A program made the position numbers and the translations under genes. From Mycoavidus cysteinexigens (GTDB lineage: Bacteria; Pseudomonadota; Gammaproteobacteria; Burkholderiales; Burkholderiaceae), in assembly GCA_031963365.1 (NCBI GenBank), contig JASSUF010000001.1, positions 1 to 48,677 of the forward strand: a stretch of DNA of 48,677 bases. Direction: 5' to 3'. The notes under the pieces are model-generated. The model searched no databases, was not told the origin of the DNA, and saw only the letters and a program-made list of their open reading frames with translations. Positions within the stretch are counted from its first letter, which is position 1. Each line of letters begins with the position of its first letter. This document shows positions 1-48,677 of the stretch, in pieces.

Positions 1-119
1 GTTTCATATTTTGGGGAGCAGGAGCGCAGGGACCGGAACTGTACTTACGTACAGTGAGGATTCCGAGCACCGCACGACCTCAAAGATGGGCCCTTTGAGG
101 CAATTGAGGACGCACCCTA
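1..119. repeat. Family-1 palindromic MITE-like repeat, copy truncated by the window edge
   Basis: Near-identical to 47170-47289 and, in reverse orientation, to the core of 36227-36310. Ends in the arm caattgaggacgcacccta. Confidence 0.8.
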
Positions 120-138
120 GAGTATGGATTAAAAATGC

Positions 139-1908
139 TTATAAATCTTCCGACCCCAAGAGCATCTCCGTAATTCCCTGCCCTGCTTGCACCATAGGCC
201 AAACATTCTCTTGCTGATCGGTTTGAAAATCTAAAAAGACCGTCCGATTTTTTAAAGCAAGCGCTTCTCGCAGAGCGGGTTCCACCTCGGAGGGTTTTTC
301 GATACGCATTCCTACATGGCCATAAGCCTGCGCTAATTTCACAAAATCAGGCAATGCTTCCATATAAGAATGGGAATAGCGTTTTTTGTATTCAATCTGC
401 TGCCATTGGCGCACCATGCCAAGGTAGCGATTATTAAGAGAAACGATCTTAATCGGCGTATCGTGTTGCAAGCAGGTAGATAATTCCTGAATGCACATCT
501 GGATGGAACCCTCACCGGTTACACACACCACATCATCATTCGGGTGTGCCATCTTAACGCCCATGGCTGCGGGCAACCCAAACCCCATTGTTCCCAAACC
601 GCCTGAATTAATCCAACGGCGCGGTTGATCAAATTTGTAATATTGCGCAGCCCACATCTGATGTTGCCCCACATCTGAGCATACAAATGCATTGCCATTG
701 GTCAGTTTATGCAAAACCTCGATCACATATTGCGGCTTCACAATATCACTGGCTCGGTCATACTTCATGCAATCTATCTGTCGCCAGGCTTCAATTTGCT
801 CCCACCATGCGGCTCTAGCTGCTTGTTGCGCCTTATACGCGGGTTTCTCACTATGCGATTTTTGCATAGCAGGCAGACGCTCAAGCATCTGTAGTAACAC
901 TTCCTTCACATCTCCAACGATTGGAATATCGACTTTTACGCGTTTAGAAATGGAGGAAGGATCGATATCAATATGAATAATAGTACGCGGCACTTGTGCG
1001 AAGTGCTCTGTATTACCAATCACACGGTCATCAAAACGCGCGCCAATAGCAATAAGCACATCGCAATGCTGCATGGCCATATTGGCTTCATACGTACCAT
1101 GCATGCCAAGCATGCCCAAAAATTTCTTATCTGATGCCCGAAAACCACCCAAGCCCATCAAGGTATTCGTGACGGGGTAACCTAAAATATCAGCGAATTG
1201 ATTAAGCTCAGAAGAAGCATTCGCTGAAATCACGCCACCACCGGTATAAATATAGGGGCGCTCTGCACTTAATAATGCGTCTAACGCTTTGTGAATATGG
1301 CCTGAATGCCCTTTTGTAATGGGGTTGTAGGAACGCAAATGAATACTTTTTGGATAGTCAAATTCGCAAAGCTCCTTCGACACATCTTTAGGAATATCCA
1401 CCAAAACAGGGCCAGGCCGGCCCGTACGCGCAATGTGAAAAGCTTTTGCTATCGTTGACGCAAGCAAATTTACATCTTTCACCAAGAAATTATGCTTCAC
1501 ACACGGCCTGGTAATACCTACCGTATCGCATTCTTGAAAAGCATCTTGCCCAATAGCTGCGCGAGGCACTTGACCACTAATCACCACCAATGGAATGGAA
1601 TCCATATAAGCCGTGGCAATACCTGTAACGGCATTGGTAGCACCTGGCCCTGATGTAACCAGACATACACCCACTTTCCCCGTCGAGCGCGCATAGGCAT
1701 CGGCTGCGTGCACGGCAGCTTGCTCATGACGCACAAGAATATGCTGAACCGCATCTTGCTTATACAGTTCATCATAAATATGTAGCACAGACCCGCCAGG
1801 GTAACCCCAGATAAACTCCACCCCTTCATGCGCTAGTGCTTTCATAAGCACGGTTGCGCCGATAGAAGGGCTGGCTGTCACACTTTCAGTATTTTCAGAC
1901 TCGTTCAT
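139..1908 (-). CDS. ilvI: Acetolactate synthase (AHAS) large subunit
   Basis: 589-aa ORF with ThDP-enzyme motifs (GYPGGSVL, VTSGPGATNAVTGIATAYMDSIPLVV, GGLGTMGFGLPAAMG, NNRYLGMVRQWQ). Collinear by eye with E. coli IlvI. Confidence 0.93.
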   Translation of the reverse strand: MNESENTESVTASPSIGATVLMKALAHEGVEFIWGYPGGSVLHIYDELYKQDAVQHILVRHEQAAVHAADAYARSTGKVGVCLVTSGPGATNAVTGIATAYMDSIPLVVISGQVPRAAIGQDAFQECDTVGITRPCVKHNFLVKDVNLLASTIAKAFHIARTGRPGPVLVDIPKDVSKELCEFDYPKSIHLRSYNPITKGHSGHIHKALDALLSAERPYIYTGGGVISANASSELNQFADILGYPVTNTLMGLGGFRASDKKFLGMLGMHGTYEANMAMQHCDVLIAIGARFDDRVIGNTEHFAQVPRTIIHIDIDPSSISKRVKVDIPIVGDVKEVLLQMLERLPAMQKSHSEKPAYKAQQAARAAWWEQIEAWRQIDCMKYDRASDIVKPQYVIEVLHKLTNGNAFVCSDVGQHQMWAAQYYKFDQPRRWINSGGLGTMGFGLPAAMGVKMAHPNDDVVCVTGEGSIQMCIQELSTCLQHDTPIKIVSLNNRYLGMVRQWQQIEYKKRYSHSYMEALPDFVKLAQAYGHVGMRIEKPSEVEPALREALALKNRTVFLDFQTDQQENVWPMVQAGQGITEMLLGSEDL

Positions 1909-2055
1909 CGTGGATTCTTTAGAAACTTTTTAGCAATGGTAAAACACACCCTAGAAGCTAAGCAGCACGTTAGGGTAGCGCTTATTTTCAGGATTTTTCG
2001 GGTCCTCTATTTTAGAGGCTAGCTCACGATAGGGATATAAGGATGAATATAATAA

Positions 2056-2083
2056 TTGACCCGGCGACGCGACGCACTATAAT
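2056..2083 (+). promoter_or_regulatory. Sigma70-type promoter for tRNA-Leu
   Basis: TTGACC (2056-2061), 16-nt GC-rich spacer, perfect TATAAT (2078-2083), ~30 nt upstream of the tRNA. Confidence 0.6.
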
Positions 2084-2113
2084 GGCATGCTTTTGAAAGA
2101 TTGTCTGTGCAAA

Positions 2114-2198
<85 letters not shown>

Positions 2199-2230
2199 AA
2201 AAATTTTTCACTGATCGTCAAGTTTTATCC

Positions 2231-2267
2231 AAACCCCGAGAATTCATAAGGATCCTCGGGGTTTTTG
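2231..2267 (+). terminator. Rho-independent terminator after tRNA-Leu (phage-supplied surrogate)
   Basis: ccccgag (2234-2240) pairs with ctcgggg (2255-2261), followed by tttttg. Resembles the displaced native hairpin at 36125-36159. Confidence 0.7.
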
Positions 2268-2311
2268 TTGTTAGCTTTTATCTTATTTTTTTATTGACTG
2301 CACAGGAAATT

Positions 2312-2360
2312 GGGGGGATATTCGGGGGTACAAAAAACACTGCAGCAAATTTATACCCCC
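2312..2360. promoter_or_regulatory. Putative integrase arm-type binding repeats (GGGGGTAT-like), attL side
   Basis: gggggatat (2313), gggggtaca (2324) and inverted tataccccc (2352-2360) lie just upstream of int. The same motif is repeated twice at 35992-36012. Confidence 0.45.
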
Positions 2361-2361
2361 A

Positions 2362-3684
2362 ATGGATTATTCCATGCACCTAACTGATATAGCAGCACGC
2401 AATGCTAAGCCCAAAGACAAGCGTTACAAACTCGCTGATAGTGGAGGATTATTTCTAGAAGTGCTCCCCGCTGGCGGGAAATATTGGCGCATGAAATACC
2501 GGAGCGATGGCAAGGAAAATTGCCTAGCGTTAGGCGTCTACCCTAAAGTAACACTTGCTCAGGCTCGCGCAGCACGCGACGCTGCAAAAAAGCAAATAAC
2601 TGATGGCGTAAATCCTGCCCATGAAAGAAAAAAGAAAAAATATCAAGCTTCTGTGAAAAAGGCACATTCTTTTAAAGCCATTGCAGAAGAATGGCTAGAA
2701 AAGCGCGAAGATGACTGGTCTAAAGATTACGCTCAAAAAAAGCGAGACATATTAGAAAAAGATATTTTTCCTTCACTTGGTCCATTCTCTATCGCAGAAA
2801 TTACGGCAGCAGAACTATTACCCGTAATACAAAAAATTGAGAAGCGAGATGCATTAGAAACTTCGCGCAAAGCTTTACAAACTTGCGGACAAATTTTCCG
2901 GTATGCCATAGCAACCGGTCGAGCCAAGCGTAATCCATCGCCAGACTTACGGGGCGCACTTAAAACTCGCTCAGTCAAACATATGGCACGCATTAAAGAA
3001 TCTAACTTTCCAGAGCTTTTGCACAAAATTTCGGAGTACGCAAATAGCCATGAATCAAAAGGAGAGCCATTGACGGAGCTAGCGCTTGATCTAATGACAC
3101 TGACCTTTGTGCGCACTACTGAGTTGCGGTTTGCAGAATGGAGTGAGATTGATTTTAAAAAGCAAGAATGGCGCATCCCTGCTGAAAAAATGAAGAAAGA
3201 CCGCGAGCATGTTGTACCCTTGAGTAAACAAACTCTTACTATTTTGCAAAAATTACGCGCATTAACCGGTAAATATCAATGGCTTTTTCCAGGGGCACGA
3301 TCAACTAAAACGGTAATGAGTGAAAATACCATTCTGTATGCGTTATATCGCATGGGATACCATAGTCGAATGACTGGACATGGTTTTCGTGGGCTAGCGT
3401 CTACGATCCTGAATGAGCATGGTTTTGATAAAGATTGGGTCGAGCGGCAGTTGGCCCATGAGGATGAAGACGAAACACGGGCTGCGTACAATCATGCTGA
3501 ATATTTACCACAGCGCCGCTATATGATGCAGTGGTGGGCCGATTACCTGGATAGAAGAATGGCAGAAAACTATCCAGAGCACGGCAAAGAAAGGTTTATA
3601 GAGTGCGACCCTGATGTGGAAGCAAGGTTCATAGCCCCTCCTCCGCCCGTTGTTCCTCTGTTTGGTAATTGGCCGGGTCTTTAA
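2362..3684 (+). CDS. int: Tyrosine integrase, P4-like (DUF4102-type N-terminal arm-binding domain)
   Basis: N-terminus LTDIAARNAKPKDKRYKLADSGGLFLEVLPAGGKYWRMKY. Catalytic-domain motifs RTTELRFAEW, HGFRGLAST and AAYNHAEY. Adjacent to the tRNA att site. An alternative start at 2374 is possible. Confidence 0.9.
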   Translation: MDYSMHLTDIAARNAKPKDKRYKLADSGGLFLEVLPAGGKYWRMKYRSDGKENCLALGVYPKVTLAQARAARDAAKKQITDGVNPAHERKKKKYQASVKKAHSFKAIAEEWLEKREDDWSKDYAQKKRDILEKDIFPSLGPFSIAEITAAELLPVIQKIEKRDALETSRKALQTCGQIFRYAIATGRAKRNPSPDLRGALKTRSVKHMARIKESNFPELLHKISEYANSHESKGEPLTELALDLMTLTFVRTTELRFAEWSEIDFKKQEWRIPAEKMKKDREHVVPLSKQTLTILQKLRALTGKYQWLFPGARSTKTVMSENTILYALYRMGYHSRMTGHGFRGLASTILNEHGFDKDWVERQLAHEDEDETRAAYNHAEYLPQRRYMMQWWADYLDRRMAENYPEHGKERFIECDPDVEARFIAPPPPVVPLFGNWPGL

Positions 3685-3850
3685 AATAGCGATGTAATTC
3701 CCGGTTAAGCCAAACCGAGCAGCGTTGCGATAAATGTATGCGTTTAGGGAAGCGCCCTGCAAGCTCATAATTGCGAAGTGCGCTTCTACTAAAAGATAGA
3801 TAGTGTTTAAGGCCGTTCCAGCTAATAAAACCATCTAATGGTAAAGCCAT
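3629..3850 (-). CDS. AlpA/Xis-like small DNA-binding protein (putative excisionase)
   Basis: Internal Met start at 3850. Motif LSFSRSALRNYELAGRFPKRIHLSQRCSVWLNRELHRYF is typical of the AlpA/MerR-type phage HTH. Convergent with and overlapping the int 3' end. Confidence 0.6.
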   Translation of the reverse strand: MALPLDGFISWNGLKHYLSFSRSALRNYELAGRFPKRIHLSQRCSVWLNRELHRYFKDPANYQTEEQRAEEGL

Positions 3851-3986
3851 AGGTTCCGAGCAAATTTCAGCGGACTGTCCAACTAAGGGTGAAAGCAATG
3901 CTTTTTTCTGAAAGGTCATAGTTTCTATCTCAAAGAGAATATACATTCTGGGCCCACTACATATTGCTTAAGTGCAAATAATAGAT

Positions 3987-4601
3987 TTACTTGTACATCG
4001 CTTCTTTCTGAGAACGGATATGCTCTCGCCATTCCTGACTGGCATAAATTTTTTCTTGGATTTTTTTCGGCAGGCGATTTAGAAGTGCTTCATCAGGATC
4101 TTGGATATCAAAAAACTCCAATGCATGCGTATTTTTAGGAAACGGTAAGGAGAGTCCCCGAGGCATTGGGGAGAGGCTAGCAACGTTTGACCAGGTTTTA
4201 CCATCGCGTGCGGTAAGCATGACATTTACCATGCAGAACAGACCGAGTAGGCTTTCGAGATTAAATCCTGGCTCCGTATCTCCTCCTCCATGTAACTCTT
4301 CTTCACTAAAGGCAAGTCCACGCCATGATTCCAAATCTGCGCGCAACGTAGCTCGATCATTGAGGCTGAGGGTATAGATTTTGGCGATAGTCAGATGAAG
4401 CGCATCCTCTGCAGGGAGCGATTCTCCTTGCTCTTCTTGCGTATAGAGCTCCCATCCTATAAGCACCTTACGCCGTAGGCGCATCTCTCCTTCATAGAGT
4501 GATTCTTGCGTTCCTAGATCAATAATGCGGTAGCAGCGGCCAATATGGTTTCCTGCTGGCACTGGTTTAGTCTGGGGATGTGCCATGGCAATTAACGACA
4601 T
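3987..4601 (-). CDS. Phage early protein, function unknown (possibly OB-fold/DUF669-like)
   Basis: 204-aa ORF in the leftward early operon, overlapping the upstream small ORF. Family assignment is from memory of similar prophage proteins only. Confidence 0.5.
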   Translation of the reverse strand: MSLIAMAHPQTKPVPAGNHIGRCYRIIDLGTQESLYEGEMRLRRKVLIGWELYTQEEQGESLPAEDALHLTIAKIYTLSLNDRATLRADLESWRGLAFSEEELHGGGDTEPGFNLESLLGLFCMVNVMLTARDGKTWSNVASLSPMPRGLSLPFPKNTHALEFFDIQDPDEALLNRLPKKIQEKIYASQEWREHIRSQKEAMYK

Positions 4602-4777
4602 GCTGAGCTCCTATAGTAGATTGTAAAACTGGGGCCTGGATACCAGCACCCCTTTGACTCAAAACCACAACGGCCCAATAAGCCTGTAGCGAGCACTAGC
4701 AATACGATACCTAGTGCGCTACAGGGCCTAAAACGGACTGCATGGGCAAATTTGAACAGTTGCACAATAGACATCAC
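4592..4777 (-). CDS. Small membrane protein (one TM)
   Basis: 61-aa ORF packed between neighbouring genes (10-nt overlap downstream). Hydrophobic stretch ALGIVLLVLATGLLG. Confidence 0.4.
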   Translation of the reverse strand: MMSIVQLFKFAHAVRFRPCSALGIVLLVLATGLLGRCGFESKGCWYPGPSFTIYYRSSACR

Positions 4778-4786
4778 GCCATCCGA

Positions 4787-5026
4787 TCATCCAAGATGGT
4801 TAGGATCAGTAGGCCGCGTGGTCTCTTGCTCTGAATCACTGAGCATCTCTTTTTCACGCTCATCCTCTCTCTCCCGCGCCAATTCTTTAGAAACGTTGAA
4901 CATACGTTGCAGGATATCGGCTAAAGCCACTTGTTTTTTCTTAGGTATTTTTGCGAGTAGGTTTTCCTCGCTGCATGCTTTCTCTTCATCATCGGAACCG
5001 CTATTGTTTTCATCGTTATAGGGCAT
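4787..5026 (-). CDS. Small acidic phage early protein
   Basis: Start taken at MPYNDENN. The longer ORF-track N-terminus runs into the family-2 repeat. Highly acidic (DDEE, EREDEREKE). Confidence 0.4.
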   Translation of the reverse strand: MPYNDENNSGSDDEEKACSEENLLAKIPKKKQVALADILQRMFNVSKELAREREDEREKEMLSDSEQETTRPTDPNHLG

Positions 5027-5068
5027 GACTTCTCTCCTGATAGTTATGACTTCTTTCGAAACCAAGTA

Positions 5069-5201
5069 GGTAGGTTGGGGTGAGGTACGAACCCCAACAT
5101 GCATACCACTTACCTGTAATCATCGCTTTTGACATGCGTATGCAGGTTTTCAAAGGATAGTGGCGTGCATATTGGGGTTCCTTCGTCACCACCAACCTAC
5201 C
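5069..5201. repeat. Family-2 REP/BIME-like inverted pair, copy inside the prophage
   Basis: Units ggtaggttgg..gaaccccaacatgcataccac (5069-5109) and gtggcgtgcatattggggttccttcgtcaccaccaacctacc (5160-5201) match the units at 39628-39769 and 41450-41557. Confidence 0.8.
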
Positions 5202-5242
5202 ATTTATATTAGTATAATGCTAATAGTATAGTAAAGAGGTTT

Positions 5243-5252
5243 TGTAGTATTT
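5243..5252 (-). promoter_or_regulatory. Candidate left operator half-site (AAATACTACA)
   Basis: Reverse complement of tgtagtattt equals the 10-mer at 6416-6425 (9/10 with 6436-6445). TAGTAT-type variants lie nearby at 5209-5232. Confidence 0.35.
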
Positions 5253-5318
5253 TTAATATTTTTTGCAAAAAAAATCGCTATCCGTAGATAACGATCCATT
5301 TTTTGAGGAGGGGGAAAG

Positions 5319-5554
5319 TTAAGAGCGTGCGGCTCGCCAGCCTTTACTCGCCTTATACGACAGACTCGCCGCACCCGCCATCGCCCTATCGAGGTGATCC
5401 TCGTAATATCCACTGATATACACCAGCTCCTTACCGTCTTCGAAGAGTTCCACCACCATTTGGCCGATACAGGGCGGTCCGACTCTTTCTGTTCCAGAAG
5501 GTGGGTCGTTTGCTATTTTTTTTGTGGCGCATTAAACAACAGAATATTTCCCAT
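5319..5554 (-). pseudogene. Split small ORF: 13-codon ORF with strong SD ending at an A8 tract, continuing in the -1 frame for 65 codons
   Basis: ggagg SD 5 nt before the ATG at 5554. Frame 0 reads ...cca caa aaa aaa tag. The -1 frame from the last A stays open to the TAA at 5319-5321. Confidence 0.35.
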
Positions 5555-5653
5555 GTGGCCTCCATTCATAAACTGTCATTTTTTAACTATCTGTAGGATA
5601 CGAGCAATAAGGTTTATAAGGTAAGTAATTGAAATAAGACAAATAAAAAGAGT

Positions 5654-5700
5654 AAAAAAAGCGCTGCAACCCGTCTGAGGTGCAGCGCTTTTTCTTTTTT
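5654..5700. terminator. Bidirectional Rho-independent terminator downstream of the repressor gene
   Basis: gcgctgca (5661-5668) pairs with tgcagcgc (5681-5688), flanked by an A-run upstream and a T-run downstream. Confidence 0.7.
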
Positions 5701-5705
5701 ATCGC

Positions 5706-6410
5706 CTAACTGGCTTTCTTGATAGTGGTTGAATCTTTGGCTGGTTTCGTGGTCGTTTCATTCTGAAAAAGCAATGGACGCCGCTGGAAAGGCTTAGGTG
5801 CAGCAGTCTTTACGGGTTGGGCTTTTGTGTGCTGCCCTAATACTTCTGCAATCCCTATGAGCTGCTCGATTTGTTCTGATGACAGCTCCTTAATAGCGTG
5901 TAAGAGCCGTTGCTTGGTGGTCGAGGTAGAGGGAATAGCATTTTGCGGCGCAGGAGGTAATGCGCTTTCCTGCCCGGTGACCAACCACCCTTCGTTCACT
6001 CCTAATACCGCAGCGAGTTTTGCGCTTTCTCGGCTGCGCTTATTACGCCCTTGTTCCAAATGTCCAATAGCGGTTTGACTCATGTCTGCTGCGTCTGCAA
6101 GCTCTTGCTGAGATAAGCCGCGTGCCATGCGCGTTGCTTTCAATCGAGAAGCAAAACTCTCTGTATCGGCAGATGCATGCTCTGTAGCAGGATCGGCGGA
6201 CGATACTTCTTTCATGCCTGTGGCTAACCATCTCAGGCTGATGCCTAACGCAGAGGCGATTTCAGGGAATCGCCACCCACTACGTACTTTCCCATTCTCT
6301 ATACGTGCAATGACCTCAGGATCTATGCCTGTTTTTTGGGCAAGTTCTTCCGGCGACCAACCACGGGCCGTGCGAGCTTGCATAAGACGAGAAGCGAAAT
6401 TATTACTCAT
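5706..6410 (-). CDS. Prophage repressor with two tandem XRE-family HTH domains (CI-like)
   Basis: Start at MSNNFASRL. Two HTH_3-like units (FASRLMQARTARGWSPEELAQKTGIDPEVIARIENG and FASRLKATRMARGLSQQELADAADMSQTAIGHLEQG). Divergent from a Cro-like gene. No S24 peptidase motif seen. Confidence 0.8.
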   Translation of the reverse strand: MSNNFASRLMQARTARGWSPEELAQKTGIDPEVIARIENGKVRSGWRFPEIASALGISLRWLATGMKEVSSADPATEHASADTESFASRLKATRMARGLSQQELADAADMSQTAIGHLEQGRNKRSRESAKLAAVLGVNEGWLVTGQESALPPAPQNAIPSTSTTKQRLLHAIKELSSEQIEQLIGIAEVLGQHTKAQPVKTAAPKPFQRRPLLFQNETTTKPAKDSTTIKKAS

Positions 6411-6514
6411 GTAATAAATACTACACGGTATTTGCAAATACTACTAGTAGATTTTTTCTCAGTTAAGCAGTATTGTGCTGATAGTATTATACTATTTAAC
6501 CTACTACACTCACT
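6411..6514. promoter_or_regulatory. Divergent immunity-switch region with repeated operators
   Basis: aaatactaca (6416-6425) and aaatactact (6436-6445) are 20 bp apart. Inverted agtatt half-sites are at 6469-6474 and 6483-6488. The region lies between the divergent repressor and cro-like genes. Confidence 0.6.
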
Positions 6515-6712
6515 ATGAATGCTCAGGAAATCGTTTTAGCGCTTCGCGCGCAAGGATGGCGGCAACAAGCTATTGCCAGGCGCGTTCGTCTTTCGCAAGG
6601 GGCGATCAGCCATATACAGCAAGGTCGCGGAAAAGACGTAATGGCCTCGACTTATCAGCGCTTATTGAAATTATATGAATCTGTGGTGAATGCACCGTCT
6701 ATCACGCAGTAG
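6515..6712 (+). CDS. Cro-like small HTH regulator
   Basis: 65 aa with RQQAIARRVRLSQGAISHIQQG as HTH. First gene of the rightward early operon. Confidence 0.65.
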   Translation: MNAQEIVLALRAQGWRQQAIARRVRLSQGAISHIQQGRGKDVMASTYQRLLKLYESVVNAPSITQ

Positions 6713-6741
6713 AAGTCCTATCAGCTTAACAAGGAGTCATC

Positions 6742-7050
6742 ATGAAACAGACTGATTTTGAATTATATATGGATACCTGGCGCAAAGATGATGGATTGCG
6801 CAGTTGTTCTTTAGCGGCGCGTGGGCTGTGGGCAGATATGTTCATCATCATGCATGAGGCAAAACACTATGGTTTTCTAACGCTGAAGAATGGGCAGCCA
6901 CTTTATGCCACGCAGCTTTCTCGTATCACCGGCGTAGCGAAATCTACGCTAAAACGCCTCATTGCAGAACTGGAGCATGCGGGTGTTTTGTACCGTAATC
7001 TTAGTGGTCAACTCTATGCCAATTGCATGGTGAAACACTATGAAGCATAA
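6742..7050 (+). CDS. Phage early protein, possible winged-helix replisome-organiser N-terminal-like protein
   Basis: 102 aa with SD aaggag upstream. ATQLSRITGVAKSTLKRLIAELEHAGVL looks like a wHTH. Overlaps the next gene. Confidence 0.45.
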   Translation: MKQTDFELYMDTWRKDDGLRSCSLAARGLWADMFIIMHEAKHYGFLTLKNGQPLYATQLSRITGVAKSTLKRLIAELEHAGVLYRNLSGQLYANCMVKHYEA

Positions 7051-8146
7051 CTATGAAGCCGCTTTGGAGTTGCCAGATACATTGACGCCTGCAGAATGTG
7101 ATTTACGTGATTTTCCATTTATGCAGGTGGATGTCGCACGATTGCGCGATAGTGATCTCGCAGCGCTTGAAACGCCAGAAGCCTGTTGGGCGGCCATGTT
7201 GCTGTGGTGTGCGTCATGGCATCAAGTCCCTGCAGCCTCTTTGCCGGATGACGATAGGGTATTAGCGCGTATTGCAGGATATGGCCGTTGTGTCCAAGTC
7301 TGGAAAAAATTTAAAAAGGGGGCGCTACGTGGATTCGTAAAGTGTAGTGATGGCCGTTTGTATCACCCCGTGGTTGCAGAAAAAGCCAATGCTGCATGGA
7401 AGCTCAAACTGCAGCATAACTATGTCAAATTTGAAGGCCGCATGCGCAAGCACAATAAAAAACGTGCTGAGCAAGGGCGCACCATATTCAAGATTCTTTC
7501 TTTTGAGCAATGGCAACAGGCAGGCTACCCTGCTATGAGTCAGGAAGAAGAAGCAAAAACAGCTACATGTACTCCACCATCTTCCCATGCAGAGCAAAAA
7601 ACTTCTTTGAAATTGGTGAAGAATTCCAACGCTGCTCGAGAAGAGCATAGTTCTCTTTCCAGTGAAATTTCTAAAAATTCTTCTCATTCCGGTGGAATTT
7701 CAAAAAATTCCGCCGGAATTCCTTTGGAAAATGCTCTTAAAAGAGAAGGAGAGGGAGAAGGAGAAGGAAAGGGAGAAGGAGATTTATTTAAAAAACATTC
7801 CGTTCCTAACGGAACGGAGCAAAGCTCGCAATCCGGCTTGGATGCGCAAGATGCGTTGTTTCGTTTGGCAGTCCCGTGGTTGATTGAACGTGGGGTAATG
7901 GACCGCTCAGCGCGGTCTTTGTTGGGTGCGGCGGTTAAGCAGCTTGGGGCTATGGAGGCATGGGAATTAGCTCAGCGCTGTATGCAGGAAAAGCCGTTAG
8001 AGCCTGCGCAGTGGCTCGCAGCTGGCATTCAAGCACAGATGAAATCCACAAAACGCGTGGTAGGTCAAGCGGTAGGCAAGCAAGCTGCTCTAGAGGCGCA
8101 TAACCGCGAGATCGCAGCACGCCTGATAGCTGGGAGAGTCGGATGA
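7040..8146 (+). CDS. DUF1376 (YdaU-like) phage replication-associated protein
   Basis: N-terminal pattern DFPFMQVDVARLRDSDLAALETPEACWAAMLLWCASWHQVPAASLPDDD is typical of DUF1376. Low-complexity EGEGEGEGKGEGD linker. Confidence 0.6.
   Translation: MKHNYEAALELPDTLTPAECDLRDFPFMQVDVARLRDSDLAALETPEACWAAMLLWCASWHQVPAASLPDDDRVLARIAGYGRCVQVWKKFKKGALRGFVKCSDGRLYHPVVAEKANAAWKLKLQHNYVKFEGRMRKHNKKRAEQGRTIFKILSFEQWQQAGYPAMSQEEEAKTATCTPPSSHAEQKTSLKLVKNSNAAREEHSSLSSEISKNSSHSGGISKNSAGIPLENALKREGEGEGEGKGEGDLFKKHSVPNGTEQSSQSGLDAQDALFRLAVPWLIERGVMDRSARSLLGAAVKQLGAMEAWELAQRCMQEKPLEPAQWLAAGIQAQMKSTKRVVGQAVGKQAALEAHNREIAARLIAGRVG
7615..7820. promoter_or_regulatory. Candidate phage origin of replication inside the replication gene
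   Basis: Contains ggaattt-caaa-aaattcc and ggaattcc palindromes (7694-7722), a 44-nt pure polypurine tract (7739-7782), an AT-rich block, then the 8-bp inverted repeat tccgttcc/ggaacgga (7799-7818). Confidence 0.35.
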
Positions 8147-8346
8147 TCGAGCAAGATCGAGCGCCGTTTTTTGCATTGCTTGGTGATGTCTACGTACTGC
8201 ATGGCAAAGCATTATCCGAATCTACAGGCAACGCGTGGTGGAGTGTGATGAAAATTTTCGATTGGGAAGATGTGCACGTGGTGTTAGCGCGTCATCCCAT
8301 TGCCAGCACGGATAACTTGCAAAGTGCAGGAGAACAGCATGCATGA
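8143..8346 (+). CDS. Short paralogue of the N-terminal domain of the following protein
   Basis: The 67-aa FFALLGDVYVLHGKALSESTGNAWWSVMKIFDWEDVHVVLARH aligns with FFALLSDVFSFYRQDLSTFTGNIWWNAMQPFDFHAVHDALTRH of the next ORF. Start and stop overlap the neighbouring genes. Confidence 0.5.
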   Translation: MIEQDRAPFFALLGDVYVLHGKALSESTGNAWWSVMKIFDWEDVHVVLARHPIASTDNLQSAGEQHA

Positions 8347-9022
8347 TCGAGATCGGCCATCGTTTTTTGCCTTGCTCAGCGATGTTTTTTCATTCTATCG
8401 CCAGGATTTATCCACCTTTACCGGAAATATTTGGTGGAATGCAATGCAGCCTTTTGATTTTCATGCGGTGCATGATGCGTTAACCCGCCATTGTGTAAAC
8501 CCCGATAACGGGCAGTTTTTGCCTAAACCTGCTGATGTCGTGCGACTGCTGCAAGGCTCCACGCAAGATAGCGCGCTGATGGCTTGGTCCAAAGTCGAAG
8601 CCGCTATACGCAAAGTAGGCACGCATGTCAGCGTGACGTTTGATGATGCCTTCATTCAACAAGTCTTGCAGGACATGGGGGGATGGATTGCATTGGGGCA
8701 AAAGAAAGAACCCGATTGGCCCTTTGTGCGCAATGAATTTGTCAATCGCTATCGCGGATATCGCCAATTGGGTCCGCTGACCACTTGGCCTGCGGTGTTG
8801 GTAGGAGAGGCTGAGGCAAGTAATCAGTGCAATGGATTTAAAAGCGATCCGCCAGTGTTGATTGGCGATGTGAAAGGGGCGCAGCAGATTCAGGCTCATG
8901 GAACCCATTCAGGCTTGTTAACGGTTACTCGCCCAGATCAAAGCAGTTTTAAGCAACTGAGCGCTCCCGTTATAGCCGCTTTGCAAGCCCATCATGCCAT
9001 TTCCGAGGAGCAGCCAGCATGA
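8339..9022 (+). CDS. Phage replication accessory protein (helicase-loader-like by position; G39P-like resemblance uncertain)
   Basis: Start at MHDRDRP with SD ggag. Positioned after the replication organiser and before packaging genes. Confidence 0.45.
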   Translation: MHDRDRPSFFALLSDVFSFYRQDLSTFTGNIWWNAMQPFDFHAVHDALTRHCVNPDNGQFLPKPADVVRLLQGSTQDSALMAWSKVEAAIRKVGTHVSVTFDDAFIQQVLQDMGGWIALGQKKEPDWPFVRNEFVNRYRGYRQLGPLTTWPAVLVGEAEASNQCNGFKSDPPVLIGDVKGAQQIQAHGTHSGLLTVTRPDQSSFKQLSAPVIAALQAHHAISEEQPA

Positions 9023-9396
9023 GTCGAGGCGCAAAACCAGGAGAGCGGCGTGGTGGACGGCATAAAGGCACACCCAATCAGCTTACACGCACCGTCAAAG
9101 AAGTGATCGAGCGTGTTGCACAAGGTTTAGGAGGCGTGGACGGCATGCTGGCGTGGGCACAAGAAGAAGCCGCAAATGCGCGGATTTTTTGGGGGCAAAT
9201 CTACCCTAAATTGCTGCCCTGCCAAATCAAAGCGGAGCATACCGGTCAAAATGGGCAGCCTTTGGTGGGAGGCGTATTGGTGGTGCCTGCAGTGCTTGCG
9301 CCGCCGGTCTGGGAGCAAGCAGCTTTGCAAGCAGATCTACCTACGGTGCAAAATCAGTCATCTAGGCCTCCTCTGCCTGCAAGTGAGGAGGCATAG
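9019..9396 (+). CDS. Putative terminase small subunit
   Basis: 125 aa with basic N-terminus (KPGERRGGRHKGTPNQLTR), immediately upstream of and abutting the large terminase. Confidence 0.5.
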   Translation: MSRGAKPGERRGGRHKGTPNQLTRTVKEVIERVAQGLGGVDGMLAWAQEEAANARIFWGQIYPKLLPCQIKAEHTGQNGQPLVGGVLVVPAVLAPPVWEQAALQADLPTVQNQSSRPPLPASEEA

Positions 9397-10815
9397 ATGA
9401 CTGCTACTGCGCTTGCTCTGGGTCCCTCAACCGATAACGTGATTTGGTCACCTCATCCTGGTAGCCAAACTTTATTTTTGTCGTGCCCCGTGTTTGAGGT
9501 ATTGCTCGAAGGCACGCGCGGCGGGGGTAAAACCGATGCGCTGCTAATGAGCTTTGCCAAGCATGTAGGACAGGGATTTGGAGCCCATTGGCGCGGCGCA
9601 CTATTTCGTTTGACTTACCCCCAACTTGCTGATGTGGTTGCCAAATCCAAGCATTGGTTTAAACAAATTTTTCCAGAAGCACGTTTTAATGCATCGGATT
9701 ATGTGTGGACCTGGCCGACGGGTGAGCAGCTTTTTTTCCGATACGGTCAATCTGAAGACGATTATTGGAATTATCACGGCCATGAATATCCGTGGCTAGG
9801 ATTTGAAGAACTCACAAACTGGCGCACGCTGGGGTTTTACGAGTCGATGCAGAGCACCTGTCGCTCATCCCACCCTGGTATGCCCAGAATGGTGCGCGCA
9901 ACCTGTAATCCCTATGGCCCGGGTCACAGCGTCGTCAAAGCACGCTTTCGCATTGGCTCTGGCGGGATGCCTTCGGGGCACATTATCCGCGAATCCGGCC
10001 AACTTCCTCGCGTGCGCCTGCACAGCACGCTGCACGAAAATACGCACCTACTTCAAAACGATCCCAACTACTTACCCACGCTTGAAGCCATACGCGATGT
10101 GAATCGCCGACAAGCCTGGTTAGACGGTTCTTGGGATATCCACGCCGGCGCATTTTTAGAAAATGTGTGGCAATCCAAACAGCATGTTGTGGCTCCTTTT
10201 CCTATTCCGTCGACTTGGCGTGTTTGGAAGGCAATGGATTGGGGATATGCCAAACCCTATGCAGTGCTGTGGTTTGCATTAGATCCAGATGGCGTGCACT
10301 ACCTTTGGCGCGAATTATATGGCTACGGGGGTACACCGAATGTGGGCTCACGAGAAGATGCGGCAACCGTTGCCAAAAAAATTCAAGCGATGGAAAACCA
10401 TGACGCCCGCTTAGGTTATGTCTATCGCCAAAACCTAGCGGATCCCTCTATTTTTAGTCAGTACGGCGCAAACCGCTCTATTGGTCAGATCTTTGCCGAA
10501 CATAGCATACGCTGGCTACCTGCATGGAATGGGGCAGGCTCACGAGTGAATGGTGCGCAAGAAATGATTCGTTTGCTCTGTGAAGGACGTTTCAAAGTTT
10601 TTAAGTCCTGCACCCATTGGCTGCGCACGGTGCCAGAGCTACACGGCGACCCTAACAATCCTGAAGACGTCGATAGCGATGCAGAAGATCATGCCTGGGA
10701 TGCAACCCGCTATGGAGTGATGCGACGGCGTGCTATGCCTAACGCGCAAACGTCACCAGAACATAGCGACCATGACAACTTTATTCAATCTTTGTGGAAG
10801 AGGTACGTTGGATGA
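9397..10815 (+). CDS. terL: Terminase large subunit
   Basis: 472 aa. Walker A-like LEGTRGGGKTDALL, FEELTNW (Walker B-like), acidic C-terminal nuclease-like region. Precedes the portal. Confidence 0.85.
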   Translation: MTATALALGPSTDNVIWSPHPGSQTLFLSCPVFEVLLEGTRGGGKTDALLMSFAKHVGQGFGAHWRGALFRLTYPQLADVVAKSKHWFKQIFPEARFNASDYVWTWPTGEQLFFRYGQSEDDYWNYHGHEYPWLGFEELTNWRTLGFYESMQSTCRSSHPGMPRMVRATCNPYGPGHSVVKARFRIGSGGMPSGHIIRESGQLPRVRLHSTLHENTHLLQNDPNYLPTLEAIRDVNRRQAWLDGSWDIHAGAFLENVWQSKQHVVAPFPIPSTWRVWKAMDWGYAKPYAVLWFALDPDGVHYLWRELYGYGGTPNVGSREDAATVAKKIQAMENHDARLGYVYRQNLADPSIFSQYGANRSIGQIFAEHSIRWLPAWNGAGSRVNGAQEMIRLLCEGRFKVFKSCTHWLRTVPELHGDPNNPEDVDSDAEDHAWDATRYGVMRRRAMPNAQTSPEHSDHDNFIQSLWKRYVG

Positions 10816-12716
10816 TGTCAGCCACAGAAAATTCTGCAGTCAATCTGCCGCATCCAGAATCCGAGGCCTTGGCACAACGCTGGATGCAACGGCTAGAACG
10901 CGCCAAAGATCAGTGGTCGATATGGCACAAACGCATGGCGCATAACCAGGATTTGGTGGCGGGGTTTGATGTAACACAAGATCCCGCTAGTTCAGAATTT
11001 TGTCGGTTACGGGCCAATCTGATTTTTTCGACGATAGCGGCCATATTGCCCAATATATACGCCCGTGATCCTGAAATCAGTGTCACCTCTCGCTATCCAC
11101 AGCAACGTTTATCGCTGTTTTGTCACACGTTGCAAACGGTAATTAATCGCGCGCTCCTCGATGCCAATCTCAAAGATCGCGCTAAAGACGCCGTGTCATC
11201 GGCGATGACCTGCTATTTCGGTATTGTAAAAGTGATGTATCAGCGCGAAGCACAGAGCGATCCGATGATGGCGGGGCATCTACACGATAGCGAGACGCAT
11301 AGCTCGCAGTTAACACCATTGCACCAGGATATGCATGATCCTGTAGCGGGTATCGATCAAGAAGCACAACAAGGAGAATCTGCGCAGCTTATCGCCAGTT
11401 TAAAAACACACGAGGATATAAGTCATGCAGAGGGCCTGGTTATCGATCTCGTATCGGCAGACCATTTGCTGATCGACCCCGATATCAAAGAATTTTGTAA
11501 TTTGTATCAAGCAGGCTGGATGGCGCAGCGTATTCCGATGAATCGGCAGGAAGCGCAAGCACGCTATGGCGTCGATTTACGCGGCGCGACCCCTTATAAC
11601 CAGCCCTTTGATCAAGCCACCGCTTCTCGAGATAGGCGATTGGCATCCTGCACCCCCACGCTAGATGAAGATCAACAGATATGTGTGATCGAAGTCTGGG
11701 ATCGGCGCACTGATCGCGTCTATACGCTGGTGGAAGGCTGCCCCTTCTTTGTACGTGAACCTTGGACCCCACCTCGCGTTGGGGCGCGCTGGTATCCGTT
11801 TTTTATCCTGCCGTTTTCAACGGTAGTTGGAAAACTCATTGGCCCATGCCTCGTCGATTTGACCGAAAAACTCCAAAACGAGCATAACGACACCCGCGAT
11901 AAATTTGCCGCACATCGTCATGCTAATCGTCCCCACTGGATTGTATCGACCGATACGGCGCCAGAAACCATACAACGCCATACCCAAGCCACGCTGGGCG
12001 AAATTGTATTGGTACAAAGTAATGGACTCCCTATTCAGCAAGTGATTCAACCCGGCCAAAACATACCGATCCACCCAGCAGATTATGACACCAGCCCTAT
12101 TCGCCAAGATTGGGAGCAAGTCACTGGTTTGCAAGATGCCTCGCGCTCAATGATTGCGCAAGCAAAAACAGCAACCGAAGCGGCTTTGATGGACAAAGCG
12201 CTTACAGGCCGTGTATCGGAGTTTTTAGACAAACTCAAAGGCTGGTTGCAGCAGATTGCGCAATATGTCGCACAAATGCTGTTACAGGAACTCACCCCGC
12301 AGCAGGTGCAGCGTTATATGGGGCCGCCCATTATGAGCACGCGCATTATCGAAGGTCGCTCCATAGTTGAAGAACAGCCAAGCTATGACTGGCCGGAACT
12401 CAGCAAAGCACAAGTTTTTGACATGGTGCAAGTGAGGATACGGGCAGGTACCAGCGGGGCACCCGATACGTTGGAAAAACAAAAAGCCTGGATGGAGTTG
12501 TTGCCGAAGATTGTGCCTCTTATCGAGCAATTGATGCAGCTGCGCGCCAAAGGCGAAGAAGCCGCACCATTAGAAGCGTTGTTACGCATTATCGTCAAAG
12601 TATTTGATGAGAATGAGGACGTCGATGTCGAAACGCTCATTCCAAAAATGGCCCCGCCGCCTAAGCCAGAAGGACCTGTAGAAAATGGTCTAGGTATGGG
12701 CATGTCGGCCGCATAA
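10812..12716 (+). CDS. Portal protein
   Basis: ~634 aa ORF whose ATG overlaps the terminase stop (gGATGATG). Size and position are typical of a portal. Confidence 0.7.
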   Translation: MMSATENSAVNLPHPESEALAQRWMQRLERAKDQWSIWHKRMAHNQDLVAGFDVTQDPASSEFCRLRANLIFSTIAAILPNIYARDPEISVTSRYPQQRLSLFCHTLQTVINRALLDANLKDRAKDAVSSAMTCYFGIVKVMYQREAQSDPMMAGHLHDSETHSSQLTPLHQDMHDPVAGIDQEAQQGESAQLIASLKTHEDISHAEGLVIDLVSADHLLIDPDIKEFCNLYQAGWMAQRIPMNRQEAQARYGVDLRGATPYNQPFDQATASRDRRLASCTPTLDEDQQICVIEVWDRRTDRVYTLVEGCPFFVREPWTPPRVGARWYPFFILPFSTVVGKLIGPCLVDLTEKLQNEHNDTRDKFAAHRHANRPHWIVSTDTAPETIQRHTQATLGEIVLVQSNGLPIQQVIQPGQNIPIHPADYDTSPIRQDWEQVTGLQDASRSMIAQAKTATEAALMDKALTGRVSEFLDKLKGWLQQIAQYVAQMLLQELTPQQVQRYMGPPIMSTRIIEGRSIVEEQPSYDWPELSKAQVFDMVQVRIRAGTSGAPDTLEKQKAWMELLPKIVPLIEQLMQLRAKGEEAAPLEALLRIIVKVFDENEDVDVETLIPKMAPPPKPEGPVENGLGMGMSAA

Positions 12717-12731
12717 AAGGAGTAATACACG

Positions 12732-13778
12732 ATGGAAAACGATACCGATACTGCATGGCCTTCAAGCGCAGGAGCTGCTTCCGAAGGAGAATATGACGAA
12801 GAAGCTGCAGAAGTTCCTGCATCGGCAGCAAATCCTGACACGCCAGAAGCTTCTCACTCAGACCACCCTGCACCCCGTTTGCAAGCGATGCTCGATACAT
12901 TAAGCGAAACCAAACCGGAGGAGCAATCACTAGAGGAAGCTGCAAGCGCATCAGAAGCCGAATCTACGCCAAACCCTGACGCGCCAGCAGAACCCAACGA
13001 TACGGCAGTAGATACCGAAGAAGCCGATCTCCTAAAAGGCGTGAAGTCCGAGCGCAGCAGAACACGCATTCAGAATATGTTAGCAGAGCGTCGGCAGGTA
13101 GAAGACGAGTTACAGCAGATCCGCGGTATGTTTCAAGCTACGGGAATGACGCCAGAGGAGTTAGCACAGACCTTTGAATTCGGGTCATTGGTGCGCTCGG
13201 GGGAAGCGGCAGATTTGCATACGGCGCTTCAAATGGTCGAAGCACAGCGTGCGAGCCTCTGCCAAAAACTCGGTGTAGAACTCCCAGGCGTCGATGCCCT
13301 AGCAGACTACCCCGATTTAGGGCAAGAAGTACAACAAGGCACGCTTTCCCGTGCACGGGCACTCGAAATGGCCACATTGCGTAGGCAACACCACGCCATT
13401 GAACAGCACGTTCAAACTCATACGCAAGCGCAGCAAGACCAGGTGCAATTTGAAAGAGCGGTGACGCAAGGACAGCAATCGATAGCTGCATATTTACAGC
13501 AAAACGCGCACAAAGTAGACCATGCAGCCCGTATGCAGGCAATTCAAGCGCATTTTGCACAACCGGCCAATGTGCAGGCATTTGTGCAAACGTATCAGCC
13601 CACACAGTGGGAACATGCCATTAAGTGGATGTATGAACAGATCCGTATCGCTCCTGCGTCACGCAGCATGCCAACGCCACTGCGCAGTAGCTCCGCAGCG
13701 CTGGGGCAACCTGGTATCTCTGGACAAAGCGCACCTGCAGATCGGTTAGCGCAGCGTATGGAAGCAATGGGGTTATAG
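12732..13778 (+). CDS. Scaffolding protein (putative)
   Basis: 348 aa. Acidic N-terminus and Ala/Gln/Glu-rich helical body. Located between portal and capsid genes. Confidence 0.55.
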   Translation: MENDTDTAWPSSAGAASEGEYDEEAAEVPASAANPDTPEASHSDHPAPRLQAMLDTLSETKPEEQSLEEAASASEAESTPNPDAPAEPNDTAVDTEEADLLKGVKSERSRTRIQNMLAERRQVEDELQQIRGMFQATGMTPEELAQTFEFGSLVRSGEAADLHTALQMVEAQRASLCQKLGVELPGVDALADYPDLGQEVQQGTLSRARALEMATLRRQHHAIEQHVQTHTQAQQDQVQFERAVTQGQQSIAAYLQQNAHKVDHAARMQAIQAHFAQPANVQAFVQTYQPTQWEHAIKWMYEQIRIAPASRSMPTPLRSSSAALGQPGISGQSAPADRLAQRMEAMGL

Positions 13779-13840
13779 CAAAAGGCTTTCTATTGCTTTG
13801 TAGAGATACTATTTTGAGACTTTACTTGAGGGAGTGCGTG

Positions 13841-14692
13841 ATGGTGTGCTTTCCGGTGTCTTTGTCTTTTTGCAATGGCTCTTCTTACCGTTCATTCGAT
13901 TACCCGAAGGAGCGTAAGTATCAGGAGATTTTTTCCAAACAGATTACCGCTGCTACGGGTTTTGAAAAATCTACTTCATTTACCAATCAAACGCGATGTA
14001 AGCCACCCTGCAAACGCAATATGACTAGGCAGTTGCTGGACCAATGGGGCATGGTGCAGCAAGATTTACAAGAAGATGCTTGGTTTCGCCAGTCAGGACT
14101 GGAAACCGCGCAGCAAGATTACCTGGCATGCTTACTCCAGGAATATAAACAAGCATGCGAGGATCTGCAGCCATCCGCAAAGGCCTGCTTATATGTTGAA
14201 GAACAGGATGCGATTTTAGACCGCCTCTGCCATTTAAATGCAGTCATGCAGGAAATAGAAATATTTTTTGAGGACTGTAGCCCTCGGGCCAAAGCACAGC
14301 AATCGGTCTTTTATCTGTCGGTGGCTATTATTGTAGCGGGGGTGTTTTCAGCAGTGATTATCCAAGCGGTGGGAATAGTCTGTACAGCAACGGCGCTGGT
14401 TTCTATTTTGTCGGCGTGTAGTCTAGCCTGTCTGCGGTTGGTGTATGTGCTCTATGAACGCGATATTGCCCACGCACATGCGCAGTGGGAAAGGCGTAGA
14501 AGGCAGTGGAAGACGCTGGAAAAATACTTTGCGCTATTTTGGTGGAAGGAAATAATAAGCGCGCTAGGCAAAGAACAGCTTAAAGGATCCATAAAAGCAA
14601 AACAGCGTGATACTACCATTCGTGCAGTAAGGCGCTATCCTCAAAAAATGCGTTTTACTTGGGTACGGTCTAAAAGAAGGCGGTCTGGATGA
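13841..14692 (+). CDS. Cargo membrane protein with bilobed hydrophobic domain
   Basis: SD gggag before the ATG at 13841. Hydrophobic hairpin VFYLSVAIIVAGVFSAVIIQAV-GIVCTATALVSILSACSLACLRLVYVLY. Basic C-terminus. Interrupts the scaffold-capsid junction. Confidence 0.55.
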   Translation: MVCFPVSLSFCNGSSYRSFDYPKERKYQEIFSKQITAATGFEKSTSFTNQTRCKPPCKRNMTRQLLDQWGMVQQDLQEDAWFRQSGLETAQQDYLACLLQEYKQACEDLQPSAKACLYVEEQDAILDRLCHLNAVMQEIEIFFEDCSPRAKAQQSVFYLSVAIIVAGVFSAVIIQAVGIVCTATALVSILSACSLACLRLVYVLYERDIAHAHAQWERRRRQWKTLEKYFALFWWKEIISALGKEQLKGSIKAKQRDTTIRAVRRYPQKMRFTWVRSKRRRSG

Positions 14693-14741
14693 TCAAAACC
14701 CTATATATGGTGCTTTAACAGTGTTTTTATCTCTAAAGGAT

Positions 14742-16049
14742 TTATCCATCATCCATTTCTATATCTTGCATAACATATACAGACTCTAAATCTTTATTTC
14801 TGCGCTCCACGTCAGGAAGTGGCTGCGCGCCATTAAAACGGATATCCATAAAATTTATTTTGTGCGAGTATGGAATGGCCGCCATTAAATTATTAACGCC
14901 TACATCACCGATGTTATTATAACAAATATTTAATGAATATATTCCTTTTTCTAATATTTTCAATATGTATTGTATCCCTACATGGCTAATTCTATTGGTG
15001 TATAAATCTAATTTTTGAAAATTTTTATACAAATAGGATCCCTCCATTTTTTCTATGAGAATCATACTTAAACTTTTAACCCCTTCGTCCCCAATATCGT
15101 TTCCTCCAAAGGATAATACTTTAAGACTTATCGGTAAAATTCCTATCAATAGTTTTATATCTTCATCACGGATGCCAACGCCCTCCAATCGCAAATCAGA
15201 AATAGTTGATTGTGTAAAATTGGAAATAAAATCTTTTACCCAACCGGGTTGAATATCTCCAGAAGAACAAAAAGAAGGAGCAGAAAACATAGCGCTTCTA
15301 GTAAATTCAAAACTTGAAATCGTGTTTTTAATTTCAGGTCCAAGAGCTAACAAATTCTGCGCGATAAAATTGCTATATCTTAAAGAAAACTTCGTCTCTC
15401 TTATACTTCTACAGCTCTTAAGAAGCTGTATGATTCTATCAATAATAGAATTTTCAGCGGTATATATAAAACCTGCATCAAAATATAAACTTTCAAGATT
15501 TTGTTTGTTTTCCATCGCTTGTAGTGTTGTAAAAAATCGATGGATATCTACAGCGTGCAAAATAATATTACTATCCTCTATGTCATAATTACCCATCGAA
15601 CTAATCTTGATATGCACATGCTGTATATTTTCAATCACTTTTTCAATGTTATATTTAATTTCCTCCTCGGTTAATGTATTATTATTTCTTGTAATGGCAT
15701 CAATTTTTTCACCACTCCATTTTTCTTGGGCTTGACTCCATATAGATCGCGCGTACGTATCTGTTGTCGCAAGCAAACTACGTATCACTCCGCAGAATGG
15801 AGGGCTTATTAGCATCAATTCGATAAAATCTTTTGGAGTCGATAAAGAGTGCGATAAAAAATCGAATATTTGCAACGCTATTTCATTAGGTAGAGGAGGC
15901 AAAGCTTGGCGACTGTATTTTTCCAAAGAAAATTTTTGAGGTGCAGCCTGTGCTATTTCCTGTGATGGTTGGACTGGATTTTCAGAAGGAATATATTGAG
16001 TAGGGAAACATGGAGTGGAAACACGCGACACATTATTAGAGTTCATCAT
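14742..16049 (-). CDS. F-box + leucine-rich-repeat (RNI-type) eukaryotic-like protein, moron 1
   Basis: F-box motif LPPLPNEIALQIFDFLS...FIELMLISPPFCGVIRSLL. C-terminal LRRs LKVLSFGGNDIGDEGVKSLS, LDLYTNRISHVGIQYI, LNICYNNIGDVGVNNLMAAI. Antisense to the late operon and AT-rich. Confidence 0.8.
   Translation of the reverse strand: MMNSNNVSRVSTPCFPTQYIPSENPVQPSQEIAQAAPQKFSLEKYSRQALPPLPNEIALQIFDFLSHSLSTPKDFIELMLISPPFCGVIRSLLATTDTYARSIWSQAQEKWSGEKIDAITRNNNTLTEEEIKYNIEKVIENIQHVHIKISSMGNYDIEDSNIILHAVDIHRFFTTLQAMENKQNLESLYFDAGFIYTAENSIIDRIIQLLKSCRSIRETKFSLRYSNFIAQNLLALGPEIKNTISSFEFTRSAMFSAPSFCSSGDIQPGWVKDFISNFTQSTISDLRLEGVGIRDEDIKLLIGILPISLKVLSFGGNDIGDEGVKSLSMILIEKMEGSYLYKNFQKLDLYTNRISHVGIQYILKILEKGIYSLNICYNNIGDVGVNNLMAAIPYSHKINFMDIRFNGAQPLPDVERRNKDLESVYVMQDIEMDDG
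15762..15902 (-). other. F-box motif region of moron 1 protein (aa ~50-96)
   Basis: LPxEI..xIFxFL followed by a hydrophobic helix pair, matching the F-box consensus LPdEil..Il..L......l.lVsk.w..l. Confidence 0.7.
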
Positions 16050-16560
16050 TTATCCTATTGCATCAAGTACATGCATCTATTGCATAGATACATAACACCA
16101 ACCAAAAATCAGCCTCCTAGGTGTATGAATTTGAACATTTCTATCAGGCACTACTACCTAATACACTCAGGTCTTTTACTAGGAAATGTATTTTTAAAAA
16201 AATACCACCGTATTTAAAATACCGTGCACACTGCACTTTGTAAAAAATCTTTTACTTTGCAATCTGCAGACTGAATCGCTGGAAGCCGAGCGTCGCGTGC
16301 GGCAGCTGTGGGTTAAAAAAGTAAAGATTGCCCACCGCAATGTGTCGCTGTGATCGCCGGGGTCGCGTCCGGTAGCGCTTTTCTCATGCACTATTTATAC
16401 AAATAGTTTGCAATGGAGTTGTACCCTTGCAAGCGCTGTGAGCATTATTTTCCCGTGTGGCGTGCGGGGCCGGTGTGGAAAGTAGGCCGTTTATGACGTG
16501 CAGAATTTTTTCTCTGCGTGGCTAAAACGGTCATGGTGCTTTTTCCACTGGATACTCAGT

Positions 16561-17607
16561 ATGCCTATCTCTGCGCATGATCTACGCGAACTGACCAAAG
16601 TCTCGCTCGACGACTATTTACGCAATATCCCCATCGATCAAATCGGTGTGGAGCGCCCACTCCTGAAACGCTGTTTATCCAAGCGCAAACTCTTTTTTGG
16701 AGCACGCCAGCATATCGTCGAGAACGTGCGTAAAGACTATGGCAGTCATTTCGCCTGGGCTTATGGCGAAACCCTGGTTGAATTCAATAAACGCCATACC
16801 ACGGAGCAAGTGCAATTTCCGTGGCGACGCGCCGTAGATGGACTGTATTTAGACTATGACCGCCTCTTCGGTGCGGGTATTGACGTACGCGAAGGCAAGC
16901 ACGGCGAACATCGACTCGAGCAGAATGAGAAAGTGCAACTGCTCAATTTGCTCGATGAGCAAATGGAAAGCCTCAAACTGGGGTTTTTAGATCGCTTAGA
17001 TACCGAGCTACATCGCGATGGCACTTCTTCTGCGGATGCGGTAACCGGCCTCGATGCGCTCGTATCGGTTGATCCTTCTAACGGCATATTAGGCGGCCTC
17101 GATCGAGAAAAAATGCCATGGTGGCGCAATACCACCTATACCGGCATTGAAACTGGCCGTTCAGGCAATTTGAGTATGCATATGGAGCAAGCTTGGCGGC
17201 GCTGTATTCGTAATGGCGGCGCGCCCGATTTTATTTTGGCGGGATCCGCTTTTTTAGATGCGTATCGACAAGAAATCAGGGTGGTGCAAAACGCGGAAGC
17301 AGCGCGTCCTAAAACGCTCGATGCCGGCGTGGGGACAGCAGGCAGTACCGGTCTGTACTTCAAAGGCGTAGAAATCGTCTGGGACCCGCACTTTGAAACC
17401 CTCGATGCACTCGAAACCCCGCTGATTCCATGGGAAAAGCGCTGTTATTTCCTCAATTTCAAATATTTTAAATATCGCGATGATGATGTACATATCGTCA
17501 CCCCGACGCGCCCCCATAACACGCTCGCACTCTACGCAATGATTACGGTGCGCTGTGCGCTCACGATGTCGCGTGCCAATGCGCATGCGGTTTTGGCGAT
17601 TCAATAG
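16561..17607 (+). CDS. Major capsid protein
   Basis: 348 aa from MPISAHDLRELTK (a GTG at 16498 is possible). Position after portal and scaffold. Sequence character typical of podovirus/HK97-fold coat proteins. Confidence 0.7.
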   Translation: MPISAHDLRELTKVSLDDYLRNIPIDQIGVERPLLKRCLSKRKLFFGARQHIVENVRKDYGSHFAWAYGETLVEFNKRHTTEQVQFPWRRAVDGLYLDYDRLFGAGIDVREGKHGEHRLEQNEKVQLLNLLDEQMESLKLGFLDRLDTELHRDGTSSADAVTGLDALVSVDPSNGILGGLDREKMPWWRNTTYTGIETGRSGNLSMHMEQAWRRCIRNGGAPDFILAGSAFLDAYRQEIRVVQNAEAARPKTLDAGVGTAGSTGLYFKGVEIVWDPHFETLDALETPLIPWEKRCYFLNFKYFKYRDDDVHIVTPTRPHNTLALYAMITVRCALTMSRANAHAVLAIQ

Positions 17608-17617
17608 AGGAGCGGCA

Positions 17618-17944
17618 ATGATGATGCATTGTGATTTACACCACATCCGTGTGCGCCGAGATGCGCAGACGACCACCCCCACGACGATAGCCGCCCATGA
17701 ATTGCCTATTTTGCAGGTGCTCTATGGGATAGAGAATGTGGAGGATAGCGCGTTAACGGGGACGTATCCGATTGATGAAAAGCAAGAATATAAACGCTTG
17801 ACGCTCAAATTCGGAGAAGAAGTGGTACGTAGCATTTATGGCGAGGAGCATAGCGGTCAGCTTGCGCAACGCTTACAGCAAACCGCTAAATCAGCGTCCA
17901 AGAGCAGATCTTCTACTGTTGTCTCTACGCCTTCGGCATCATAA
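17618..17944 (+). CDS. Small virion-associated protein (unknown)
   Basis: SD agaggag before the ATG at 17618. Directly downstream of the capsid gene. Confidence 0.45.
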   Translation: MMMHCDLHHIRVRRDAQTTTPTTIAAHELPILQVLYGIENVEDSALTGTYPIDEKQEYKRLTLKFGEEVVRSIYGEEHSGQLAQRLQQTAKSASKSRSSTVVSTPSAS

Positions 17945-17950
17945 GGAGGA

Positions 17951-19243
17951 ATGATGCAAGCTCCCCGCTACGAACGCCGTAAAAACTTTATGCAGGATAA
18001 CGGCGACCAAACGGACCATGTTGCGCTGAATGCTGAGTTTGATGCAGCCTCGCTCTCCATCAATGGCTTACGCCAAAATCTCTCGCAAATACAACGCGAT
18101 GATGGTGCCTTGCAAGATGGGATTGTCGATGCAGATACGGTTTCCAACCGTTTTAAAGAAGAGCTGATTCAACATCTGTCGAAAAACATTGATGGACGCT
18201 TAGAAGAAAGCCGTAAAGCAGCCAAGCAAGCGAATGCTTCTGCGCAGGCGGCACAACAATCTGAGAACCACGCACAACGAAGCGAAACCGCTGCGCACAC
18301 GGCTAGTAAAAAAGCACAAAGCGCCTGTGAGGAATCTCAACACGCTGCTAAAGAGGCTGCGCTCAGTGCCCACGCTACCGAAAATGCGCATGCTGGCGCG
18401 CAAGAAGCAGCCGATAAAGCCGCTCTTGCACAAAAACATGCCTCCTATTCCAGTAAATCTGCCGCTGTGCATGCGCGTCATGCTGCGCAAAGCGCACACG
18501 CAGCACAGCTAGATGCCACCCTTGCCAATCAAGAAGCCGAACGCGCCAGCCAATCTATGCATGCAGCAGCCCATTCTGCAGGCGAAGCGCGGCGCCTAGA
18601 AAAAATCGTACGGCAGAAAGTCGATGAGGCCACACAACTCGGCACACCCGCAGATCATACGGTCAGCACCGATAAATTAGTCCATGGTGCGGTAACTCAA
18701 GATAAATTAGGCGAATGGGCAGTAACAACCGATCACCTACTCGATGAAGCAGTAACCAGCACAAAGCTTGCGGTAGGTGCAGTTGCTGAACATCTGGGCT
18801 ATACGCCTGCCAATATGGAAGATACCTGGACCCGATCCAATTTTGATCCAAACACCAAACTTAATAATACGGGCGATCAAATTCTGGCAGGCCAACTCAT
18901 GCTTGAGTCCTGGTTAGGGCTTCAAGATACTGAAAGCGGTGCAGTGCGCGGCATTTTGCATCGTAACGATGCAGTGGGATTTATAGATCAAGATGGGCAA
19001 TGGAAGCTGCGCATAGAAAAGGATGATGCAATTTGGACAGGCAAATATGGGTATTTGCATACCGCCTTTACACCCAGTAGTGCTATGGCGCTCAACGGCG
19101 TAGGCAGTCTGCAATTGATCAGTTTAACCAATCCGGTTCCTGCTGATGGAGCCATCATTACCGTTCCCAGTCGCCCAGGTTCCTGGCGCATCCTATGTAA
19201 TTCAGGTTGGGGCGCTATACGTTTATTGGTGAGGGTCGCATGA
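17951..19243 (+). CDS. Tail fibre protein
   Basis: SD aaggagg. N-terminal motif HVALNAEFDAASLSINGLRQNLSQIQRDDGALQDGIV is typical of phage tail fibres. Long Ala/Gln/Ser-rich coiled coil. Followed by an assembly chaperone. Confidence 0.65.
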   Translation: MMQAPRYERRKNFMQDNGDQTDHVALNAEFDAASLSINGLRQNLSQIQRDDGALQDGIVDADTVSNRFKEELIQHLSKNIDGRLEESRKAAKQANASAQAAQQSENHAQRSETAAHTASKKAQSACEESQHAAKEAALSAHATENAHAGAQEAADKAALAQKHASYSSKSAAVHARHAAQSAHAAQLDATLANQEAERASQSMHAAAHSAGEARRLEKIVRQKVDEATQLGTPADHTVSTDKLVHGAVTQDKLGEWAVTTDHLLDEAVTSTKLAVGAVAEHLGYTPANMEDTWTRSNFDPNTKLNNTGDQILAGQLMLESWLGLQDTESGAVRGILHRNDAVGFIDQDGQWKLRIEKDDAIWTGKYGYLHTAFTPSSAMALNGVGSLQLISLTNPVPADGAIITVPSRPGSWRILCNSGWGAIRLLVRVA

Positions 19244-19701
19244 GTTACACCATTTATAACCCTCGATGGAGCGATGTAGAGCACACGGCAATTTTGTGTA
19301 CTTTGGTGTCAGACGTGCATGACGAGATCAATTTCCAGGCGATGCCAACAGATCCTGAGCTACTGGGCCGCACGATCTACGAAGAATGTGTAGCGGGTAA
19401 ATATGGTGCTATTGCACCGTATTTACCCGACCCTCAAGCACTGTTGAATGTCATCGAAGCACAACGTGATGCGGGTTTACGCCATGCAGAAATAGCCACT
19501 CGAGGGCTGAATGATGCTTTTGTAGCCGGTATTTTGGATACCGATCAAGCAAGCCGCTTTCGGGAATGGGCTAGCTATCAGCTCGCTTTGAGGACACTAG
19601 AACAGCAAGCTGGCTTTCCTGAGCAGATTGAGTGGCCCACTGCACCAGCGCCTATTTTTACAGCCACATTACCTTTCATAGAGCCTGCGAATGACACCTG
19701 A
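19240..19701 (+). CDS. Tail fibre assembly chaperone (Tfa-like)
   Basis: ATGA overlap with the fibre gene. C-terminal WASYQLALRTLEQQAGFPEQIEWPTAP resembles the Caudovirales tail fibre assembly protein signature. Confidence 0.6.
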   Translation: MSYTIYNPRWSDVEHTAILCTLVSDVHDEINFQAMPTDPELLGRTIYEECVAGKYGAIAPYLPDPQALLNVIEAQRDAGLRHAEIATRGLNDAFVAGILDTDQASRFREWASYQLALRTLEQQAGFPEQIEWPTAPAPIFTATLPFIEPANDT

Positions 19702-19981
19702 CACAGAAAGCAAATCGCTTATTGAATTGGCCCTTATAGGAGCATTGATTGCACTGGGCAAACTGCTCGCCGGAGGCGAAAAGCTCACGCTGCGCTTGTG
19801 TGCGGGGCGGGTGATTATCGGAGCCGCCTTGAGTATGGTAGCTGGAGCTGCACTCGCCATGATCCCAGATCTCTCTGTAACGGCGCTGATCGGCTTAGGT
19901 TCTGCTTTAGGCATATGTGGACAATCGGTACTTGAAGCTGGGGTACAGCGTTGGATAACCAGCTCTGATGGCAAGCACTAA
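19691..19981 (+). CDS. Three-TM small membrane protein, putative holin
   Basis: 96 aa with three hydrophobic segments (LIELALIGALIALGKLLAGG, VIIGAALSMVAGAALAMI, ALIGLGSALGICGQSVL) and a charged C-terminus. Overlaps both neighbours. Confidence 0.45.
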   Translation: MTPDTESKSLIELALIGALIALGKLLAGGEKLTLRLCAGRVIIGAALSMVAGAALAMIPDLSVTALIGLGSALGICGQSVLEAGVQRWITSSDGKH

Positions 19982-20600
19982 TCAAACGCTGGGCGCATTA
20001 CGGGCTGAGCTTTGCACCCGACTGGGATTTGTATCCCAAGGCCCTGCTGCAGAAAGCAATCGTGCTGAACTGAATTCCTTTTTGCAAGAAGCGCAGGAAT
20101 ATGTGTATGCACAGACGCAGGGCAATCAAAGTCCTTGCACAGCATCTATGGTGACTTCTCCTGGAGAACGCTTATATGACTGGCACGACCGCACCAGAGA
20201 TCAAGCAATAGACCCGCATAGAGTGCAAGAAGTGGGGGTGCAGCATGCAGGACACTATGCGCGGCTGGTACAAGGGATCAGCGCGCATCAACGTGAATCG
20301 CAAATAGCGCGCGATAGTCCCCGCTATTACGATAGCTTAAACGATCAATTATTGCTGTGGCCCACGCCGAATGCACGCTATACCATCATTATTACCTATC
20401 ACGCAGCATTGCCAAGGCTTACGCAAGATGCAGATAGGCCCGGTGTACCGGAGAAACTGCTTTTACTGTATGCCATCGCTTCGGCCAAAGCGCATTACCG
20501 GCATGCCGATGCTGCTGTAGCGGGTAAAGCATTTGATGCGTTGTTGCGCGAATATCAAAGCCGGCAACATGGACAACGGCGCTATTTTATGCGTGGATAG
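19968..20600 (+). CDS. Virion structural protein (possible head-tail adaptor)
   Basis: 210 aa in the late operon, translationally coupled. Function assigned by position only. Confidence 0.4.
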   Translation: MASTNQTLGALRAELCTRLGFVSQGPAAESNRAELNSFLQEAQEYVYAQTQGNQSPCTASMVTSPGERLYDWHDRTRDQAIDPHRVQEVGVQHAGHYARLVQGISAHQRESQIARDSPRYYDSLNDQLLLWPTPNARYTIIITYHAALPRLTQDADRPGVPEKLLLLYAIASAKAHYRHADAAVAGKAFDALLREYQSRQHGQRRYFMRG

Positions 20601-20605
20601 GGGCT

Positions 20606-21991
20606 ATGCAGACCATCACGTTTGATCGCTTTGATTTGGGGATTGATTGGCGTAAAGGCGAATCGGTATCGGATGCCAATCGGCTGCGTGAAATGTGCAA
20701 TGCCTATGTAACCACCGGCCTAGCAGCGCAAAAGCGCCCTGGGTTGGTCAAAGTGGCCACTTTAGAGCCAGGAACCAGCGGCCTTTTTGCAGCAGGTGGA
20801 CAACTGCATACGTTTTATGGGGAAGGACATATAACCCATGCAGATACACGCTTTGTAGCGCACAAGGTCACGCACCCCAAAGGAGAGCAGGCACTCAAAA
20901 GTGTGCCTTTTGTCGATACCTTTCACGGCCTGATTTATACCGCCATTGAATACGAAGACGGTAGTACCGTGCATCACTACCTCGATCATAGTGAAAAAAG
21001 TGCCATAGAAGATGAGCAATGCCCGCATTCACCCTGTGTAATCAAAGCAGCCAGCAAACTCTTTGCCACCAACAATGATGTGGTGCGCTATTGCGCCACC
21101 GGTAACCCGCGCAATTGGACTTTGGAGAACAATGCGGGGTTTTTACCGACGGGGCTGAATTTCCATGGCGATCGGATGGCGAAGGCTTTGGGGATGTATA
21201 GCAATAATCTGGTCGTGCTCTCGCATGAAGAAGCACAGATTTGGCAAGCCGATCCTGATCCTAGTGCGATGCGCTTATTGGACATTGTAAAAAATGTCGG
21301 CACACATTTCCCATTCACCGTGGCTACCGTATCGGGGGATTTGTACTTTTTATCGAGTGCGGGATTCCGTTCGATTACGACTTTGCAATATACCAACAGC
21401 TTAGCCGATGTGGATATTGGCAGTCCGATTGATCCATTGGTAAAAAAAAGCTTACAAAATCTGCAAATCGAACCGCTTGCACGCTATTACGCAGGGACGG
21501 GGCAGTATCTGTGCATGCTGGGCAAAGAGGTCTTTGTCTATTCGGTATCGAGAACCGCACGCATTGCAGCGTGGTCCCGCTATACCTTGCCGTTTGAAGT
21601 ATCAGCACTCGCTGAAATGGAAGGCACGCTGTATCTGCGTCAGGGAGACACCATTTGGCAATTCTCTGATGAAGCGCATGCGGATAATGGCACACCCTTT
21701 GAAGTGAAGATAGAAACGCCGTGGCTGGATCTCAAAGCTCCTGGGCAACTCAAACGCTTATTAGGCGCCGAAATCATCGCGCAAGGCACCTGTGCATTCT
21801 CCGTAGCCTTTGATGAGCAGCATCCCAACGCAGTGACGCCCGTACTGCGTGTGCGCGGAAACACACGTAGCACCGGGCGTTTACCACTGAGCTGTACTGG
21901 GCGCGCCTTTGCATTGAGATTTACCCACAAGGATAACCAACCCTTTAGGCTCGATGCGGTCACCTTATTTTATGAACCGCTAGGAATATAA
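20606..21991 (+). CDS. Virion structural protein (possible tail tubular/stabilisation protein)
   Basis: 461 aa in the late operon. Function assigned by position only. Confidence 0.4.
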   Translation: MQTITFDRFDLGIDWRKGESVSDANRLREMCNAYVTTGLAAQKRPGLVKVATLEPGTSGLFAAGGQLHTFYGEGHITHADTRFVAHKVTHPKGEQALKSVPFVDTFHGLIYTAIEYEDGSTVHHYLDHSEKSAIEDEQCPHSPCVIKAASKLFATNNDVVRYCATGNPRNWTLENNAGFLPTGLNFHGDRMAKALGMYSNNLVVLSHEEAQIWQADPDPSAMRLLDIVKNVGTHFPFTVATVSGDLYFLSSAGFRSITTLQYTNSLADVDIGSPIDPLVKKSLQNLQIEPLARYYAGTGQYLCMLGKEVFVYSVSRTARIAAWSRYTLPFEVSALAEMEGTLYLRQGDTIWQFSDEAHADNGTPFEVKIETPWLDLKAPGQLKRLLGAEIIAQGTCAFSVAFDEQHPNAVTPVLRVRGNTRSTGRLPLSCTGRAFALRFTHKDNQPFRLDAVTLFYEPLGI

Positions 21992-22005
21992 AAGAGTACT
22001 TCTGA

Positions 22006-23169
22006 TTAGTCCCACAAAAACTCAATGTCTGCGCCATGCTTATTTTTTATACCAGAAAATTTATGGCGTTCATTGTCTAAATGGCAGCCAGATAAACGCA
22101 CTGTCTCTAATGTTAAAAAATTTGATATAGCTCTTAAATCATCAGCTTTATAGCCAGACAAATGATTACCGGTTAAGTCTAGATATTGAACATCTATGTT
22201 CTGCAACTTTTTAAAAATATTTTTTGCGCCATTACGGTCAATATTATTACAGCTTAATGATATGGTTTTTAGCTTTTCTGGCAGATTTTCAATTAGATGT
22301 AATGCCTCTCCATTTGCAAGACCAGCAAAATCTGCTGAGAACTCTTTAATATTGATATTTTTTAAATACTTTGAAAATGCATTTAACGCGGGTCTTTTAT
22401 TTTTATCTAAGCCTAAACTAAAAGAATCAATATTTTTACCTGATAATAATTGCAACAAAGTTGGAATATATTTTATGTCAAACTCATCACTGTCCACACA
22501 GAAGAATGGAATACTGCTCAATTCTGAATTTTTATGTAACACCCATAAAAAGTTGGATGTGAATTTATATTTATCATAATTGCATTCGCTAGACAAAGGC
22601 AAGTCCAATGTTTTTATATTGGTTTTTTTTAGCAAAGCATGAAATACCATATCCATTAGTTTATTACACTGATTCACAGTGGATGAGAAAAAAACAAAAT
22701 CGAAGCAAATATGCTGTACTTTATTAATAATAAAGTCAATGCCAAAATTGGTTTGATTATATGAGAATTCGGTTTTTTGTGTAATTCTAGAAGTCGCTCT
22801 TTCACACCAATCCATTTGATACTCAGGGCTTTGCGAGTCTATATCCGCGCTATCAACCAATAACTTTTCGAATTCAGAAAAAAATATCCTATGCTTAACT
22901 TTTATTGCCTCAAAAAATAATTCTTTATTAACCAACATAAGCACAGATAATTGCTGCATAGACTCTTTTGGTGAATATAATTTTGGAATGACATTTAAAA
23001 TCATGCTTACTAATTCTGTTGGCAAATCAGAAAAGGTAGCAGAAGGAGAAACCCTATTCTGGGAAGCGCTATCGTTTTCCAAGCATAGATCTTTAGAATG
23101 TATTTCATTGCCCTTGGAGTATGTAATATAAGAACGTTCTTGCAATTTATTTACATCTGATACATTCAC
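22006..23169 (-). CDS. F-box + LRR eukaryotic-like protein, moron 2
   Basis: GTG start with SD gaggaaat. F-box FSDLPTELVSMILNVIP...LSVLMLVNKELFFEAIK. C-terminal LRRs LKTISLSCNNIDRNGAKNIFKKL, YLDLTGNHLSG, LETVRLSGCHL. Antisense to the late operon and very AT-rich. Confidence 0.78.
   Translation of the reverse strand: MNVSDVNKLQERSYITYSKGNEIHSKDLCLENDSASQNRVSPSATFSDLPTELVSMILNVIPKLYSPKESMQQLSVLMLVNKELFFEAIKVKHRIFFSEFEKLLVDSADIDSQSPEYQMDWCERATSRITQKTEFSYNQTNFGIDFIINKVQHICFDFVFFSSTVNQCNKLMDMVFHALLKKTNIKTLDLPLSSECNYDKYKFTSNFLWVLHKNSELSSIPFFCVDSDEFDIKYIPTLLQLLSGKNIDSFSLGLDKNKRPALNAFSKYLKNINIKEFSADFAGLANGEALHLIENLPEKLKTISLSCNNIDRNGAKNIFKKLQNIDVQYLDLTGNHLSGYKADDLRAISNFLTLETVRLSGCHLDNERHKFSGIKNKHGADIEFLWD
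22894..23034 (-). other. F-box motif region of moron 2 protein (aa ~46-92)
   Basis: LPtELv.mIL followed by L.vLmLVnKelf..i, matching the F-box consensus. Confidence 0.65.
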
Positions 23170-23312
23170 GATTTCCTCACTTTTTACGAGCCAAAAATTA
23201 AATTTTTGAATTTATTCTTAATAAGCAGTAAATGCAAACTGCATACTGATTAAAAAACATTTATTTTTTCATTTTTGCCTATCTACATCAGGCCAAAAGA
23301 TAGGAGCTGCAC

Positions 23313-23729
23313 ATGCAAATCAACTTCTTAGTCGATCCATCTGAATTAGAGGCATACTTTGCCCGCTTGGCACCGCTGTTTGAGCGTGTTGTGGGTAAAG
23401 CTACGCAGGGTGAGTTTGATGTTGAAGATTTATATTGCTTGGCGCGGCAAGGCCATATCACCCTAGGGATGATAGAGAATGAAGGGCAGGTGCAATTGGC
23501 AATCGCTTTTGAGTTTATGGTGTATCCACGATTTATGGCGGTCAATATTTTGGCGCTAGCCGGGCAAGGGTTAGCAGAAGCGTTCAATAAATTTTGGCAT
23601 GATTTCAAAGCCTGGTGCCGAGAAGCTGGCGCACAAAAGATTCAGGCTTCGTGTCACCCTTCAATGACAAGACTGCTTAGGCGGTACGGGTTTCTAAATG
23701 TTTATCAAACGATGCACTACAACCTATGA
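23313..23729 (+). CDS. Phage protein, possibly GNAT-fold
   Basis: 138 aa with SD aggag. The beta-alpha pattern around AVNILALAGQGLAEAFNKFWHDFKAWCREAGAQKI is reminiscent of acetyltransferase folds. Weak call. Confidence 0.35.
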   Translation: MQINFLVDPSELEAYFARLAPLFERVVGKATQGEFDVEDLYCLARQGHITLGMIENEGQVQLAIAFEFMVYPRFMAVNILALAGQGLAEAFNKFWHDFKAWCREAGAQKIQASCHPSMTRLLRRYGFLNVYQTMHYNL

Positions 23730-23740
23730 AGGAGCGCCAC

Positions 23741-24466
23741 ATGTCAAAAATAACTTCTCTTGAACAGTTAGCTACCCAGGCGGCACTGGAATATGGCGGT
23801 CCGCATCTTTTAGCTTGGCCGATGCAACGCGGCGCACGCCTTATGCCACATAAAGGCGGCGGCGCAGGTGCTGCCTATGAAATGGAAGCCGAGCGACAAC
23901 GGCGCGTTAAAGAAGCGGTCTCTAAAATAAATGAAGTATTTGGAGGCACAGATCATGCAGGTCGCCAAGCGCTGTACGATGAACAAAAAAAAGCAATTAC
24001 CGATCTCAATACCCAAGACGTAAATCGTCAGTTTGATCAAGTCTCCCGCACCAATCGATTTGGGTTAGCGCGTGCAGGCTTGATGGGCGGATCGGCAGAT
24101 ATAGATAGCCAATCCGAACTTGCCCGTCGCAACAATGAAGGTTTAGAGCGTTCAGCAGGATTAGGCGAAGGCGCAGCGGCAGATTTACGCAATGCGGATG
24201 AGCGTACGCGCCAGAATTTAACCTCGATGGCGCAAACTGGCATGGATACTGGGCAAGCAGCTCAACTGGCTTTATCCGGGCTAGAAACCAATGCCAAGAA
24301 TGCGGCTGCACAGCGCGCTGGGTCAACGATAGGCGATCTGTTTAGCAATCTCGCCTGGGCGTATATGGCGCTGCAATCTAACGGGTTGCATGGAGCACAA
24401 GGGCAATATGGCTCCTCTCCATGGTATGCGCCTACTTCACCGCGATCGCGGTATGCCGGGCGTTAG
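23741..24466 (+). CDS. Internal virion/ejection protein (putative)
   Basis: SD aaggag before the ATG at 23741. Gly/Ala/Gln-rich. Part of a run of four such genes before lysis. Confidence 0.4.
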   Translation: MSKITSLEQLATQAALEYGGPHLLAWPMQRGARLMPHKGGGAGAAYEMEAERQRRVKEAVSKINEVFGGTDHAGRQALYDEQKKAITDLNTQDVNRQFDQVSRTNRFGLARAGLMGGSADIDSQSELARRNNEGLERSAGLGEGAAADLRNADERTRQNLTSMAQTGMDTGQAAQLALSGLETNAKNAAAQRAGSTIGDLFSNLAWAYMALQSNGLHGAQGQYGSSPWYAPTSPRSRYAGR

Positions 24467-24492
24467 CAAATATTAATGACAAGAGGTGCTCT

Positions 24493-25227
24493 ATGTTCGG
24501 AATAGATGATCTAGCCTTAGCAGGATTGATATCGATGATTGCAGGCAGCGCATTGCAATATCACGCACAGTCCCAAGCTCAAGCACGCCAGCAACGAGTC
24601 CTACAAGAATCCCTACAACGCCAGCGTGGCTATCAACAGCAAGCTGAACAAGCTGTACTGGATCGGGTCAAAGACTATGCGCCTGAGCATCGCCAACAGC
24701 AGCAACAAGAGATCGCTGAACGGATAGACCACGATTTGATGGAACCGGTACGCCAAGCACAGCCTAAGCAAGAAGAAGCCTCTGCGGTACAGGGGGAGGT
24801 TTCACAAGATTATCTGAATGCACGGCATCGTGCACAGGCCCGACAGCGGGAATCGGCTGAGGCATTGGCAAAACTTCTGGGCAAAACGATGTCCGCTGGT
24901 CGACTTCGACAGCAAGAAGGACTCCAACTTGCCGATACAGGGCAAAACCTCGACCGACTAGGCCGAGATGCGCACGGTATTGCTCAAGCCGATCAAATAG
25001 CAATCCAAGAAGCCGGTATTCCTAATATGTGGCAGCAATTAGCAGGAGAGCTATTAAAAGGTGCGGGAACCATGGGGATGGCGGGAGGATTCAGTGGCGC
25101 CTCTACGATGGCCTCTTCCAAATGGGCATTGCCTGCACTATCCACAGGAATGAGCCTGGCAGGTCTAAAACCCAATGGCCTGTGGAGGCTTAATCCCCAT
25201 AGCCGGTATGGCTTACAGCAGTATTAA
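24493..25227 (+). CDS. Internal virion protein with N-terminal TM (putative)
   Basis: SD agagg. N-terminal LALAGLISMIAGSAL, then Gln-rich. Confidence 0.4.
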   Translation: MFGIDDLALAGLISMIAGSALQYHAQSQAQARQQRVLQESLQRQRGYQQQAEQAVLDRVKDYAPEHRQQQQQEIAERIDHDLMEPVRQAQPKQEEASAVQGEVSQDYLNARHRAQARQRESAEALAKLLGKTMSAGRLRQQEGLQLADTGQNLDRLGRDAHGIAQADQIAIQEAGIPNMWQQLAGELLKGAGTMGMAGGFSGASTMASSKWALPALSTGMSLAGLKPNGLWRLNPHSRYGLQQY

Positions 25228-25240
25228 GTGGAGGAACCTT

Positions 25241-26467
25241 ATGCGATCTATGCTCAATGGCCTTTCTGCGGATCCGATCAATGCAGGCCTTCGGCAAATT
25301 TTTCAAGCGTTAGCGACAGGGCCGGCAGTGCGTGCACAACATGCACAGCAACAGGCATTGCTGGGTGCACAGATGGAACATGCAGCCAGTTCAGCTCGTA
25401 AAACAGCCATCGAGGCCCATGCTGCTGATTATGCGCAACAGCAGCGCGAGCAAGCGATGCAAGCGCTAGCTGCTCGCCCCGATACACAAGGCTATGAAAA
25501 AAATCTATTGCTGCTAATGCAATTACTCGGCAATCAGGCAAATCCCACAACGCTCACGCAGGGTGGGCTTAATGCGCAAAAAGGCCAGTTTAGGCAAGAG
25601 GTGCTCAATCAGCATGCAGGCAAGACTGATCATTCCACGGTAGGATTTTTGAATGCCCTTTTAGAAGGCAAACCGCATGAACCCTATGCGGGCTTAGGAA
25701 CCACCGGCTATGCGCTCAATCGTGAAACAGGACAAGGAGTACTTGCAGCTCCTGCGCTCGCAGCACATATTCAAACCCCTTCTCCACGCAAACATTATGA
25801 CGCGGAGTATGGCCGAATCATTGATCTCGATCGAAATATTGCCACGCCGGTTACGATGGAAAATGGTGAACCCATTGCCAATCGCGCGCAAAACGCTGCA
25901 CATCGAGCAAAAACTGCTTTAGCCGGAAGTGTGGCGCAGTTGGATCGGCTAGCGATGGCTGCGCAAGAAGTTAAAGACCATCCTGTGCTATCTCGCATTA
26001 CAGGTGCGATGGGACGTGTACCCAATTTCCCAGGAAGTGCTGCATCGGACTTAGACGCGCGTCTGCATAATCTTAAAACTCAAGTGGGCTTTGCTGCGCT
26101 GCAAGCGATGCGTGATGCCTCTAAAACCGGTGGTGCATTAGGGAATGTGAGTAATTTTGAAGTACAAAGCTTACAAAATAGCTTGGCATCCTTAGAACAC
26201 AGTCAATCCGCTGCTGCGATGCAAGCCAGCCTGCAAAATATTATGGATTATGTGCAGCAAACCAAAGGGCGGTTACACCAAGCAATGCAAGAGGATTATC
26301 CACAGGCTAAACAAGAAATAGAGCCTGCTAAGCTTATGCCTGAAGCAGCAATTCCAAGCACTATACCTACTCAAGCCATCGAGCATTTAAAACGCCATCC
26401 ACACTTACGTGAGGCCTTTGACGAATATTATGGCCCGGGTTCTGCTACGCAGGTGTTGGGATCATGA
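25241..26467 (+). CDS. Internal virion protein (putative)
   Basis: SD ggagg before the ATG at 25241. Ala/Gln-rich, 408 aa. Confidence 0.4.
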   Translation: MRSMLNGLSADPINAGLRQIFQALATGPAVRAQHAQQQALLGAQMEHAASSARKTAIEAHAADYAQQQREQAMQALAARPDTQGYEKNLLLLMQLLGNQANPTTLTQGGLNAQKGQFRQEVLNQHAGKTDHSTVGFLNALLEGKPHEPYAGLGTTGYALNRETGQGVLAAPALAAHIQTPSPRKHYDAEYGRIIDLDRNIATPVTMENGEPIANRAQNAAHRAKTALAGSVAQLDRLAMAAQEVKDHPVLSRITGAMGRVPNFPGSAASDLDARLHNLKTQVGFAALQAMRDASKTGGALGNVSNFEVQSLQNSLASLEHSQSAAAMQASLQNIMDYVQQTKGRLHQAMQEDYPQAKQEIEPAKLMPEAAIPSTIPTQAIEHLKRHPHLREAFDEYYGPGSATQVLGS

Positions 26468-28194
26468 GTACAGAAAACAATCCCTTTGCGCAATTTGGAC
26501 AACAGCGGAGGCAGTCTGCTGCCCCATCACCCAATCCTTTTGCGCAGTTTGACACGATAGAAGCTGCCCCTATAGCAGAAACACCTCAACCTGCCGCATC
26601 GCCACATCTGAGTACAATGGTCAAAGGCTTACCGGCTGCAGCATTACAAGCGCATATTGAAGCAGGGCGAGGGCTTTTGCAGGGTCTATCAGATCCCGTA
26701 TGGGGTGGAGCGCAGGTTCTTGCCCATGGTTATGCCGATGTAGCAAAACACCTTGCCCCCCGTTCTCGTCATGCTGGGTGGGCAAAACAGCAAGTGGAGA
26801 AATTAGATCGTTTACTTTCAGAGCGGGAAGCAGACTATCAAGCTAAAACACCGGATCCTGTCACGGCAGGCATTTTTCGATTCGGTGGACAAATGGGGCC
26901 TGCGCTCTTTACGGGAGGAGCCAGCGCCGCACAGCGCGCTGCTCCATTGCTAAAAAAAATGGGCCATAGTGCTGCAATAAGTACGGCCGCCAGCACACTG
27001 CAACCCATTACTACCACCAACAGCCATTTCACGACGGAAAAACAGCAGCAAGCCCTGAACGGGGCCATTGCAGGAGGATTACTTCCCCTCGCTGGAGCAG
27101 GAATAGCCCGTATAGTCAGTCCCAAAGCGTCTCGTAATCCTGCTGTGCAGACTTTACTCAATGCAGGGGTAACACCGACCCCAGGGCGCATGCTCGGTGG
27201 AACCTTGGCTCAACTAGAAGATAAGCTTGCCAGTACACCGATATTAGGAGACGCAATTCGTTATCGGCAGCGTCAAGCTGTAGAAGAACTCAATCGTGCT
27301 GCCTATGCGCGGGTATTAGCGCCGATTGGCAAAATCCCCTCTAGCGATATAGGCAGAGAGGGGGTAGAACAACTTGCGCGCACGCTCTCTGAATCCTATG
27401 AGAAGCTGTTACCCCAACTCACCTTTCGGGCTGATGCCCCCTTTGTATTAGATCTGGTACGTATTCGAGAAAAAGCGGTCAGCCAGATGCCTATCTCACG
27501 TGCTAAACAACTGATACGTATCTTAGACGACCAGGTACGCAGAAAGCTCATCAAAACATCCTCCGTCATATCAGGGCGTCAAGTCAAACGGGTAGAAAGT
27601 GAATTGGGCATGCTCGCGGCGAAATATGGCCAAAGTGCCTCTGCCGATGAGCGTTTATTAGGTGGAGCGTTGGAAGATATTCATCGTGCATTACGCCATG
27701 CGCTAGAAAGAACGAATCCTGACCATGCTGAACAACTCGCGAATATTAATCGCGCATACGCGCACTATGTACGTATACGCAATGCAGCAAGCCGATTAGG
27801 CGCAAAAGAAGGCGTATTTACCCCTTCGCAACTTGCTGCTGCAGTACGTTCTACAGAAACCAGTAGAGCTAAAGGCAATTACGCACGAGGGCGAGCGTTA
27901 ATGCAAGATTTATCCGATGCAGGCGTACACGTGCTCGGCCCAGGCTATCCGGATTCTGGCACTGCAGCGCGCCTTTTATGGGGTGCAGGAACCCTAAGCA
28001 GCGGCGCTATTCTGCCGCAGATTCCTGCATCGTTAGTGGGGCTAAGTGCACCGTATTTACCCGTATTAAATCGCTTAACCGCTTATGCGCTAGCCAAAAG
28101 GCCTGCATACGCTGATCAATGGGCAAAAGCGTTACGAGCTCTTCCTCCTGCGATCAGTTGGCCTATAGGATCCCAAGCAGGGCAAAAGAGATAA
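26464..28194 (+). CDS. Large internal virion/ejection protein (putative)
   Basis: 576 aa with ATGA-type overlap with the preceding gene. Last structural gene before the lysozyme. Confidence 0.4.
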   Translation: MSTENNPFAQFGQQRRQSAAPSPNPFAQFDTIEAAPIAETPQPAASPHLSTMVKGLPAAALQAHIEAGRGLLQGLSDPVWGGAQVLAHGYADVAKHLAPRSRHAGWAKQQVEKLDRLLSEREADYQAKTPDPVTAGIFRFGGQMGPALFTGGASAAQRAAPLLKKMGHSAAISTAASTLQPITTTNSHFTTEKQQQALNGAIAGGLLPLAGAGIARIVSPKASRNPAVQTLLNAGVTPTPGRMLGGTLAQLEDKLASTPILGDAIRYRQRQAVEELNRAAYARVLAPIGKIPSSDIGREGVEQLARTLSESYEKLLPQLTFRADAPFVLDLVRIREKAVSQMPISRAKQLIRILDDQVRRKLIKTSSVISGRQVKRVESELGMLAAKYGQSASADERLLGGALEDIHRALRHALERTNPDHAEQLANINRAYAHYVRIRNAASRLGAKEGVFTPSQLAAAVRSTETSRAKGNYARGRALMQDLSDAGVHVLGPGYPDSGTAARLLWGAGTLSSGAILPQIPASLVGLSAPYLPVLNRLTAYALAKRPAYADQWAKALRALPPAISWPIGSQAGQKR

Positions 28195-28197
28195 TGA

Positions 28198-28629
28198 ATG
28201 ATGGAGATCTTGAATTATCCCCGCTTAAGGGAAGAGCTCATACGTGATGAAGGGGTTCGATTTAAGCCTTACCGCGATAGTAGAGGGTATCTCACGATCG
28301 GCACAGGCCGTAATCTGGATGCGATCGGTATCAGTCAGCAGGAAAACGATCTAATGCTCGATAACGATATTCAGCGCGCCGCGCATGATTTAGATCAGCA
28401 TTGCCCGTGGTGGCGCACACTGGATGCGGTACGGCAGCGTATCTTAATGAACTTGTGTTTTAATTTGGGTATTGCCAAACTATTGCAATTTACTCAAACC
28501 CTGCATGCTACCCAGCAAGGCGCTTATCCACAAGCTGCCATACATATGCTGGATTCTGCATGGGCGCGGCAAGTGAAAGAACGAGCATTACGGCTAGCAC
28601 ATGGCATGCGCTCTGGAGTCCTAGGATGA
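28198..28629 (+). CDS. Endolysin, T4-lysozyme-like (GH24)
   Basis: LIRDEGVRFKPYRDSRGYLTIGTGRNL catalytic-region motif (E...D...T). 143 aa. Confidence 0.88.
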   Translation: MMEILNYPRLREELIRDEGVRFKPYRDSRGYLTIGTGRNLDAIGISQQENDLMLDNDIQRAAHDLDQHCPWWRTLDAVRQRILMNLCFNLGIAKLLQFTQTLHATQQGAYPQAAIHMLDSAWARQVKERALRLAHGMRSGVLG

Positions 28630-29135
28630 TAAGTGCACTATGGCGTTGGTTTAGTGGTTCACGCCTGGTAGGGGCTATGCTAGTAGGCATCGCTATAGGG
28701 GGATATACCGCTTGGCATATACAAGCCCTTCGTTACGAGGTGCGATTAGCCCGTCTACAAGCTAACATGCTTCACGCCCACCAAATACAAGATGACATTG
28801 CCACACACACAGAAACCACAACCCATGCCAATCTTAGCGCCATTGAAGATCAAGCACGCCGCCTCACCAGCCAGATTCCACGCTATATGGATTCAGACGA
28901 TACTCTGGCTCAGTCTGTGCCTCCTAGCTTCGTGTACCTGTACAACGCCGCTTTCACCGGCGCTACTCCCTCCACCTCCACACGCGCTGATGATCGATCC
29001 TCCCGCATTTCGTTTACTGAACTTGCCGATGCCCACATCACCAACGCCAGCATCTGTCAACAATGGCGAGAACAGGCATTAGCTTGGAGAACATTTTATC
29101 AACAGTTGCGTGACGCTCAAGAGGTGAGACGCTGA
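28626..29135 (+). CDS. i-spanin (Rz-like)
   Basis: ATGA overlap with the lysozyme. N-terminal TM LVGAMLVGIAIGGYTAW, then coiled coil. Contains an embedded +1 frame lipoprotein ORF. Confidence 0.7.
   Translation: MISALWRWFSGSRLVGAMLVGIAIGGYTAWHIQALRYEVRLARLQANMLHAHQIQDDIATHTETTTHANLSAIEDQARRLTSQIPRYMDSDDTLAQSVPPSFVYLYNAAFTGATPSTSTRADDRSSRISFTELADAHITNASICQQWREQALAWRTFYQQLRDAQEVRR
28825..29082 (+). CDS. o-spanin (Rz1-like lipoprotein) embedded in Rz +1 frame
   Basis: Lipobox LLAS|C (Cys codon at 28933). Mature part is Pro-rich (PLSPALLPPPPHALMIDPP). Lies entirely within the Rz gene. Start uncertain (28792 or 28825). Confidence 0.6.
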   Translation: MPILAPLKIKHAASPARFHAIWIQTILWLSLCLLASCTCTTPLSPALLPPPPHALMIDPPAFRLLNLPMPTSPTPASVNNGENRH

Positions 29136-29223
29136 GCAAATGGCGCTGTCTATTGTATGGATAACTCATACGCAGAAAGCAATATCATCTATGGTATTAG
29201 GATTAACAATAGACAGATTGCCA

Positions 29224-30432
29224 TTAGGCCAGAGCATGTACATTTGCAGCTACGTAAGAGGACTCACTTGAATCCGTATAGCCGGATGCAGACATGTCAC
29301 TATCCCCTTCTGTAGACGAAGAGCCATGCTCGTCCAATGTGGGCATTACAAGAGCATTTTCCACAGGAGGCTGGGGAAGAGGAAGAGAAAGCGATTGTGA
29401 AGGGTCAAAATCTTGGTGTAGCGGCAACGTTGGATTCATCGGCACCCTATCTATAGAGTTCGTTAGAGAAGTGGACTGAGTACCTGCCTGAAGGAGTGCG
29501 GTATCGCTGCCATTTTCCTGATGACGGTTACTTTGACTGGTAACCTGGCTACTGCTATGACCTTGCTCAAGAGCATGTAATCGTTCAGAGAATGCATTAA
29601 GTTGAGCAAGCAAATTTTGGTTTATTAACTGCTGCTGTTGATTTGTTTGCCTTAATTCTGCAATTATTTCTCCACTTTGCTTGACTTCTATTCTTAATTG
29701 CGCATTAAGGCTCTTCAATTGTTTAACTTCATTTTCTAATTGTTTATTTTGATTTCTTAATTTTGTATTTGCATTTGTATTTCTTAATCGCGTATTTTTG
29801 TTTTGTAATATTCCGTGAGGCTCTTCTGAAGTTTTGATGCGATTATTTAATTTCGCTACTAACATCTCACTTCCAGCAGCAGTATTGGATGCGGTTTCAC
29901 TGACTACGGTTTGGGTTACGCTTCCCACCCCTGTTTGCGGTACTTCAAAAGGTGCAAGTGCAGTTTCTTCGATTTCAAGGCGGTATGGCATTTCGCTGCT
30001 TGGAACAGATAGAGTACTGTTGTTTTGATTTGCTGGTTCTATATCAGCATTTCCTTCGCCAATACTCACTGTTGGGGCAATAATAGCGCTAGCTGCTGTC
30101 GTATTGGATTCAGTAACATGGGCCGCAATGGCACCAATAGGAGGCGAGGTTTCTGGTCTTTGACGAGGTAAGGGTGCAGTTTGTTTGGCTTCAAATTTTT
30201 CTGACGCCATCGGGTTTGAGGTGAATGTTTTTTTACTATTCTGGTCTTCTATTGGGAGTTGTGCTATATAGGCAACGCTGGATCCACCAAGAAGGGTCGC
30301 GGCAACAGCAGCGCCGCCCGCTATCGTAGTGCTTGATCCAGAACCCGCAGCTGTGATAGCGGCGGCGGCCGAGGCGCTTCCCATTTGTGATAACACAGCA
30401 AATGCACCAATTCCAGCAAGAGGTAATGGCAT
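29224..30432 (-). CDS. Cargo protein: N-terminal Ala/Gly-rich double hydrophobic segment + Gln/Asn-rich coiled coil + Ser/Asp/Glu-rich tail
   Basis: SD ggag. LAGIGAFAVLSQMGSASAAAAITAAG and IAGGAAVAATLLGGSSVAYIA. Heptad region LRNQNKQLENEVKQLKSLNAQLRIEVKQ...LLAQLNAFSERLHALEQ. Confidence 0.6.
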   Translation of the reverse strand: MPLPLAGIGAFAVLSQMGSASAAAAITAAGSGSSTTIAGGAAVAATLLGGSSVAYIAQLPIEDQNSKKTFTSNPMASEKFEAKQTAPLPRQRPETSPPIGAIAAHVTESNTTAASAIIAPTVSIGEGNADIEPANQNNSTLSVPSSEMPYRLEIEETALAPFEVPQTGVGSVTQTVVSETASNTAAGSEMLVAKLNNRIKTSEEPHGILQNKNTRLRNTNANTKLRNQNKQLENEVKQLKSLNAQLRIEVKQSGEIIAELRQTNQQQQLINQNLLAQLNAFSERLHALEQGHSSSQVTSQSNRHQENGSDTALLQAGTQSTSLTNSIDRVPMNPTLPLHQDFDPSQSLSLPLPQPPVENALVMPTLDEHGSSSTEGDSDMSASGYTDSSESSYVAANVHALA

Positions 30433-30820
30433 AGATCACTCCAGTGAGTACGTGTTTATGAAATACTTTTCAGCTTTGCGTCGCTTTTAAGTTTTACAGA
30501 AAACCTCATTGGCTAGAACTACATCTGCATATGCTGCTTGGAATAGCATGTACCTAATAAAATAATGGCCAAGACAAAAAATATTAATACAGTGATCTAG
30601 CAGGGATAGGTTTAATCAATCTCTACTGCTTATCAGCGCAATGACGGATACCCAATAGAAGAAAAAATATCCAAAGTATTCAGATAAAGGTATTGCTCCT
30701 ACATCTACCTCGTTTGCAGGCGATAAAAGCGACTCCTGCGCAATACCATAAAGTTAAAAAACGATAAGCAGTATCCGGCCAAGACCTGTTAATAACCAGC
30801 TGGCTTTGTGGACCCAAACT

Positions 30821-32467
30821 ATGGACCGTATCACGCCTATTCCTTCTCCAACACTTCCTGCAACCGCAGCTAAACCCATCGCCTGCGAAGATGCCCTATG
30901 GGTTCCGCTCCCTGAGCAAGATGTAATAGAGCGCAATAGCCTTATTGCTATCGAAGCATGGCAAAAGCTATTTACTGATTTGCCGCTTGAAATAGTGTCA
31001 ATAATTTTTACAGAAACATTATTTGGTCTAACGCTCAATGAAATATTGAATATTGCAGAATATCAAAGAGGGAAACTCAAACCTGAGGCTTGGTCCGCAC
31101 TCTATAAAGCTAGTATTTTTTGTTTTGGCTCAATAGAAGAGCTATCAGAGTGGCTCTCTAATCCTAAACAGTTTCGGAATTTTGTCGAAGATGCGCAAAA
31201 ATACGGAGATAAAACCCTGCGGCAAATCTTTTATGGATTACAACTGCTGGAAAAAACAAAAGACTCGATAACCATTGAAGATTGTATGCGTGCTGGAATG
31301 ATAGATAGAGAGCGTATCTGTTCAGAAAATGCATTACCAAGTATTAGGGGCGAGCAAGATTTTTTATCGTGGCTCTGTGGAAAAAAAGCGCGTATAGTAA
31401 TTTGTTTACGTTGGCTTCCTGCGCAAACCCACAATCCTGAAGCTCGTAATCCTGATTTACTAGAAGAAGCAGTAAAACAAGGTAATTGCACGATAGTAAA
31501 GCAAGTATGCGCCTATATGAAAAAGCATAGGCTGCATGATGGGGCTGTCCTTCACCCATGTCGAAATGCATTATGGAGAGCGGTTATTGATAATGATGTC
31601 CCAATAGCACAATATTTATTCGACGAATTTCCAGATTTTCGGTTCACTCAAGGTCTTCTACAAATTTCTGCAGCAGAAGGATGTTTGCCTATGGTTCAAC
31701 TGCTTATAGAAAGAAAAATAGAAATTAATGAACTAGATGACTATCAAAAAACGGCCTTGCAGACAGTAATAGGTACCTTCTATCCATATCAGCTTTCTCC
31801 TTCATATTGGTTAGGATTTGATGAGGAGGGGCGTCAAAAAACCCTCGATCAATTAGATGTGATTATTTTTTTACTGCGTCAATATGTTGATAAAGGACTT
31901 GATTTTGATATTAACTGGGAATTGCAAGAACAAAATACTTTTTTGCATATGGCTTGTTATGTGCAAAACCCTGACTCTGCAGAATGGTTAGCACAGTTTA
32001 TATTGGAACAGCAAAAGGATAAAAACCTGTTCGATACTCAAAATGAAGATGGGAAAACGCCTTTCATGTGTGCATTAGAGGCTGATAATTACCCTATGTA
32101 TACTTTTTTGCAAGAACAGCAGGCGAAGCGAGTGTTAGGAACCGAGAGATTTCCCCTTCTTTCTCGAGAAGAGTTTCAAGCTTTACGAACAGCGTCGAAT
32201 AGAACATCCTCAACGCCACCTTCCACAAAGCCCGTCTTGCCTGCTTCCACTAGTATTCAAAACGACCCTCCTGTTGCTGTTCAGCCTCGCATTACAGCTT
32301 CCTATGCACCTTCTGCGCAAGAGATCTCTTGGCTACACACATGGGTGCAAGCCTTTGTTGATTTATCAAAATATCTGCTCACGATGGTGTTCTTTATTCC
32401 CCGTACTTTGTATGTCTTCTACCTCAATGTCATACAAGCTTGGATAAGTAGAGTGAGTGAAAGGTAA
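30821..32467 (+). CDS. F-box + ankyrin-repeat protein with C-terminal hydrophobic anchor
   Basis: F-box LFTDLPLEIVSIIFTE. ANK-like units (LLEEAVKQGNCTIVKQVC, ALWRAVIDNDVPIAQYL, LLQISAAEGCLPMVQLLIERKIEINELDDYQKTAL, NEDGKTPFMCALEADNYPMYTFL). C-terminal YLLTMVFFIPRTLYVFYLNVIQAWI. Confidence 0.75.
   Translation: MDRITPIPSPTLPATAAKPIACEDALWVPLPEQDVIERNSLIAIEAWQKLFTDLPLEIVSIIFTETLFGLTLNEILNIAEYQRGKLKPEAWSALYKASIFCFGSIEELSEWLSNPKQFRNFVEDAQKYGDKTLRQIFYGLQLLEKTKDSITIEDCMRAGMIDRERICSENALPSIRGEQDFLSWLCGKKARIVICLRWLPAQTHNPEARNPDLLEEAVKQGNCTIVKQVCAYMKKHRLHDGAVLHPCRNALWRAVIDNDVPIAQYLFDEFPDFRFTQGLLQISAAEGCLPMVQLLIERKIEINELDDYQKTALQTVIGTFYPYQLSPSYWLGFDEEGRQKTLDQLDVIIFLLRQYVDKGLDFDINWELQEQNTFLHMACYVQNPDSAEWLAQFILEQQKDKNLFDTQNEDGKTPFMCALEADNYPMYTFLQEQQAKRVLGTERFPLLSREEFQALRTASNRTSSTPPSTKPVLPASTSIQNDPPVAVQPRITASYAPSAQEISWLHTWVQAFVDLSKYLLTMVFFIPRTLYVFYLNVIQAWISRVSER
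30968..31105 (+). other. F-box motif region of the ANK protein (aa ~50-95)
   Basis: LPlEIvsiIF then LtLnEILniae. Weaker second half than in the two LRR proteins. Confidence 0.55.
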
Positions 32468-32544
32468 ACTCAACCATTGCGCAATATAGAAAGTGCAGCT
32501 AACCCAAAGAGAATAATGTTTTTATCTTTATAAATAAATATTTA

Positions 32545-32584
32545 CGAAAAAATAGCCCTTCTTCAAAAAAGAGCTATTTTTAGA
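32545..32584. terminator. Putative bidirectional terminator between convergent cargo genes
   Basis: aatagc (32551-32556) pairs with gctatt (32573-32578), plus inner tctt/aaga. A-run upstream and T-run downstream. Confidence 0.4.
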
Positions 32585-32631
32585 GGACATTAATTTACTT
32601 TTAGATTTATTGTACGGGAGAGAGAGGGGGA

Positions 32632-34074
32632 TTACCCTAATTTATTTATTAATTTTGCTATTAACTCATCTTTCTGAGCCAGTTGTTCTTTTAGTCGTGC
32701 ATTTTCCGCTATCAAATCAGCATCTGGGCTAGAAGAGGCAGAACGAGAGACGAGAAGTTGTTTGACTTCGTCCAGCTCTTTCTGCAATTGAGCAGCGCCA
32801 TTATTGAAGGCAGTAAAAATGTGATCTTGTTGCGCACCAATGGCCGACTTAATATCTTTAACTTGATCAGTGCTCATTTTTAATACACCTTTACCTTTTA
32901 ATACTTTGAGTAATGCGGGGAGAATCTTATCCCTTAATTGTATACGAATAAGATTCTCCTTTCCAAATTGTTCGTTTTTTTGTATCTCTCTAACAGGAGT
33001 GAAGGCTGAAGGGAGGTTGAGGAAGGCGACAATGTTTCCTCCTACCAAAGGAATAAAAGCAATAAGTGTTTTAAGCGTAGCAAACCAAGCGGCGAAAGTC
33101 GTCCATTTCTTGCGAGCTTCGTCTTCTTGCTTTTGGATAGTATCGAAGTACGCAGCTTGTGCTTGAGCCAATTTATCAAATGGCAGCCATAACTGATCAG
33201 TAGAAAGCCATACAGATTCCGTAGATTCTTCTAAAGAGTTAGAACTTGCCCCACTCTCGATGATAGAAGGGGTTATCAAACGGCCATTATGGTCCTCAGA
33301 GGGTAAAATTTCACTTATTTTACGAGGAAGGCGCACTCCTTGAGAAGGATGTAACAATAGCTCTGGGTATCGCCATAAAGAAGAAAGCGTCTCTTGGATT
33401 TCAATACGAGTACGATGTATAAGTGAAGCATCTGCGCAGAGCTGCTGCATAGATACATTACGCTGACCTTCATTTCTATTTGCAAGGATATGCTCTGTAA
33501 AGAGAGCATCTAACGAATCTTTGGCTTCTTCTAATGCTTTTTTGGCCGATTGACCGTAATTATTTAATGCATCGCTACCTGGTTTGATAAGCGCCATGCC
33601 CATCTGCGACGCAGATTGCGCTTTTGTCGCAGGCTTTTTATGGCCAAGGAGCCAATAGGCATGAGCACGTGATTTACTCAGTGATCCATCTGGTTCAAGC
33701 TGCGCAATACGGGTATCGATCTGCTGACTAGTTAAAGAATACAGCGTTTTTTCATACGCTGTTTTAGCCTTAGCCGCTTTATTTGAGCGATACTCTTCCA
33801 TATGACGTCTAGAAGAATGTAATAGCGCATTCTGCGCTTTCAGGGCTTTGAGAGACCTTTCTATTTGACTAGGGACAAAAGAACAAAATGGCTCACAGAG
33901 ATGCGCTAATGAAGTAGTAGGAATATGTTTGCCAAATAGTGGATGCCCTTTCTCAAATACGGGTAAATTTTCTTGGAATTCTGGAGGATCTTGTAGCGTG
34001 AGCTCAACACAGGCGGCCTGCGAGGAAAAGATCGCATGATCTATGGGTATTCCACCTGCGCCAGTAATTCGCAT
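32632..34074 (-). CDS. Cargo protein: large helical protein with internal hydrophobic hairpin and C-terminal coiled coil
   Basis: SD aggag, 480 aa. FAAWFATLKTLIAFIPLVGGNIVAFLNLPSAF. C-terminal LIAENARLKEQLAQKDELIAKLINKL. Confidence 0.6.
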   Translation of the reverse strand: MRITGAGGIPIDHAIFSSQAACVELTLQDPPEFQENLPVFEKGHPLFGKHIPTTSLAHLCEPFCSFVPSQIERSLKALKAQNALLHSSRRHMEEYRSNKAAKAKTAYEKTLYSLTSQQIDTRIAQLEPDGSLSKSRAHAYWLLGHKKPATKAQSASQMGMALIKPGSDALNNYGQSAKKALEEAKDSLDALFTEHILANRNEGQRNVSMQQLCADASLIHRTRIEIQETLSSLWRYPELLLHPSQGVRLPRKISEILPSEDHNGRLITPSIIESGASSNSLEESTESVWLSTDQLWLPFDKLAQAQAAYFDTIQKQEDEARKKWTTFAAWFATLKTLIAFIPLVGGNIVAFLNLPSAFTPVREIQKNEQFGKENLIRIQLRDKILPALLKVLKGKGVLKMSTDQVKDIKSAIGAQQDHIFTAFNNGAAQLQKELDEVKQLLVSRSASSSPDADLIAENARLKEQLAQKDELIAKLINKLG

Positions 34075-34221
34075 ACGTTCTCCTAATAAAGCACCTCCTC
34101 GGAGATACTATGATTAAGCATATGGAAGATTTTTTTCAGCAGGTATACGGCTAATACCTGGAAGATAAGATTTGGCAAAACGCTGAATACGCTTTAGTTT
34201 GGTAACAAAATACGATGCAAA

Positions 34222-34261
34222 AAGTCCCACATCCTCAAAAAAACTGAAAACATGGGACTTT
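34222..34261 (-). terminator. Possible terminator after the 321-aa cargo gene
   Basis: On the minus strand agtccca pairs with tgggact (long loop), followed by ttttg. Confidence 0.35.
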
Positions 34262-34286
34262 GGCGATCTAAAAAAAGCCATGTTAA

Positions 34287-35252
34287 TTAGGCTAGATCCT
34301 CAATAGATTTAAGCACTATTCGAGCCTGCTCTAAAGGGATGCCTGATTTGGTGAGAGCTTGCTTTAAAATCTCCTTGGAAACGTAATCAGCATGGTTAGC
34401 AGACTGCACTTGTTGGGCTGCCTTGACTTCCGCTAGCTCACGCTGCATGTTTTGCATTATTCGATTCATATTTTCAATTTTGTTATTAACACTCATATTG
34501 TTTCTCAACGATTCTTCTAATTGGGCTACAAATTGATTAAAAAGATTTTTGTGTTTATTAAGGTGAATACGCCGCTCACCTTCTATCTGCGCAATTAAAA
34601 ATCGATAAAACTGCACATATACCGAGATAAACACAAAGCATTTCCCAAACAGAGCCGCCATGCTTGCTGAAATCGCCAATGCGATACACAGTTGCGCGCA
34701 AAGCGGTGCAATAAGGGGCATTAAAATCAAGGTTGCTGTAAACAAAAATACAAAACGACTAGTTTTTTGTTCCTCCGATTCAACCTTAAATTCCTCGTAG
34801 CACTTGGCAAATTTCAGCATGACTTTATGCAAACACGCTAAATTGGCTTCAATTTGGCTGCTTTCTTCAGGTGATAAAGCAATTTCCTCCGTAGTTACTA
34901 ATCCATCAGGCAAGGGAGGCATCTCTGATTGAATGCTGATGCCTTTTTCTACCCACTGCATAAGCGGCTGACAGGCTTTAGCGAAGTTAGAAAGCACGGC
35001 TGCGAACTTGGCCTCCTCCACTTCTGATAAACCTCGGCCGCAATACCAGTTATCTTCCTTCAATACAGTCTTTATGCACGTCCATTGCTCTGAAACTTGT
35101 TCATACAAACTGCACTCTGGTTCGATAATTTCTGGATCGATAAAGCCGCATTCAGATTGGCTTTTACTTTCAGTAACAGCGGGGCTGGGAAAAAAAGGAA
35201 TGTTGAATGTTGAGATGCCTCTTGCCTGCAAAGTGTGCAGGAAGGAAGACAT
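34287..35252 (-). CDS. Cargo protein with central bilobed hydrophobic domain and C-terminal coiled coil
   Basis: SD gggagg. FVFLFTATLILMPLIAPLCAQL-CIALAISASMAALFGKCFVFISVYV, then LEESLRNNMSVNNKIENMNRIMQNMQRELAEVKAAQ. Confidence 0.6.
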   Translation of the reverse strand: MSSFLHTLQARGISTFNIPFFPSPAVTESKSQSECGFIDPEIIEPECSLYEQVSEQWTCIKTVLKEDNWYCGRGLSEVEEAKFAAVLSNFAKACQPLMQWVEKGISIQSEMPPLPDGLVTTEEIALSPEESSQIEANLACLHKVMLKFAKCYEEFKVESEEQKTSRFVFLFTATLILMPLIAPLCAQLCIALAISASMAALFGKCFVFISVYVQFYRFLIAQIEGERRIHLNKHKNLFNQFVAQLEESLRNNMSVNNKIENMNRIMQNMQRELAEVKAAQQVQSANHADYVSKEILKQALTKSGIPLEQARIVLKSIEDLA

Positions 35253-35648
35253 AGCATTTCCTCCCTAGCGCAGTGCAGATAAATAAGGGCTGATATAACA
35301 ACCCCGCCAGAGGGTTATCAAACAGGAAAGCAACGGGTGACTTCGAGAGACAGAAAGCCGGGAAGAAGTTGTTAAACGTCTATAAGCTTTGAGATACGGG
35401 GGATAAATAAAGGAACAGAAACCCATTGGAGGGTCTGGATACGAGCGTAGGTAGTACATTGCAACTCCTAGAGGAGAGTTTCAATTCCCTACCAACCTTC
35501 GCTATCAACCAAAGGGTGGCAGGACCGAGCGAGGTTGATAGACCGGCCTCTAGACCAGTGAGCCGTACGGCTCCCACACTCGGCCCCACCATAAACGGGA
35601 CTGACATAGAGGAACGGAGCTATCAACCTCCGGCTACCTTTTGGTAGC
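35253..35648 (-). ncRNA. Long structured 5' leader (or independent RNA) upstream of the 321-aa cargo gene, class unknown
   Basis: ~396 nt with no convincing ORF between a near-consensus promoter and the gene's SD. Several long-range perfect complementarities (see findings). Confidence 0.4.
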
Positions 35649-35654
35649 GCATTG

Positions 35655-35683
35655 ACTATTACAAATTTATAAGATTTTGTCAA
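35655..35683 (-). promoter_or_regulatory. Sigma70-type promoter (minus strand)
   Basis: On the minus strand: TTGACA (35683-35678), 17-nt spacer, AATAGT (35660-35655). Confidence 0.5.
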
Positions 35684-35991
35684 ACACAATAAAAAAAGGG
35701 GCAATTTCGATGTTTGCACACCATCACACTGCCTAGGAATCGAGGAACATAAGCAGTTTTGAAACGCTGAAAACGGAGGGTACTCCGATAGAAATGCTTA
35801 GCGTAAATTTACCCCGCTTTTTCATGTGGCTAGGCTAACCTTGTTTACTAAAGTAGGTATGAGAAGTAAAAAAACTGCTAGACTAGATGTAACGGCAGCC
35901 TCTACTGCTTTTTATAAGGTCGCCACTGTATATTTGCTGTGAAACAAATTTTAAAAGTAATAATGGCAACATTCTTGTAGCAAATTTTTTT

Positions 35992-36012
35992 GGGGGTATA
36001 TTTGGGGGTATA
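35992..36012. promoter_or_regulatory. Putative integrase arm-type repeats, attR side
   Basis: gggggtata at 35992-36000 and 36004-36012 (12-bp phasing). Same motif as the attL-side cluster. Confidence 0.45.
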
Positions 36013-36074
36013 AATTATACTCACTGAAGAATGAGCCCTTTATTTATATGAATTTCGTCTTTAAATGTGTATCT

Positions 36075-36090
36075 TCTTCCGGGTACCAAA
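36075..36090. repeat. attR core (tRNA-Leu 3' fragment)
   Basis: Exact copy of 2185-2200. Confidence 0.85.
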
Positions 36091-36124
36091 CAAAAATTGC
36101 TTCGAACATGCTTAAAATTCTATG

Positions 36125-36159
36125 AAACCCCGAGGGATTTGATCTATCGGGGTTTTTTA
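36125..36159 (+). terminator. Displaced native tRNA-Leu terminator
   Basis: ccccga (36128-36133) pairs with tcgggg (36147-36152), followed by tttttt, ~35 nt after the attR tRNA fragment. Confidence 0.65.
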
Positions 36160-36198
36160 TTACATGCTCCCACAAAGTGATAGAGCCAATTTCAATAA

Positions 36199-36338
36199 GA
36201 ACCTGTTTAGAGTCTCCCAAAAGGGCCCATCTTCGGGGTCGTGCGGTGCAAGGTATTCACTGTACTTAAAGTACATCCGGATCCTGCGCTCCTGCTCCCC
36301 CAAATATGAACCCTTTTGGAAGACTCTAAACAGGTTCT
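36199..36338. repeat. Family-1 MITE-like repeat, inverted copy with different outer arms
   Basis: The core 36227-36310 is the reverse complement of the 47170-47262 core. Outer 28-bp arms are agaacctgtttagagtctcccaaaaggg / cccttttggaagactctaaacaggttct. Confidence 0.8.
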
Positions 36339-36363
36339 AAGCGCAGTGTGGAGCACACATTTT

Positions 36364-38079
36364 ATGAAACACACAAAGATCCTTTGGTTAAGGGATTGTT
36401 TAATACGTATAGCGCCACTACGCCTATTTATTAACCTGCTGATATATCTACTAATCCGACCTGTGTCCCGCCTACTTTTTGGAAAAAAACGCACCGCGTC
36501 TTCCATTGATTTTCTGCCAGCGCCTGCTAAAGGTGCTCGCAAAAAAAAGCATCTAGATACTTTACCAGGAGATATAGGCAATCCGGCTAAGATCCCAGCT
36601 AGTGTGCATCACATCGATATGTCGCTGATTTCCCCGAATGCACTGCGCGTCATTGAAACGTTGCAGGCAAAAGGGCATCACGCCTTTATCGTTGGAGGAG
36701 CTGTACGCGATTTATTGCTTGGCAGAGAACCCAAAGACTTTGATGTAGCAACCGATGCCACGCCCGAAGAAGTGCGGGCTTCATTTCGTCGCGCGCTATT
36801 GATTGGCCGGCGGTTTCAGATCGTGCATGTTACCTTTGGCAAAGAAATTATTGAGGTCTCGACATTTCGAACGTCCTCTAATAACGCGCCCCAGAATGCT
36901 GCTCCCACTAAAGTGCGGGAAAAACGCCGCTTTTTTTCAAAAGAGGATGCTTCCTCCGGCGGATTGAAGCGCTCCAGACGCCATTTCAAACTCGAGGCTA
37001 ATACGCATGCTGTAGATGCAAGTGGTTTAGTCCTGCGTGACAATATATGGGGAAGCCAGCACGAAGATGTCGCACGGCGAGATTTCACCATCAATGCGAT
37101 GTATTACGATCCGGCAACCCAAACTATTGTCGATTATTACAATGGCGTTGCTGATGTAAACGCGCGTGTATTGCGCATGATTGGCGACCCTGCCACCCGC
37201 TATCGCGAAGACCCTATGCGGATGCTACGCGCGGTGCGCTTCGCTGCAAAGCTCGGTTTTGATATTGCTCCGGATACCCGCACCCCCATACGTGAATTGG
37301 CGGATCTCATTTGCAATGTACCTCCTGCACGACTTTTCGATGAAGTGCTCAAACTCTTACTCTGCGGCCATGCGCTAAGCTGCTTGCAACGTTTACGCGC
37401 AGAAGGTTTGCATCACGGTGTTCTACCTCTATTAGATGTAGTGTTAGAGCAACCGCAAAGTGAGCGGTTTTTCACGCTAGCCCTCTCTCGTACAGACGAG
37501 CGCATATTGTCAGGAAAATCGATTTCTCCTAGCTTTTTATTCGCAGCGCTTCTCTGGCATGAAGTACGCACACGCTGGGAAAAAGGGTTAAAACAAGGGC
37601 AAAATCCAATTCCATCACTGTATACCGCCATGAATGACACGCTGCTTATACAGACAGAGCGCCTCGCAATTCAAAAGCGCTATGTTGGAGATATGCGCAT
37701 CATCTGGGATATGCAGCCACGTTTAGAAAAACGCGGGCGCAGTGCAGCAAAATTACTGCAACATCCTCGTTTTAGAGCTGCGTACGATTTTCTCTTACTG
37801 CGATGTGAAGCCGGGGAACGCGACATCCTGTTAGGGCAATGGTGGACAAACTTTATCGATGCTACGCCTGAAGAGCGTGAAGAGCTGATTAAACAAGCTC
37901 AAAATAACCCTATCCCGCTGCCAAAAACGCACTCTGCCCATGCTGAGCAAGCGGATAAAAAACCACGCCGGCGTAGGATTAAAAAACCCACCTCCACCAC
38001 GCTTGAGCAAAATGATGAGCCTGTTACAGACAATACTGAAGAGCTTGCAAAGCGCCCATCTAAAAATCAGGATCAGTAA
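36364..38079 (+). CDS. pcnB: Poly(A) polymerase I
   Basis: FIVGGAVRDLLLGREPKDFDVATDATPEEV, RRDFTINAMYYD, YREDPMRMLRAVRFAAKLGF, FRAAYDFLLLR. Collinear with E. coli PcnB and has a basic C-terminal tail. Start uncertain: the ORF runs back into the repeat, and E. coli uses a non-ATG start. Confidence 0.88.
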   Translation: MKHTKILWLRDCLIRIAPLRLFINLLIYLLIRPVSRLLFGKKRTASSIDFLPAPAKGARKKKHLDTLPGDIGNPAKIPASVHHIDMSLISPNALRVIETLQAKGHHAFIVGGAVRDLLLGREPKDFDVATDATPEEVRASFRRALLIGRRFQIVHVTFGKEIIEVSTFRTSSNNAPQNAAPTKVREKRRFFSKEDASSGGLKRSRRHFKLEANTHAVDASGLVLRDNIWGSQHEDVARRDFTINAMYYDPATQTIVDYYNGVADVNARVLRMIGDPATRYREDPMRMLRAVRFAAKLGFDIAPDTRTPIRELADLICNVPPARLFDEVLKLLLCGHALSCLQRLRAEGLHHGVLPLLDVVLEQPQSERFFTLALSRTDERILSGKSISPSFLFAALLWHEVRTRWEKGLKQGQNPIPSLYTAMNDTLLIQTERLAIQKRYVGDMRIIWDMQPRLEKRGRSAAKLLQHPRFRAAYDFLLLRCEAGERDILLGQWWTNFIDATPEEREELIKQAQNNPIPLPKTHSAHAEQADKKPRRRRIKKPTSTTLEQNDEPVTDNTEELAKRPSKNQDQ

Positions 38080-38091
38080 AATTTTTTGTAC

Positions 38092-38123
38092 TAGGGCGTG
38101 TCCTCCATTGAGGAGACGCCCTA
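38092..38123. repeat. Solo REP-like palindrome (same arms as the family-1 outer arms)
   Basis: tagggcgtgtcctccattgaggagacgcccta, between the pcnB stop and the folK start. Confidence 0.7.
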
Positions 38124-38142
38124 TCCAACACCTTTATTTTTT

Positions 38143-38718
38143 ATGACTACCATTGCCTATCTTGGCTTAGGAGCCAATCTAGGCCAAGCAGAATTAACGG
38201 TTAGACAAGCTATTGAATCTTTTAAAAAGCATCCAAGCATTCAAAATGTGCAAGTCGCAAGCCTCTACAAAACGCATCCTGTAGATGCCGACGGAGAGAA
38301 TTATTGCAATACGGTAGTAGCTATTGAAACCACGCTATCCCCTCAGGCATTGCTCATACTCTGCCAAAGTATTGAAAATGCATTTCATCGAACACGCTCT
38401 TATCGGAATGCACCTCGCACGCTCGATATCGATATCTTGTTATACGGTGTGCACTGCATTGAAGAAGATGATTTAGTTATTCCTCATCCCCGCTTAACCG
38501 ATCGTGCATTTGTTTTAGTGCCCCTTTTAGAACTCAATCCGCACATTGAGATTCCTAAAGCCGGACCCGCCCTCGTTTTTTTGAAAAAACTACATTTTTC
38601 TGCAAAGGAAGCGGGACTGCCCTCTTTTTGTGCCCCTCCTTTGCCAGAAAATGAACATGGCACCACACCTGCCAACCCTTCCCTTTTCCAATATATTGAG
38701 AAAATAAGTCCGTTATGA
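38143..38718 (+). CDS. folK: 2-amino-4-hydroxy-6-hydroxymethyldihydropteridine pyrophosphokinase (HPPK)
   Basis: AYLGLGANLG, RTLDIDILLY, IPHPRLTDRAFVLVPLLEL. pcnB-folK-panB synteny. ~30-aa C-terminal extension. Confidence 0.88.
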   Translation: MTTIAYLGLGANLGQAELTVRQAIESFKKHPSIQNVQVASLYKTHPVDADGENYCNTVVAIETTLSPQALLILCQSIENAFHRTRSYRNAPRTLDIDILLYGVHCIEEDDLVIPHPRLTDRAFVLVPLLELNPHIEIPKAGPALVFLKKLHFSAKEAGLPSFCAPPLPENEHGTTPANPSLFQYIEKISPL

Positions 38719-39527
38719 GCGCCTCTAAACCTACCCACCCTCGCGCCATCACCTTGCCCGAACTCCAGCGCATGCATGAACAATCTCGCAAGATTACTTC
38801 CTTAACTTGCTATGACGCCAGTTTTGCGCAGATACTCAATGAAGCGGGGGTAGAGATACTGCTGGTGGGAGATTCTTTAGGTAATGTATTACAAGGCCAT
38901 GCGACCACCTTGCCTGTATCCATAGAGGATATGATCTACCACACCCGCTGTGTGGCACGAGGCAACACCACAGCCCTGCTGATGACAGACCTGCCTTTTG
39001 GAACCTATGCCACTCCACAAGAAGCGTTTACCCATGCAGCGCAACTTATGCGTGCAGGCGCCCATGTCGTAAAACTCGAGGGAGGCGCTTGGCAGACAGA
39101 CACTGTGCATTTTTTACAACAACGGGGAATTCCCGTATGCGCACATCTAGGCCTCACCCCCCAATCGGTACATACCCTGGGCGGATTCAAAATGCAGGCT
39201 AAAGAGCCTGCCCAAGCAAAGCAACTTCTAGAAGATGCCTGTGCACTGGCCGATGCAGGCGCAGATATGCTGCTTCTTGAAGCAATTCCAGCTAGCCTAG
39301 CCGAAAAAGTGAGCTCTACCGTGCAATGCCCCACCATAGGAATTGGTGCAGGGCCGCACTGCTCCGGGCAGGTTTTAGTGTTACACGATCTACTGGGTTT
39401 GAGCGCGCATCCTCCGCGTTTTAGCAAAAATTTTCTAGCGGGATATTCCAGCATTGCTGATGCAGTGCGCGCTTACGTGGATGCTGTCAAAAATGGAACC
39501 TTTCCAGAAGCCCAACACTGGGTCTAA
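38715..39527 (+). CDS. panB: 3-methyl-2-oxobutanoate hydroxymethyltransferase
   Basis: LTCYDASFA, VGDSLGNVLQGH, VKLEGG, CPTIGIGAGPHCSGQVLVLHDLLG. ATGA overlap with folK. Confidence 0.93.
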   Translation: MSASKPTHPRAITLPELQRMHEQSRKITSLTCYDASFAQILNEAGVEILLVGDSLGNVLQGHATTLPVSIEDMIYHTRCVARGNTTALLMTDLPFGTYATPQEAFTHAAQLMRAGAHVVKLEGGAWQTDTVHFLQQRGIPVCAHLGLTPQSVHTLGGFKMQAKEPAQAKQLLEDACALADAGADMLLLEAIPASLAEKVSSTVQCPTIGIGAGPHCSGQVLVLHDLLGLSAHPPRFSKNFLAGYSSIADAVRAYVDAVKNGTFPEAQHWV

Positions 39528-39627
39528 AAAGCGCTCTCAGAAAATTAATGCAGCATATGACAGAGCAAAGAGGATTACTTGTTAACCTTTGTCTTTAAGA
39601 ATTTGTAAGCTGGTCATAAAGAACGCG

Positions 39628-39769
39628 GTGGCCTGCATGTTGGGGTTCGTGCTTAACCCCAACCTACCGTGCTTTGCTTTTCTTGTGGTGGGTAGAGTTT
39701 GATAGAACCCTTTTATATGTGCATCTCGGTAGGTTGGTGGTGACGAAGGAACCCCAACATGCATACCAC
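39628..39769. repeat. Family-2 REP/BIME-like inverted pair
   Basis: gtggcctgcatgttggggttcgtgcttaaccccaacctacc ... ggtaggttggtggtgacgaaggaaccccaacatgcataccac. Each unit contains a GTTGGGGTT/AACCCCAAC-type hairpin. Confidence 0.8.
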
Positions 39770-39878
39770 TGTCTTTTTGAATACCTGCGTAACATGAGTT
39801 ATTAAGGCTATAAAACGCTGCAATACGCTTATTTTTACGCCCATCAATATATCTTTACGACCTTTTATATAGCCATTC

Positions 39879-41429
39879 ATGCACTCCACGACTTCCGCTG
39901 CCCCGCTCACTTTAGCGGATTACTTCGAAAAAATAGTAACCGCACGCGTCTACGATGTAGCACGTGAAACAGAGCTTGAATACGCATCTGCGTTATCTGC
40001 TGATTTAGGGCATACCCTATATTTCAAACGCGAAGACAAGCAGCCTTGCTTCTCATTTAAGTTGCGTGGGGCCTATAACAAAATCGTGCAACTCAGTACA
40101 GCGGAGCGCGCTAGCGGTGTAATAGCAGCCTCTGCGGGCAATCATGCACAAGGTGTAGCGCTAGCTGCGCACCGGCTAGCATTACGCGCAACGATTGTGA
40201 TGCCACTTACTGCCCCGCAAGTCAAAATTGATGCCGTACGCGCACTAGGCAAAGAGGCTGTGGATATCGTACTGCATGGCACGTCCTACAGCGATGCCTA
40301 CCAACACGCGCTCGACCTACAAAAAGTCTCTGGCGCTACATTTGTGCATCCTTTTGACGACCCTGAAGTGATTGCTGGTCAGGGAACGGTCGCTATGGAA
40401 ATTCTAAAACAGCACCCGGATCACATTGACGCTATCTTTGTACCTATTGGTGGGGGTGGCTTAATTGCAGGCATGGCGGCTTACATCAAAATGCTGCGCC
40501 CAAATATCCGCATTATTGGTGTGCAAGCGGAAGATTCCTGCGCAATGGCACGCTCTTTGGAAGAAGGCGAACGTGTGATGCTGCGCACGGTAGGTCTCTT
40601 TGCAGATGGCACCGCCGTCAAACAAGTAGGTACCGAAACCTTCCGGCTCTGCCAGCACTATGTAGATGAAATAATTCGTGTAGATACCGATGCTTTATGC
40701 GCCGCGATCAAAGAAGTATTTGCCGAAACCCATAGCTTGCCTGAGCCTGCTGGTGCATTGGCAGTGGCCGGCGCTAAGGTATTTGCCGAGCGCACAGCCG
40801 GCCCTCCTCAAACCCTCGTAGCCGTCGTCTCTGGAGCGAATCTCAATTTTGACCGTTTACGCTTTATTGCCGAACGTGCCCAAGGTGGTGAAGCCCGAGA
40901 AGCACTCTTCGCTATCACTATTCCAGAAGCACAGGGAAGTTTTAAGCAACTTTGCGCACTCATTGGCGCACGCCATGTTACGGAATTTAATTACCGTATT
41001 GCAGATAAGCAAGAAGCCCATCTATTAGTTGGGTTACAAATTCAAAACCAATCAGAAGCAGCAGATATAGAAGCGCTTTTTAAACAATATCAATTCCCCA
41101 TATTAGATCTAAGCCACGACGAGCTGGCTAAACAGCATATCCGCCATATGGTAGGCGGACACTCGCCCCTTGCTCGAGAAGAGCGTCTCTACCGTTTTGA
41201 ATTTCCAGAATATCCAGGAGCACTCATGCACTTTTTGAGCGCACTCCAACCAGACTGGAATATAAGCCTCTTTCACTACCGTAATGAAGGCGCAGACTAT
41301 GGCCGTATTCTGGTCGGGTTACAGGTCCCGAGCGCAGACATGCCTGTGCTGTCTACATTTTTAGAAGCACTGGGCTATCCTTGGTCAGATGAAACAGATA
41401 ATCCGGTATATCGCCTCTTTTTGGGCTAA
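39879..41429 (+). CDS. ilvA: Threonine ammonia-lyase, biosynthetic
   Basis: 516 aa. PLP-lysine motif CFSFKLRGAYNK, IGGGGLIAG. C-terminal duplicated regulatory domain length typical of IlvA. Confidence 0.93.
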   Translation: MHSTTSAAPLTLADYFEKIVTARVYDVARETELEYASALSADLGHTLYFKREDKQPCFSFKLRGAYNKIVQLSTAERASGVIAASAGNHAQGVALAAHRLALRATIVMPLTAPQVKIDAVRALGKEAVDIVLHGTSYSDAYQHALDLQKVSGATFVHPFDDPEVIAGQGTVAMEILKQHPDHIDAIFVPIGGGGLIAGMAAYIKMLRPNIRIIGVQAEDSCAMARSLEEGERVMLRTVGLFADGTAVKQVGTETFRLCQHYVDEIIRVDTDALCAAIKEVFAETHSLPEPAGALAVAGAKVFAERTAGPPQTLVAVVSGANLNFDRLRFIAERAQGGEAREALFAITIPEAQGSFKQLCALIGARHVTEFNYRIADKQEAHLLVGLQIQNQSEAADIEALFKQYQFPILDLSHDELAKQHIRHMVGGHSPLAREERLYRFEFPEYPGALMHFLSALQPDWNISLFHYRNEGADYGRILVGLQVPSADMPVLSTFLEALGYPWSDETDNPVYRLFLG

Positions 41430-41449
41430 AAAGCAAAAACTAGAGGGCG

Positions 41450-41557
41450 GTGGCGTGCATGTTTTGATTCGTGCCTCACCACCAACCTACCCCTATCGCA
41501 AAGATATGAGGTCTCTCATAGGTTGGGAGGATATTGGAATCCAAATATGCAAACCAC
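41450..41557. repeat. Family-2 repeat, degenerate pair
   Basis: gtggcgtgcatgttttgattcgtgcctcaccaccaacctacc plus a diverged inverted unit ggttgggaggatattggaatccaaatatgcaaaccac. Confidence 0.65.
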
Positions 41558-41628
41558 TGCCCTCTAATTTATAACCTTTTCAATATATAGGCTCTAGCTA
41601 CAGGATAATGCACCACGTACATGGAGCC

Positions 41629-42201
41629 TTACGCCAAATTAGAGACCTGTGCAGGTACTAAATTTGGGAATAATTTTGAAAGCAAATTCATAATAAATTG
41701 ATACAAACGTTCCAAAAACGTAGGTCCAGATGTTCCAGTATCTGCAGCACCTTTTAGAACAGCATCCGTAGCATTTTCTAGAACATTATGAATAGATTCT
41801 AGCTGCAAGATATCGCTGTTTTCTTCTTGTGCATATATCGCTGTTTCTTGGCTTGCTTGCGACACGGCAAAACTATCTATTGGTTGATTTTTCCAGTACA
41901 CTATTTCCTGGTTTTTTACTTTAATCTCCTCTTTTAAAAAAGCTGACTGTACGCTTAATGCAGCAATTTTTACGTTATTTTTATCAGATTTTGGATCTGA
42001 TCTTAATCGTGATATTTCTTTTTCTACTTTTTGAAGCTTTTTCTTCAAATTTTCAAGGTCACCCTGAAGGGTTTTTACTATCCTATTTCTTTCATTATTG
42101 GATAATAATATATCTACTTTACCTGAAGAAGATGTATTTAAATTAGGTTGCTGAACATTTTTAGAAAATAATTTTTGAATGGGCGCCATTGAAACTTTCA
42201 T
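41629..42201 (-). CDS. Coiled-coil hypothetical protein in an AT-rich islet
   Basis: Start at MKVSM with SD gaggaaat. Heptad-rich LQGDLENLKKKLQKVEKEISRL. No recognisable enzymatic motif. Confidence 0.5.
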   Translation of the reverse strand: MKVSMAPIQKLFSKNVQQPNLNTSSSGKVDILLSNNERNRIVKTLQGDLENLKKKLQKVEKEISRLRSDPKSDKNNVKIAALSVQSAFLKEEIKVKNQEIVYWKNQPIDSFAVSQASQETAIYAQEENSDILQLESIHNVLENATDAVLKGAADTGTSGPTFLERLYQFIMNLLSKLFPNLVPAQVSNLA

Positions 42202-42646
42202 ATTTCCTCGCATTTTTATTAATTAAAATGAATCGGATTATTTTTTATAATCCTTTTTCTGCGGCTTCATGTATGAATTGGAATATACGCCTCAGTCACA
42301 CCATGACTCCGCAGCACCAAACTTAATTAATAATAGCCCAACAAAAATAATTTTCCATTCTATATTTTCTGCAATCTGGAAAAGAAAAAATACTTAACCC
42401 ATCACAGAATAAGTATATTTTCCTATACCTCAGATAGCCTATCTAAGGTTTTTCATACTTCTAATATAGAAATATTGTATGCGCAGCGACCATTCCAGCA
42501 CTTTATTACATAATAATATTCACATTCTTCAAAGGCCTCGGACTATCCTTGAACAGATGAAACGGATAATCCAATATATACACTGCTTCTAGGATGACGG
42601 GCGTAGAGCGAACCTTCTGATTTATAAAATGTACCCTATTACTTTA

Positions 42647-42689
42647 AATCGCTCGGAGAGGCTTTGCGCGCAGACTAGAGCGATTTTTT
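42647..42689 (+). terminator. Orphan hairpin + T-run on the plus strand (could also serve radA on the minus strand)
   Basis: aatcgctc (42647-42654) pairs with gagcgatt (42678-42685), then tttt. No plus-strand CDS upstream. Confidence 0.35.
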
Positions 42690-42732
42690 ATAATATTATT
42701 TAATATACTATTTTTATTCGAGAAAAGAAGCA

Positions 42733-44184
42733 TCAATGTTGAGCGCGTTCAATCGCTTCTTCAATACGATCTACTGCATACACGCTCAAGCCATCAATAA
42801 TATAAGGAGCAGAGCCTGATCCAGAGGAAGCTGTGCGAGAAGGGAGGTTTGCGCGGGGGATAATGGCAGAGGTAAAACCTAGCTTTGCAGCCTCTTTGAG
42901 GCGCTCTTGTCCGCGTGGGCAGGGACGAATTTCGCCTGCCAGACCCACTTCACCAAACACTACTAAACCTTTTGGCAAAGCGACATTCCGAAGCGAAGAG
43001 TGGATAGCCAAAAGAACTGCTAGATCTGCAGCAGGCTCCGTGATTTTGACGCCTCCTACCGCATTTAGAAAAACGTCTTGATCAAAACAAGCAATGCCTG
43101 CATGCCGGTTTAGAACCGCAAGCAGCATCGCCAGTCGGTTTTGCTCTAAACCTACTGCTAAACGACGAGGATTGGGGATATGAGCGGTATCTACCAAAGC
43201 CTGAATTTCCACAAGCAAAGAGCGGGTGCCCTCTTGCGTGACCAGCACACAAGATCCTGAAACAATATGGGGGTGGTGCGATAAAAATAAGGCGGAAGGG
43301 TTGGCTACCCCTCGCAAGCCTCGCTCAGTCATTGCAAACACACCTATTTCATTGACTGCGCCAAAACGATTTTTAAATGCGCGCACTAAACGATATGCCG
43401 AGTGAGTATCTCCTTCAAAATACAGCACCGTATCAACAATATGCTCCAATACACGAGGACCTGCGAGGTGGCCCTCCTTGGTAACGTGGCCCACTATAAT
43501 TAAAGTCACCTCCACCTGTTTAGCTAAACGAGTCAGTTGCGCTGCGCATTCGCGCACTTGAGAAACCGAGCCTGGCGCCGAACTCAGGGCTGCGCAGTAC
43601 ATAGTTTGGATAGAGTCAATCACCACTACCCGAGGGCGTTCTTGAGTCATGACGGTTGAAATACGCTCTAGAGAAATATCTGCGAGTAACTGGACAGGGC
43701 CTATCCCTCTCAATTTTTGTGGATCTTTTGTCGATTTTGGGTCTCTAGTATCAAGCAGACCTAAACGACGCGCACGCATTGCAATCTGTGCCCCCGATTC
43801 TTCACCACTTACATAAAGAACCTGTCGGTCTGCTTCGTTCGCACTTTGTAAGGCAAGCGATTGCAATAAGAGCGTCGACTTACCGATACCAGGGTCACCT
43901 CCAATTAATACCACGCCTCCAGGAACAAAACCTCCTCCAAGCACACGATCAAATTCAGCTATACCGCTTGAGAAACGGGCCACCTCTACCGCTTCTACTG
44001 AAGAGAGTAATTGCAGCGGTGTAGCTTGCGTTAAGCCTTGAAAGCGATGAGGTGATTCAGAGGAGACGGCTGCCTGATGTTCAACCAAAGTATTCCACTC
44101 ACCACACGCTGGGCAACGTCCTTCCCACTTTGGCGTCTGCCCACCACATTCATTGCATACATACAAAGTTTTAGGCTTACTCAT
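42733..44184 (-). CDS. radA: DNA repair protein RadA (Sms)
   Basis: Start [14 protein letters not shown]. Zinc ribbon [13 protein letters not shown], Walker [20 protein letters not shown] motif, Lon-protease-like C-terminal domain. Confidence 0.93.
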
Positions 44185-45317
44185 TTTTGGGTTCGCAACG
44201 CACTTTGACTTACACATTGAGCCGTTTCAACATGAGCTGAAATGCTCTCTTCTACACTAACAGGCACACGTAAAGACAGCGCACACATCAATTCATAGCC
44301 CAGTGTGGAAGCGGCTTGGGCGACTTCATCTAAGGGTAAATTCTGCCCCCATAGCTCAACTGGAGCCCCTACCCCTGCTTGGGGAATGGGTGTTAAATCA
44401 ACCGTCATCATATCCATCGAGACTCGTCCAACGCTACGCGTTCTCACCCCATTCACTAAAACAGGGGTGCCATTTGGTGCATTGAGTGGATAGCCGTCTG
44501 CATAACCACAGGCTATTACGCCCACACGCATTGCAACCGGTGCACGATACATAGAACCGTACCCAATGGTATCGCCTGGTTTGAGCTGCTGAACAGCAAT
44601 GATTTTACTGGCTAATGTCATCGCAGGACGTAGGCCATGCGGTGCTAAATCCTGCACACGCCCTGAAGGGGACGCACCATACAAAATCACACCTGGGCGA
44701 ACCCAATCTGCTTGGGTTTTAGTATGCCAGAGTAATGCCGCAGAATTTGCAAGGCTACGCTCTCCAGCAATACCCTGTGCACCACGTTCAAAAGTGGAAA
44801 GGGGCGTTTCAATCCCTGATGAGGTATCTGCATCTGCGAAATGTGTCATTAAGGTGATGTTTCTAACCCAAGGGCATGCCCGCGCCCGCTTCCAAGCTGC
44901 TTGGAAATGCTCAGGAAGGAAACCTAAACGGTTCATGCCGCTATTCATCTTCAAATAGATATTAATAGGCTGCGTTAAACGCGTTTGCTCAAGCATGCAG
45001 AGCTGCTCGCTCGAGTGCACTGTCACTGTTAAATGGTACTGATCAATCAAAAGAAGATCTGCAGGATTGAAAAAACCCTCTAATAACAAAATAGGGCCTG
45101 CCCAACCCAGCTCGCGCAACTGGATCGCCTCATCCAAATCCAGCAAACCAAACCCATCTGCATTTTGTAATCCTTTAAATACTCGGATTAGGCCATGTCC
45201 ATATGCATTGGCTTTAATAATTGCCCATACTTTTGAGTGCGGAGCATGGCGTCTAACCACATCAAGGTTGTGTGCAAGTGCAGAAGCGTGAAGCGTAGCG
45301 ACAATAGGGCGAGGCAT
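44181..45317 (-). CDS. alr: Alanine racemase
   Basis: Start [12 protein letters not shown]-lysine motif [25 protein letters not shown]. The stop overlaps the radA ATG (ATGA). Confidence 0.9.
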
Positions 45318-45418
45318 AGAAAGGCAATAAAAAATCACAGACAAACTACTAACATTGAACACCAATTTGCTAGCAGAGCGCTGATATTAAAAAAGAAATT
45401 CAAAAGATGCGAGTGCAT

Positions 45419-45450
45419 TAGGGTGTGTCCTCAATTGAGGACACACCCTA
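45419..45450. repeat. Solo REP-like perfect palindrome
   Basis: tagggtgtgtcctcaattgaggacacacccta, upstream of alr. Same arms as the family-1 outer arms. Confidence 0.75.
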
Positions 45451-45733
45451 CAAACGCTCAGTATACTCACCCTCTAGCGCATACCTGCATGCTATAAAAT
45501 CTTAGAAGCTATCTTGAGGGTGCCTAAAAAAGTGCAATCTGTAACCCAGCCAGTACTGTAGACTGGCTCTACTTTAAAAACCGTTGCTAAGCTATTTCCG
45601 CTACCATTTGCCCCCCACTTCTCAGTTGCTGGGAAAAGGCTAGGTTCATGTTATAGCCGATAGCACTATTGAAGCGTTTTTTTCTCTTCATCCCAAGCCC
45701 TATCATCTTTTAAGTTTTTGCTTCCTTTGCCGC

Positions 45734-47080
45734 ATGAAAAAAGGTTTTTACACGATTATGGCCGCGCAATTTTTTTCGTCGCTGGCTGATAACGCGCTGT
45801 TGATTGCTGCTATTGCCCTGCTCGACGCAAAACATGCGCCGGGCTGGATGACGCCCATGCTTAAGCTATTTTTTGTACTTTCTTATGTTGTGCTGGCTGC
45901 ATTTGTAGGGAATTTTGTAGATTCCATGCCCAAGGGGCGGGCCATGTTTATCACCAATGGGATCAAGATTGTAGGATGCGGCTTGATGCTCTCTGGAGTA
46001 CACCCGCTTTTAGCCTATGGCATAGTTGGATTCGGCGCTGCTGCGTATTCCCCTGCTAAATATGGCATTTTGACTGAGCTTCTTCCACCTGGCCAGTTAG
46101 TTGCTGCCAATGGTTGGATTGAGGGAACCACCGTTGCCTCCATTATTTTTGGTACGGTATTAGGCGGTGCGCTGATTAGCCCCTATTGGGTAGAAACCTT
46201 TTCGCCGTTTCTCACTTTTTTAAGCTGGCTACATATACCCACACTCTCTAGCTATGCGAAAAGCGCCATCGTGGTGGTGGTAGGCATTTATCTTTTGGCA
46301 GGGCTTTTTAATCTGGCTATTCCAGATACTGGCGCACGCTACAGCAAGCAGCGGCGCGCTCCAATACACATGGTGTCGGATTTCTACTCGGCCTTTTTGG
46401 CTTTATGGCGCGACCCGCTTGGGCAACTTTCTCTGTCAGTGACCACGCTTTTTTGGGGTGCAGGTGCCACACTACAATTCATCATTCTAAAATGGGCAGA
46501 ACATTCTCTGGGAATGAGTTTATCTCAAAGTGCAGTTCTGCAAGCCATGGTAGCCATAGGCATAGCTGCAGGAGCCATCTTTGCTGCTACCAGAATTCCT
46601 TTGCACCGTTCTCTTAAAGTCTTACCTGCAGGATTTTTAGCAGGTATTGCCGTTATAGCTATGTCGTTTTATACAAGCCGTCTTTTCCCAGGCCATTGGA
46701 GCGTACAAATCGCTGGTTTTTCGCTTCCTATTCCTATATTGATAGCGGATGCGCTACTCATTGTTATTGGCGCGCTCTGCGGCTTTTTTGTGGTGCCTAT
46801 GAATGCATTGCTTCAACATCGCGGGCACTTATTACTCTCATCAGGTCATTCCATTGCAGTACAAAACTTCAATGAAAATCTCTCAGTCATTGTGATGCTG
46901 TGCGTTTATTCATTGCTAGTGTGGTTAGATATACCAATAACAGCCATCATGGTGTTATTAGGAGTCTTTGTACTACTCGTTATGGCTTGCGTCATACGCG
47001 TTCACCAAATCAACCAACGTCGCAATCAGCGCCTCTTAAGCAAAACCAAAGAACCCCGGCGCACTCCATCTGGACTTTGA
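45734..47080 (+). CDS. lplT: Lysophospholipid transporter LplT (MFS)
   Basis: 448 aa, ~12 TM. N-terminus FYTIMAAQFFSSLADNALLIAAIALL is typical of LplT. Confidence 0.75.
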   Translation: MKKGFYTIMAAQFFSSLADNALLIAAIALLDAKHAPGWMTPMLKLFFVLSYVVLAAFVGNFVDSMPKGRAMFITNGIKIVGCGLMLSGVHPLLAYGIVGFGAAAYSPAKYGILTELLPPGQLVAANGWIEGTTVASIIFGTVLGGALISPYWVETFSPFLTFLSWLHIPTLSSYAKSAIVVVVGIYLLAGLFNLAIPDTGARYSKQRRAPIHMVSDFYSAFLALWRDPLGQLSLSVTTLFWGAGATLQFIILKWAEHSLGMSLSQSAVLQAMVAIGIAAGAIFAATRIPLHRSLKVLPAGFLAGIAVIAMSFYTSRLFPGHWSVQIAGFSLPIPILIADALLIVIGALCGFFVVPMNALLQHRGHLLLSSGHSIAVQNFNENLSVIVMLCVYSLLVWLDIPITAIMVLLGVFVLLVMACVIRVHQINQRRNQRLLSKTKEPRRTPSGL

Positions 47081-47144
47081 AGTAGAGGTTCTGAATTAAA
47101 GATTTTTGATTTTTCAATAGACTGCCTTTTGTCTAATAGCAGGC

Positions 47145-47289
47145 TAGGGCGTGTCCTCAATTGTCCCAAAGGGTTCATATTTGGGGAAGCAGGAGCGCAG
47201 GGACCGGAGCTGTACTTTTGTACAGTGAGGATCCCGAGCACCGCACGACCTCAAAGATGGGCCCTTTGGGGCGATTGAGGACATGCCCT
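47145..47289. repeat. Family-1 MITE-like repeat, complete copy nested in a REP-like palindrome
   Basis: Outer arms tagggcgtgtcctcaattg / cgattgaggacatgcccta. Inner termini cccaaaggg / ccctttggg. Central hairpin ctgtac-tttt-gtacag. Confidence 0.85.
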
Positions 47290-47331
47290 AAGAACCCGGA
47301 TGTTAGACTTCTTGTTAAAAGGAGAATAGAT

Positions 47332-47745
47332 ATGGGCTTACCTGCATTTGCATTTAATTCGTTAGAATTTGTGAAGGAGCTAGAAGTGGCGGGCGTATCT
47401 CGTATTCAAGCTGAAGCACAGGCACATGCTTTGTCTAAGGTTTTCGAGGCAAATATTAAAGAATTAGCCACTAAAGATAACCTCCAAGCTGTCGAAACCA
47501 ATCTGCGCTGTGAAATTGCAGATTTGCGTAAAGATATGGATTCTAAATTTACTATCGTGGATACTAAATTCAGTGCCATAGAGGCAAACTTAGGCGCTAG
47601 ATTTGCTACCGTGGATACCAAATTTGCTGCTGTGGATACTAAATTAGACAAGCTGGCATTACAAATGACTGTCCGATTAGGCAGCATAGTTTTAGCTGCC
47701 TGCACAGGCATGCCATTCATCTTTAAGCTGTTTCATTTACTCTAA
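47332..47745 (+). CDS. DUF1640-like coiled-coil protein with C-terminal TM
   Basis: SD aaaggag before the ATG at 47332. Repeats VDTKFSAIEANLGARFATVDTKFAAVDTKLDKL. C-terminal LGSIVLAACTGMPFIF. The upstream part of the tracked ORF is repeat sequence. Confidence 0.65.
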   Translation: MGLPAFAFNSLEFVKELEVAGVSRIQAEAQAHALSKVFEANIKELATKDNLQAVETNLRCEIADLRKDMDSKFTIVDTKFSAIEANLGARFATVDTKFAAVDTKLDKLALQMTVRLGSIVLAACTGMPFIFKLFHLL

Positions 47746-47801
47746 GCGGAGTTTGCTAGGCCCTAGTGGCTAGGGTTCTCTCCTGCTTCCTCGTAAGAAT
47801 A

Positions 47802-48632
47802 ATGACCTCTTTTCCCTCTCCCTCAACTCTATCCAGCCCTCCTAGGCTCCTCACCATCGCAGGCTCTGACTCGAGTGGAGGTGCAGGCATTCAAGCTGAT
47901 TTGAAAACATTTTCAGCCTTAGGGGGATATGGTGCCAGTGTCATCACTGCGCTCACCGCACAAAATACTCAAGGTGTATCGGCCGTACATGCACCGGATG
48001 CGGCATTTGTCACAGCTCAACTCGATGCCGTATTCGACGATATCGCGATAGATGCAGTCAAAATTGGGATGCTCGCCAATGCATCTATTATTCGTGCCGT
48101 CGCTGCGGCACTTCGCCGCTATAAACCCAGCCACATTATTCTAGATACCGTCATGCTCGCCAAAAGCGGGCAAGCACTGCTTGAACCTGAAGCTATTCAT
48201 GCATTGCGTGAGGAGCTTTTTCCTCTAGCACAACTCATCACCCCAAACCTACCCGAAGCTGCTGCGCTGCTAAACACTTCTGTTGCGCAAAATGAAGAGG
48301 AAATGGTCGAGCAAGGTCAAGCTTTACACGCACTAGGCGCACACCATGTTCTGATGAAAGGAGGCCATCTAAGCAGCCATAAAAGCCCAGATTGGCTCAT
48401 AGGTAACGAGCCTCCTTTACGCTTCGTTGAAAACCGCTTAAGCCAGCCTAATCACCACGGCACCGGTTGTACCCTCTCAGCAGCTATTGCAGCACTCTGC
48501 CCCAGGCATGCTAGCCTTGGTGAAGCTATTGGTGAAGCTAAAACCTACCTAACCCAAGCTCTTTTTCACAGCACCCGTCTTCAAGTAGGTAAAGGCATTG
48601 GCCCTGTCCATCACTTCTACCGCTGGTGGTAA
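47802..48632 (+). CDS. thiD: Hydroxymethylpyrimidine/phosphomethylpyrimidine kinase
   Basis: LTIAGSDSSGGAGIQADLKTF, VKIGMLA, HHGTGCTLSAAIAAL. Confidence 0.9.
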   Translation: MTSFPSPSTLSSPPRLLTIAGSDSSGGAGIQADLKTFSALGGYGASVITALTAQNTQGVSAVHAPDAAFVTAQLDAVFDDIAIDAVKIGMLANASIIRAVAAALRRYKPSHIILDTVMLAKSGQALLEPEAIHALREELFPLAQLITPNLPEAAALLNTSVAQNEEEMVEQGQALHALGAHHVLMKGGHLSSHKSPDWLIGNEPPLRFVENRLSQPNHHGTGCTLSAAIAALCPRHASLGEAIGEAKTYLTQALFHSTRLQVGKGIGPVHHFYRWW

Positions 48633-48645
48633 TCCCATCGGCATA

Positions 48646-48672
48646 GGGGGCAGCCTTCTGAGGCTGCACCCC
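48646..48672 (+). terminator. Possible thiD terminator hairpin (window ends before any T-run)
   Basis: gcagcc (48650-48655) pairs with ggctgc (48662-48667), with flanking gggg/cccc. Confidence 0.3.
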
Positions 48673-48677
48673 TGCCA

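Follow-up and report, generated by a model that had tools for sequence, protein, structure and literature searches.

The annotated immI record of phage P1 lists, in this order, the promoters, the sites a1 and b1, the antisense RNA c4, the sites a2 and b2, of which b2 lies over the Shine-Dalgarno (SD) sequence of icd, and then icd itself and ant1. The P1 c4 RNA has a length of 77 nt, starts with GGUGGGG and ends with GCCACC; a2 is located 3 nt past C4, and ant1 overlaps icd by 4 nt. Control of icd and ant in P1 is said to operate by Rho-dependent polarity via an untranslated leader, a finding attributed to Biere, Citron and Schuster in 1992. Another RNA, IsrK, is presumably a member of the same Rfam clan as C4 (CL00128). 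It belongs to the IsrK-orf45-anrP locus of the Salmonella prophage Gifsy-1, where IsrK activates orf45-anrP (Hershko-Shalev et al. 2016, reviewed in PMC12197685). The Group 1 C4-like sRNAs of Acinetobacter baumannii occur in many copies per genome and are processed from longer precursor transcripts at a GGW motif (Weiss et al. 2016; PMC5320573). According to the citation in that paper, C4 RNAs were predicted in Burkholderiales earlier (Weinberg 2010, cited in PMC5320573), and they have been noted on Mycetohabitans chromids (PMC12696581). The RNA family, its occurrence in Burkholderiales and the presence of multiple copies in one genome are already known.

Two further findings concern leader ORFs and polyproline motifs. 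The Salmonella mgtP and mgtL leaders, short ORFs with consecutive proline codons, are located upstream of genes used inside the host cell (PMC5299641, PMC3641672), and a polyproline motif combined with a rut site renders downstream expression EF-P-dependent via Rho termination (Elgamal et al. 2016, PMC5021804).

A C4 antisense RNA cassette at the right end of a Mycoavidus prophage

The window, i.e. the whole stretch of 48,677 nucleotides of Mycoavidus DNA that was analysed, belongs to a genome of 2.45 Mb in 235 contigs and contains a prophage of ~34 kb, delimited by a 16-bp sequence, the 3' end of tRNA-Leu(CAG), that is repeated at positions 2185-2200 and 36075-36090. At the right end of this prophage, ~390 bp inward of attR and reading inward, lies a region which a preliminary description had regarded as a structured RNA of ~400 nt that contains no credible ORF and could not be matched to any known RNA family. 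The latter point did not hold, as an Rfam 15 scan of the window yielded one match in the region, which covers the full length of the C4 antisense RNA model (RF01695, clan CL00128) and exceeds its gathering score. The supposedly unknown structured RNA is thus a member of the phage P1 C4 antisense RNA family. No tRNA or tmRNA was detected in the C4 region by a tRNA/tmRNA scan of the window, and BLASTN of the region gave no match among 50,697 phage records. The features of the locus are as follows.

2362-3684, integrase gene of the prophage
36075-36090, no strand assigned, attR core TCTTCCGGGTACCAAA, repeating the tRNA-Leu(CAG) 3' end at 2185-2200
35655-35683, minus strand, sigma-70-type promoter with -35 box TTGACA (35683-35678), 17-nt spacer, TG (35663-35662) and -10 box AATAGT (35660-35655)
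35633-35648, minus strand, 5'-terminal hairpin GCUACC-AAAA-GGUAGC, -9.4 kcal/mol, z -4.0, better than all 200 shuffles
35615-35632, minus strand, a1 hairpin with stem CGGAG/CUCCG and the a1 site in its loop
35620-35630, minus strand, a1 site GAGGUUGAUAG, complementary to a' over 11 nt, duplex -18.2 kcal/mol
35607-35612, minus strand, b1 site CCUCUA, a 6-nt match to the b' loop, b'-b1 duplex -11.9 kcal/mol
35512-35596, minus strand, C4 antisense RNA, RF01695, 59.7 bits (gathering score 45; E 3.8e-9), with all of model positions 1-87 covered
35515-35529 / 35579-35590, minus strand, C4 closing stem (12-bp bulged helix) of the minimum free energy (MFE) fold
35560-35575, minus strand, C4 hairpin 1, equivalent to the 14-nt palindrome GAGCCGUACGGCUC at 35560-35573, stem 5-7 bp, 4-nt loop
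35543-35558, minus strand, C4 hairpin 2 carrying b' CUAGAGG (35547-35553), from the Rfam model, the fold and complementarity
35531-35541, minus strand, a' element CUAUCAACCUC, also written CUAUCAACC, a single-stranded linker joining hairpin 2 to the closing stem's 3' strand
35502-35510, minus strand, a2 target GGUUGAUAG, a 9-nt match to a', -13.8 kcal/mol, 4 nt past the predicted C4 3' end
35465-35474, minus strand, b2 target CCUCUAG(G) (35474-35467), b'-b2 duplex -11.7 kcal/mol, overlapping the leader SD AGGAG (35469-35465)
35265-35459, minus strand, leader ORF of 64 aa from the ORF list, MYYLRSYPDPPMGF..., 5 nt past the SD AGGAG
35260-35265, minus strand, cargo SD GGGAGG, overlapping the leader stop TAG (35267-35265)
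34287-35252, minus strand, cargo gene of 321 aa, an orphan, ATG at 35252
34221-34261, minus strand, terminator-like hairpin of 18 bp that leads into a U tract, -26.1 kcal/mol, z -5.9, following the cargo gene

By analogy with P1, the mature C4 RNA is predicted to extend from 35590 to 35515 (76 nt, 5' GGUGGGG..., 3' ...GCCACC); the boundary motifs of C4, a GGU directly behind a U at the 5' end and GCCACC at the 3' end, are present. The segment 35515-35590 adopts a compact fold of -46.1 kcal/mol (z -4.9) that is more stable than 200 of 200 shuffles and whose MFE structure accounts for 80% of the ensemble. It has the architecture expected for RF01695, with a closing stem that encloses a tetraloop hairpin, a second hairpin with the b' loop and the single-stranded a' linker. 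The bulged helix and the palindrome, which had been listed as separate pairings, are both present and represent the closing stem and the first hairpin of this one fold. Covariation in homologues, which had been proposed as a check, was found as well. In an RNAalifold consensus of 23 Mycoavidus C4 sequences and P1, compensatory changes occur in 17 of the 20 C4 stem pairs, and in hairpin 1 three stem pairs have both sides changed in 6 to 10 sequences each.

The 211-nt 5' part of the region folds better than all 200 shuffles (z -5.2). The structured RNA spans only ~190 nt (35460-35650) and not ~400 nt; the remainder is a leader predicted to be translated, and the hairpin proposed there is no better than shuffled sequences. 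This hairpin, located at ~35287-35320, does exist (-11.2 kcal/mol), but its stability is at chance level (z -1.2; reached by 27 of the 200 shuffles) and it lies outside the part conserved in related cassettes; we rejected it as a functional element.

The promoter that had been proposed from its TTGACA and AATAGT boxes was recovered. It matches the consensus at 10 of 12 positions, has an additional TG, and is the only 10-of-12 site on the minus strand in a 2-kb scan (34200-36200). A promoter of the form TTGACA-N17-(TGn)AATAKT was seen in most Mycoavidus cassettes. Transcription is predicted from the promoter sequence to start at about 35648-35650, and the 5'-terminal hairpin, likewise confirmed, probably lends the primary transcript stability at its 5' end. 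Sister cassettes carry a hairpin of other sequence at the same place. The terminator-like hairpin behind the cargo gene is the probable end of the leader-cargo transcript.

The locus resembles immI of P1 and P7 in many respects. Its C4 is ~60% identical to that of P1 and has the same three-stem fold, the order and spacing of the elements are the same, the start at GG behind a U and the GCCACC end are common to both, and b2 covers the SD of a small ORF directly adjoining the next gene. In contrast to P1, there is one promoter, and the terminator-like hairpin that P1 has between b1 and C4 is absent. The P1 promoter is under the control of the main phage repressor through the C1 operator Op51. 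An operator search revealed no shared word of ≥9 nt between the promoter region of our cassette and the cI-cro intergenic region of the prophage.

The genome from which the window originates contains seven RF01695 copies, and one to eight copies were found in five of the six congeneric genomes searched. Across the family, 140 of 301 genomes and 22 of 29 genera have matches, with one genus reaching at least 14 copies in a genome. The order promoter, 5' hairpin, a1 hairpin, b1, C4, a2, b2/SD, small ORF and larger gene is common to nearly all Mycoavidus copies, and the Mycoavidus cassettes are carried by prophages or their remnants. C4 matches in other genera of this family precede antirepressor-type proteins with Bro-N or ORF6N. 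Similarity between the window and its sister cassettes extends from 35688 (at the -35 box) to ~35388 and no further, thus covering the first ~70 nt of the leader ORF. Since C4 RNAs of Burkholderiales and multi-copy C4 RNAs were described before, the RNA in the window is a further member of a known family.

Recognition code and target sites

The 11-mer which the preliminary description found to be complementary to two other segments, over 11 and 9 nt, is the a' element of C4, and its confirmed partners are a1 and a2. An alternative hairpin, composed of the C4 3' strand and positions 35485-35499, can present a2 in its loop. The b' element is short (7-8 nt) and, being palindromic, partly buried; because of this partial palindrome the stem of hairpin 2 can extend, leaving a loop of only 4 nt.

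The recognition code co-varies with all four target sites of its own cassette. Across 30 cassettes, the mean longest complement in cognate versus non-cognate combinations was 8.4 versus 4.6 nt for b'-b2, 7.5 versus 3.9 nt for a'-a2, 6.6 versus 4.4 nt for b'-b1, and 7.1 versus 4.3 nt for a'-a1 (0 of 5000 permutations in each case), with the qualification that the permutation test ignores shared descent and that some of the cassettes are near-identical. These comparisons of cassettes are computational only. They lend support to the upstream sites a1 and b1, which are merely "putative" in the P1 annotation.

Since the loop and the linker, which vary between cassettes, change together with linear sites up- and downstream, the data indicate an antisense logic and not a ligand pocket. 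This bears on the earlier suggestion of a thermosensor or ligand riboswitch that acts in cis, in which the alternative pairings of the 11-mer would switch the cargo gene without an excised sRNA. These pairings are indeed real and mutually exclusive, and all elements reside on one transcript. Nevertheless, we consider such a sensor highly improbable, given the full-length Rfam match to C4, the lack of any riboswitch family match even at E values up to 10, and the observation that variation between copies falls exactly in the pairing segments, whereas the core is a plain three-stem scaffold. Moreover, the same design functions in P1 through a processed, trans-acting RNA (PMC5320573). The proposals of a riboregulatory leader ahead of the 321-aa gene and of a phage ncRNA, which had been put forward as alternatives, fared better: both hold true together, with an sRNA embedded in the leader of the mRNA that it targets.

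The six intact cassettes of this genome possess largely distinct codes, although two of them share a'. The code of the window also occurs in two other Mycoavidus genomes, where it is located ahead of different genes. In the 2.45-Mb genome, no other a2+b2 pair for this code was detected, and a search for trans targets gave only 6-7-mers at chance level. Copy-specific a'/b' codes with matching targets are reminiscent of the heteroimmunity of P1 and P7. The situation is also similar to that in A. baumannii, where many C4-family RNAs exist in one genome and the recognition loops vary between copies (PMC5320573). However, the targets of the A. baumannii RNAs were proposed to lie elsewhere in the genome, whereas the Mycoavidus copies carry matched targets in cis, followed by a leader and a cargo gene.

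The position of b2 is also relevant to the sign of the regulation, which is not certain because the related IsrK has an activating effect on a small ORF and on its coupled neighbour. In Mycoavidus, a C4 RNA of the same cassette could likewise open an inhibitory structure at the leader start and thereby activate leader and cargo. IsrK, too, is a prophage sRNA that lies within the very mRNA under its control and acts via a small ORF coupled to the next gene; it activates this ORF and, by translational coupling, the gene behind it (PMC12197685). In the window, structure prediction without C4 places SD and AUG of the leader in a local hairpin, which speaks for activation. This hairpin, however, seems not to be conserved in the sister cassettes when these are read by eye, and the RNA of the window fits the C4 model and not the IsrK model. 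Furthermore, b2 runs across the SD itself both here and in most sister cassettes, and the same holds for P1, for which repression was shown experimentally (PMC12197685). On balance, activation appears unlikely, and repression, as in P1, is the sign that we adopt for the cassette.

Leader ORF and cargo gene

Contrary to the preliminary description, the region does contain a credible ORF. The 64-aa leader ORF has a good SD, its stop is located 12 nt ahead of the cargo ATG, and homologous ORFs exist in most related cassettes. In most Mycoavidus cassettes, a small ORF starts 5-12 nt after an SD overlapped by b2, and across cassettes the leader stop is situated 9-12 nt before the start of the next gene or overlaps it by 4 or 14 nt. 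A conserved short ORF had been named as a finding that might explain the conservation of the region. The ORF is conserved, yet it does not account for the conservation of the RNA, because the C4 stems show compensatory changes; the leader ORF is, however, part of the proposed mechanism.

A P-D-P-P motif is located at codons 8-11 of the leader (35438-35427). A P-x-P-P motif was found within the first 20 codons of 25 of 33 cassette ORFs, and in 22 of these 25 it begins at codon 8, counted from the SD-proximal ATG. Position x is occupied by S, E, D, A or N. The motif makes use of all four proline codons, with an over-representation of CCC-CCA relative to the genomic preference for CCT. We considered a role of these codons at the RNA level, namely pairing of CCCCC with GGGGG of the cargo SD, and rejected it, as the pairing is absent from the window and from cassette L001; the occurrence of all four proline codons also disfavours such a role. 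The extended motif S-[YF]-P-x-P-P was also detected after C4 in three further genera of the family.

The base composition of the leader is skewed, with 29-31% C and 12-15% G in its first ~140 nt. Cassette leader ORFs have on average 32% C and 14% G. For comparison, the cargo genes have 23% and 22.5%, the genome has 23% of either base, and P1 icd has 29% and 18%. Judged from its sequence, the composition of the leaders is rut-like, i.e. it resembles a Rho-loading site, for which an unstructured stretch of about 80 nt or more that is rich in C and poor in G would be expected.

The small ORF differs from that of P1 in that it is not an Icd homologue and contains P-x-P-P at codons 8-11, but the position of icd and its coupling to the next gene are kept. 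No BLASTP alignment of the 64-aa leader with P1 Icd was obtained even at E 100, and the leader ORF belongs to no Pfam family and had only a weak PHROG match (E 0.005) to a family of unknown function. The leader protein might nevertheless be the real regulated product of the locus, either Icd-like or comparable to a type I toxin, with C4 as an antitoxin-like RNA that stabilises the prophage and the 321-aa gene as a passenger. Consistent with this idea, the ORF occupies the position of icd, whose product is a cell-division inhibitor, and it is under some purifying selection (pooled pN/pS 0.36 in the first 24 codons and 0.61 in the remainder). In addition, a cargo paralogue (45% identical) on another contig keeps the leader ORF and lacks C4. 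Across the cassette families, however, conservation is confined to the first ~25 residues, and the remainder is free to vary in both sequence and length (20 to 245 aa). The leader protein also lacks a transmembrane segment and any similarity to Icd, to Pfam families or, beyond the weak match, to PHROG families. We therefore judge a toxin-like leader product to be improbable, and favour regulation of the cargo gene through its leader.

The cargo gene itself is not an antirepressor (Ant, Bro-N or KilA-N) as in P1, but codes for an orphan that is predicted to be helical and to contain a hydrophobic block. Searches with the 321-aa protein returned no Pfam or PHROG family, and a protein search revealed only one homologue among 5.8 billion clusters. 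No relatives of this protein or its paralogue were found in 185,579 species genomes. According to hydropathy and structure prediction, a hydrophobic block at residues 164-223 is followed by a long helix, and the AlphaFold2 model is all-helical with low confidence (pLDDT 44). The cargo is predicted to be a lineage-specific membrane or coiled-coil gene. The other cassettes carry cargo genes from several orphan families that are unrelated to one another, and 13 of 26 of them have a strongly hydrophobic central block. Since it is located ahead of a proline-rich leader and a lineage-specific gene, the RNA of the window is of an ordinary type, and mildly unusual with respect to the genes under its control.

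Proposed regulation and significance

Very probably, the region is a C4 antisense RNA cassette of the P1 immI type, a regulatory module complete in itself that is carried at the right end of a Mycoavidus prophage integrated at tRNA-Leu; its C4 RNA is proposed to block the leader and silence the cargo gene. The near-consensus extended -10 promoter would give rise to one transcript that comprises the 5' hairpin, a1/b1, C4, a2/b2, the leader ORF, the cargo gene and the terminator. From this precursor the 76-nt C4 (35590-35515) would be cut out, with RNase P presumably making the 5' cut as in P1. By their a' and b' elements, C4 molecules would pair with a2 and b2 on transcripts of the same cassette and block translation of the leader. 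On the untranslated leader, which is rich in C and poor in G, Rho could then stop transcription ahead of the cargo gene, and the translational coupling to the cargo would also be lost. Cargo expression would remain low as long as C4 is abundant. The upstream copies a1 and b1 may pair with a' and b' inside the precursor or may serve as a decoy. Family membership, the layout and the co-varying code are shown by the sequences. Processing of C4 and repression instead of activation (PMC5320573, PMC12197685), as well as the involvement of Rho, are features that we infer from P1; rnpB and rho are encoded in the Mycoavidus genome, as are efp and earP. Part of the P1 logic may not carry over, because the leader is not an Icd homologue and the cargo is not an antirepressor. 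The shortness and partial burial of b' also speak against the model.

A broader scenario is conceivable, although we hold it to be unlikely. The C4 switch of Mycoavidus and a small number of related Burkholderiaceae genera may have moved from antirepressors to host-interaction or other accessory genes and acquired a second input. Ribosomes would stall at the S-[YF]-P-x-P-P motif of the leader (approximately codons 6-11), which is invariantly placed and located in a rut-like stretch; stalling would be relieved by EF-P/EarP or be sensitive to proline supply, and would set the extent of Rho termination before the cargo gene. A P-x-P-P motif in a rut-like leader fits the conditions under which loss of EF-P causes Rho termination in E. 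coli (PMC5021804), but its role here is a conjecture by analogy. The resemblance to mgtP/mgtL and to the EF-P/Rho system is a functional analogy only, with no sequence relation. If the scenario were true, each cassette would bring together two inputs, a copy-specific antisense signal and the state of translation in the endosymbiont within its fungal host.

The additions to what was known about C4 RNAs are modest, comprising a cargo that is not an antirepressor, targets matched in cis for each copy, covariation support for a1 and b1, and the conserved P-x-P-P leader. Their value lies in annotation and in a hypothesis and not in a new principle. With the present analysis, an unknown structured RNA has become an annotated switch that can be tested, with its parts named and placed by coordinates. 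For the prophages of this fungal endosymbiont, the sequence data suggest that cargo genes may not simply be constitutive morons, but may stand behind a copy-specific antisense RNA gate.

Prophage boundaries, genes within the window and a cargo-gene paralogue

The prophage is delimited by a 16-bp direct repeat, TCTTCCGGGTACCAAA, one copy of which is the 3' end of tRNA-Leu(CAG), while the other adjoins pcnB.

2185-2200 and 36075-36090: 16-bp direct repeat TCTTCCGGGTACCAAA, the attL/attR cores of the prophage
34114-34281, minus strand: 55-aa ORF flanked by the 321-aa and 480-aa genes

A strong hairpin resembling a terminator (34221-34261) overlaps the 55-aa ORF, which is unlikely to be a gene. 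Elsewhere in the window, an F-box/LRR moron gene contains the exact 11-mer GGTTGATAGCG (about 22848-22858, minus strand), which has the same letters as the a2 target site of the C4 antisense RNA plus its flank. Chance alone predicts one match of this kind in the genome, and the 11-mer at this position is not followed by a b2 partner.

A paralogue of the 321-aa cargo gene, 45% identical to it, is located beside a tRNA 3' end in the same genome (contig C4, a label distinct from the C4 RNA; 4100-5800, plus strand). It keeps the leader ORF (MTTFHSYPDSPRD...), with Ser-Pro in place of Pro-Pro, and is not accompanied by a C4 RNA.

Elements around the promoter and the b1 site

Just 5' of the promoter, a conserved element of ~35 nt (...CAGGTA..C...ATTCTTAG...) recurs in most Mycoavidus cassettes; this element might be an operator or a scar left by recombination.

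Roughly 20-60 nt 5' of the -35 box: ~35-nt element (cassette loci L001, L002, L005, L006, L012, L022-L025, L029-L032 and L036)

The cassette in the window lacks this element. In phage P1 (L035), b1 and C4 are separated by a terminator-like hairpin that has a U tract (3278-3343), and such a hairpin is also present in many non-Mycoavidus cassettes (L008, L021, L058, L061 and others). Unlike P1, most Mycoavidus cassettes, including that of the window, have no such hairpin between b1 and C4.

C4 cassettes in multiple copies and the earP locus

C4 cassettes were also found as tandem pairs spaced 350-450 bp apart, whose two members usually carry an identical code of a'/b' recognition elements.

G006:C1 2326601-2327040, 2483473-2483916 and 978380-978913, and G001:C1 890394-890848: tandem C4 cassettes (loci L010/L022, L039, L041 and L048)

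Two upstream copies (L039a and L041a) lack both matching a2/b2 sites and a leader ORF; a third, L022, has both, its leader comprising just 20 aa. According to an RF01695 search of 301 family genomes, genus g39, with genomes of 4-6.5 Mb, reaches 14 or more copies of C4 in a single genome. The ORFs following three sampled near-identical g39 copies contain a related motif at codons 12-17, which reads S[YF]PSPP in two of them and SYRSPP in the third.

In the Mycoavidus genome itself, earP, encoding the EF-P arginine rhamnosyltransferase, adjoins efp and is present in two pieces at contig ends (C17:3-965 and C91:5320-6394). This split looks like an assembly break rather than a pseudogene.
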